NCBI GenBank assembly: GCA_001662655.1 | Contig: KV460220.1 | Direction: 5' to 3' (one strand) | Length of the DNA stretch: 64,000 bases | DNA from: Pseudogymnoascus verrucosus | Taxonomy: Eukaryota | Part shown: positions 1 to 64,000 of the stretch, one piece after another | Layout: each line of letters starts with the position of its first letter | Position numbering within the stretch: the first letter of the stretch is position 1 | Translations under genes and position numbers: made by a program | The notes under the pieces: model-generated | Databases searched by the model: none | Seen by the model: the letters and a program-made list of their open reading frames with translations, nothing else | What the model was told of the DNA's origin: nothing

Positions 1-293
1 CTCTGTACGAGATGTAGAGGATATCCTTTAGAGTGCTAAGGTTAACGCTTAAGTCCGTACAGAGGTAGCAAGTGAGAGTAGTCGGCAGGTAGGCTCTAAG
101 GGCCAACAGAAGCGCTGTGGCCGATGTGAGAAAATAGGACATAATGCCCGTACGTGCGAGAGGCGCCAGGAATCAATTACGATTGAATAAGGGTTATTAT
201 ATAGGGTGGTGGTGTAGTAGTAGGCAGTAATAGTCAATTTTAGTGTTTTGGTGATCGCTTCGCTTGTGTGATCGCTTCGCTTGTGAAATACCT
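1..293 (+). mobile_element. Right end of a degenerate Fot1/pogo-type (Tc1/mariner superfamily) DNA transposon: transposase C-terminus plus terminal inverted repeat
   Basis: Frame from nt 2 reads SVRDVEDIL*SAKVNA*VRTE...KRCGRCEKIGHNARTCERRQESITIE* (stop 188-190), with the C-x2-C-x4-H-x4-C knuckle typical of Fot1-like transposase C-termini. TIR-like end 251-293 has two 17-bp direct repeats (GTGATCGCTTCGCTTGT), ends GAAATACCT and is followed by TA (target site). Confidence 0.85.
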
Positions 294-776
294 TATATAT
301 TGATGGTAAATTAAATATTTTGTTTATATATTCGACCTGGTAAAAATGTTTAGATCATCAATTCAATAACAAACCACCGTAGGGAATACATTAGTCAATA
401 CACTACTACCACTCAAATATACTTTCCGAGTAATTGTTATATCTTCACTAGACCCCAAAGAAAATCCCGAAGAAATTATGAACATGTCAAGTTGAGATTC
501 TCATCAAATTTATCTACCACCAATCCGCCTACAAAGTCACCGCAACCAACTATCCCTCCAACAAACTCGCCATACCAAACCCATGCATACTCTGCAAAAG
601 AAAGCAAAGCCCAGCTCGCCCAACCCACAAAGACGCCAACCCGTTAAATCAGTAAAATCCAGCGATTAGGGGGTGTCATAAAAACTCAAAAACCTAACAA
701 AACACCTGGCAATAATGCATTGCGAGAAAAATAGAATAAAAAAACACACAATCGTGCAGGAGAGATCCCACCACGT

Positions 777-1865
777 CTAGAGCTCCTCCATCGTGCCGGC
801 TGCTTCGTCGTTGTCGTCGGAGCCGAAGGAGGCGACAGAGGACATGTCGTCATCGTCGTCGGACTCGGCGCCGTTGTCGTCGATGGCTTCGCGAGTGGCG
901 TATTTGGAGACGTATTCTGGGTGTGTTAATAGCTTGTCCACACTGCGACTTGCGCCGCGACGAATATATTGGTGTGATATAGTGGAAAAGCGCAGCGTAC
1001 CTTTGACCTTCGCCTCATACGTCTTCGGCTCGCGCATAAGCAACGACGCAGCCTCACCATTCAACGGATCCGTAGGATTCGGGTAACGCAAGAGCTGCGG
1101 CAGGAAGACCTCGAAGATATTGATCATATCGAACATGGGCGACCAGGTCTGGTTTATGACGTCGAGGCAGACAGAGCCGGATCTATTTGCCGCCATCAGT
1201 TTTGGCCCAGTAACGACGATTACGGGGGGTGTACTGACAGCTCGTCGATATTGGGGTGGAATATCCTGTTCACGAAGCCGATGCTTGGGCTCTTGTAGGG
1301 GTATTGGTCGGGTAGCTCGACGTGGATCTTCCAGAGTCCGCCTTGGAATGGGGCTGTAGGTTGGTGTCAGGATGTTGTCTCGGGCGAATGGAGGGATTGC
1401 ATGGGTAGAACTCACTTTCTTCGGGTCCCTTGAAGCGGACATAGAATTCTTGCCTGTGCCTTGTAAGTCGAGTATTCTGAGTTGGAAAGTCATGGATGGT
1501 TGCGCGTACACTATAAATTGTCAGCGATGTCGGTTGAGAGGGGCGGCGGTGCCAATGCGGGGTAGTAGATAAAGACTCACTGTTGTCATTGACAAGAGTA
1601 ACCTCATAGTCGCTCATAAGCCTATCACCAAGCGTCAGTATTATCAAGGGGCATGTCGATTCACAGAGCAGGTTCGTACATCCTGCGAGTATGTTAGCAG
1701 GTGTGCATAAGTGAGTGTCGCTTGGACAGTCGTAGCGAAGGCGGTGGGACAGAGGAGGCGCATTTACTTCATAACCTTATCATACAAAGTCAGCAAGGGA
1801 CACAACGATAGTACTTGATCATGCCAACTCACATCAGTCTCTATCCTCCTCCTGGGGCTGCTCAT
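777..1865 (-). CDS. UBC8: Ubiquitin-conjugating enzyme E2 (Ubc8/UBE2H orthologue), 9 exons, 186 aa
   Basis: Exons 1865-1833, 1775-1768, 1682-1680, 1621-1581, 1510, 1453-1416, 1353-1239, 1182-1001, 916-777 (561 nt) give [44 protein letters not shown]...[24 protein letters not shown]...; HPN motif, catalytic Cys, acidic tail; all introns GT-AG. Confidence 0.95.
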
Positions 1866-2958
1866 CTTGGCGTTTGCTCTTCGGCCGCACCGCCACCCAC
1901 AGCTGGTCCTGGTCTTGTCCTGAGTTTACGGCCTTGGGGGATATATGTTCTAGCTATTCGACTCCTTCCTTGGGCCAGGCAGTATATTGCTCGTCTCCTC
2001 CGTATAGTTTAGATTCTTCGTCGCTTTGATCGCAGTGCAGTGGCGGAGTTGTTATGCGCTCAAAGGATGATTTCGATCTGGACCGGGTGGAAGGCGAATT
2101 TCTGGTGAATCACTGACGGACTGCTGAGTGAGACCCTGCTTTGAAGGGTACACGCTAGATTCTCGAGGTACGATGCGATAAAGTCGAAATAGGGCTACGA
2201 AGCTGGGAATATGCTGAAGTTTAAGTATGCCAGTATGCAGTAGTATGTAGTATGAAGGTATGAAGGGGTCTGAAGTCTGAAAGATGAGGGGATGGTCAGG
2301 TTACGTATGGAAACCCAGGTACCGTGTCACTGGCTGTGAAAGCCCATGTCTCGTCACTTCACCAGACAGATCGGGTATGGCTTGGCGCATTTTGAGGCAC
2401 GAGATCTGGTTCGTTGGTGGGGCATTGGTGGGGGTTCGTTGAGTTGAGTTCACCAAAAGGAAAGTCGTAGTGTATGTACCTCCGTACCCTTGTAAGCGGC
2501 GGTGTTCTCCATCCCACCACATCCCACCCTATCCCACCAACAACGTCCACAGCAGGATGTGGCGTGCAACATAGAAATAACTGTGTAAATTGGTTATAAC
2601 ATTATGATAATTGATATATTTGAATACTCTACAATATGAATAGATCAGAGCAAACCATAACACTTCACATAAACCACATAGCAGAGTAAAACTGTTTACT
2701 GATCAGGAATTAATTTCATAAGCCGCCGGTTCGGACATACCATACCCCAGCCTCGGTAAACTGGGGACTTGTCCGAAATAATCTCTCCCTCTCCACGCCG
2801 ACCCAGATGTGCGCTGCATTCTCTATCACGACCTTCACTTTTTCAGACATGAAAAGGCAACACTCTTCCGCCTGAACAATGGCAGCCTCTGACTCAGATC
2901 CTCTTCCTTCCATCACCGCATTTCCCACAAGCAATCCCCACAACGCCAGCCCCAACCA

Positions 2959-4064
2959 ATGTCTCGAACCACCATCCTGAGCTCGCGTGCTCTCACTTCT
3001 CTCTCCTCTCTATCATCCGGAGTCTGCAGACCAGCTTCATTTGCCGCTCGTCCGCTGCTCTCGCAATTACAATGTCGGAATAGCTCGCATTCGCCCATGG
3101 GCGCCGCGGTGGCGTCACACAGAAAGAAAGTCACAATAAATACACTGCGCTCAATGCGCAAGAAGGGGGAACCCATAGCCATGATCACGGCGCATGACTT
3201 CCCCAGTGGACACGTTGCCGACCATGCTGGCATGGACATGGTCCTCGTTGGCGACAGTCTTGCCATGGTAGCCCTGGGAATGGAAGACACCAGCGAGATA
3301 GTGTTAGAGGACATGCTCCTCCACTGCAAGTCCGTCGCACGGGCTACCAAGACAGCATTCACAGTAAGTTCAAAAAGCAACCAAACACAAAACAAAATGT
3401 ACACCGCTAATACCCTCTTTTCCAGATCGGCGACCTCCCTATGGGCTGCTATGAAATCTCCCCCGAACAAGCCCTCGCCAGCGCCATCCGCGTCATCAAA
3501 GAAGGCCGCATGCAAGCAATCAAGCTCGAGGGCGGCCTGGAAATGGTGCCCACAATCCAGAAGATCACCGCCGCCGGCATCCCGGTCCTCGGCCACATCG
3601 GCCTAACCCCCCAGCGCCAGAATGCCCTGGGCGGATTCAGAGTCCAGGGTAAGACTGCTGCCAGCGCAGTCAAGGTCCTGCACGATGCTCTTGCCATCCA
3701 GAAAGCGGGGTGCTTTGCTGTCGTTGTGGAAGCTGTACCAGCGGAGGTCGCGGCGTTAATCACGGAGCGGCTCGATATCCCTACCATTGGTATTGGCGCA
3801 GGCAGTGGCTGCTCTGGTCAGGTGCTGGTGCAGGTCGATATGGCGGGGAACTTCCCGCCAGGCCGCTTCCTGCCAAAGTTCGTGAAGCAGTATGGAGATG
3901 TTTGGGGCGAGACCAAGCGGGCGATAGAGTCGTATAGAGATGAGGTGAAGAGCAGGGCGTACCCGGCGCAAGAGCACACATACCCGATCTCCAAGGATGA
4001 GCTCGAGCAGTTTGAACGGGTTCTGGCTAATACTAGCAAGTCCAGCTTTGGTGGGCCGGAATAG
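2959..4064 (+). CDS. panB: 3-methyl-2-oxobutanoate hydroxymethyltransferase (ketopantoate hydroxymethyltransferase) with mitochondrial presequence
   Basis: Motifs ITAHD, LVGDSLAM, GDLPMG, IKLEGG, GHIGLTPQ, PTIGIGAG, PKFVKQY; one intron 3364-3425. Confidence 0.95.
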
Positions 4065-4226
4065 AGCGGCCGGAAGTAGATGGGGTGGTGATAGTTAGCA
4101 GGCGGTTGGCTTTTTGATTTTGGCGGGTTTTTGAATATCTCGTTTTCGTAGCAAGCGGTCGAGTGAAGCATACATAGCGTCACCATATCTTGAATATAGC
4201 TATATTACCCTTATAATCCTGATTTC

Positions 4227-4796
4227 TCAACCAAAAGCCGGTGTCATCGAGTAGGAAACAATAAGCTGGTCATCCGTTTGATTCCGAAAGCACTGATATC
4301 CCATTAGCCCCATGCAGTCCCGAGTTCGTTTGCTTCAAGTAGCCACAAGCTGCTCCGAGATAATGAACTCACCCTATGCAGGTTCCCAACAATCTCATCC
4401 AACGAAGGCGCAAACGTATTATTCACATACAAAAACACACTATCCTGCGGCCCACACTTCACTACCCGCCTAAGATACGCAACTACAGCCTCAAAGCGCT
4501 GCGTCGCATTGATGCGGCAGACCGGCTGCTTGAGGATAGGCGCGGACCCGATGGCCTTGAAGCGCACCGTTACTGCGGGACTGTAAGAATGCGGAGCAGA
4601 CTATAGGCGGGGTTAACAAACCTTTTGGTTTGTCGAAAGCTCCAGCGTCTTTTAGTGCCGCGGTTGCGTCGCGGGGGAGAGAGGTAAGGACGACCGAGGC
4701 GGTCATGGTGAGGGGCAGGTCGGCCTCATGGTCGTCGTCGGGGATGGGTGTGGCTTGCGAAGGGGAGGAGCGGATGGGGAGACTTGACTCGGACAT
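4227..4796 (-). CDS. ATG12: Ubiquitin-like autophagy protein Atg12
   Basis: Exons 4796-4622, 4572-4373, 4292-4227: ...KVTVRFKAIGSAPILKQ...SVFLYVNNTFAPSLDE...LIVSYSMTPAFG* with C-terminal Gly. Confidence 0.95.
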
Positions 4797-5110
4797 TTTG
4801 AGATATGCTGGAACCGATAGTTTCGAGTCTTTGTAAGGGCCTTTGTGAGTTGTAGACGCGGTATGTGTCGTCGTGGTGGTTGGTTGGTAGCTGGGAAGCT
4901 GTGGATGGTGGAGAGTCGTCGAGGACGAGGCTCGCGAGGCTGAGGTTCGATGTTTATGTCGGATGCCTTGGGAGCGAACTTCACACTGAGACCAGGTTTC
5001 ACATTTTAGTTCCTTTGGTGATTGGATGGAACCTTTTGGATTCCTTCCTATGGAATACATATAAATATACATAATTATCCTCTCGGATAAGTTACACTAC
5101 TGGTACACTA

Positions 5111-6721
5111 TTAATCACGGAGTGCTTCGATATCCACCACCTCCTTGACAGCCTCCGTCGTTAATACAAGCGCGGTGTCCTTCTGGACACACACGCTATC
5201 TTCAATCCGTATTCCAATACCGCGGAAATGCGCGGGGAACCGATCATCATTCGGGACATATATTCCCGGCTCTATAGTGACGCACTGCCCCGTTTTCAAT
5301 ACACCGCTTCGTGGGAAACCAGGGCAGTCGTGCACATCAAGTCCGACGTAATGTCCAACGTGATGAGGGAAGAGGACCTCCATCGCGTTTCCACGGAGGT
5401 CAAATCCTATCTCTTCTAGTTGCTTTCGGAGGCCTTGTTCGGTAAGGCGGTGGATTTGGTCTAGCGACAGGTTCGCGTCTTCTCTGCAGAGAGCGACGCT
5501 GGACCTTTGTACGGTCAAGATCGCCTCGTAGAGGTCTTTCTGTGGCGAGGAGAACTTTCCGGAAACGGGCCATGTGCGGGTGATGTCCGTTATGTACCCG
5601 CCGTACTCCCCGCCAGCGTCTATCAAGACTAAATCGTTCTCGCCTAGAGCGTCATCGTTTCGAACGTAGTGTATGCTATTCGCATTTATGCCTCCTGCAA
5701 CAACGGGGACGTATGCGGAGCCATCACAGCCTTGTGCTTTGAACTGGTACTCCAGATATGCACAAAGGTCTTTCTCCTTTGTCCATTGTTGACGCATGGC
5801 GTTGGTATAAGCTCTTCCAGAGAGTTTGCCTGCCAGACGCATGTTTTTAATCTCAGCCTCACTTTTGAATACCCTTAGATCATTCAGAACGGGCCTAATG
5901 GGTCTCACATTGGCATCCTTGAGCAATCCAAAGAAGCTGTCTTCGGCCGTATTCTTGGCGGAGAAGAACTTTGAAAAGATCGACTTAGTGCTGGATGATT
6001 CCGCATATACCTGGCTGGCGCTAGCTATTAGAGGGGACAATAGCTTCGAAATATTTTTTATGTCTCCAGACTGGACGTATGTGAGTTGCTGGGACTGGTA
6101 ATCAGACGGATGGATGGTGTACCTTGTCCGCATTGAATACGTCTATTGCGGCCTGTTCCCCAGATCTGGCGCCTTCCCATTGCTCTGCCGCAGCATCCTT
6201 TGGTCGTAGGAAGAGGTGGAATATATAATCGTCATCCTTGCCTATCTTTTGTATGACAGCAACAGCCTCTGGCTCGTTGAATCCAGTCAAGTATAAGAAG
6301 TCGGATTCTTGGTGGAATTCGTAGAATACAGCGCCCGATCGGTATTTGAGGTCGGCGGATGGGAGAATGGCAATAGCATTTTCAGGAAGGCTTGCGGCCA
6401 GCTTCGCTCGTCTCTCGTGGTATTCTTGGGCGGATATGCCAGGCGTCACTGAAATAGTCAGTGAGAGTTTCGAGGAATGTCAAGAGGTCCTTTACATTCT
6501 CCAGCGGCGAGTATGTGAGGATGTGTCTCGTGCACAGGCTGGCCAAACTGGCATTCTGCAGCGGAAACAGAAGCGTAGCCTCTACGAGGCTGGAACTGGC
6601 CTCTTTGTGAAATGGTGAGCAATGGCGCCGTTCGTGCTGCAAGACATGATGCCGTCCTCGATGAAGTAGGACATAACGCTCCCCGGCTCAATTGCCGTAA
6701 TGCAGCAGTCCGTAACCTCAT
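5111..6721 (-). CDS. ICP55: Mitochondrial Xaa-Pro aminopeptidase / intermediate cleaving peptidase 55 (M24B)
   Basis: Presequence, GQPVHETHPH, AMP_N domain (QESDFLYLTGFNEP), metal-binding motifs DAGGEYGGYITDITRTWP, HHVGHYVGLDVHD, TIEPGIY, GIRIED; two introns (~6495-6450, ~6122-6071). Confidence 0.93.
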
Positions 6722-7248
6722 TGTCGCAGTCGCATATCATATATATGTATAGTATCTTGAGTTAACAACTATGTTGAATCGTTTATTCGAGCGCCGTTGG
6801 TTGCATAAAACATTTGTCCCAAGCACTGAAGCATAACTGAACTGCATTACCTGAACCATATTTCTGGTTTGGGTTTGGCTTTGCTTACTTATCCAAAATG
6901 GTTGCCACAGGTACATTGCGCCCACCAAAGCGCGTCTCTACTGGTGTTTATGGTTTCTAGGTTCGGATATAGGGTGGACCGTGCACCTTGCTTTCCTCTC
7001 TGTGTGTGGGAGTCCCATCAACAACCACCCAAACGCACTTCAATCCGAAGAGGCAACATTAATAATACGACGCTCATTGTTTGGCCTTCTCGTGGTAATT
7101 CGATTGTTTACCAGGCCTAGCATTACTTTACTCTCCAATGCCTTTGTAAAACCTACATCGAAGCAGGCACTTCCGACGTGTTCACGTCGCGTGAACACCC
7201 CCACTCCTTGGAGCTCGAGCTGCCTCGAGCTGTTGCACGTACATTCTT

Positions 7249-9449
7249 ATGGCAGCTGTATCTATACTCAAGTCGCCCCATACTATGTCCGGCATGTCGA
7301 CTAGGAGGGTGCCTCTTTCCAGCAACCCTAATGCCGCCAACTCACCATATCGAAGCGTGACGGCTGGAGCAGCAAAGCCCAAACGCTCGCATGCCACAGT
7401 CCAACGCGAGGAAGCCTATGGGCAACCACCTCCAGCTAAGAAACATATAGTGGAAGTTACCCACCGAGGCCTGAGGACTCCTCCGCGGCAGTCTCTGACC
7501 GAGTCAGCTGAAGGCCAGGTCTTCTCGCGAAGGGCACACGCCCAACCCACAGCGTTTGACCGCAAGCTGGAGGCGGTACGACGAAGGCCAGCCCAGCAAG
7601 CGGTGGCCAAGGCAGACAAAGCCTCAGAGGAAAACCTGGAGACTATAAGGCAGTGGCAGCGTCACTATAGAAAGGTTTTCCCCAAGTTTGTTTTCTACTT
7701 CGAGAGCATCTCGGAGGATGTTCGAGTCAGATATGCCAAACAAGTTACAGCTCTTGGTGCAGTAAGTTTCCCCATATCATTCGATCAACCGTATGGACAT
7801 TTGCTGATGCCTATCTAGCGAGAGGAGAAGTTCTTCTCAAACGCCGTTACTCATGTTGTCACAACAAGAACGATCCCCCCCGAACTGGCTGTTAGCCCGA
7901 CAGATACTGCTGGAGACTCCTCGGCAGCCGATGTAAACTCTAGGAGCAACCACCCACAAACAATCAACCCGTCACTTTTGGATCGGTCGTCCGAGCCAGC
8001 CGGAAATCACATTGATTCGCAACCTCTGAAATCGAGGTTTACATTCGAAGTGAATCCGAGGAAGTCGTCAGCTATCCATAATGATATCGATATCCGAAGG
8101 CAGCAGGGGAGGAATGCCGATGTTCTCCACCGTGCTAGAGAACTGGGCATGAAGATATGGGCGCTGGAGAAACTCCAGAGGATGATGACCACTATGTTCG
8201 ACACAGATACTGGATCGCAGGCTGCCCACGGCCACAATACCAGGAGCAACACAACCCAGGGTACTATCAGTGGAGTATCCCGGAGCACGCGTGAGGCCGA
8301 TCTCTCGGCATTACTGCGGAATGAGCGGATCCATGGCCCTTCGGACCGTGACCCTACGGTGGCGACAAAAGAAATGATTATGTTTAAGGGGCTGTATATA
8401 TATGTCCATGATGTCGACGAGAAGCAAAAGCCTATTATGGTTCGGGAATACGCGAAGGTGTCGAATAAAGAGCAGGGTGACTGGCCGCAGTTTAGGAGCG
8501 TTGCCAATGGGAAATGCCCATTCGTACCGGAGGTCGATGGTAGCCGCCGAGAGGCCGAGAGAGACGCCGCCAGGCAACAGCGTCAGCAGGAGAAAGAGAG
8601 AAGTGCTGTGCCCAGAACCCGGGCAGCTGCTGCAGGCCAAGCGAGGATGCAGCCCCCGACAGCGAGCAGCAAGCGAGCTTTAATGGACGGCGAAAACACT
8701 GCTAACCGCAATACGATTTCAGCTCCTCTGAAGCAGCGAAACACATTCAGCCGAGCAACGGATCCATCTCAGTCACTGGATGACGAGCCTTCGTCGAAAG
8801 GACCACAGAATGCTTTTGTCAGCCGAGCAGGTGTTGGGAGACTCTTTGGTGGTGAACCGGTGGCATCTGGGCTGCAGCAGTCGAACATCACTTCTGCAAT
8901 TCGCTCCCAAATGATATCATCCACTGCAGCCGGACCGGGTGCCAAGGCAGGAACTAGCAAAGAGGTCTACGGGTTGCAGCGCAAGGTTTTGGAGCGAACT
9001 AGTGGCCCAACCTCGCTGGGCTTGGCCAGCTCGCACCGGATGACAGATCTCAATGTCGCCGCTAAGGACGACGCAGGAGCACGGATTCGCAAACGGAAGA
9101 ATCAAGAAAGCCTCGGTAACATTGAGGAAGATGGATGGAACAATGAACAGGAAAACACCGCTCGGCGTACAGACGAGAGCCGAACTGTCAAGGCTCTTCC
9201 GAAGAGGAAGGTTGTCAAAAGGGACCCTAAGCCGGGGTATTGCGAAAACTGCATGGATAAGTTTGATGACTTTGAAGAGGTACTATATCTTTGACATGCT
9301 TGGTCATTTTGCCGTTAACTAACATTCCCTAGCATTGTGTCACCCGCAAACATCGCCGCTTTGCTGAGAAGAGCGAAAACTGGACAGAGCTGGATGCTCT
9401 ACTGAGCCAACTGGGCCGACCTCTTAAGGAGGACCCCTATTACGCCTAA
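7249..9449 (+). CDS. DBF4: Cdc7 kinase regulatory subunit Dbf4/Dfp1/NimO
   Basis: N motif (WQRHYRKVFPKFVFYFES...LGAREEKFFS), KIWALEKL, M motif (IYVHDVDEKQKPIMVREY...WPQFRS), C-terminal zinc finger KPGYCENC..FEEH..TRKH; introns 7763-7818 and 9280-9332. Start could be 7285. Confidence 0.9.
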
Positions 9450-10258
9450 TACGAGAGAGTGTTTATGAGGAACCCTTGGAGCATTTTATCTTTATCAAGA
9501 TGGATTTCTTGTAAGGGCATGTATGGGCGTTTCGGACTTCATTGTTTTTGTCAACACGGGGATCCATGTGTAAATTGTGTTGATCATCTTTTCGCTTCTT
9601 ATTTTGGCGTCGTCCTCGCATTTGAGCCTGCTCGCAGCGTTACCGGGCATCGGAGAGGTCATTGTGGGCTTTGCATTGGCATTTACAAGGCGTACTTCTC
9701 GCATTCATCATCAGGCCACATGCTTGTTGATAGCGAAGCTAGATCCTTTATACAAGAATCTGATATTCTATATTGTGTAGTGTAGTGTTCATCGCACGAT
9801 TACTGTAATCAGATACTATTTATGATCGTTTGACCATGGAGGGGTATAGAATGCCCCCTTGCCTATTACTCGTAGCCCCTAACTACATTGTGACTGACTG
9901 TCAGCTTACTCAAGTGGATCGTAGGTTATTTCAGCAAGGTCGAGCGTCATGTGCAGTACTGTCGACCGCTTGCATACGTTTAGCTCTAACCGAATATGAT
10001 GTCTTATGATTTGAGAATATTTGGATTTAATGTTGATTGATGGGTAAGGCTTGAGGCCTTGTTTGCTTGCCTTGGAGCCTGGACATGCAATGTTCCAAAT
10101 TAGGGTATGGCCAAGCACACCTCGTGGGTGGGTAGCGTTGTGTAAACCACATAAATGTCGTGACAGCCCGGAGAATTCCCCCCTTTCATTATTGTCTTAA
10201 CGTTTTACATCTTCGGCGGGAATTCATTGGGTTAACAAAATCTTCATTCATCGAAATC

Positions 10259-11231
10259 ATGTGGTGGTGGGGAAACAGCGTGAAGTTTGATCCAGACCAG
10301 GACATTGAGGATCTTGCTGAGAAGGTTATCTTGGTAACTGGTGGTATGCATGCCTTCCGTATAATTTGATGTTCATCCTTTTCTAACACTGATACTAGGC
10401 AACAATGGCCTGGGCAAAGAGACGGTGCTACGATTGGCAAAGCACAATCCCAAATGCATTTATTTGGGCACGCGATCCCTAGAGAGAGGAGAGGCAGCGC
10501 TCATCGATATCAAAACTGAAGCGCCAGATTCTAATATCAAACTACTTCAGATTGACATGGCCTCGTTCGCCTCCATTGAGGCGGCCGTAGCCGTGGTCAA
10601 GGCCGACTTTGAGAGACTCGATATCCTCATCAACAACGCCGGCATCTCAAACCTCCCCCCTGATGTCACCAAGGACGGCTACGAGCTACAATTCGGGACA
10701 AATCACATAGGTCACGCCCTTCTAACGAAGCTTCTCCTGCCCAGGATGCTTAAGACCGCAGAGTCAGCACCCACTGGCGCAGTACGCATAGTCAATATCA
10801 GCTCTGACGGGCATTACCATGCCACTGCGAAGGGGATAGACTTCGACGATTTCAACACTGGGAATAATTGGACGCGGTACGCCCGGTCCAAGCTAGCAAA
10901 CATTCTTCACGCGAAGGCGCTCGCGAAGCGGTATCCGAGCATCATCAGCGTCGCAATTAGTCCTGGCACTGTGCAGACTAGTATCTTTGAGAAGATGAAC
11001 AGTCCGGTCTTGAACGTCTTGATCGCGTTGTTTGGTTGGACTTCTCTGGTAACTATACCAGAGGGATGCAAGAACCAACTGTGGGCGGCGACAGCACCTG
11101 GAGTTGAGCCAGGGATTTATTATTGGCCTGTTGGTATTAAAAGTAGTGGGAGTAAGTTTGCGGGGGATGAGGCGCTTGAGGAGAAGTTGTGGGAGTGGAC
11201 GGAAGCGGAGCTGGTGAAGCATGGCTATTGA
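10259..11231 (+). CDS. Short-chain dehydrogenase/reductase (retinol dehydrogenase/WWOX-like)
   Basis: ILVTGG|NNGLG split by an intron (~10343-10398), LINNAG, FGTNHIGH, YARSKLAN catalytic YxxxK. Confidence 0.9.
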
Positions 11232-12337
11232 GTGTTTCTAAGGGTTTCTTTCCTTTCTGTTTTTACTTTAGAATCTTCGCTCATAGTTAACCTTATACCA
11301 CTGGCAAATATCTCTATAGCCCATGGTGGTGTTGTTCGACGGCTTCGAGCCCTTGTTGTGACTGGAGGACGAATATATGGTCTGTATGTTCTCCCGTACG
11401 CAGCCTCACTGTATCGCACAACTGAGAAATCCTACAAATAAACCTAGCATCTTAATCCAGGTAGTTCAGAATAACTAGGGGGTTCTGTTCTACATGTTTT
11501 GCACCTCTCTGCATTTGTCCACTGGCTGTAACTACAAAGGGGGTCGGGGAGTGCTTCATTGGCCCTGTAGGATCCTCCTCCATTCCAGTACTAGCCATAT
11601 TGTAATGTACTCATCGAATTCTCGAACGTACCTTGACGAGAGACTTACTCTCCGTAAAAGATATAATCGATGCGACGCTGTAATGATTAGAGCTGGCTAT
11701 TTTATAACCTCTGATACAAGGACGGCACAGCTAATAAGCGCCAGTAGAAGGGTGAAATGAGGCACCAGGAAGGGACAGGCTTGGCAATTCGTCATGGAAG
11801 GCCTCGATCCCTATGAAGAAATCGAGAATATATGCGGTATGAAACAGTGACGGATAAAACACCGAGGTCTCTTTAACATTTGTTTACGATTTGTTTGTAT
11901 GAGTTCAAACTGTTTGTACAGCGCCATGTACCACCGACTGCAAGGGACTGTGCCCGATATTCTATTGTTGTATAAGGCAGGGGTCTGTCAACAGAAGGAA
12001 GACGGACCAAACGGTCCTCTCGCTAAACAAGCCTGGGGGCATGGGTTTCCTCCAAACCATCATTAAGGCCACCCCCCCAGCGTTACTGATTGATGCTTCT
12101 TCCAACTTCCGGGACTGCGACATCTTTGTATAACTCGGCATAAGTTTCGCGAAGTGGTTGCTATCGAAAACCTGGAGTGACGGAACCCATGATCGACCCC
12201 AGCCCTCACGACGACCGCACCTTCATGTCCTCCAAATGAGCATCACCACCACCACCGCGACCTAACCAGCTTTCGGTGGTCTTTCGCCGAGCAACAAGAG
12301 AATCCCTGATTGACAAGTCGGATTTATCGGTATCTCT

Positions 12338-15300
12338 ATGAAGGTTCGTACACAATCTAGAATCTGGGAATAAAAATCTGTCTCTCTGGGTCTGGCCCGG
12401 CTCAATATGGACGGCGCTGCCGCAACCCACGCGACCAGGCTGACTCTTGAGCCTTGACCGGCTGCCTTGTTGACTTCCTGACTGACTTACGTTTCTTTTA
12501 TCGCAGGCAACACCTAGACCGCGGGAGCTGGGAGGAAGCTTTAAGAGCAGAAGTCGCCATGGAGCTCAACTTTCTATCAGCGACACAAACCATCATGTCA
12601 CCGAAGCGATCGGAGACATGTACGGAGACGATGACGACTGGAAACGCGAATCCCGACCCTTGAGCTTTATCAGCTCTCCTCTGAATCAATCGCCTGAGTC
12701 CGATGAAGCCTATTTCTCGAACTCGAATTGGACAACAGAACCGCTGGCAGGCAGACGAAATACTGCGCCAAGACCTCAGCTACAAGTGAATGGCGGCCCG
12801 GCTGGGAAATCACACACACTGCCAGCGGCGCTTCCAAGTCATAGGAATGCCGTTGTTGATATTGCGCCGCCTTCTCCGAGCCACTCGTTGCGAGATGGCC
12901 ACTCTATGTCCGACACGGCCAACCAACAGTTCCCTCTAAATGACATCGACTATGAATCAAACCCCGCCGCTGTAGCGCAAGAGTTGAGTAACCTACAAGC
13001 TTTACGACGCATGTCGATGGATGTGGGAAATACCAGCGACCCCGATCTGCCTACGTTCCAAGGGCGCCCTGTAATGCCATCGGTGGCTCCGACCGGAGGA
13101 GACGACGAAGATGATCCATCACGACTGTTCTGGGTGCCTGCAAGGGTTCACCCAGAGCTGGCGCCCATGGAGTTCAAGTCGTTCTTGGAAACCCGTGTAA
13201 AGACTATTAAGAGGCGATCGGGAGATTCGACGTTGGTACCGGACATCCTGGAGCGGTCTGGGTCTGCGAGTAGTTTGCGGAGGAAGAAGTCTATGCTGTC
13301 ACGGCAAATAGACAACTCTGGAGGAAAGGGCGGATTGGGTTATCAAGATGGAGCTGACAAGCTCGAACGAAGGAGATCGTTGCTTTCCCAGGGTGGAAAT
13401 GAAATAAAGATGTCTGATTTAACAGAGCTGGACGAGCTCGTTAAAAACCCCGCAAAGGCTTTCCAAAAGCTGTCAATGGAAAGGGGTAAACACGATGACG
13501 CAGGAGCAGAAGTTCCAGTAGACGAGGATATGCCTATACTCCCAGCTGCGCCAGGTTTCGGACTGCGACGATCCACACATACGACTTATCGCAAAGGCAG
13601 CCTTAGAAGAGGAGAGCGTGTACCATATTCGAAACGAGCCGGAGCAAGGCAGGTCGAGGCGGATGGGGATGATCCCTTTACAAGTCCAGGGGTAAAACGA
13701 GTTATGTCCGAACCTGTTTCTGAGAATTTCTCACGCCCGAACCGCCGGCGAGGCCCTACTATAGAGGACAAAGATTCTGATCAGATACAAGGGTCAAAAT
13801 ATGAATTGACCGACCAGGACGTACAATTCGGTGAAGAAACGTTGTCGCGAACAGAATCTCACCGATCTGATGTTTCATTGCCGCAAATAATTGAAACACC
13901 TCCTGAAGACGAACAGCCATTAGAAGAACCTCTATCGCCTACCCACCACTCATTCCCTGAACGTTCGTCATCCTTTAACCAGCCACAGGCCGCAGAGCAA
14001 CCACCGACAGAGCCTCCGCCTCGTTCTAGCAGGCGGCCAGGTGTGGCAAGGCAGGTTTCCTCCACCGGCGACGCAGTTCCCAAATCTTCCAAGGCAAACC
14101 TGGTTAACGAATTAACGCAATCACCATCACCACTGCCTGGAAGCAGCTCGAGAACAGATAGCTTAACGTTCATCCCTACAGTGGTCGAGGAGAAGAAGCC
14201 GGAAGTAAAGACCCATAAAGATAGAGAAAGGGACAAGGATGATAATGAGTCGACCACTTCTAAGAAAGGATGGGGGTGGTTCAAGGGAAGTGATGATAAG
14301 AATAAGAAGGATAAGAAGAAGGATGACGAATCGTCTAAAAAGAGCAAGGCCAAGGTCAGCCTGGAGAAAACTCATGACGGTGCTCGTCTCGATGTATTAC
14401 AACATTCGATTGAGTCAAATGCTCAACGGGGCAGGGAGAGCTTACACCAGGAGAGGGAAAGTTTTGAAAACAAATTGGTGGACGAGCGGAAAAAAGAGAG
14501 CTCCCGCAAAGCCGGCAAAGAGGAGAAGAAAGAAAAAGACGGGTTGTTTTCGTCTCTATTTGGTGGCAAGAAGAAAGGGGAGCGCGATTCAGGAGGGAAG
14601 AAATCGGCCTCACTACGCGCTCTATCACCCGAACCGCCAAGGTATCTTCGTCCTGACGTCGACTACAGCTGGACAAGGTTTTCTCTCTTGGAAGAACGCG
14701 CCATCTACCGTATGGCGCACATCAAGCTGGCCAACCCGAGGCGACCACTGCATAGTCAAGTGCTGCTAAGCAATTTTATGTATGCCTACCTGGCCAAGGT
14801 GCAGCAGATGCATCCTCATGTGCAGGTACCGCAGTCTGCAGCACAGAAGAAGGCCCAGGAAGCAGAGCGCAAGGCCAAAGAGGCCGCGCGTCGCGAAGAG
14901 GAGGAACAACAGCAAAGTGAACAGTACAGATATGACTATCATCAGGTAAGATTTACAGCCATTTGGCACAGATGATGCTTGCAATACTAACCGACTCCAG
15001 GGAATCGCTAACTATGCCGACTCTCCATCAGACCAGCAGGAACAGCAGCAGCATCAGCATCAGCATCAGCATAAACAACAACAACACCACCAGCAACAGC
15101 AACACGATGCATCGGAAACTGTGACTTACGTTGATGATTCTCAGATCTATGATTACGACCACCAGGATGACGGTGGGGGCCAACACCAACCACGGCAGGC
15201 GTCTAGAAGGCAAGGCGGCGACGACTATTCGCAATCTGGACAGGGGCAATATTCGCATCAGCAGCAGCAACAGCAGCAGCAGCAGTATTACCAGTACGAT

Positions 15301-15351
15301 AATCAACAGCAAGGGGCTTATGATCATGATAAGGACGGAGATATGTGGTGA
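12338..15351 (+). CDS. ZDS1: Zds1-like protein (PP2A-Cdc55 regulator)
   Basis: LFWVPARVHPELAP motif and Zds_C domain (RFSLLEERAIYRMAHIKLANPRRPLHSQVLLSNFMYAYL). Predicted 6-nt first exon ATGAAG (12338-12343), intron 12344-12506, intron 14946-15000, Q/H-rich last exon. Confidence 0.88.
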
Positions 15352-16084
15352 GATGGCGAGGCAGCGAGACGGATATAGTATTGTACATAAGGAGGACACG
15401 TTCGTTTGGGAGCATGGGGTGTTTGGCGCTGGATACCGTCAGTATCCACGGGTCTGGTTTCTTTGTCGTATGGGGTTTAAGGCGCGGATAGGATGCATAG
15501 CGACTGGGCGGCTCAAGGGCCGTTGTCTACGGCGAGCAGTATATGAGTGAGCACGATACGTTGTTATCTTCGCGCTCAGAGTAGTTGGAGATTTGTGTTG
15601 AAATGACGATTGACGCTACTTTGCTGGAATTTGATATGTGATTACCGACGCATGAGCTGTGTGTACAGTATTAGTACGATAAATTATGGAGGAGATGCTG
15701 ATATACAGTACAATTCCCACGATATACACTTTTGAGCATCGTTATGTTTATTATTACTGATAGAGAAGTTGTTTCTTCCCCAGTCTTTGTGTCTTTGGTG
15801 CGGAGTTGGGGTGGTATGTGCTGGCGGTACCTTACCCCGCACGACTCACCCTCGGTTTCGCTTGTACCCCACACTCCATTTGCTTTGTTGCGTCTTGGTT
15901 TCTCCAAATCGGGCCCCATCTCCAGTTCCCCCGCATTTCAAACCCGGCAATACGGCCATAACAGCCCTACTCTCTCCGCTTATACCCCATTTATAAACCC
16001 CTTCCCCTCCCCCTCTTTATAGTTTCTTATTACTACTCCTCTTCTTTAACAAATATCCTATAATCACTAAATATCTCCTCCAAA

Positions 16085-17755
16085 ATGGCTTCTGCTATCC
16101 GTGTTGCGCCCACTGTAAGTAGTATCCTTGTTACGTAGCCTCGGCACGAGATCACTTGGAGTAACATCATCCATAGAAAGCGGCGCGGGCAATGAGTTTG
16201 CTTCGCACAGTCCAATATACTCACCCCCCTAGCTGTCCTTGCCACGGTAATCCGTCTCATCACCATCATCATAAGCCGTCAAACAGCCTTCTCAGCCATG
16301 CCAAGCGGAATCTGCAGCGTAACTATGCCACTCCCGTGGACCTGTCCCGCCAGAAAGAGTATGCCTTCGAGATGGCCGCTTCTTCTATCCGGTTCGGCCC
16401 CGGTGTAACAAAGGAAGTCGGCATGGATTTCAAGAACATGGGAGCCAAGCGTGTCTGCGTTGTCACTGATAGCACGGTCAAGCATCTCAATGCTATGAAG
16501 CAAGTCCAAGAAGGCTTGGACCAAGAAGGAATCGATTACATAGTTTATGACGGCGTCAGAGTTGAGCCAAAGGACACCTCGTAAGTCCCTCCCACTCCTA
16601 CCTGACCACAACTAACCATCACCCACCAGTATCAAAGAAGCCATCGCCTTCGTCAAGCCCTACGCCCCCGACGCCTTCCTCGCCGTCGGCGGCGGCTCCG
16701 TCATCGACACCGCCAAGCTCATGAACCTGTACACCTGCTATCCCAACGCCGACTTCCTCGACTTCGTCAACGCACCCCTCGGCAAGGGCCTCCCCATCGA
16801 CAAGCCCCTCCTCCCCCTCATCGCCGTCCCCACCACCGCCGGCACCGGCTCCGAGACCACCGGCTCCGCCATCTTCGACCTCGCCTCCGCGCGCGCAAAG
16901 ACCGGCGTCGCTCATCGTGCCCTCAAGCCTACGCTGGGAATATGCGATCCGCTAAACACACGCACCATGCCCTCCGCCGTTCACGCCTCCAGTGGCCTAG
17001 ACGTCCTCTGCCACAGTCTTGAGAGCTGGACTGCTATCCCGTACAATGAGCGTATTCCCCGCCCGCAGAACCCGATTAATCGCCCCGCGTACCAGGGCGC
17101 AAATCCAATTAGTGATATCTTCTCCCTCCAAGCTCTCAGGTCAACGGTTAAGTACCTACCCCGCGCGGTCAGGGACCCAGATGACCATGAGGCGCAGAGC
17201 GAGATGCTCCTCGCTGCCACGCTTGCCGGTGTCGGTTTCGGCAACGCTGGTGTCCATCTCTGCCACGGTACCTTCCCCCCTCCCCTCCTATCTCCCATCC
17301 CGTTCTCGTCGCTGACACGAATCACAGGCATGTCCTACCCCGTCTCGGGCCAAAACCGCGGATACAAACACACCGGCTACAACGTCCCCTACCCCATCAT
17401 CCCCCACGGCGTCTCCGTCGCCGTCACCGCCCCCGCCGTCTTCCGCTTCACCGGCGCCACGAACCCCGAGCGCCATCTAGCCGCCGCCGAGGCCTTCGGC
17501 GTGGACATCTCGAACGTGAAGCGCGAGAGCGCTGGTGAGGTGTTGTCAGAGGCTATTGCGAAGTTTCTTGAGGAGCTAGGTGACCAGCCGAGGGGGCTGA
17601 AGGATCTGGGATTCGGGAAGGAGCATATTGATGAGCTTGTTGAGGGGACGATTCCGCAGAAGAGGGTACTGATGCTTGCGCCTGGACTGGCGGAGGAGTT
17701 GGGGGAGGAGAGGGAGCAGTTGAGGAAGTTGTTTGAGGAGAGTTTGGTGCATTGA
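16085..17755 (+). CDS. Hydroxyacid-oxoacid transhydrogenase (ADHFE1-like iron-containing alcohol dehydrogenase), mitochondrial
   Basis: EYAFEMAASSIRFGPG, AVGGGSVIDTAK, VPTTAGTGSETT, RPAYQGANPISD, GVHLCHGMSYP, IIPHG; introns 16115-16176, ~16581-16629, ~17268-17327. Confidence 0.93.
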
Positions 17756-18218
17756 TTGGTTTTTATGGAGCAAGTGTGCACTGGTGGGTGTGAGGGTGGC
17801 ATTTGTGACCTGTACATACGCGAACAAAAACAAACTAGCATATTTCAATCAAGGCTCAGCATAGCAATGGAAACCCAACATGTAATTTGAAAAAAAGATG
17901 AATTACATCGCATCTTGCAAAAACGCCAGACCTATCTGTACTCGCAGCTCCCCAGAACCCGCTCTGGCTAATGGCACAATCGACATCACCTCTCCAACCG
18001 CGCAGACCAAATCGAATTGCTCATGTCAACAGGTATCATATCATAACCGCCGCCAACCACCACGTCTCGCGCCTTCAAACCACTCCCAAATCAACGACGA
18101 CAACTAATTCAATGTATCAACGCAACGCGCTAAATCTCACTTCCATACCTCCCCACTCATCCGTGAAGTTATATACACCCTTCTCCCCTTTTTATCCCTC
18201 CGCGAAACTAATCCACGC

Positions 18219-20562
<2,344 letters not shown>

Positions 20563-21526
20563 GATGGCGTATTCGTGATGCGGTTCCTATACGCCGTGGG
20601 GAAGTTGGGGTGATATCAAGGAGATGCGTGTCTGGTTTGTTGAAAGAGGCTGGAAGCCTTGCATTGTCGGCGGTCACGGTCGCTTGGAAGCTTCTTTAGC
20701 GGGGGGTGGGCGCATTTAGCGGCCGACTGCACGTCACTGGCCAACTCGTCACTGATTACGCGGTTTTGCTGGGCCAAGTGGCGGTGCAACAACCCCCAGG
20801 CGTGCGCCTCAATACGAAAGAATCCACACGAAGAAGAAATCTTGATTGATTCTAGGGCCGTTCGTTTACTAACTAATGGAGTTAGGTTATTTTGAGGCAT
20901 GATTTCGGGTTCGTGATTCGAAGTTGCTAGACAGCGGGGCGGGAGTTAAACGCGGATCACGTATGTCTTAACAGGAGAAGTAACCCATGACCATAGCAAC
21001 ACATCAGGAAATACTTCAAAATCTAAAGAGGCACCGTACTATTTTACATTGTAGGCAATGCGGAACTGTTTGAACTTGGCTGAAGTGGTATTTACAACGA
21101 AGTGCGGGGCATCACCGCACGGCATCACTACACGGCATCACCACTCGGCAACCCCTTTGCCACTATGGTAGAATGGGGGGAAGTCCGACAATAAAAAATG
21201 AAGGATTGTGTGTACGTCTGATATTTAGCCCTCCTCGGCACCAGCCTCCCGGTCTCCCAGCGGCACCTAATAAATCCCAATCAAAGGAAGGAAATCGGTC
21301 TAAAAGAAATCCCAAGTCTATTACACTATCTAAGATGAAAGCGCATCAAGTGTGCCTTTTGTGTGCTGCTAAATCGCTCGCGTTCATGGCCATGTGCGCT
21401 TGCTCAACGTGTATAAACCCTCGCATGCGCCCATCCCATCCCAGTCCTCCCTCCCCCATCCTCCCCATCCCCCCTCATATATCCCGTCACGCGCCCCCGG
21501 CGCCGCCATTGTCGCCGTCAAGAAAT

Positions 21527-22249
21527 TTATTGTTGCGACTGCTGGGCCTGGAGGTACTTGTAGGCGAAGAACGCGGCCGCACCACCAGTCACCAGGATGA
21601 AGTAGAGGGCTACGCTGCCCATGCCGGTCGCGGCGGGCTGGACGGTGGTGGAGGATGGCTGGGCCTTTGGTGCCGGGTCGCCGGGCTGGGAGGGGGAGTT
21701 AGTAAAGATGCTTTTTCCGAATACGACGGGGGTCGCTAGGGGCGAGTTTAGGGGGGTTGCGTACCATGCGCTTCAGGGTGCCGACCTCGATGCCAGTCAG
21801 GATCTCGCGGGCCTCGTCGCTGTGTCCAACATCCTCGAAAGCCTCAGTGGCATCTTGTCCGGCAACGTCGAGAAGGACCTCCTCTCCACCTCTGTGATAT
21901 AGTTAGTATCGCGATCTGCAGTGATGGTAGAAGTAATCCGCAGCAGTAAAGGGGTAACAGCCTGGGCAGCTAATTTCGCACAGAGGCAATGGGCCACCAG
22001 CACTAGAAACTACAACTGTGCGCCTGAGAGCCCTATTCCCGCGACAATCAAAGGGGCGGCTGTCCACTGCGCCCTTCCTGACTGACGCCCCAACTGAAAT
22101 TTGTAGATATAGACTTCGAAAAAATGGTGCACTTACGGGTGCTCGTCAACGAAGCTGGTGGTATCGTAGACCTTATCGTGGATGACCAGGAAGATATCCT
22201 TCTTGGTGTTGTGCTTCGCAACCTCGGCGAAAGTAAATTCTTGAGACAT
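21527..22249 (-). CDS. CYB5: Cytochrome b5, tail-anchored
   Basis: [29 protein letters not shown]...[38 protein letters not shown] heme motif spans a 245-nt intron (22136-21892); C-terminal transmembrane helix. Confidence 0.95.
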
Positions 22250-22828
22250 GATGCTTAAAAAGTGTTGAGGAGATTATGATCTGGTTCGATTATTGCGGGT
22301 TTTCTGACTTCGATATTCGTCTCGTTGGGGGATGGGCAGCTGAGTATGATGGTGGGTTGGCAATTGCTCGGGATAAGAAGAAGACAAGTAAACCAAAATG
22401 GAAATCTGGGGAAAACAATCGACTGGTCGTACGGTGCTTTGAAATTCGGGTATCGTACTTTGAGGAGCTGAAAGGATGTCCCTTACTCGCTCGGCCTGTG
22501 AAAATTGATGGGGCCAATGGGGTGTAGCGTGGTTTGTGAGTGGTGGCCTGGTCGCGGGCTGCTTCCGTGGCCTGTAGCCGTGATTTTGCGTGGTTTGGTG
22601 GCCTGGTGGCCTGACTGAGTTTAACTTCCTCTCTAAATTCCTCGGGTGTTTGTTTTCCCCTTATCTTGGCAAAAGTCATCAAATCCAAAGACACGCTGAT
22701 TGGCTCTGGCATCATGAAAACTGATTGACCTGACGGATTACGGAGTAGACTAACATTTTATGCCAATTTATACCACATCTATATACTTGGTATAAAGCAT
22801 AAATCATCCCCCGCTTGCTTGCACAACT

Positions 22829-23986
22829 CTAGAACCCTTCAGCCGACTTGGCGATACCACGACCATGTCTGTATCCTGCGATCTTGTCCCATTCCACCTT
22901 CTGTCTGGTAACGGGCAGTTGCCTTCTGAGTCCCTTGAATGCTCCCTCGCTGAGGCTGGTGAATCCCTTGTTCAGGTTCTCCTGGTACTTCTTCTCTGCG
23001 ACAGCAATCTCGCGGACGATGGATGTAGCCGTGCTCGACGAGACCGACAGTGACACGGGTTTGGTAGTCAGTAGTCGCACGTTGCCGTCTTCGTAGTAGT
23101 GGACATCGACCTTGATGCTGCCGACGAGAGATGAGGAGGACGAGAGAATGTAGAGCGAGCGCCAACGGCCATTCCTATTGCTGGTTAGCCACACTCTCAA
23201 CAAGACACTCATTGAGAGATAGAACTGGCATACCAGAAGTTGTTGGGGCTGTATTTGTTAGCGACCAGGAGGATGGCAATCTTCGAGTCGTCTTCAATAG
23301 GGTAGACACCGTATGATGAGTTCGGGTAATGGTCCTCGGCATGCTTTGCTAAGCTCTTGATGAGCGATTTGCTACGCGGGATCAGCGTAGGCTATAGTAT
23401 CAACAGGGTATCCACCTACATGAGGTCCGAGTTGGCGCTCTCCAGCACGTAGCTCTGGACATTGCTTGCTTTCTATAACCCCTAATTAGACCATATCCCC
23501 TGCGCAGTCATCGTAGTAGACATACCTGTGTGCTATGATCGAACTCAAAACTGGACGAGTTCTCCACATCAAAGTATCGTCCATCGCCCAGCGAGTTGTG
23601 CGAGCTCACAATAACCTACAACCCACCAGTTAACCCCCTTCCAATCGTCCTCCCTCTCCACAGTTCGAAAAACACACCTGTTGGCTTCCCCCCGGCAACT
23701 TCACAGTCGCAAACTGCTCCTCATTGTACTTCTCAAACGCCGGTCCAAGCTGGCCGATGAGCTCCGGGCTCTCGACCGTAAGCGCCTTGATATCTACTTC
23801 CAATCAGTCTCATCACCCCAATGTCCACCCTCACAATGTCGTACCTGCAATAACATCACCCAACTACCATCACAAACAAGTCAGCTAACCCCCCATCAGA
23901 CTCCAGCAGAACAGTGGGGGCATAGCTACCTCTCCCGGCGGCGCGCCTTCCACAAACGCCGACACCGTCTCCAGCTGCGAAGCCAT
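22829..23986 (-). CDS. CAP1: F-actin capping protein alpha subunit
   Basis: MASQLETVSAFVEGAPPGE|LGDVIA|DIKAL..., NFW|NGRWRS, VHYYEDGNV, FKGLRRQLPVTRQKVEWDK; multiple introns including a 19-nt exon (23863-23845). Confidence 0.93.
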
Positions 23987-24731
23987 CTCTTCCTCAGACG
24001 CCTGCAATGGGCGCCGCGCTCGTCGTCGTGTGCTGCGGTGGTGCTGGGGGCGGGCGTGGGCGTGGGCGTGGGCGTGGTTGCTGTCGGGGCGCGGGAATGG
24101 AGGTGAGGGTGAGGAGGTCGCGAGCGTGCTGAAGACCGTTGGCCTGGCTGGGTGCTCTGCGGTGAGGATGGTCGTCATCACGATAGGACTAGCGTCGAAC
24201 CCCCGCGTTTTGTGGCGGGTGTTTGGGGTGCTGTGGCGGTGCATTGGTCACGTGTGGGCATTCAAAGGGAGGTGCTGGAGACGCTTGTTATTTCAGATGG
24301 GGCTTATTATGGGGTTTGGTAAGTTTATATTGTTTAAATGGGGTGTGTGAACTGGAGGGCTCTGGGCTTCAGAGACAACGGCTGGTAAATTTAAGCTTTT
24401 GTGACCGCAAGCGTCCATTCCTGGACCCTTAAACTGTACAGCAAATCGTTGTGATTACCTCAAATAGGATATATTCAGAGTAATATGCTTCTTGGTTTAC
24501 TAATACAGAACCTAGCGGGGATTATCGATTTCAAAGGGGGTCTAAGGAGCAACAAGTTGACAAGACAGAGGCGTAGAACAATCAATGAGAGTTGCTATTC
24601 AAATTACTCAACATATGCGACACAACCACCGGCTAAACTCATCAAGATTACTCAAAAAGCAAGCACATAGAAAAGGACTTAGGTAATAAAACCAATAGGA
24701 CTATCTGTCAAACAATTTCCGCCCCGGGTAT

Positions 24732-26487
24732 TTACTCAAAAGGGGGCTTCGTAGCCTTATCCGTCCCAACAACAGCCCCCGTCGCCGAAGGAGCCACAGC
24801 CGTCGGGCTCGCCACAGTCTTCCCCTCTTCAATCTTCAATGGGGTAGGGTGAGCAGCCGTGACACCTTCCTCCTGGGCCGCCTCAACCGCCTTCGTCTCC
24901 GCAGCCGCGGTAGCTGGAGCTATCGAGCCGAAACTAGCCTGCTTCTGGGTAGTAGGAGAGATGGGGGATGAAGGGCCCGAGGAGTACGGAGCCCTCGCGG
25001 CGTTCGCGCCGGCGGCCATCTTAATAACCTCAACCCACTTCTCGGCATCGTTGGCGGTATGGGCCTTGAAGTTGAGCTCGGATGTTCCGGCGAGCTTGCT
25101 GCTGAAACCCTTGGAGACGTCCTTGCCCTTGACATGGAACTTCTCGCCATTCGGCACGCCGACGACGGCGTCTGGGAGGTAGATGGAAATCTCCGGCTCT
25201 GGGTCCTTGCGCACGTTGTCGTTGTCCTTGAAGCCGTGTAAGTACAGGGCGTTGGTGATGGCGTAGTATCCAGTGGAGTAGCCGCTGGAAAGGATGTTGC
25301 GGGACTTGCGCTCAAGAGTGCCCTCGAGCAATGGCTGTGTGGACTTGTGGTTCTGGTTGGGGAAGGTGACGCCCTCGATGGAGCGCGGTGCGGAGCTAGG
25401 GTCCACAAGGGTGTCAGCTTCACGCTGCTTGAAGCCGTTCCACTCAAAGTCCGGAGGAATGCGCTGGACATTGCTCAACATGTCCGTGTACGCGTTCTGG
25501 TTACGCTGAACCTGGCCGCCGACGTACTGAACGAACGACGCCATGGCCTGCTGGATGACCTCAACAACGTGTTGCTCAAAGGTAGCAAAGTTCTCCTGAA
25601 CGCTGATCAGGTCGTGGCGGTTGTTGTTCTCCTCCAGGATCTGCTTGTGGAGACGGTAGTAAATGCCTCGTTGGGTGATATATGGGTCGTCGTGCGAGTT
25701 GACCTTGCTCCCGGACGATTCAGCAGCAGCGCTCTGCTGGCCCAAAAGCTCAATGTGCTTCTGAGTCGTGTTGCGCGACTTCTCGATCTCCTTGGCCGCC
25801 TTTCCAACGCCAGACGAGATCTCCTTGGATTTGTTCTTGATCTCCTTGTGAAGACGCTCGAGGATCGGTAGAACCGTGCCCTTGAGGTTCTTTTCGGTTT
25901 CGAGATGGGAGTTGGCCAAGCTCTGAGATGGAGTTGTTAGCATGTTGCTACATGACGGGGATGCAGTTGGGAGTTGCTCACCTCGGTGTTTACTCTCATA
26001 TTCTCAAAGAGCCCAGCGACACCGCCAAGACTCTGGTCGAAATGAGAACCCTCCTTCAATGGATCTTGAATGGTCTGGTATGAATGTTAGCTTGGTTACT
26101 CGGGAAGTATTAGAATGATGTTCTCACTTTCAAGACCTTCTCGTACTCTTTCGCATGTGCCTTCTGGGCCTTCTCAGTCGCACTGATGTACTCCTCAAGG
26201 TATCCAACTGCATGCTTCCATGCGCGCAGACGCTCTTCGAGAAGAGCGGAGGTCTACTAAATATCAGCGACTATTCTTCGGGGTATCGGATGGCCATGCC
26301 AAGAACGGAAGCAACTCGCCTCTCTGATGTCCGTCTCGGGCACTGCTACGTCGCTCAACCCGCTTGCGCCGGTACTTTGGCGAGTTGGCAGCTGTGTCGG
26401 CGCTACGGCCTTTTCTGCGGGGTGCGAAACCATGTCTGTAGGCGACTTGCGTAGCGTTTTTGTCAGCGTTCGGACTGGGAGACTCAT
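24732..26487 (-). CDS. BAR/coiled-coil plus PH-domain protein (Slm1-like family)
   Basis: ERLRAWKHAVGYLEEY helical region, DDPY motif, PH domain (LEGTLERKS...GYYAIT...YLHGFKD...FKAHTANDAEKWVEVIK); first intron probably GC-AG (26319-26254). Confidence 0.8.
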
Positions 26488-27424
26488 GGCTGCGTAGATT
26501 TACAATATGAAGCTTTGGAGATATGATGGAAATATAGATTAGAGTATGGTCACCGCCCCGCGATCTCCATGGGGGGGAATCTCATGGAGCTTGTTGGGGT
26601 GTGCTCTGTGCGTACCTTGGCTATCCTGGCAAATTGGATTCGTTGTTAGGCCAAAGTGGGGTGAATCGGACGATGGATCCCTTGTCGAGCGAAGATATGG
26701 GATTCAGGGTATCGAGAAGTGTTGATAAAAGATATCTGGACAGTTGTAGGGTTGTTGAAGGGTATCTGGAATATATTGTTGCTATATGAACCCGTCACAA
26801 GAGAGGATTCCATGTCGAAGACTAGTAGCCAGGTTGTTTGGTCGGTTTCCTGTGGATCTACGGGTGACTTCTATGACGTATGATGTTACCAGTTTAAGGG
26901 GCGTTTATCTTCACCCAAATCCTCAAGCTTCAACAAAGAGCAAAGACAATCATCACATTCCAGTTGCATTATCTGGGATTCTATATAACCTGGGATACTA
27001 TATGAAATCGTTTCATATTTATTTTAGATATTTAGCAAATATAGCACACGAGAACACACGTAAAACCTCATGATAAGAGATCAAAAGTCGCAATCCGCGT
27101 TGTGGAAACACCATAACCAGAAATTCTAGACCGCGGTTTATATGGTACGTATCTTGAACTGGAACCTCCTATCCCAGGCACCTCCCTCCCGTCCCGAAAG
27201 GGTCAAAACTCCAATTCCGAATCCGGCTTCCAAAGCACGTGACATAGACACTAGCGTGATCCATGTCTGCTGCGGCTGTCGCGTGTAATATTCTCGAGCT
27301 CACCAAACCGCGTCGCAAGACAGAAGTACGCAAACCAATTGTGCTGCCAGATTTAGGCCACCCGTGACATTCGGCTTTTATCGCATGCGGCAGTATCGCC
27401 TTCTCGCGCCCCGTTCTTCACACC

Positions 27425-30289
27425 ATGGCGCCACCTGCGGAAACCTCTGCCAATTACCAGCAGCAATACAATGAGTTCATCACGAACCTCACGGCTTATC
27501 ACCAGAAGCGGGGGACCAATTTCGAACCGGAACCCCGCGTCGGGAATAAGCATGTCGACCTGCTGCAGCTCTTCAAGACGGTGGTTGAGCGGGGAGGATA
27601 TGACAAGGTCAGCGACGAGAAATTGGCGTGGCGCAAAATGGGACAGGACTTCAACCTGGGCACAGCCAACCTCCCAGCCCTCGCATTCAGTCTGAAGTCG
27701 ACTTATTACAAGAATCTTGCGGCGTACGAGATATCCACTATCCATGGGAAAGAGCCGCCCCCAAAAGAGATTCTCGAAGATGTTACAGCCAAGGGTGGGG
27801 GCTTGCTGGAGCGAACGGTGGAGAACTATCGTCCTGCGAGCCGCCGCGAGACGAACGCGTTAGGATTGGAGGGATCAGAAGCGTCTGGGGATGATGGAAC
27901 ACCTGTGAGAGACCTTGTTGGTGAGGAAACACCTGGAAGTGGAGGACGAGCAACAAGAGGCTTGCGACAGGCTCCTCCACAGAGAGTCCTCTTTCAGCCA
28001 GATACTGCGCCTTCACGTCAAAGACACAACCTCCTACCACCTGGTTCCGCGCCGCTTCCTCCACGAGGAGCATCTACATCTTATAACCCCTCATCGAACC
28101 CAGATTCGTTCTCACATGCTGTCTCGAACTACGAACCGCGGCCTCAGATGCCATTGACGCTCCGCCCCGTCATTACACCAGCGAACAACCCGTCCGAATT
28201 CAAACGTATACGTGCGGCAAAAGAGCAGCTACTCAATCCTCTCGCCAGACCGGCTCCGAGCGCACGGATCATGCTCCCTGGTACTGGCTTTGACGGGCCA
28301 AATATCTACGTCCGCTGTCTACTGGCACTTAAATCTGGGGTTCAGGAAGAGCAGGATTACGCGCTCCACCATCTCGTCAAGATCTCGATGGAGCGTGGTG
28401 ACAAGTACCGCTTTGAGTCGTTTGCGGGTCTGGCAGAGGCACTGGTTGATAAAATTTTGGAAGTCAGCTCTCTATTCTATGACGTTACGTGGCAGGTGGT
28501 CTATCCCGACGATGGCAAAAAGCGCGACTGGAACACACTCGATGGCCTAGAGGGGACGCCGGATATTCTAGAGCGTATTGAGAAGCTTACTCAAAAGCAC
28601 GTGGATGACAGCGTCCAGCCTGAGAATTTCAGCGACAAGATGCTACAGGTCGTCGAGGCAGCTCTAACGCTGCGGAACATGGTGATGCTGGAGGACAACG
28701 CGCACTACGTGTCAGAGATGCGGCCGCTACGTGACATGCTGAGCATCGTCCTCAACCTCCCTAACCTAGAGGCGCTTGTTGAGCTGAAGCACTACGCCCT
28801 CGACATCGTCGAGCAACTGACCAAGTACCTCCACTTCAGCGCTAACGACCCCCTCTACCTCTCTCTCCTCGCGCAACTCGACTCGCCCGACCGCGGTGCC
28901 GTCCTCACCTCCCTCCGCGCCATCAGCCGCATCTCCATGAACCTCGAGGACACCAACCGTCTCGAGGGTATCCCCCCCACCACCCTCCAACGCATCCTCG
29001 ACTGGACACTCCTCGACGACGAAGACCTCGTAAACTCCTGCCTCGACTTCCTCTACCAATACACCGCCGTCCTCCCCAACGTCTCCCTCATGACGCACTC
29101 CATCGACCTCCCCTCCGTAATCGCTCAACTCACCCGCCTCCTCATCTACGGCGCCAAAGAAACAACCCGCGACCTCCTCCTTGCGCCACCCACGCGTCGC
29201 CCTCCCCCCTCCGAAATCCCACCCATTCCCGCCCCCCTCCTAACCGCCCTCCTCGCCCTCGACGAACCAGAACGATCCTCGAAATGGCTCCGCTGCCTCT
29301 TCGAAGAAGACAAGGACGAGGCAATAACCCAGATCGCCCTCTGGCAAGCCTACCAAGCCCGCTTCGCCCACGCAGTCGATAAGATGGGTCGTCCCCTCCT
29401 TCCAGCCGCAGAGTTCATCAAGAACGTCAGCACGACTTTTGCCGACAAGGCTGCGGCCCAGGTGCAGGCTGGCCCGGTGCAGAAATTCATCATCAAGGGA
29501 ATCCGCATCCGCGATGCCCCTGTCGATCTTACTGGGCGCCCGTACCAGAAGTGCCAGTGGACAACCCCCACCCCCGACGGAACCGGCACCCGCCCTTGCG
29601 GTGGCTTCTTCATGGAGCCCGCCGAGATGTTCGAGCACATCTTCTCCCACCACCTCCGCGTCCCGAAGACCGCATCTCTATCTCCCTCACCCCAATCTAC
29701 CGCCGTTGAGGGCGCGACCGAGACCGCACCGGCAGAACCCAAGCCGGCGAAGACGGAGACGGAGAAATTCACAAACGAGGAAGGGACATACCGCTGTCTC
29801 TGGCCCGGGTGCACCAAATTCCGCAACCCCACCCTCATCCGCCCCGCTCAACTAGCAGCACACATCAAGATCCATCTCCCACCCCCCTCCCCCCCGTCCG
29901 ACTCCCTCAAGCACCCGAGCTGGGTATCCCCCGCTTCGACGCAGAGTTTCTCGTTTCTGTCCACAGCGGTGGATGAGCGTGGTGATGCGGCGGGGATTCC
30001 GCTCACGGCTGTGCTGGTGCTGAGGAATTTGGCGAGGAATTTGAGGAGGGTGGGGAGGGATGAGGAGGAGAGGGAGGATGAGAGGGAGGCGGGGGGGGGG
30101 AGGAAGGTGGCGAGGTATTTTGGGGGGGTGGAGAGGGAGTTGTGGTTTGTGTTTGCGCATAATAAGAGTTTGGTGAGTTACCTTTTTTTGTTATCTTTGG
30201 TTTTACTTTTTTGGTTTGAGGATGCTTGCTAATATGTGTTACTACAGGCGTCATACCTAGGAGACCTCCTCATCGCCATCGCAGAATAA
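27425..30289 (+). CDS. RSC9: RSC chromatin-remodelling complex subunit Rsc9 (ARID domain, RFX-like winged helix)
   Basis: ARID (VDLLQLFKTVVERGGYDKV...WRKMG...YYKNLAAYE), GPNIYVRCLLALKSG, ITQIALWQAYQ...PAAEFIKNVS, IPLTAVLVLRNL; intron 30173-30247. Confidence 0.9.
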
Positions 30290-31206
30290 GCAAATCAGCG
30301 ACTATATTGGGCAGGGCCTCCTCGCTCGTGAGGGGCGGCCACAACATTCCCAGTCGACGGATCGATCATACTGGCGTTTTTCAGGAACAGTACAGGTTAT
30401 GTTATGTCGTTTACAAGTTTTTTTACCATCGGAAAACGGCGTCTTCGAGGAAACGGGAATTGAAAGGAGGGAGGCGAGAATCAGAATATGGACGAATCGT
30501 TTTTTTTTCGTCCGAGTATGTATGCGTGGGGAAGATGGATGTATAGTAGCTCTTATTTTTGCTGGAACGAAACTTTTTATAACCCGTATAAACCTCTCCT
30601 TTGAATATGCAGTGCGTGCCTGCCGTCGACTGGTCATGTCTGATCTATCTACTGCATTGAGCATAACCGCACTCTTGAGACACCCAAACCTTCACGTATG
30701 CCCTACTCTCACTCACTTGATTTTCTCCCATATCTTCACTCCACCAGGCTCCCCCCTGACCCCAAACCCTCAGCAAACTCACTCTCCACCCCACCACCCC
30801 ACGAAACTCGCTACGAGCCCGGTGCTTAACCTTAATGATCGCCCAGAGAGAGACCGAGAAATTAAGAAGGGGGTATAGAGATATGAAGACTGAGAGACTA
30901 AGATGGAAGCAGAGAGACTGAGAGGTCGAGGCAGAGGTAGAGAAACTAAGAGACTTAAGGCAGAAACACAGCGAGAAAAAGAATAAATACTCAAGAGAGA
31001 GGCTATCAGACCAAGAGATCTAGGCCGACGGGCCCGAAACCAAGCATGAAACCGTCACGGAGAGACGAGTCTCCACGACGCAAGAAACCGTCCTGCATCC
31101 AGGCCGGACGCGGCGCTGAGGGCATCTGGGAACGAGGTGAAGACCTTGAAGGCGGAAAAAGGTGGACATGGATAGTATATATCAGAAAATTCGAACCAAC
31201 CTGACC

Positions 31207-31320
31207 TTTCATCGTGCCCTTATCCTGTCACCGCGCCTAACCTGTCGCCATGCCCTTCCTGTCACCACTGTCCAAACTCTCACCACCCCCTTATCCTGTC
31301 ACCACACCCCTCCCCGCCAC
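31207..31320 (+). repeat. Degenerate 17-19-bp tandem array, consensus ~TGTCACCATGCCCTTATCC (array 1)
   Basis: About six units, e.g. tgtcaccgcgcctaacc, tgtcgccatgcccttcc, tctcaccacccccttatcc. Confidence 0.75.
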
Positions 31321-32165
31321 CACCAAGCAAAGAAAATCGTGAAGACCTCCCAGCGCCTCTGAACAAAGCACATAATCCTCAGCTGAGCTAGCCGTACTCA
31401 GCACCTTTCGGAAATTGATAGTCTCTTTTGGCTTCATCCCATAAGTCAAATGGAGCATCGTCGTTGATGTGTCGGGCTCCCTAGCCAAGAGGGGTTCGTC
31501 CACCTTTTTGGAGGTGGGTGAGCGTGAAGCATTTGTTAAGGTCGCATGCTGATCAACAGGTCTTGCTCGAAGAAGAGTTGCTGTGGCGTCCGTGTATGTG
31601 TCTATCAGTGGGACGCGTTGTTGGATCTGCTGCACTTCCGGCGTAAGGCGTGCAATGCTCATTTTGAAGTATTCGATGGGGGACAAAGGCTCTATCGAGG
31701 CTTTGATGGTAGAGATAGCTGGAGGCCTGGAGACTTTGATAATGCTCTAACAGTAGTGATGATAAAAAGATACGTTGTAGCCGTCGAGGGATATATGTTA
31801 AACTGCCGGCCCATTTTTTTTTCAAGCTGGGGTTTGGTATTATCCCAGCTGCGTAGAGTAGAGTATATAAAATCCAAATCACCTACTCTCTTCGCTCCCC
31901 GGCATATCTCTCATACTTCGACAAAACCAGCAAGAAACCCAATAAAACAGCGTACGCACAGAATTGAAGACGAATAACACTAATCTTAAGAAAGAGAGGG
32001 GAGGGCATGCAGATGCCAACCAAGCGCTTGTCAAGATTCAACCATACAGAATTCACAGATGTGGAAAACTGAGAGGAAGAGAACGTAAGGGAATGAATGG
32101 GTGCACCAGCGTTGGCGCCAGATGGGACGATAGTGATGATGGAAGATGGGTTTGAGCACGCGGGA

Positions 32166-32262
32166 GGGGGGGTAGACGGTGACGGGTATGAACGGTGACA
32201 GGTATTAGCCTCGGTGACAGGTCGGAGGTATGGTGACAAGATAATTCCACTGGTGACAAGAT
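32166..32262 (-). repeat. Degenerate 16-20-bp tandem array with GTCACC core (array 2, inverted relative to array 1)
   Basis: GGTGAC on + strand at 32178, 32194, 32213, 32232, 32252. Confidence 0.75.
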
Positions 32263-35200
32263 ATGAGCGTTTCTTCACATCGTCTGGATCTCGCCGTTCC
32301 ACGGGGGTTTGCAGCTTTTGTGAGCTCCTCTCGAACTCGGCCTTCGTCCAGTCTAACGATCTCTTCTATGTCTGATTGTTAGAATTTAGACTTCGGGATT
32401 ATCATAGTTTGGCTTTTTATAACTCAACTCCCAGTCTCGCTCTACGACAAAGTCACAATCCCCATCCACGCCGTATCTTAGGATCCCAAGAAGAAACCAC
32501 CATCACCCCCATCCTCCCTTTCTCCCTCTGCCCCCGTCCTCCTCCCCCCATCCTTCTCCTCCTCCCTCACACATCCCACATCCTCTAACAATCACCTGAC
32601 CCCCCTCCCCTCAACAAACCTTCCTCGACAGCCCCACACCAACCACCCATCCAACCAAAACCGCCAAGAGCGTTGCCAAGCCCCCCATATCCTCCAGTGG
32701 GGCGGGCAGCGGAGCTCGCAGCGCAGGGGACAGGGATATTGGGTAGGGCGTTGCTACTCAGTCTTGTACAGTACATACATATGTACTCCAGAGGTGGAGG
32801 TGTGTCCGGGGGTAGGGGTAGGGGGGTAAGATGGAGGGAAGGATGGAGGTTTGGTAAGAGACGTGGAGGGGGAGGATGGAGAGATGGAGGGATGGAGAGG
32901 TGTACTCCGCACCGGTGGTGGTATCGTTCATCTAAACGGGAGTCGGGAACGGGATGATGATGATGATGATGCTCCCGAATAGCGTAGGGACTCCCGAAGC
33001 GTAGTCCTGCGCCAGTCTAGCCCAAACCCCCCTCTCCTTCCTTTTTAGTCAGATATCAGATTCCTTTACTCTGCACCCACAGTTCTGCTGTTCCAACTTC
33101 CAACACCCCTCCAACAACAAGACACAGACAACACCCCCACGCTAAAAACCCACGCTAAAAATAGGCTCGCAGCACCCACGCAGCAGCAGTGCATGCAAGA
33201 GTCTGTTTTGTGAGAAGAGAGGGCAGCGATCGCGGTAGGCGGTGAAGTGGTGCGACACTACGACGCTGCTTGATGCGGTGCGATGCAATGCACAGCATGC
33301 GTTTATCCCCCCCTCTTGTGTGTGTTGCGTTCCTAGAACGCACATATAGGAAATGTCGTGCTCTGTGTCCCCCGCTATGAAGATATACAACAGGTATAGT
33401 ATTGGATTAGAGAGTTGGCTACGGGGTTCGAGACTCTGGGATAGGAAGGGATATGGGGTGTGATGGATACACAGGCTGGTGGTGTGTGTATTGGTAGGTG
33501 GTACGGATGGGCATGTCGAGATCGATATTCCCGATCTCGGCTGGGGGGGAGGGTGAGGTGAGACAGATGAGTTTATGTGCCTGTACGCGTGAGTGCGTGC
33601 GTTGAATGCGTGCTGTTCACGCTCCTGACACCCCTCCCAGGTCCAGTTGGAGGAGGGTGCTCCGGCGGCTGTTCCCTCCTTCCTCGCTCTCGGTTTTTAT
33701 ACCAGCTTAGTTATGGTTGTGGTGGTTGGTGGTTGTCGGGGGATCTACGGGGAAACGGTAAGGGAAGGGTTTGTTTCTTTTTTCAATGCGTGGATATATG
33801 GATGAGGAAGGTATGGTTAGATATGAGGTTACAACGTACTGTAATGGGGGGAGAGGGGAGAGATTAGACCTATACGTTTTGTCAAATATCCAACTGAGCG
33901 TTTTCGTATCCATCCATCCCACGCTGGTAGTCTGAACCCCCATAATGTCAATATCATGTGAACCCCATAATCTCATCTCCATAGTCTCATCCCCATAGTC
34001 TCATCTCTCCCCATCCATGAGTTTCTCACACCATCACTCACCTGACCACCAATCTCCCCCACATCCCATCTCCGCGCCCCATCATCCCCATCCATCGGAT
34101 CCCACCCCTCGCGCACCCGCCACCCAGGAAGCGCGCCGCAGAACAGGCAGACAGGCAGACAGGCAGACAGTGCAGCGGAGCCCAGCGCAGCTCAACAACC
34201 GTGCGTACATTTTTTCTGCGTGGCACGGGATCCAAGGTTCGGAAATGAGGGTACAGAGTGGTCGGGGAAGTATGATGGCGGTGAGTGAGGAGTGAGGCGA
34301 GAAGCGAGGTGGTGGTCTGTGGGATGTTCGGGGTGGGTTGGTCTGTGCGGTTGGAGGTGTGGGTACGTAGCTTTTCAGCACCATGGAAGGGGGTGTGGTG
34401 GTGTAGGGTTACGGATTCCTGGATGGATATGGGAAGTGTGTAACAGTCTTTCCTCATGAATTGACGAATTGACGAATAAACCACCCCAATCCATCACTAT
34501 CCTTAACAAATGGCCTATTCGTATAGCCATCCATCCCGCCCTCAGCCACAGCCACACCGGTTCACCAGCCAGCCAGCCAGCCAGCCCAGCCCAACGTCGT
34601 TTCCAGAAAATGGACGCCTCTAGACAACGCCTCCGGGTGACACGCTTCTGGCCACGCAGCCAGTCGTGGTTCGTACCTTAATCTAATCACACACCACCAA
34701 GAACTGGAGCACAGCACAGCACACCACCACCACTGCTGCACGCCGTGATGTATCAGGGTACGTATCCCCGACCGGTACTGCGCGCGCCTGCGGTTGTAAT
34801 ATCCGGCATCTACATCTACATCCCCAAGCCCAGTCATCCATACCATAGGAGTAGATGATATTGCACCCATCCGTCCACGCACATCTGCACACGCCCCTCG
34901 TAATGCACATCCATCCGCGCCCCCCGTCCACCCCACCCACCCCCTTCAACCCGCACCCCCGGGTCCCGACCGAAGCTAGTAATTTTTTTTTCCTCTGCTA
35001 AGGAAAGAAAAGAAGGAAGGGAGGGGAAGAGAGAAAAAAACAAAATTTCTGTAACAACCACATGATGCGTTTCAACGGACCACTAAGCGGCCCGACCGCC
35101 TAGCCCCGTCTAGCCCGCCACTGGGAGGACATGGGTAAGGGGGGAGGGGAGGTACATACTAAATGTAGCCCGTCGACTATGCCTTATTGTGTTTAGTGGT

Positions 35201-36540
35201 CCCCTTTTAGAAATCCCGGTGCGTGGACGGCTTCGTTGCAGTTCTGGTTTCGCCTTCTGTCCAGAAGACTTTCTTGTCGTATCCCTGTTGTCGAAGAAGA
35301 CAGGGGAAGCTGAGCAGGGTGCGCACGGATGCGTTGAGGCTGATGCTGGCTGGCTGGTGCTATGGGAAAGCTTCTGGATCGCGAGATGGCGATTTGCAGC
35401 GCGGAGTGGGGGGGAGGATTGGTGGTGGTGGTGGGTGTTTTGATGGGCGATGGTGAGGTGGACGTGATGGGTGATGCGGTGAGTGGTGGTGGTGACGGGA
35501 GATGGGGGATGGGTTTAGGGGTCCATGGCGTGAGGGGCTGTGAGGGCGCAGAGGTAGAGGAAGAAGGAAGGAAGGAAGAATGGAGGGGAGGCAAGACGGG
35601 ACTTGAATGGGATGGGATGGGTTTCGTGGTGGGTGGTGCTTACGAGTAATCGGGGGTTTTTTATTTTAGGACACACAAGAAGGATTGCTGTACTGTACAA
35701 CTTGCTGTTCGGAGTACCCGTTGGTTGTGCCCTGTTCTGTGTTCTGTATGTACGTACGCAGGTGTAGGAGTAGAGTTTTTGTACGTACATGTGCCGACTC
35801 GACCTCACTCATCCAAACAGCACCACACACCACCACACACCCTTGCCACCGTCTCTTCTCTATGGTGGATACGGGATGTGGGTCAGAGTGTACGGAGTGT
35901 AGTTGTAGACAGGGGGTGGGTACAACAAGAGTCGAGAAACCTGACTAGCCCTGACTAGTAAAGTAGTACAGAACTGCAGTTTTGCCCAGAAACCAACTAA
36001 CGCAACCTTGCGGCTCACACGCCTGAGTGCCGTGCTACCGAGCTACACTGCATAGACTGCACTAGTGTGTGCTCATCCACGCTAATCTAATATAGAATGG
36101 GCCTCGAGCTAGCCATTACGAGGGGGATGGTGCTGAAAGTCTGTCAAGTAGCTCCAGTACGTATCTCGGACGAAGGTACGTACACGACTCGGTGGTTGTG
36201 GTCCATGTCCATCCCATCCCACCCATCAACAACCACCAAAACCACACCAAATCACACCAAACCACACCAAAAAAAGCACGCCAGCCTTGCGCCCCTTCCC
36301 CCTTCTCTTTTTCACACCTACCACCACCACCTCCCCGTCGCCTTCTCACCCAACCCACCAAAATGCTACCAGTACCTCCCTCCCTTCGCCCCTTCACTAT
36401 CACACTCAACTAATATCTCCACAACTTCTTACACACTTATACTACTAACTCAAAAACTAACAAACTCCCGCCCCTCCCCGCCCCGCCCTTCCCACCTCCC
36501 CCCCTCCCTTCCCTTACCCTTCCGATCATCCATCCTTCCA

Positions 36541-37300
36541 TATATAAGCCCACTCGCCCACAACGCCCCCCTTCTGCCCCTCCCTCCTTCCTCTATTCAA
36601 TCCATATTTTCCCACTCTCAACCGTCAACCCTCACTCCTCACCGACATCCACCTCAAGCCCTAAACCGTCTTCTCTTTGAATTCACGTCACTGCCCCGCT
36701 TCACCACGGAGTTTGCCCTCTTTCGTTCCATCTACTACTAAAAGACGACACATAATTGAAAAGGATCATCTCCTCGATTCCATCCACTCTCATCCATCTA
36801 CTTCCACACGCTATCTTCGGTCGTTTTCTTGAAAAGGTCGTACAAACTCTCACTGCTGCCACCTTCTTACAACAATCTTGTTTCCCACCTACACAAACGA
36901 AAAAGAACGAGCAATCGATCTATACCATCAAACTTCATCTTTCTATAATTTCGAACAAAGGAGCTTCATTTGCCCCAGTTTCCCAGAGTCAGGTCAGTCT
37001 CACTTCCGCGCCTCCCCCCACGCCACTGCTTGCCCGAGATCCATTGTTGTCTCGGTGGCGGGTGTCAGTGAACAATCAGCTGACCGTTGTTATTTTCGTT
37101 TCTAGAACTTTTGTAACACCCCTCGAAAATCTTCACAGTCCACACCCCTCGAACTTGTTGAGTCGTCGTGAACTTCGAAGCCTACCTCAATTTCACTTCC
37201 CCCCTAGAGTGTTTTTGAGCTTGAATTCAGAAGTTTATATATATATATACAACTCTCTACGAATCTCACATTCCGACATAAATATACAAAATCATACAAC
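36541..37300 (+). promoter_or_regulatory. TATA box and probable long AUG-free 5' leader, with a 5'UTR intron, of the downstream SDR gene
   Basis: TATATAAG at 36541 after a C-rich tract; GTCAGT donor at 36993, GCTGAC branch ~37079, TAG acceptor 37103-37105; no ATG between 36366 and 37300. Confidence 0.55.
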
Positions 37301-38506
37301 ATGTCTGCAATCCGCACCTCCGTCTTCCGCGCTGCGGCGGCCGCAACTCGCCCTGCCACCATGGCAGCTCGCCCTCTCTCCACCTCTGCGCGTCTCCTCC
37401 GCCGCGAGGTCATCGCTGAGAAGCAGATCCCAGTCTCCTCTTACGCCGACCCAGAGTCGCACGCTCCCCAGCGCAGCACCATCCCAGTGCGCAACGACCC
37501 CGAGATCGAGGTCCCCGCTGAGGAGGCTGGCCTCCGCGCCGCGCCGTTGAGCAAGGCTCTGTTCTCCAAGCTGCCCAAGAGCATCCAGAAGCAGACCGTT
37601 ATGGATAAGGTCGTTATTGTTACTGGGTAAGTTTTTCTCTCTCATCCGGGTGAATTTGGGGATGCTGGTTTTGTGGTGGTGGCGGTGAATTTCTCACTTC
37701 CACACCAAAAACACCAAGCATCACCAAGCCCGAAAACCACACAATTTAATTTTGAACAACAACTAATATCTCCCAGCGGAGCCCGCGGTCTTGGTAACTC
37801 CATCGCTGAAGCCTGCGCCGAAGCCGGTGCCCGCGCCCTCGTCATCTTCGACGCCAACCAGACCCTCGGCGACGAGTCCGCCGCCGAGCTCCACGAGCGC
37901 ACCGGTATCCCCGTGCAATTCTACAAGGTGGACGTCCGCGACGGTGGCGCCATCATCGAGGCCGTCAACGCGGTCGTCGAGACCTTCGGCGCGCCCGACG
38001 TCCTCATCAACTCCGCCGGCATTGCCGACTCCAACATCAAGGCCGAGGACTACGACCACGCCATGTTCCGCCGCCTCATCGACATCAACCTCACTGGTTC
38101 CTTCCTCATGGCCCAGGCTGTCGCCAAGTCCATGATTGCTGCCGAGAAGCCGGGATCTATCGTCTTCATCGCCAGCATGTCTGGTTCCATCGTCAACTAC
38201 CCCCAGGAGCAGTCGTGCTACAACGCCTCCAAGGCGGGTGTTGTCCACCTCGGTCGCTCGCTGGCTGCTGAGTGGGCCAAGTACGGTATCCGTGTCAACT
38301 CCATCTCCCCCGGTTACATGGACACGGCGCTCAACCGCGTGCCGGCGCTCGATGCGCAGAAGAAGATCTGGACTAGCTTGACTCCTCAGGCCAGGCTGGG
38401 GAATGTGGATGAGCTGAACGGATTGGCGGTTTACTTGGCGTCGGATGCTAGCTCGTTCATGACTGGCTCCGAGATCAAGTGTGATGGCGGTTACAGCTTG
38501 TGGTAA
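37301..38506 (+). CDS. SDR of the sorbose reductase / D-arabinitol 2-dehydrogenase group, with mitochondrial-type presequence
   Basis: VIVTG|GARGLG, INSAGI, IASMSGSIVNYPQEQSCYNASKAGV, RVNSISPGYMDT, DGGYSLW; intron 37627-37776; strong C-ending codon bias. Confidence 0.9.
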
Positions 38507-40103
38507 ATTATCCACTGACAGCTTGTCGTGCCTCTGAAGTATTGTTCGCGTCGCGTCGCATCGCTTCTTGTCTGTTGTTTTCTTCGAGGATGGGAAGAGG
38601 AGGAGGTAGATGATCCAAGCTTGCTTTTTTTTATGGAAGAAATCTAGCAGCACTGGGGCGTTTTTTGTTCTGAAAACGGCGTCGTTTTTTTTTAGTTTCC
38701 CCTGCGTTTTAATTCTATCTTGGGCGGGGCGGATGGAAAAGGGTTGAAAAACTGGTGGGTGGGAGAGGAGGATATACAAAGTAGATTACGGATATGGTAT
38801 TTGAGAAGAAGAAGAATTTGAAGGGGGGGGTAATACAAATTACATACACTCTGATTTTGATACCTTTCAGACGTTTTTGACTTTTTGTGAATATGGAAGT
38901 GTGAATAGTTACATCTCGAAATCCCACCCGTCGCAAATGTTTATATAAGAATCGACATCGAAAGGTCGCCGCCTTTGCCGCCCTCCCATCACGATCGATT
39001 GATCCACTCTCGAAACATCGAGAGACATCAGATTTAGGTTTTGGACAAGGCTAGTCTAGCACCACCATGTCACGATACCCTCATTTCTTCAAGTCCCGGT
39101 ACCTGGGTACCCAAAAACCTTAATAAAGTGTGGGACGGCGCCCCGACGATGAAGGTATCGTGAAGGAAAACCAGACTACTGCAGTAGGGAATACAAGCTT
39201 AAAATTCGAGGTGTGAGTGGAACCTGATGCCATCGTGAAAAAAGGTGTGTGTGGACCTCCTGCCCGGGCGCCGGAAAATGAGGGGATCGTGAACCAGCGG
39301 TTACATCCGGGTACGTACTGGGGTGGCGATAAAAAGCAGGGGCCTAAAACAAGTGGAACGGGATGGGATGAGGATGTGAGGGTATCGTGAGGTGGGGCGC
39401 CTTCACGATAGTAGGCAATATTGGACGGAGGCCGGGGCCGAGAAATGGTGTGGCCCGGGGGAGGGTTTTTCCGGGCTGGTGGTGTGGGAGGGTGTGGGTG
39501 GAGAGGTTGGAGAGGTTGGGTGGGTGAGGTGGTGACGACGATGTGGTGGGGTGTTATAAAATAGAGGAATAGAGGATTGGATTTTCGATGAGGTTTGTTG
39601 TGGAAGGGGGGATGAAGGAGTGGGAGGATCGTGAGGTGGTTTGGAGGGTGAGGGGAGTTGTGGGATGAGGGTTGTGATGGTTGGGCTTGGATTTTGAGGT
39701 ATTTGGGATGATATGGGTAGTATGAGTGAGAGATTCGATTTGCAACGGATGTGAGAAGGGAATGGAGATTTATATACTCTGCGCAGGTGTGATAATATAA
39801 ATCCAACTTCACAAGGAACGGGTAACATATTATACCAGTCCCAGAGTATAAACACCAGCCTCGACTCACTCCACAAACCGCACAGCCAGAGTTGACGTCC
39901 CGAGAAACCATCAACTACCCAGCTTTGCCGAACACAACATTTCACCCTCGCCGCCACGCCCGTCAAGGCCATATAAATTGTAGAACTTTCTTGCGAAGGT
40001 AGGCTGGACGTCTAACAACCCTCCGAGATCTCAGGGATAAAATCAACGGTTGCAAAATTGCTCGCCGGAATCTGTGTCTGTCGCTCTCTCTTCCCCTATA
40101 ACT

Positions 40104-40247
40104 TGTCACGATGCCCTTACCCTGTCATCGTATGCCTCTCATCTGTCACCACGCCCGTATCCTGTCACTATACCTTTATTCTGTCACCATTCTCTTATCC
40201 TGTCACGATTCTCCGCAACCTGTCACTAACCCCCCCCCCCCCCCCCC
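40104..40247 (+). repeat. 19-21-bp tandem array (7 units) of the TGTCAC family followed by a poly-C run (array 3)
   Basis: TGTCA at 40104, 40123, 40144, 40163, 40182, 40201, 40221; units such as tgtcacgatgcccttaccc, tgtcaccacgcccgtatcc, tgtcaccattctcttatcc. Confidence 0.85.
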
Positions 40248-41112
40248 GGCGGGAGGGTCAAGCTTCACCCTCATGGCCTTTCCAGCTGCACCGATAACAA
40301 ACGCCGCTCTCGTCGTCCGCCCATTGGGCCCTAGTTGAGCGAGTTTTTTTGCGGTTTACGACAACCCGTCCCGTTTATTTTTCGCCTCTGGGCTTTGTTA
40401 TATATTTTTATATATTTTCTTGGCAGTTTTGTGGAGGAAGCATTCATGCTCGGATGTTTTGCTTGTCATGTATGTTATATTTGGTTCTCCTTCCCTGTCG
40501 ATTTTCGTGTGGACCTCGCTCTTCACCAGGGATAGGTTGTGTGGGAGTTAGATGTATTGCTCTGTACTTCTGGAGAATAATTTGAGACTCTTCGTTCGAC
40601 TTGGAATATAATTTAAAAAAACATTTGAATATAATTATCCATAATTATTAGCCCACCCCGTCGTGATTCCCAGTACGTAGTCGTATCCGTGCAGGCGGGT
40701 CATAGTATCATACTTGTAGAACAGCTCATAATACTACATATTATAATGATAAGAGCCACCTCTTAGCCTGACAAGAACCAGTTAAAATAGACTCACTCAA
40801 AGGCTTAAACACTAGCTTCGACTCATTCCATAGATAGTTTAGGCAGGCAGGGCACGACCATGGCGTCATTAATCAGGAGATATAAATGGAAGGAACGATC
40901 TTGTCATTTGCACTTTCCCTGCAAGGAATAAAGGTTTATATTTAATTCTATCCGGTGGCGAAACGTGTTGTTGTGACCTGCAAAGCTATCTAACTCCACT
41001 AACCACGAAGAATAACCATAACAGCTCCCATCCAACACAGAGTTACCTTTGCCGCTTCTTCTCACCCACCCGCTCTTCTTGCCCAGATAATTGTCACCCC
41101 ACATAACTCCAG

Positions 41113-42093
41113 ATGAGCGTTCCCCGCCTCCCAGCAGAGTCCAGCGACGCACATCTAGATCGCCCAACATGGACCAACCCCGGCGACTGGGGCGCCCGCC
41201 ACATCAGCGACATCGCGCCATTCACACTCTGGGACCCCGTCTCACGTCAGTACCGCATGCCCAAAAATCCCGAATACGAATGGTGCAAGGAGAAATTCGG
41301 CGGCGGCACATTAATGCAACCCGGCTGGTTCACCGCGATCTCCTCCTCCTCTCCTCCCAATCCCGCCCCCCTCACCCTGGGAGGCATGCCGCTTATCTTT
41401 CACCCCCCCGGCGAGGACCCGTGGCGGTATCTCATGCCCAGACTCTACTACGCTAATCCGCGCGTGCCTAATCCGTGTCCGGAGGTGAAGTGGGGGGAAA
41501 TGACGTTCCCGACCAAGGAGCAGAATGCTGCGATACTGAGGGCGCTGGAACCGCTGGCTGCGGTGCAGAAGGTGGTGTATATGCCCTACTGGAGTGTGGC
41601 GGAGCTTAAGGTCAGGGATGGGAGGGAGTATAAGCCTGGCTCCCTGCCTGGGGTTGTGGGGGGGAGGACGATGCTGTATCACCACGCCGAGGAGTCGTTT
41701 TGCGCGTCGATGCCCAGGATTATGGAGTGTCCGCGGCTGCGGGGCGCGAGGTCAGGGAGTTGGTTCGAGGTCGGAGGAGAAGGGGGCGTGGCGCTTCTAG
41801 TGTTCGGGGAGGTGTATGCTAAACCGCGGCCGCCGATGGGTGGTGGTGGCGAGGCGGTTGGGTTTGAGGAGTGGGAGGTTAGGTCGCTGTGTGCGGTTTT
41901 TGGGGACGTGAGAGATGATATGAGGGGGAGAGCGATTGTGAGGTGTGAGACGGGGGAGGTGGTGGGGGGGTTCGATTTGGTGGATGGGGTGGTGGAGTGT
42001 GTTGCTGGGGGGTGGGATGGGGAAGATGGGGAGGGGTGGGTGGTTGTGAAGGTTGGTGGATTTGGATTTCTATTTGTTCTACCCATTCGTTGA
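41113..42093 (+). CDS. Hypothetical protein, 326 aa, intronless; possibly an internally shortened member of a fungal family
   Basis: Uninterrupted ATG-started ORF with protein-like composition (PPNPAPLTLGGMPLIF, YKPGSLPGVVGGRTMLYHH); very G-rich 3' half. Confidence 0.6.
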   Translation: MSVPRLPAESSDAHLDRPTWTNPGDWGARHISDIAPFTLWDPVSRQYRMPKNPEYEWCKEKFGGGTLMQPGWFTAISSSSPPNPAPLTLGGMPLIFHPPGEDPWRYLMPRLYYANPRVPNPCPEVKWGEMTFPTKEQNAAILRALEPLAAVQKVVYMPYWSVAELKVRDGREYKPGSLPGVVGGRTMLYHHAEESFCASMPRIMECPRLRGARSGSWFEVGGEGGVALLVFGEVYAKPRPPMGGGGEAVGFEEWEVRSLCAVFGDVRDDMRGRAIVRCETGEVVGGFDLVDGVVECVAGGWDGEDGEGWVVVKVGGFGFLFVLPIR

Positions 42094-42235
42094 TCGTTTT
42101 GGGATTAGAAGTTATCCAGTTGGCAAAAGATCCCGAGGGATTGCCCATAACAGCTAAGTTTACAGCAAATATAATTCAGATAAAGGGGCTAATCAAACAG
42201 GTCTACAATCAATAAGCCGGTTACTCAGAACCGAG

Positions 42236-42625
42236 ACGAGAGAGACAAGTTATATTGGGAGAGCACCAAAGTGCTTACTCTAGTCGATATTTAGGCGTCT
42301 GTTATAGATTGTGAGGCCCTGTAAACTGCCCAGCACGTAGAAAGCACGTAGAATGAAGCCGCTGAGGTGGTATCGATGAAGGTGACGAAGCAGATGTGCT
42401 TGTCCGGAATGTATCAGATGTGGTGTGTAAATCCACCCCTAATAACGGTGCAAATATCGTCGGTGGTCATCTTAGAGCGCATTAATACAGTCGGCTCCGT
42501 TCATAACATAGGCATAACTAGGGACAAATCCCAAGATACTGCGCTGCAATCTGGTGTTGAGTCTTGGGGACGTACGGGCAACAATCCTTGCGGTAATATA
42601 CCTTGTGTGGTGACCGCCAGTTCAA
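42236..42625 (-). pseudogene. Decayed fragment of an Nrd1 (S. pombe)/Mrn1 (S. cerevisiae)-family multi-RRM RNA-binding protein gene
   Basis: WRSPHKVYYRKDCCPYVPKTQHQIAAQYLGI/VPSYAYVMNGAD...TTDDICTVIRGGFTHHI*YIPDKHICFVTFIDTTSAASFYVL/GSLQGLTIYNRRLNID*SKHFGALP; stops, frameshifts and an internal deletion. Confidence 0.85.
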
Positions 42626-42869
42626 GTTGCTGGTATTAATTCCAAGCCATGAACATCCAATCTTCAGACTCTTAGTTGACACGAATACTATAGCTTATAA
42701 GAGAATAATAGCTCGCAAGGGTCCAGTAAACCATGGTCCTGGACGATAATCATGTGTTAATATGAATCCGCGTACTACTATTATTTTAGTTTTCTCTTAA
42801 TAGAAAAACTTGCACTTTCTTTCAAAAATATACTTGAATCCACGCCAACTAAATAATACCGATATAAAG

Positions 42870-43382
42870 ATGGAGAAAAATAAACCTGCAGTAGAGGTAA
42901 TACGGGGCCTCTACCTCTCATCATTTCCTGACGAGATCGACAAGAAATACACATGTGTTCTCAACCTGTGCATGACACCACACGAATACGGCTCCCATGC
43001 CTCTCCCAGACCGGAGATCCTCCACATCCAACTACTCGACTGGGACGATATCACGCCCTATATCCAACTGATCCTACAGTTCATCAATGCCGCGCTCCAG
43101 CACCCCCAAAACAGAGTGCTTGTTCACTGTGCACTTGGGGTTAACCGTTCAGCGGCTGCAGTCACGGCTTATCTCTGCCACCAGAATAAGTCAAATTCCA
43201 GGGCTGCCTTGGAATATTTAAAGAGTAGGAAACCGGATGTTCAGCCTTCGGTTATGTTTCTTCAGCAAATTGATAGGTATTTTGGCTATGGCGATACTTT
43301 TGGGATAGATCCCATGGTGGCTTTCCATGAGCGCTTACGAAAGAGGAAAGAACGGATGGCAGTGGACAGAAATAGTGTATAA
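42870..43382 (+). CDS. Dual-specificity protein phosphatase (atypical, small, intronless)
   Basis: VIRGLYLS, VLNLC, LLDWDDI (general acid), VLVHCALGVNRSAAAVTAYL (CX5R), RKPDVQPSVMFLQQI. Confidence 0.88.
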   Translation: MEKNKPAVEVIRGLYLSSFPDEIDKKYTCVLNLCMTPHEYGSHASPRPEILHIQLLDWDDITPYIQLILQFINAALQHPQNRVLVHCALGVNRSAAAVTAYLCHQNKSNSRAALEYLKSRKPDVQPSVMFLQQIDRYFGYGDTFGIDPMVAFHERLRKRKERMAVDRNSV

Positions 43383-43401
43383 AACGTAACATTGATATCG
43401 A

Positions 43402-44258
43402 CTAGACTAGAGTGATAGTCCCTCCCGTTCTTGCCTCGATATCGGCAATAATGTCAGCAGCGGGGGTAATGTAGCCAGCATATTCAGAATCACTCCCGAC
43501 TACCATCCCAACCCATTCCTTCTTGACATTAAACACCATCGATCCATCATCACCACCTTCCGCAAACTCCCATTTAAAAGATATCACCTCAACCTCCTTC
43601 GAGACCACGCCATCACCCCAACACACCGTCCGCTTCATGCTATTCACCCGCCCAGCAGTCCCCATGCGCCGGCGTGAACCTTCCCAGCCCAGGAAAATGC
43701 CACGGGATCGCTGGTCCGTGAAATGACATCGCCGGGCTCGGTTCTATAGTGGTAAGCGAACTCTGGTACGCGGGAAATCGTGTAATTAAATTTTGAGTCG
43801 TCGGGTGGCGTGTTGAGCACCGCATCCTTGGAGGGGTGGAGTGCAACTAACGCCCAGTCCATACGATGGCGTTTCTCTCCAGCGCTGCTGTGTCGCAGAC
43901 CTGATGCATGGATAACCTCCCCAATCACCCCCTCTCGCTCAATGAGGGCCACAAGACTCGCATAATGGAATTTCTTAAGGCGTGTACCTTTTTTAGCATA
44001 CTCAGCAAGTTGTTCCTTCGTATACTCCCCGTCGCAACACGCGGGATACGCGATTTCGATTCGCCGGCCCACTGCCCGTCCGTCAAAGCCAATGCCGAGC
44101 TCATCGTTAACAGCCCGGCCAATAGGATCTCCTGAAGCAACGGCATGGTAGGATCTTAGAAGACACTTTTGCGGCTCTCCCCCGCCTCGAGGTTGAAAGT
44201 TTACTACCGCCCCTAGGCTCCCTGAGTCTGTGTCGCTGAGTTGAGGGCTAATCGATCA
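43402..44258 (-). pseudogene. Trypsin-like (Ssy5/Nal1-like) serine protease pseudogene
   Basis: SISP...GSLGAVV...KCLLRSYHAV (His), MDWALV (Asp), FAEGGDDGSMVF (Ser replaced by Asp), YITPAADIIADIE; in-frame TGA at 44258-44256 and a frameshift near 43670. A possible 5' exon extends to ~44493. Confidence 0.75.
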
Positions 44259-45985
44259 ACCGTAAAAGGGCGAGTTTTATCGTCATGAGGCCAGGAAACG
44301 GGGATCTTGTTTGTTGGGGCGAATCGAAAACGGTCCTTTTTGGCGACGTATTGCTCGATGGAGCAAGGACCAACTGTGGAGAGATGGATTAGTATGGTAA
44401 ATTATAGATAAGGGGCGAGATTAACATACGATCAGGACTCTTGGAGGACGAAGTGTTTGAAACCAACTTTCTCGTTTTGCAGTGTATAGTCATGGTGGCG
44501 AACTTGATATGTCTGCTGAGTTGGGATGTGGCAAGTGTCTGTGGTAGAAGAGTAAGTTATTTGGATAAAAATGAAGGTGGCTTATCCAGATCTTATAACA
44601 ATATGCTAGATCATAGGAGTCATAAGCTATTTTAGATAACCTCCGGACTAACAGCTACGTGCCGTTAAATGGACCCCTAGATCCAAGCATTTGTAGAACT
44701 GGACTTGTGTGACACATATTGTAAGGCCACCTTAGATCTTGCGGCGTCATAGGCAAGCAAAAGGCCTCTTTTGTCAAGATTATTCACCAGCCGCAGAATG
44801 TTCGTAGAAGTGATGGAACTGGTAGGAGTGGTCGCAGTAGAATAAGTGATGGTAGTCGTAGGTGATCGTACTCGTAGAACTGATTATAGAAACGCTAATA
44901 GAAACGGCAATTCTCTCTCGCTCTCTCTATATATATGAGTAAACATGCAAGACAGACAGTACGAGATCGGGCAATCACCTTTCCACGAAACTCGTCCACT
45001 AAGCAAATGTTTCCATCAAAGAAACCTCGAACAAGCACCCAACTTGGGACAGGCTCTCGGGTTCACTGGACGCTTACCTTCACCTCGACAAGCTAGCCCA
45101 AGACAACTGAGAGAAGCAGAAAATGCCCAGGGCCGACGGACATACGAGGCCCGCAGGTCAGTTATCATGCTGGTAAGCTCGCCCGCAAGCACCTGGGCAC
45201 AAGCAGACGCTTAAGCCGTGGCGGTTTGATCAATTAATGACTCCAGGCTTTGATATCTGACAGCTCAGTCGGCCAATAAATTCAGCGTGCACGGAACGCC
45301 CTCCTAGATCAGGCTAACATGCAGGCTCGGTGAGAGCAAGCGGAGCATCTCAACGACATTATATTCGTTGAAATAGAGCTAGCGGGGTTCTCCTTTTCCA
45401 TTTCAACTAGCTTGAGCAAGCTGAGCACCTCTCGTCACGTAAACAACTACACGAAATCAAACCGACGGTTCACACACAACACTGACAACAACGAACACAA
45501 GAACGAGATTAGAATGAGACCGCACTCGATAGAAGAATGGACTCGACTAAAGAAAGAAACCATGAAGAAGGAACTTGGCCAAAGAAAGAAACCAACCCAA
45601 GAACGAACCCGACCCAAGAAAGAACTCACCTCAAGAGTAAACTCACAGATTGTCCGATCACCATACGACACCCACATAACACCCACAAATCACATTCACC
45701 AAAGTAAGCCACACACACCAGACAAATACATTAACAACTTCTCCATTCAACCACAACTAACTATCGTAGCGCGGCACAACACAGAGATCCAGGTTCCGCA
45801 GGGTATCATCGATCCATCTCGGCGCCACGCGCGGGTATAAACGAGAGATAGAACACGACAACAAAAGGCAGGCTTCGCGCCACATAAAAAGACATGAGAC
45901 TCGTTAGCGTCCCTGGCCCCACACACACATATCAGCACAATCGAGGTGCGCGCGTGCGGAGGCAGGGAGGCAACGTGGAGTGCAT

Positions 45986-46841
45986 TTAGGCAGCAGTGGC
46001 AGCTGGGGCAGCAGCGACCTCCTCGACCTTGGTCTCGGCGGCGGCGGCGGTCTCGGGCACGGCCTCGGCGACTGGGGCTGGTGAAAGGGTTAGTCTAAGT
46101 CAGGTTCAAGCGAACAAAGGATTCTTACCGGCGGCGGCCTCAACCTTCTCCTCAACTGGGGCGGCAACAGCGGCGACCTCCTCAGTGGCAGCTGGGGCAG
46201 CAGCCTCGACTGGGGCGGCCTCAGCAACTGGGGCAACAGCAGCCTCAGTGATGGTAGCAGCTGGGGCGGCAGCGGCCTCAGGGGCAGCAACGACTGGGGC
46301 AACCTCAGCGACTGGGGCGGCCTCAGTAATGGTAGCAGCTGGGGCAGCGGTCTCAGGGGCAGCAGCGTCGACGGCCTTGGCAGCCTCGGCGACGGGGGCA
46401 GCCTCGGTGGCAACAGCTGAGGTTCGTTAGCGCCGCAATTACATCGGGATATTTGTCCTGCGACTCTATATCCCCACTTCTCCAGGATGTCGCCAAGATC
46501 GTTCTACGGATTTCGGATCCACATACCGGTATCAGCTGGTGCAGCGGCCGCGGGCGCGGTCTCGGTCGGCTTGTCGTCCGTGGTTGCGGTGGCAGCTACG
46601 GCGGCTGGGGCAGCAGCAGCTGCGGCGGCGGGTTTGGCTTCGGTGGTCTTGGACTTCTTGCTGGACTTGAAGAAGCTCTTGCACTTGGCCTTCAGGTTGG
46701 CGATCGCATTGGGAGCTGTGGAAGGGGTCAGCGGGTGTGTTTGGGGTGAGGCGCGTGGCGCGTTGTACGAGAAGGTCAGGAAGGTCGGGGTGAGGTTTGA
46801 AGGTGCGCACGCGACGAGGGAGACTTACGAACGCCAGGCAT
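45986..46841 (-). CDS. Small Ala/Pro/Glu/Thr-rich disordered protein with a basic N-terminal segment, 193 aa
   Basis: Exons 46841-46829, 46715-46527, 46416-46129, 46077-45986 (582 nt); canonical GT-AG introns with CTRAC branch sites; MPGVPPNAIANLKAKCKSFFKSSKKSKTTEAKPAAAA...EAAPVAE repeats...APAATAA*. Confidence 0.85.
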
Positions 46842-47822
46842 GATGACGGTTGGGTGGTTGGAAACTTGAGGGTGATGGTATAAGGGAGTTGAAGAAGGAT
46901 GCGCAAGGCGTGAGCTTGAAGGTCGAGGTGGGCTTTGCGTGTGCGCGGAGCGGTTATTGTTGTGAATGTTGGGGAGATGAGAGTGTGAGCGAGATATACC
47001 CCAAGCTCGACGGCGCCGAGCACCAAGCGACGGTCGAATTGGGGTTAGGTTAATTTGTGGCTTAAATTGAGACGGGGCTATACTAAGGGAGATGGGCCCA
47101 TGCAAGCGTCGCAAGAGAATGGGCGATACGCTTTGGACTTCATGGAGCGCGTCTTACGGGAGGAAATATTTGAGATACGGCGGCGTTCTTCAGATCTTAC
47201 CTATGTCGTATTCCCAACAAAAATCCAGAGCCAGAGCCAGAGCCAATTTCTTTGGCAGGAACGACTTATTGTTGGATGTACGATGTACTGTATGTAGTAC
47301 GCTGTACGATGTACGGCATGGCATGCATGCACTGCCCTGTACTAACTGCACTAACTATACATCAGACAAGGGGAAAGCTTGTACACGGGATTAGATAAGC
47401 ACACAGGTCCACCAGGTCCGGGGAAATGTCTCACTGGCGTCAGATTACCATAGTAATGCGGTGGTACGTGTGGTTTGTGGTACTTCTATCAGCGACGGTG
47501 AGCCTTATCGTGCGATCAATCGTCCACATTGACAAATTAACTTGCATAGGGGTTGTTGGTTGGTTGGTGAGCATGCACGGAATACAATGGTGAGATGGGA
47601 AGATGGGGTGATGAGACACCAGACCGTTAAGATCCACAGTTAAGATTTTCAAGAGGCTTGATAGCGCATCATTATTTCCCCTGCTTATATGCTGCCTATA
47701 GAGCCAGATGGGATGCAACGAGATGCGATGGGATGCTATTTATGATCCGGATGAGCTCTGGAGGGATGGCTATTATACTAAATGCTTTATGCATTACTAT
47801 CTATAGTTCGCCTGGCTACAGT

Positions 47823-49383
47823 TCACCTGGGCCCTGTTGCCCACGGCGCTCTTGTCGGCACATTACCTGGCAGTGGCGCCGAGCCGGACCCCGACGCAGC
47901 CCAAGGAGCACGAGTTGGCACCGAGCCATCAGCTTGGGGAGGAGCAGCAGAAGCAGGCTTTGCCCACGGTGCTGCCGTTGCTACACCCGCCTGAGGAGGA
48001 GCATTTGGGATGGTAGTGGCTGGAGCATTGGCCCATGGAGCGCGTGTACCTTCCTGCGGCACTGGACGACTTGTCGGCGCACCGCTCGTGTTTCCGCTGA
48101 CGGAGATGGTGTGGGATGATGGCTGGTTGGATGTGTGTACTGTGGCGGCAGCTGCTGCTGCATTTGGATCGCGCTCAAAGCTGAACAAAGACCCGAAGTT
48201 GAAGTGCTGGACCACTGGGAATTTGGACAGCACTTCGGCATTGTACATTTTGATCATGCCCTGGCGCTTTGTTAGAAAGGTTCAGACGGGCTTTGAAATG
48301 CATTCACATACCTTGTTGACTTTCCCCCAACCCGCGCGCACCCCAGATATATCGAAGAGTATTGGACTGTGCTCCCAGAACGGCCCCGTCTTGACATCGT
48401 TGATGAAGCCAATGGCCGCGAAGTACATATTCTTCTTTCTCTCTTGGTCAACAATATTTTTCTTGATGACAGACGCAGGGTTCGGTGCATCTGGTAGTGA
48501 TCCCTCTACTGGCATGGGCTGTCCATCTTGGATTGCAGGACTATATTGAGCCGATCCAAAAATATAAGATAAGAAAAAATGGTCATCCAGACCCCAGACG
48601 CCGTGAGAGCCAGCGGGCTCGAGGGAATACGTGAGAACTAATCGACGGATAACATTCAGGTAACTGAAAAATGAAATTTAGCATAGGAAAATAACTTAGG
48701 AATGCCACAACCTACGGTTCGAAGACCCCAAGTACTATACTCCTCTCCAAACGACCATCATCAGATATTTCGTTTCCTGCCGTAAACCCACCAAGCTTCC
48801 ATAGACATCCCAAGAATGCCAGAAAACTCAGCTCGTGGCCTGTACCAAAATCTAGCCTCTGTGAGCTCCCAAACCCGCCCAGCAGGTATGAAGTAAGCTC
48901 ATCTTCCGCGGTAGCCTCTCCCGGTGACCCAGCATCGAGAATCTCAACAGGAACATGCCGCCTCAGAATCGTGCCCACCCTGGACTCAAGAAGCTCATGC
49001 CACCTCCTGAAACTGATATTTCCAAACCTCCTCGGCCCAGTATCTGGAGGTGCTTCATCGATGATAGCTTCGATCGTCTTCAGCATCTCTTGAATCTCCT
49101 TTACTAATCCCGAAACTGCGAAGTCACTGCTACCCAGCTCCCATGTCTTTACTTGCGTCTTACCATCCACCTCAACTTTCCTAGGACACATAGCGGTGTC
49201 AAGCTGCATCACAAAGGTTCCTATGTCACTATATGCACGTGAGGTGAGGAAGTGGGGGACATCGTGCCCCTCATTGATCCTCTTCACTGGCTTGATAAAG
49301 GTATGCGGCTTCGACAGGTCCATTATTGAAAGCCTGGGTAGCTTGCTTTGTGCGGACCCGCGGGCGCCATGTGCTTCTGCCAT
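47823..49383 (-). CDS. RRD1: Serine/threonine-protein phosphatase 2A activator (PTPA) Rrd1/Ypa1
   Basis: [84 protein letters not shown]-terminal T(R/A)APWA repeats; two introns. Confidence 0.92.
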
Positions 49384-49676
49384 ACTGATTATTGTTGCAA
49401 TCTGTTGGCTTTCTGCTGTGAAGCTGTTGGGTTGACCCTGCCATATGGAATGTTCTGTGTTGACATGACGTGGGGGAAGGGTAAGCGAGTCGCGTCTACC
49501 ACCGATAACGACGAGCTATCCGCGACAAAGGAACCTTGGGAACTACGTATGCGCTCGGCTTGCGGGACCGACGTCGAGCTTTGAATATGGTAACTTGGAT
49601 TGACAACAGTATAAATTAAGCTTTGAAATTAACTGAGATCTGAGTGCCTGGGCTTTCGTCTTGGTGTTCCTCTCCA

Positions 49677-52502
49677 ATGGCGCGACGGAATGCGACCAGC
49701 GCGCCTGTCGCCGTCGCAAGCAAGCAAAACCAAGATGAAGAGGAAGTTGCGGAAGACGGTGATTGGGAGCAATTTGTTTATGCAGAGCGGTTAGTTGCTG
49801 ATTCTGTCGCAACAGAAGACCAAGGCGAATTCTCGTTACTGCTCCGAGAGCAACTAGATGCCGAACAAGAAGACCCAGAAGAAGAGGACGAAGACGAGGA
49901 CGTCAGCGACAACGTTCTTAACGTGTTGAACAACGCCACAAGCACACCTCGCACCTCAAGTCGAGCTTTACAAGACGACGAGCCACAACAGGACCCCCCG
50001 TTTTCTATACGGAAGCGAGTTACTGGGTTATTCACTGAGGGCTTGCGACTTCTGGGCAGCAGCGGCTCCAGACCAAACGACAACGACATCACTGACGACA
50101 CAAGCCCCGCGGAGGCAAGAGACGACAACATGCAACTACGATCCACTTCAGCCTCAGCTAGCAAAGCTCCCAATAAACTTAGTCGCCCGTCGGTGCTGCA
50201 CCAGCCTCTCAACACGTACAAACCATCGCCACAAGGCTCTGGGAAACCGGATGTCTACGACCTACATGCATCACCAGAGAAGGCGGCGACAACGCCCACC
50301 AGAACTCAGTCGAAACAAGCTCAGGGCGTGAAGCGCAAGAGGAATAATACAGCAGCAGCAAAGAAGCCGCCTCCTAAAGGTAAGGCACCAAGTCCCCACT
50401 TGCTCGTAACCGTTTTTAAAGAATCAGAACAAATAAAGGCAGAAGCTCCAACCAGAGTCACCAGGAGTCGAGGGTCTGGTGAGATCGTCGAACCTATTGA
50501 TTATTCGAGAAAGGTTGAAGACACGGGCAAGCGGAAGCGGAGTGGTGGCACAGTTGGTGTCGAGCCGCCACCGAGGGCGAGCCGCAAGAGAAATAAGAAG
50601 GTTATAGAAGATGAGGTCGATGAATCGGAGGATGGAGACAGACCCAGCACCCCAGGCAATCAGAATCTCGCCGAGGAGGACATCCCAGCCGAGGAAGCTG
50701 CGAGTCCGCCAACATTACAGAAACCCCACGCCGTAGACGAATTGCCAGAAGCCACACCTAGCGTCTCGGACAAAGGATCACAATCTAGTGCCGCCTCGGG
50801 GCCGTCCGATGCAACCGCCAAGAGTATAAAGAAAGGCAAAAACGCAACCGTCGAGGACAAAGAAGACCCAGACGATCAAGACTTCGAAGACAGTGGTAGC
50901 GGTGTCGAATATAGTGGGAGCGAAGGGGAACTTGAACCTGAGAGCGAAGAAGAAGCTGAATCTAAGACCGAAGAAGAACTTAAACCTAAGACCGAAGGAA
51001 TATCGCCTATCAATGCTGCAATTCCCAGGAGGAAGCGCCAAGGCGAACTACAAATCTCTATAAAGTCCCCTTATTTTGGGAATGACTTTATAGCCGCTAG
51101 CAACATCATAAAGGTCACGGAGTTGGTTGACAAACTTGGGATGAATCAACCCAAAGATACACAAAATGATACAGAGCCCCTGAGGAAGGCCGACACTTTT
51201 GATGGAAAAGAGATACAGGTCTTAACGAGGAACATCATCTCTTCATACGAGTCAATCCAGGGCCTCGACGAACATGAAGACCCCGATCCTGTTGCTCGAA
51301 CCGAGGCGCTCTGTTCAGCTGCCAGAGACCTTGACAGGTTAGAAGTCACCGTGCGGAGAATTATAGAGAAGAAGCTTTGCGATCCCGCCAAACTTGCTGC
51401 TCGTTACGGCGGAGATAAAGGCGAGAAGTGGCGCAAAAGAATGCTGAAAGATCTGTTCCTGTTCGTCATGCCAGACATCATCAGGGCAGCATCTGCAGCC
51501 ATATTCACATATGGCTCCGAGGGGCCTCCGGGCACCTTTGATCTAAAGGAGATATTACGGTACATATCACTAGTGTCGAGGCTGCTTGTCATAGTCGAGG
51601 ATCCGAATAACAAAGATCATCGCCCAGTAGCAGCCCATAACACTGCCCTTCCAATCCGAAGGCCATACATGAGCATCAAGCCCCTCCTACTAGGCTTCGA
51701 GATTCAATGCAAACAAGAATTACAGCATCGAGAAGATGTGGCCGAAGCGGAGCGACAAGCTCCCATACTGGAGAGGGAGCGGAGAAAACGAGAAGAGGCG
51801 GAACGGTTGGCGGCGGAAGAGGCTCAGATTGAGCACCAGAGGCGACAGGAAGAGATCAATGATGCATTCAACCAAGAGAGGATGAAATACGGGCTAGCTC
51901 CAGTACCGTTGGCAGGCACCCAGGTGTCTCAGAAACCCCAGCCATCCGAACCGCCACAGCCGACTGAACCCCACCAGGCGCAAGAGCTTAATATCACGGC
52001 GCACCGCATACGTGCAGAGGAGGAAGTGAGCGTGCTGGCGAAGGAAGTGGAGGCGCTGACGAAGAAGCTTGAAACGGCCGAGAGACGGGCTACGAAGCTG
52101 AGACGAGAGGAGCAGCGCCAGCTCAGGGGCTATGATGCAGATGACGCGCATGAGATTGACTACGAGAGGGTGGAGATGTTCCCGGCTGGCAATAATAACG
52201 CTCCTGTCACCAAACCTTGGACTAAGACTGAGTACGAGGTGCTGGCGGATGGGCTCAGGTTGGAAACAGGTATGTCTCATTTTCTACTGTGCTGTCTGTT
52301 TCACTTAACTAATCTACGCGCAGGGCCTGATAAATACCCAAATATTGCGAGGAGGTTGGATAGGAGCTTCGACGAGATTTTCGAGAAGGCATTAGAGTTT
52401 AAGAGGGTCATAATCGAGACTCTCTATGTGCCGAAAGGGATACCAGTCCCAGCGTGGATTGAAATCATTGGTAACGAGATGTTACCCAGGGGGAGGGAGT
52501 GA
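49677..52502 (+). CDS. Hypothetical nuclear protein: acidic/basic disordered N-half, helical core, coiled coil, C-terminal Myb/SANT-like domain
   Basis: Long ORF with NLS-like KRKR motifs; PWTKTEYEVLADGL...G|PDKYPNIARRLDRSFDEIFEKA after removal of the 54-nt intron 52270-52323. Confidence 0.8.
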   Translation: MARRNATSAPVAVASKQNQDEEEVAEDGDWEQFVYAERLVADSVATEDQGEFSLLLREQLDAEQEDPEEEDEDEDVSDNVLNVLNNATSTPRTSSRALQDDEPQQDPPFSIRKRVTGLFTEGLRLLGSSGSRPNDNDITDDTSPAEARDDNMQLRSTSASASKAPNKLSRPSVLHQPLNTYKPSPQGSGKPDVYDLHASPEKAATTPTRTQSKQAQGVKRKRNNTAAAKKPPPKGKAPSPHLLVTVFKESEQIKAEAPTRVTRSRGSGEIVEPIDYSRKVEDTGKRKRSGGTVGVEPPPRASRKRNKKVIEDEVDESEDGDRPSTPGNQNLAEEDIPAEEAASPPTLQKPHAVDELPEATPSVSDKGSQSSAASGPSDATAKSIKKGKNATVEDKEDPDDQDFEDSGSGVEYSGSEGELEPESEEEAESKTEEELKPKTEGISPINAAIPRRKRQGELQISIKSPYFGNDFIAASNIIKVTELVDKLGMNQPKDTQNDTEPLRKADTFDGKEIQVLTRNIISSYESIQGLDEHEDPDPVARTEALCSAARDLDRLEVTVRRIIEKKLCDPAKLAARYGGDKGEKWRKRMLKDLFLFVMPDIIRAASAAIFTYGSEGPPGTFDLKEILRYISLVSRLLVIVEDPNNKDHRPVAAHNTALPIRRPYMSIKPLLLGFEIQCKQELQHREDVAEAERQAPILERERRKREEAERLAAEEAQIEHQRRQEEINDAFNQERMKYGLAPVPLAGTQVSQKPQPSEPPQPTEPHQAQELNITAHRIRAEEEVSVLAKEVEALTKKLETAERRATKLRREEQRQLRGYDADDAHEIDYERVEMFPAGNNNAPVTKPWTKTEYEVLADGLRLETGMSHFLLCCLFHLTNLRAGPDKYPNIARRLDRSFDEIFEKALEFKRVIIETLYVPKGIPVPAWIEIIGNEMLPRGRE

Positions 52503-52763
52503 GACCAGCGCGATGGCGGGGTGTGCGTCAGAGTGGCTCTTTCTTTACACTGTCCAGATACCCTATTTCACGAAGCCATGATATTATTTGCCCGGACACG
52601 TTCGTGGCACTGTGCATTCCACGCTGTCTTCCACCACCACTGTGTGACGACGACCAATCTTGCCGTGCTATCCAAATTGAACCGCGTGCATCGTGCATAC
52701 GATACCCGTGACGACGTACATGCGTGAAGATTTTCTAGTCTGCTTTCTTAGTTTTTTCTTCTT

Positions 52764-52951
52764 CCTGGCAGGCTTCCGAAACGAGCTCTGAGCTGGCATA
52801 TTGGGTCGTGGTCGGGGCGAGTGGATTCGACTCCACGGCGCTCGTTGTTAGCGGCCTAACGGTGACGCTGGATGCGGTTGATGTGTTGTAGGCTAACGCG
52901 ACGCGCAGAACCCTTTTTTCAGGGTCCAGTAGGAAGCGTCAGACTGCCAGG
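52764..52951 (+). ncRNA. Candidate structured RNA element of unknown family
   Basis: Several Watson-Crick helices readable by eye (52764-71/52944-51, 52772-77/52932-37, 52780-86/52840-46, 52821-25/52832-36, 52847-51/52856-60, 52868-72/52925-29, 52911-14/52921-24); G-U pairs favour the + strand. Confidence 0.4.
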
Positions 52952-54091
52952 GCGGGTGTAGAAAGTGGGGGTTTTTTCTGGGGGTCCTGGACGGTGCAAG
53001 GTCCACATTGCAGATGGTAGAGCGGCTTGGGCCCATCATCGAGGGCACGGTGTGTAAATCAATATAGTTCGGAGCAAATAATTGCGATGGCTGGCCGTGG
53101 ATAAATAAGTTACTCGTTATTATGACGAAGTAAATACAGACGGAAAGAGCGGTAAGCCGGGTGTCGCGTCGGTATGTTTTGAAGCTACTATTAGAGCGAC
53201 TATATCGACTATATTGAATATAGTGACAATAATAGCGGGTAGTAGAGTAATAGCGTGTTTATAGGAAATGATTTGTGACTATTTTGGATGATTTGGGTGT
53301 GATTTGGGGTGATTCGGGATGGTTTTGGCAATAATTTGACAACCACAATAACGCCTCTAACCTCATGGACCCCTGACACCGAACCGGCGGTGACTTCCAC
53401 TCGCCTAATTAGGCTTTGAAGCTCTCCCCTGAGCCGACGCGTGTGGGACGGATGCCCACCGCTGTCTTCTCAACCCCCCTCCCCCAATTGAATTAAGACG
53501 AGGATCTTGTCGCTGCATCTCCCATTCCTACCTTAACGCCAATTATACTATCGCAACTGTTACTCTAGGTAAGACAAACCCATTCATAATCATAGCCTCA
53601 CCTACTCTACTCTATGCACAGGGGTCTGATTCATATACAGCCTGAAGAAAGCTCAAAGTCCCACTTCGCTGCGTTGGCGCCGTCGACAAAAACAATAGCC
53701 CACCACTCTTATACCTCACCACCCAACACCCGCATCGATTTTTCCTCTTCTTGCCTGCGCATACAGCGGTGAGGCACCAACGACGCCGAACACGTAGTAA
53801 GTCCCCCCCTCTTCCTATGGAGATCTCTGCCCATCAGGTGCAGCGCGCACAGTCGGGCTCGGGCATGCCTGCGTTGGCTCGGCCTCGCATCATCCAACGG
53901 GCGTTGACGTGGCGCCGTGCGTCCCTGGTATATCAGACAGGCGCAGGCAGCATGTCCCGCCCTCGATGGCCAACAGATCCTCTTCCTATACTCCTATTAT
54001 ATAATTCGTTCGCTGACAGTTGCCCCCAATGGCAGCTAGGAACTATCTGTGTGGTATCTCTCCACGAGAGATCCGATTGAAATTCAGGAAG

Positions 54092-57000
54092 ATGGCCGAT
54101 ACCGAACCTAAGGACGTCGTGGTGCAAGAGGAGGGCACGCAGGAGGCGTCTGGAACCGAGACCGCCGGCGAGGAGACGACGGGGCTGGTTTCGGAGGTCG
54201 AGACGGAGACCGAGAAGGAGACCCCAAGCCCGAGAAAGGTTGCGGTCAAGAAGGACAGTGTTGTGCCAAAGCGCGCTGCTGTCCCGGCGAAGCGCCTAGG
54301 ATCCTCGGCGACCTCGAGCACGAAGTCGGCTACAACTACTACGTCGACTGCGAAGACGACTCCAACATCGTCTGTCTCGCGTACCACGACTGGCGGACTG
54401 AGCAAGCCACCTACAAGACCAGTGGCTGGATCTATCGCCAGAAAGCCAGCGACCAGCGCGACGGGAGCGACATCGTCGAGTGCTGCTTCGCATAGGTCCG
54501 CCTCGTCGGTTGACGAGAAGAAGCCAATAGCTGGAACCGCGAGACGATCATCCATACTCCCATCGAGCAGCTCGGCAAGCAGGACTACACCAACCACCGC
54601 TGCTGCGGCTCGCAAGCCCGCTGTATCTACCACCTCGACCCCACCAAAGCCAACTACGAGGGCCGTTACTTCGACAACCCCAAAAAGCACAGCTTCGAAT
54701 GGCTCCGTGACTGGCCGCTTGGCATCGACGACTGCTAAGCCAGCCGCTACTGTTGCTACGACGGCAGGAAGGAGAATCTCGAATATCGCTGGCTCCATCA
54801 CAGGCTCAACAAGTCGAACTGCCGCTTCTGCAGCCGCTGCCAAGGAGTCTGAGGACCTGAAGGCCAAGCTCCAGGAGAGCGAAGCCAAGGTCGAGGAGCT
54901 CAAGGCCGAAGTCGCTGCTTCCCAAGAGAAGCTGGCCGACTTGAGCAAGCAGATCGAAGAAGAGGCCGCTCGCGTCTCCGCTGCCGAAGAGGGCATCCGT
55001 AAGGAGCATACCGAGCTGGTCGAGAAGACCCGCGACTCCCACAAGTCGGATGTTCAGACCCTCGAGGCGCAACTCGTTGAGCTTGAGACGTCATACAACG
55101 CCAAGCTCGATGCTTCCAACGCAACCGCTGTCGAGTCTGCCGAGGCCCTCGAGAAGAAGCACACCGAGCATACAGCCGCATTAGCTGCGCTCGAGGCTGA
55201 GCTTCAAACTGCCAAGGATTCGCACGCCAGCACTGTCGCTGCCAAGGAAGCGGATATCGAGGCGGCGAAGGCTGATGCTGAGAAGGCTCAGGGAGAGGCC
55301 AAGGCCTTGAACGAGACTTTGGATTCGTTGAAGTCTGAGCACGAGGCTAAGTCTAAGGAGGTCGAGGGTACCATTGCTACCCAGAACGCCGAACATGCAT
55401 CGGCATTGGAAGAGCTGAAGACAGCCCTCAAGTCGCTCACCGATGAGCACGAGGCTACTATCTCGGCATTGAAGCTCTCTCACCAGGAAGCTTTGGATAA
55501 GGGAACTAGCGATGCTAGCACGTCGCATTCCGAAGAGCTCAAGGCCCTCGCCGACAAGCACGAGGAGGCGCAAGCAAGTCTCCAGAAGGAGCTCGACACC
55601 GCTGTTGCATCTCACGCTAGCGTTGGCGCTGAGTTGACCTCCGCCAAATCGGCACACGATGAGGACAAGGCAGCCCTTTCTGCCGAGCTAGCTGCCCTGA
55701 AGGAGAAGCTTGCCACCGCAGAGAAGGATCTTGCTGAGTTGTCGGAGAAATTCGAAGCCGCGCAAGCTAAGATTGCCGAAAGCGAGGCAGCATTGACCAA
55801 GGCCAATGGCGAGGTTGCGAACATTCAAGCGGAGGTCCTGTCGCTCCAAAAGATGATGGATACCGTCGACGAGGCTAGCAAGAGCAGCGACGAGGCGCAC
55901 AAGAAGGAGCTTGCTTCCCTGACGAAGACTCTGGAGGAGAAGACGAAGGAGATCTCTTCCATCAACGAGAAGCACATCAAGGAGCTGGAGTCGATTTCCA
56001 AGGACTACCAGAAGGAGATCGACGCTCTGGAGAGCCAGTCAGGCTTCAAGGACAAGTACGACGAGCTGAATGTCCAGCACGAGGAGCTTGTTAAGTCTCA
56101 CGATGCCGCGGTCGAGGCTCACACTTCGGAGTTGGAGAAGCTGAGAACCGATCACGGCAGTGCCGTTGATGCGCTCAAGGCCGCCGAGGCCGCGCACGAG
56201 ACCGCTGTTGCCGACTTGAAGACCTCGCACTCCAAGGAGTTGGGCGAGGTGACTGAGCGTGCTGTCTCTGGTGACTCTAACCACGCTGCTGAGCTTGAGA
56301 AGATCCACTCTACCCACAGCGCCGCTCTTCTGTCGTTGACGGACGAGCACGTAACCGTCCAGTCGAGCCTTGCAGCTGAGATTGAGAAGTACAAGGAGGC
56401 CGAGGCTGCGCTGAAGGCCGAGACTGAGAAGGTCGCCGCGCAAGCCGCGAAGAGCGAAGCTGAGATCGATGAGCTGAAGGTTGCCCTCGCCGAGGAGAAA
56501 TCTGCCAAGTCTGCTGCGCAGGCTGATCTCGATGCTGCTATCAACAAGAAGCCGGATACCACCGAGCTCGACGCCCTCCGTAAGGAGCATGATTCTCTTA
56601 AGGAGGAGCACGTGGCTCTTGTCAACAAGGCACCAGACACCACTGAAGCTGATGCCCTCAAGGCTGAGCTCGCGACTCTGAAGGAGGAGCACACTACGCT
56701 CCTCGCCAAGGAGCCAGATACCACCGAGCTTGATGCTCTCCGTGTTGAGCATGGGTCCCTCAAGGAGCAGCACGAGGCTTTGGCCAACAAGGCACCTGAC
56801 ACCACCGAGCTCGATGCTCTCCGCAAGGAGCACAGCTCCCTCAAGGAGCAGCACGAGGCTTTGGCCAACAAGGCACCTGATACCACTGAAGCTGATGCTC
56901 TCCGCGCCGAGCTTGCAACTCTCAAGGAGCAACACGAGGCTCTTATCAACAAGGCACCTGACACCACTGAGGTCGATGCCCTCAAGGCTGAGCTTGCCGC

Positions 57001-57837
57001 CCTCAAGGAGAAGCATGAAGCTCTCGCCAACAAGGCACCCGACACCACCGAGACCGATGCCCTCAAGACCGAGCTCGCCTCCCTCAAGGACCAGCACGCC
57101 ACCGCGCTCTCCGTCGCCCAGAAGGAGTCCGAGCAAGCGACCAAGGAGCACCTCGCCGCCAAGGAGGCGCTCGAGAAGTCCCAGGCTGACTTTGCTGAGC
57201 ACAAGGCCACCGTGGAGAGCAAGGAGAAGACGAGCGAGTCGGATTACAAGGATATGCATGACTCGCTCACGCAGCTCGTTGAGGAGGCGAATGCGAAGGC
57301 CGAGGCTGCTACCAAGAAGGCGGCTGATGTCTCATCGCATGTCGCTGAGCTCGAAGCGCAGCTGAAGGTTAAGGATGCTGAGATTGCTGAGGCTAAGGCA
57401 TGTTTCCTCCCATATTGCCTGCCGTCGATGTGAAACTAATATCAAAACCAGGCCACGGCAGCAGCAGCACCTGCCGCAGTAGAGAAGCCCAAGTCTGGGA
57501 TCCTGGCCAGCAAATTCGCCGAGGACCTCGAGGAAGCTGCACCAGCCGCGGAAGGTGAGCCAGATAACTCGTCAGCCGCGCTCGCTTCGGTGGGTGGCCT
57601 TGCCTGACTCCCTTTTGTGCAAGTTTACTGACGAGATTTTGTAGTTGGCAGCGGCAAAGGTGAAGGTGTCGCAGCTTGATGAGATGAATGATGAGCTTAA
57701 GGATGAGAATTTGAGGTTTGTCCATCCCCTCCCCCCCTTATCCCGAGTTACGGAAGGACAGGTGCTGACGTGTTAGAAATAGAATGCTCAAATCCATCAG
57801 CGAGATCTCGACTCTCCCCGATGAGGTCGTTGTTTAA
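54092..57837 (+). CDS. Large coiled-coil protein with a basic Ser/Thr/Pro-rich N-terminal region and 27-aa tandem repeats
   Basis: ORF 54092-57397 then exons 57452-57589, 57645-57715, 57783-57837; heptad-rich E/K/A sequence; GILASKFA motif near the C-terminus; first intron probably GC-AG. Confidence 0.85.
56540..57106 (+). repeat. Coding tandem repeat, 81 nt x 7 (NKAPDTTExDALxxExxxLKEQHEALx)
   Basis: AACAAGGCACC at 56786, 56867, 56948, 57029 (81-nt period) plus three more divergent copies upstream. Confidence 0.9.
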
Positions 57838-58633
57838 ACACCGTCGCCATCACTCGCAACTTGTACTCGTGTTTTCCTCTATTTCTGTATTTTTTTGGTC
57901 TCCAACCTCAAACTCAACTCTGTTCATTCGATACCCGATCGCCGCCCTTGCCGCCTGCGGCGGCACGTTTTCCTGGCGCAATTTTTTGCTTTTTGTGTGC
58001 GCGCGTTGGATACCGGGTTTTTTGTGCTTTGGTTTGGAAATTTGAAGGGTGGTTGGAAGGGCCGGTCGAGAGTGGATGCATGTATGTATGTGTAATTACT
58101 GCTGAGGGGCCGAGAATTATGTGAGGGGGTGAGGAGGGTATGTAAGGGGGGTTGTTTATCTGTGATGTTGTGATGAAGGGGGTGTTATGATCAGAATGGA
58201 ATTGGCACACAGAGAAATGGACTGGATTAATGGCTCGTAATTTGATATGGTGAAGCTCATGAAGAGTGGGTTAGTGAGAGAGAGGCTATTGACCATTGGC
58301 CCCCTGTCCCTGGCTGCTTCCTGACGTTTGTCCTGTGATCACCCTTTGCTTAACTTATCGCTTGTTGATCTGCTCTGCGCAGATTCATCTGAATAGTACT
58401 CATGCTGTTGAATTGGCCATATGTATCCACGTGCTCGCTCGCCCTACTCTCGTCTAAGATAAATGGATATGCCAACTTAAAAGGAGGCAATCAACTCGGG
58501 TCTCGAGTCGCTCATGGAAATAACAGAGTTTGAGAAGGAGATATGTCGGTTTGCTACCTATTTGATAAGCGCTCACGATCGAATCATGTCTCGTTCCGAT
58601 GAAGGCTAGACAAAAATCAAGGATAGTGGTTGA

Positions 58634-58713
58634 GTGGTAGCATCTAGACGGTGGTAGCATTTAAACGGTGGCAACATCAAACGGTGACAGCATCTCACGG
58701 TGGTGACAGCATG
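58634..58713 (-). repeat. Degenerate 16-19-bp tandem array (5 units) with GTG(G/A)(T/C)AGCAT core (array 4)
   Basis: gtggtagcatctagacg, gtggtagcatttaaacg, gtggcaacatcaaacg, gtgacagcatctcacggtg, gtgacagcat. Confidence 0.75.
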
Positions 58714-59591
58714 TAGTCCGACATTATTGGAGTTTATGCCCTTCAATAGTGTCAGAATTGCTACGTCTGGTTAAGCTCAAGCTTTCTCTCCACGTACTTG
58801 TCGTTCTTTTGCGTGTTTAGCACCATGCATTTTCCTCTGGGCAGCCGCATTCCTCTGCATCTTCCGGCACCGTATATCTGTTTCAATCCGGAGCGTGTAT
58901 TCGGATCGGGCTCTGGAGGCTAAGTGCGTCTCCGGTGTAGAAATTGCTGTTTGCATTAAGTAGCCCTTCAATTTTGAGGATAATGTTGTTGTGTACACTG
59001 GTATTGTATTAGTTCCTCCAGAATTTAGGCTCCACATTACGTGTTATTTTGAAAGCTCTTGGAATGAGAATGTGTATAATATTTGTTAACGTAGTGCCCA
59101 ACCCATTACCACCTTTTGAATCAGCCAACCAACTCCCGACCCTAACCCTACCAAAATCGCCAGTCCATCTGTTCCTGTTCCTGCCAGTACCAGCCCATTG
59201 CTCTTTGAAATCATGTCTTCCCCGCAAACTTTAAGCGACTGTAACGAGTGTGTATATGAAATGTCGTGTAATTCGTGTGATCGTAGCTCGTAGGCTCCAT
59301 AGCAAAAAAAGGTAATGTAATGTAGTGTATATAAAATTGAGGCTCATGGAATCGCTGGATCGCTGATTTGGCAAAAAAAGAAAATATGAAGGAGCAAAAT
59401 AAAAGGGGTATAATGAAAAGAAGTCGCATCCTTCCGGAAAATGGAGGTGCTGTGAAATCTCGAAATAATGTCCCTCCTCCGTGGAGTGAGGAGAGTGCGC
59501 AAAGAGGCTGCTGACTGAGATAAAAATGTTTGGTGTCGACACGGTGAGATTTGTATGGTCTTGCAGCCCTCATAATTAAGATTATCTGATT

Positions 59592-61317
59592 TCAGATGGT
59601 CGCCTTCCGAACCAGCTCAATGGGAGTGGTGTGAACCCCCCCGAATGAATGAGTCGGTGAGGGAGTGCTGGGTGCGCCGGCCCCGTCGGCCCCGTCAGAC
59701 GGCCTCGGCCAGTTCTGATTGTTGTCATAGCTCATTGTAAGTAGTTTGGCTAAGACACCCCCTACGGAGAGAACTGTTAGCTGACAATGTCTCATGAAAT
59801 ATAACTGGAGAAGACAACTAACCTATTAGCAGAAGCAGTGTATTCCGAGGGAGAGACGGCGCAAGACCATATGATCCCAGAACAAGGACTGTAGGTGGCG
59901 TCGTAATGAGTAGTGTCCAGTCAATACCGCAGGGGCCTCTTGACCCGAACATCCGAGTCTGCCAAGTAGACGCCGTAGTCGTACTCTTATCGACTATGTC
60001 CGCCAGATTCGAAACCGCAGTGATTGCTCGTACTAATAATACTTCGTGCTCATCCCCCATCTTCGCCGCCATCTGCAGCTGCTCCGTCATATTCATCATG
60101 GCCGAGAGGACCTGCGAGGATTGCTTGTCCACTTGATTCTGGCGGTCTTGAATTGCCACCAGGCCATTTCCAACGGTGGCCATGTTGTTGTAGAGAGTGA
60201 CCATCATAGCCTTGAGCGCTTCCATGTCCTTATTTGCTGCCTGCGCCTCGCTGGCGATGTCCATTGTGATATCAAGAGCCCGTTGTTGTAAAGCAGCCTG
60301 CTCAGCATGGTTTTCTAACGAGCCCTTCCGGAGTCTATTGAGCATTTGTTCAACGTCGGCAGCATAAGTTGACATGCCGTTAAAGATTCCCTTCACATTA
60401 TTGCTTGCTTTTGTTGCCTCTGCGGAAACACCGTCCCAGACATCAGAGAGACCAACTTTGAGCTTATCCACTGATGTTTTTATCGTGCGAACGGAAGATC
60501 TTGCGTCTTCTGCCTCTTGCCGGATGTCGCGATTAATTTCGGAGAGTTTCTGAACTTCATCTACGACGTCGGCCATCAACCGGGTAAGAGTCGAGAACAG
60601 TGCAATTATTTCATCTATGATACGTCAGAAGCAGGTTAAAGCATGGTGGCTTCGAATGCTCGCCTTTTTCGATATCCATACGTGCCACTTGACACACGAC
60701 CGCCGTCGACTGCTGGTTGAACTTCCATGATACAACCGCAGATTGGTCAGCGCCAATTGCCTTCAGACAGCCGCTCATTTCAGAGTGATTGATAATGATG
60801 GACTGGCTGCCACGGCTGTTCTTTATACCCATAAGAGTAGATTGTGTGTATGGTGAACATTGTTGGGGAACTGGCCGCTGAAGGGCTTCAATGTCGCATA
60901 CTGTGAGACTCACGGCAAAGACCTTCAAGTAGTCTTCACGACGTTCGTCTTCAGTGGCTTTGTTTGTGGTGATGGGGTCTGTGGGGCTTTGTGGAGTTCG
61001 GCAGTTATCCAACAGCATGCTGGCTGCGAAGCGATGGCAGAATTGTTTCCGATTCAAGTCTTCAATCGCCTTTAACGCCTTGTTTATAATTGCGGAGTCG
61101 GGAGGTTGTTGCCGTTTTGGTAATGTGAGGTCAAAGTCAATATCCTCATCGCCTGTGACAGTCGTTAGACCCATTCTTCACCTCAATGACGGAGAGACTG
61201 ACCACCAATGACCGGCTTCTGGCCAATGTCATCTTCATCGATATACCTTCGCCAAATTGATGCTGTACAACCTTCGCCCAGTAGTAGAACCCATAGTATA
61301 ATTATGGATGGCTTCAT
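59592..61317 (-). CDS. KAR5: Nuclear membrane fusion protein Kar5/Tht1
   Basis: Signal peptide MKPSIIILWVLLLGEGCTA, Cys-rich domain (FCHRFAASMLLDNC...FAVSLTVCD...PQQC...GCLKAI...W...VCQVAR), coiled coil, C-terminal hydrophobic segments; three introns. Confidence 0.8.
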
Positions 61318-62030
61318 TTTGCTGTAATCGTGAAGGTTGGCTTCGGTGGTTGAGCTTTCTCGGCTGGGGGCCTACAACGAGGCGTACCGGCAGATGGAAG
61401 AAGTGTCGGGCTGATCAGCTTCAATAATATCGAAAGCTGAGAGATGGATTGAAGAAAGGCAAGAAGAGAGTCTTATAATTGATTAAGACCGCGAAGATGA
61501 CGTCTCGTGTGTAACCTGTATTGCACGAGATCGGAAAGAATAAATGTGATAAGCGTGGTGGAGGAGAGATAATTATGAGGCGCCGAGAACGGAAAAAGTG
61601 AAGACCGGTAGAAAATGTGTAATAGAAACTCCTTGCGAACTTGAGAAACGTTTTGGAGGTATGAAGCCTTTGAGAGCAGTCCCAAATCTTTCCCAAGTGA
61701 GACGCGGAAACACCGAGTGTTTTGAGACGAGACGTGGAATCAACGAGACCTACGGTATTACCTGGAATTCCTCAGAGGTCATTTCATATATTGGAGATAT
61801 TGGCCTCAGTATCCCATAATCCCAAGGTTTGGAACGAAATTATGAGGGTTTATTTCTCAATGGCAGAGTTCCATCCGTTTGGGGAGACGCGACGACGGTG
61901 CCTGGGGAATCGCGAAGTCACGTGCTCAATTTTGGCACTAGCGCCATCCATAGAACTTCTGAGGAGCATCCCCATAGAATATCTCGAAGACAGCAAGAGC
62001 AGCAATTGTCTCCACAACACAGCTGTCGCC

Positions 62031-62832
62031 ATGCTCTCAACAAGTCGAGGGGCAGCCTTAAGGGCGATCAGCTCCAGTCCATCCATATCTATCCCCGCCT
62101 TCCTCGTCCCGGCCTTCCAATCCTCGGCCAGAGCCTTCTCTGCGACCACCTCGACACAGTCGCAAATCGGCAGAGCACCCCTATCGATTCCTCCCGAGGT
62201 CAACTTCACTGTCACTTACCCTACTGCGCCGAAGAATGCGCGCCCGTCGCCGGAGCAGCTGAGGCCGACTGTTAAGGTTGAGGGCCCGCTGGGGTCGCTG
62301 TCGATGACAATCCCGCCGTTCGTCCATATCGAGCATGATACCGTTACGAAGAAGGCGTTTGTCACTGTTGAGGACAGGGAGGTTCGCAAGCAAAGGGAGA
62401 TGTGGGGTATGATATAATCTAACCCGGTTGAGGGCGCAGTGCTGACATTGATATCCAGGAACCACAAGAGCTTACCTTCAAAACCACATCCTCGGAGTCT
62501 CAGAAGGACACAACGCTATTCTCCGCCTCATCGGAGTCGGTTACAGAGCCTCAGTCGAAGATACTGCCACCACCAAAGAGCCGGAATACGATGGCCAGAA
62601 GTTCGTAGTCCTCAAAGTCGGCTACTCACATCCTATCGAGTTGCCAGTGCCGAAGGGCATGACGGCCAGCACACCGCAGCCAACGAGAATATTGTTGGAG
62701 GGCCCGGAGAAGGAAGTTGTTCTGCAGTTTGCTGCGGAGATTCGCCAGTGGAGGAAGCCTGAGCCATATAAGGGGAAGGGAATCTTCGTCAACGGCGAGA
62801 CGATCAAGTTGAAGGCCAAGAAGATCAAATAG
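62031..62832 (+). CDS. MRPL6: Mitochondrial large-subunit ribosomal protein uL6m
   Basis: Presequence, SQIGRAPLSIP, VEGPLG, QREMWG|TTRAYLQNHILGVSEGH, LIGVGYRA, LKVGYSHP, RKPEPYKGKGIFV; intron 62407-62458. Confidence 0.95.
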
Positions 62833-62937
62833 ACGATTCGTCCTTGTATTATATTGTTCTTATATTGTCATAGAATTGGAGGGTCCCAAGCGGATAGTTA
62901 TACGATATGTAGAATCTATTTCAATTGTTCATATCTA

Positions 62938-64000
62938 CTATAGGTTTCCCTTCTTGCCAAGGACTTCCTTTACAACCTGAAGGACTTGTGCGTGAAGTGC
63001 CTGTGGTGCGGCAACGACACCCTTATTCTCAGCCAAAGTTCTACCCTTGCTGAAATCCAGACGTCTGCCTAGTGAATCCGTAACCTGTCCTCCTGCCTCT
63101 CTGACAATCAAGTCTCCAGCAGCGTGATCCCAGATCTTCTCCTGGTATGTTGCACTTGTAGGAAGTCTCAGGTAAATATCCCCTGCGCCGCGGGCGATCG
63201 AGGCATACTTGGCCTGCGAATCCATTCGCACGCTCGGCTTGCTGATCTGCAGCTTCTGGGCGATCTGAGATTGGTCGTCGTGAGACGAGTGGCCAGCCTC
63301 AACACTCTCGCAGAAAGTGGCATCGGTGATATCCTTCTTCTCGCTCATGCGGATCGGCTGGCTCTTCGCCAACGCACCGGCAGTGAGGGGTCGGCTGGTC
63401 GCACCTTGGCCTAGAACACCCGAGAAAAGGACACCCTTGCCCTCAGAGTCGGTCTGGTCCTTTCCAGCATCTTGTGTTAAAGGTGCGGAGTCGTCGATAG
63501 GAAGGTTGGGGCAGCCCAGAACTCCCACTTTAACATCCCCATCCACCATGAGCCCGAGACAGACGGCATATTGTCCACCACGAAGGAAGCCCTTGGTTCC
63601 GTCGATTGGGTCCAAGGCCCATATCCTTCCCTTATCACCTCCAGCGCTGTTGCCCGCATCAATGGCGTCGAGCATGGCCTCCACAGTTGGGATCGGTCCA
63701 CCGATCAGCTTCTCGGCCTCGGCATCGTCTAACCGGGTGCTGTTGACAAGCTCCCAAATCTGGTCGCGTAGCTTGGTATCCTCCCTCAACGAGCTCGCCT
63801 CCTCCTCTCCTACGACTTGGTCTTCCGGGAAGGCATACTTGATTGCCTGGATAATAAGAGCTTGGGCGCCGAAGTCGCCAATGGTGACCGGGGATTTGTC
63901 GTCCTTGTTGAGGGTTCCCTTGGCCTTCTCGTGGAAGACTTTCTTAGTGAGAATTGCAGCTCTTGTAACGGCAAGCTCGGCGACCAGGCGCTCTTTCTCG
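62938..64000 (-). CDS. MET22: 3'(2'),5'-bisphosphate nucleotidase (Met22/Hal2), 5' end outside the window
   Basis: KDDKSPVTIGDFGAQA, VVGEEEA, WALDPIDGTKGFLRGGQYAVCL, ESVEAGHS, MDSQAKY, EKIWDHAAG. Confidence 0.95.
   Translation of the reverse strand, partial: EKERLVAELAVTRAAILTKKVFHEKAKGTLNKDDKSPVTIGDFGAQALIIQAIKYAFPEDQVVGEEEASSLREDTKLRDQIWELVNSTRLDDAEAEKLIGGPIPTVEAMLDAIDAGNSAGGDKGRIWALDPIDGTKGFLRGGQYAVCLGLMVDGDVKVGVLGCPNLPIDDSAPLTQDAGKDQTDSEGKGVLFSGVLGQGATSRPLTAGALAKSQPIRMSEKKDITDATFCESVEAGHSSHDDQSQIAQKLQISKPSVRMDSQAKYASIARGAGDIYLRLPTSATYQEKIWDHAAGDLIVREAGGQVTDSLGRRLDFSKGRTLAENKGVVAAPQALHAQVLQVVKEVLGKKGNL

Follow-up and report, generated by a model that had tools for sequence, protein, structure and literature searches.

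A single thymine at position 1510 on the minus strand of the window (the whole 64,000-nt stretch of DNA that was analysed) is very probably a true internal exon of a UBC8-type gene, lying between two complete GT–AG introns and splitting the codon for Met29. The base stands between an AG and a GT, each of which is part of a complete intron, and frame arithmetic and comparison with orthologues show that it is needed both for the reading frame and for a conserved methionine. A sequence-only reading of this DNA had proposed that the base is an obligatory exon that provides the middle letter of the methionine codon in VNDN-M-QEF, and this proposal is upheld by RNA contigs, cDNA-like contigs, conservation in related loci, and the arithmetic of the frame.

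The gene, encoded on the minus strand at about positions 1866–777 of the window, specifies an E2 ubiquitin-conjugating enzyme. Two of its exon translations match the Pfam family UQ_con (PF00179), with scores of 53.3 and 48.1 bits that exceed the cut-off of 27, and the translation of the UBC8 model contains both an HPN motif and an active-site cysteine, the roles of which are well established in E2 enzymes. Several Pseudogymnoascus species have proteins that match the 60-residue exon carrying the active-site cysteine at 100% identity, and the best protein matches are named by their sources as "E2 ubiquitin-conjugating protein ubc8," "Ubiquitin-conjugating enzyme E2 8," and "E2 H." These matches point to a UBC8/UBE2H-type E2 of a Pseudogymnoascus-like fungus (Leotiomycetes), with the name ubc8 taken from the names of the best matches. 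When the window is translated straight through, the product is closer to the P. verrucosus model than to the P. destructans model.

With the one-base exon included, the gene model is an open reading frame of 561 nt, equivalent to 186 codons and a stop codon. The thymine (1510, minus strand, as are all features of the gene) is flanked by a 41-nt exon (1581–1621), the last base of which is the A of the methionine codon, and by a 38-nt exon (1416–1453), which begins with the G of that codon; pieces of RNA contigs cover 1581–1621 and 1416–1454, respectively. Farther downstream, a 62-nt intron 6 (1354–1415) precedes a 115-nt exon from the middle of the UQ_con domain (1239–1353; PF00179, E = 1.1e-12; also covered by RNA contigs), and a 56-nt intron 7 (1183–1238) separates this exon from the 182-nt exon that encodes the active-site cysteine in ...SGSVCLD... 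(1001–1182; PF00179, E = 2.9e-14). An 84-nt intron 8 (917–1000) leads to the last coding exon (777–916), which by its translation encodes an acidic tail and closes with a stop codon at 779–777.

At the junction itself, the upstream exon (...GTCAATGACAACA) ends at 1581 in ...GACAACA and is followed by the 70-nt intron A (1511–1580), which extends from GTGAGT to GCTGACAATTTATAG and contains the donor GTGAGT, the branch-like sequence GCTGAC, and the acceptor TATAG. The thymine at 1510 comes next, and after it the 56-nt intron B (1454–1509), which extends from GTACGC to ACTTACAAGGCACAG and contains the donor GTACGC, the branch-like sequence CTTAC, and the acceptor CACAG. The coding sequence then resumes at 1453 with GCAAGAATTC. 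When the sequence was read again, the coordinates, lengths, and signals that had been quoted for 1454–1580 in the sequence-only reading all proved exact. Joined in this way, the exons encode ...VNDN-M-QEF..., as in correctly built orthologues.

Two consequences for the frame had been predicted in the same reading, and both are confirmed by calculation: removal of 1580–1454 as a single intron causes a frameshift (560 nt, remainder 2), and so does retention of the second intron alone (617 nt, remainder 2). Retention of the first intron alone shifts the frame as well (631 nt, remainder 1), and early stops follow if either intron alone is retained. Retention of both introns, a case absent from that reading, gives an in-frame, stop-free insertion of 42 codons. 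Folding of the minus-strand RNA between 1440 and 1595 yielded no structure that bridges the splice sites (z = +1.09; 175 of 200 shuffled sequences fold at least as well).

Transcript evidence was drawn from four sequencing runs, which were aligned as assembled contigs to positions 700–2000 of the window. Two of the runs (X1 and X5) are RNA by guess, one (X8) is labelled as metatranscriptomic RNA, and the fourth (X19) is DNA-like. X19 covers 30 of 30 bins, introns included, shows no joints, and does not differ from the window within 1504–1516; because it covers introns without joints, it was taken as DNA of a close relative. The RNA contigs also come from close relatives and not from the strain of the window, and differences such as those at 1426 and 1594 are common to them and X19. 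Every intron of the model is gone from the contigs of X1, X5, and X8, including introns A and B, both of which are present in X19. The ordinary joints in these contigs run from 916 to 1001 (84 bases skipped), from 1182 to 1239 (56 bases), and from 1353 to 1416 (62 bases) and correspond to introns 8, 7, and 6.

At the one-base exon, the contigs join 1454 to 1581 with 126 bases skipped, as observed in two contigs of X1, one of X5, and one of X8. Since 126 bases are skipped and not 127, one letter stays between ...AACA and GCAAGAA.... On the plus strand, positions 1454 and 1580 are both C, and the right-hand piece of the alignment starts at 1581 with an ambiguity of 3. Had the kept letter been the G of either intron end, the start would have been 1580 and the ambiguity 4, so the letter must be other than G. 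The pieces covering 1416–1454 agree with this assignment, in that they have two mismatches, and the only one listed outside the joints is 1426. For a diverged X1 contig, alignment failed over the 38-base exon and the sequence was hence reported letter by letter; its 39 letters between 1353 and 1581 read T followed by GCAAGAATTC... on the minus strand. The kept letter is thus known as non-G, by inference, in the best-aligning contigs; direct readings of T are confined to the diverged contig and the cDNA-like metagenome contigs. The mature RNA of these relatives holds exactly one base between the flanking exons, both in the contigs of X1, X5, and X8 and in the comparison of a cDNA-like contig (L007) with a genomic one (L022). 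Half-spliced forms were looked for in the contigs of the four runs and none was seen, with the qualification that contigs drop rare forms. It is important to note that contigs demonstrate the presence of the spliced form and give no proportions, splicing efficiency, order of intron removal, or rare isoforms.

Conservation was assessed by scanning metagenome contigs with the 60-residue exon, which returned 80 loci, 75 of them with both flanking exons. These 75 comprise 12 cDNA-like loci, with no intron in the region examined, and 63 genomic loci. ATG is found at the junction in all 12 cDNA-like contigs, with no extra codon. The pattern A/GT..AG/T/GT..AG/G occurs in 55 of the 63 genomic loci, which represent 42 distinct sequences and 35 clusters; the conserved AG-N-GT for which the sequence-only reading had advised a search in related loci is therefore present, as AG-T-GT. 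The arrangement is not universal: one genomic locus (L011) has intron A only (A/GT..AG/TG), and seven (L035, L052, L066, L074, L080, L032, and L058) have no intron in the methionine codon, most of them retaining other introns. Intron B alone is kept in none of the 63 genomic loci.

Chance accounts poorly for the pattern, since AG-T-GT with neither half shorter than 40 nt is found in 35 of 35 clusters, compared to a mean of 1.07 of 35 and a maximum of 5 in 1000 shuffles. Beyond the signals, the introns of the clusters cannot be aligned, and their lengths range from 46 to 87 nt for the first and from 50 to 86 nt for the second. For intron A, a YTRAY sequence lies 5–40 bases before the internal AG in all 35 clusters (shuffle mean 10.3). 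For intron B, YTRAY precedes the final AG in 19 of 35 clusters (shuffle mean 9.4, shuffle maximum 19); clusters without a strict match have CTTAC- or CTCAC-like sequences by eye, and the best candidate in the window is CTTAC. The idea that intron B has unusually weak donor hexamers was dropped, as those of the ordinary introns 6 and 7 in these loci vary to a similar degree. A direct comparison of spliced and unspliced forms is offered by the cDNA-like L007, which has no mismatches to the 41-nt and 38-nt exons of the genomic loci L022 and L021, both with AG-T-GT. A second pair, L049 and L053, agrees less closely.

In the best-supported model, the Met29 codon is split by introns after its first and second bases, and both introns are removed by ordinary GT–AG splicing to give ...AAC-ATG-CAA.... 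Each of the short introns (46–87 nt) would be recognised on its own, that is, by intron definition. Introns A and B would be removed in succession, because only one base lies between the intron A acceptor and the intron B donor; two spliceosomes could hardly act there simultaneously, also because the branch site of intron A is about 10–25 bases from the donor of intron B. Either order would produce the same mRNA. The sequence-only reading had argued for ordered sequential splicing, of which non-simultaneous removal is a reasonable part; a fixed order goes beyond what the contigs display, as no intermediate was seen in them and the product would be the same either way. Guo and Liu, in the part of their article that concerns APC11, also argue for sequential intron removal (PMC4674806). 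The one-base exon may have no function of its own and may be a relic of two adjacent intron positions, retained because loss of either splice signal breaks the frame ahead of the catalytic cysteine.

Other ways of joining the flanking exons have to be weighed against this model. A single intron could be excised from a donor located 4 nt downstream (GTCTTT at 1576) to the acceptor at 1454, which would create the junction AACAGTGAGCAA and the protein sequence ...NDN-SE-QEF.... Such a transcript would be in frame (564 nt) with one extra residue, and the equivalent choice was made in public models of two other fungi, P0109 (...NDNSKQEF) and P0102 (...NDNSTQEF); the "ST" of the latter, from Cenococcum, is exactly what the +4 donor gives in L034, a locus whose core is 100% identical to Cenococcum. 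The RNA contigs speak against this path, as all three spliced runs skip 126 bases and not 123, and none of these runs was seen to have a joint whose right side falls at 1577. Moreover, all 12 cDNA-like contigs read ATG with no added codon, the methionine is conserved in correctly built orthologues, and the GT at +4 is missing from 10 of the 35 clusters, so that the path is not conserved; we regard use of this donor as highly improbable. Least credible of all is a reading in which neither intron is removed and the two are translated as 42 added residues, the form taken by the public P. destructans model. The insertion is in frame and free of stops, and models P0019 and P0023 read through it, but the 126 bases are missing from the RNA contigs of three runs, and neither the length nor the sequence of the insert is conserved among loci (introns of 46–87 nt, unalignable), the splice and branch signals being conserved instead. 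Nor are 42 stop-free codons unusual, with a chance of about 0.13 if codons are used equally. The frame of the insert is probably a product of chance, and a minor isoform that includes the insertion is conceivable.

Preference is accordingly given to splicing of both introns with the thymine kept, and it can be asked whether the arrangement serves regulation. The sequence-only reading had suggested an NMD-linked switch, in which slow or conditional removal of one intron would generate frameshifted transcripts that are degraded, thereby tuning the level of the E2. Single-intron retention indeed shifts the frame and brings early stops, the signals of intron B are weaker than those of intron A (a strict branch sequence in 19 of 35 clusters versus 35 of 35), and the arrangement has been kept over long evolutionary time. 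However, the cost of losing a splice site explains this conservation more simply, the same protein persists in eight lineages from which one or both introns have gone, and intron B has donor hexamers at least as strong as those of the adjacent ordinary introns. The contigs contain no half-spliced form, which is weak evidence given that rare forms drop out of assemblies. The suggestion therefore stands unsupported, and a switch of this kind appears unlikely. It is also unlikely that the AG-T-GT exon and its 3- and 8-nt neighbours have been retained, from a time before Pezizomycetes separated from the other filamentous ascomycetes, for their usefulness and not only for the difficulty of losing them. 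Under that view, the forced succession of intron A, the stronger, and intron B, the weaker, would act as a kinetic gate; half-spliced, frameshifted transcripts would be destroyed, which would set the amount of this E2, an enzyme serving the glucose-induced-degradation ligase.

The neighbours in question lie closer to the start of the gene. The coding part of exon 1 (1833–1865) begins with the ATG at 1865–1863, ends in ...GAT, and is defined by its translation and by RNA contig coverage; it is followed by the 57-nt intron 1 (1776–1832; GTGAGT...AG), which is missing from the RNA contigs. Between exon 1 and the 41-nt exon, the RNA contigs have 11 letters, of which 2 are aligned and 9 are listed as unaligned, the latter appearing as extra letters at the joint of exon 1 to 1621. 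The 11 letters are accounted for by an 8-nt exon, GTTATGAA (1768–1775), which is also backed by related loci, and a 3-nt exon, GAT (1680–1682), which also fits the frame, each situated between its own GT–AG introns. The two are separated by the 85-nt intron 2 (1683–1767; GTAAAT...CGCAG), and the 58-nt intron 3 (1622–1679; GTACGA...GATAG) follows, both delimited by their splice signals. The sequence-only reading, which had recognised the one-base exon, had missed the 3-nt exon of UBC8 that the RNA contigs reveal as GAT at 1682–1680. In all, five introns divide the first 125 or so coding bases into segments of 33, 8, 3, 41, 1, and 38 nt.

Omission of the 3-nt exon would remove the second methionine of ...VMKM-LMSD..., a residue that is kept in 8 of the 12 cDNA-like contigs and is leucine in the other 4. 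The 8-nt and 3-nt exon pair is the sole GT–AG solution in 21 related loci and in the window. Five loci have a single 11-base exon in place of the two, and one has the 8 bases joined to exon 1; among the 8 comparison loci without the one-base exon, 3 have all 11 bases as a direct continuation of exon 1. The target string of the two exons had no solution in 4 loci, and exon 1 is off the contig in 9. In public models, the 8- and 3-nt exons are replaced by translated sequence from part of the next intron, giving ...VMKMYEPAL....

Gene predictors, as the sequence-only reading had anticipated, miss the one-base exon. Of 54 proteins read, 44 are named Pezizomycotina models, and 41 of these are wrong at the junction, including all 11 from Pseudogymnoascus. 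The correct ...NDN-M-QEF... is found only in Peltula, Psora, and Gaeumannomyces among the 44. The errors take at least five forms: the second intron is translated (...NDN-MY...), both introns are translated, the 38-base exon is skipped (...NDN-TPF...), the +4 donor is used, or the start is placed downstream. Models that read through as ...NDN-MY..., from Pseudogymnoascus, Diplocarpon, Lachnellula, and Lasallia, display the T followed by GTA. Among the 120 matches listed, 38 contain both flanking peptides, and 23 of these 38 have them joined by exactly M, nearly all being unnamed proteins from short contigs or proteins from groups outside Pezizomycotina. The wrong models either lack part of the E2 fold or contain a translated intron, and such errors propagate through protein databases. 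With its run of 8-, 3-, 41-, 1-, and 38-nt exons, the gene could be used as a stringent test of gene predictors and RNA-seq aligners.

The taxonomic spread of the arrangement was estimated from the best matches of locus translations to named proteins; the protein is very conserved, and labels below about 95% identity are weak. One-base-exon loci match Wilcoxina at 98.7% (L019; Pezizomycetes), Cenococcum at 100% (L034; Dothideomycetes), Alternaria at 99.4% (L006; Dothideomycetes), Lignoscripta at 96.8% (L038; Lecanoromycetes), and a Mollisiaceae protein at 99.4% (L021; Leotiomycetes), and a further locus matches P. destructans at 94% (Leotiomycetes). Weaker matches of 85–90% carry Sordariomycetes-like and Eurotiomycetes-like labels, which are weak. 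The loci L052 and L066, intronless at the site, match nothing named above 81%. The comparison reaches as far as Pezizomycotina. By parsimony, we infer from these best matches, rather than from a tree, that the arrangement would predate the split of Pezizomycetes from the other classes. The smallest possible exon thus occurs in a conserved, expressed gene of many distant filamentous fungi, not of one genus.

One-base exons are already known in plants, Fusarium, and Coprinopsis, and the phenomenon itself is no longer new; the description "very rarely documented" in the sequence-only reading is somewhat overstated, with cases published for plant APC11 and VPS55, Fusarium CYP621A, and 13 genes of Coprinopsis cinerea. 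The present case is set apart by its host gene UBC8, a T in place of a G, the 3- and 8-base exons nearby, and, most notably, the spread over several fungal classes. A search of a limited literature collection returned no paper that ties UBC8 to a microexon, a stwintron to a ubiquitin-conjugating gene, or a micro-exon to Pezizomycotina.

The plant cases, as presented in the passages on a single-nucleotide exon of Arabidopsis APC11 (PMC4674806) and on conserved 1-nt microexons of plant APC11 and VPS55 (PMC8831610), resemble that of UBC8 in several respects: one base lies between complete GT–AG introns and is needed for the frame, the arrangement is conserved across a large clade and missed by annotation, and some lineages have lost the base together with the introns. 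The UBC8 case differs from these plant cases, as they are described in those passages, in being fungal, in its introns of 46–87 nt, in its E2 host gene, in the position of the T inside a methionine codon, and in the proximity of 3-nt and 8-nt exons. Closer in taxonomy is the one-base exon of the Fusarium P450 gene CYP621A, described in the relevant passages of PMC12940212 as having been found via out-of-phase exon boundaries; it, too, is a Pezizomycotina exon with a conserved AG-N-GT and support from public RNA. According to the same passages, the base in CYP621A is a G (AGGGT) that fits both splice consensuses, in a rarely expressed gene of one genus (PMC12940212), whereas UBC8 has a T (AGTGT), is a housekeeping-type gene, and has best matches in at least four classes. 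The claim made there for CYP621A as the first fungal case (PMC12940212) conflicts with the long-read annotation of Coprinopsis cinerea, passages of which count 13 one-nt exons in 13 genes (PMC12230235). That annotation likewise indicates that exons of 1–3 nt recur in fungal genes and that their omission breaks gene models (PMC12230235). Unlike the UBC8 case, it concerns a basidiomycete, and these passages give counts without gene names or conservation (PMC12230235).

Stwintrons of Pezizomycotina, as portrayed in part of PMC5587772, also entail two consecutive splicing reactions in one short region, and intron positions one base apart are known in Pezizomycotina from passages of the stwintron literature. 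In a stwintron, a splice signal of the external intron is split by the internal one, and nothing between them is kept (PMC5587772, in the same part), whereas both UBC8 introns are intact and the base is kept. A stwintron reading of the UBC8 site was rejected, as both introns have their own intact signals and the T is kept in RNA. A zero-length recursive site was also considered and rejected, since the T lies between AG and GT and is retained in RNA. Ratchet points of recursive splicing keep no base and serve very long introns, whereas UBC8 keeps one base and its introns are tiny. Recursive splicing at ratchet points is nevertheless stepwise in a similar manner, with the first splice placing the upstream exon beside a new donor, as outlined in the pertinent passage of PMC4674806.

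More generally, UBC8 offers a natural and widespread test case for how the spliceosome deals with a donor that follows an acceptor after a single base, in organisms whose genes are easily replaced. The breadth of conservation, together with the near-universal misannotation, makes the exon of note to specialists in splicing and in fungal genomics. Outside the UBC8 gene, long open frames on the plus strand at about 2893–4064 mark a divergent neighbour gene, probably with introns, which we take to resemble a ketopantoate hydroxymethyltransferase by its motif ...VGDSLAMV....
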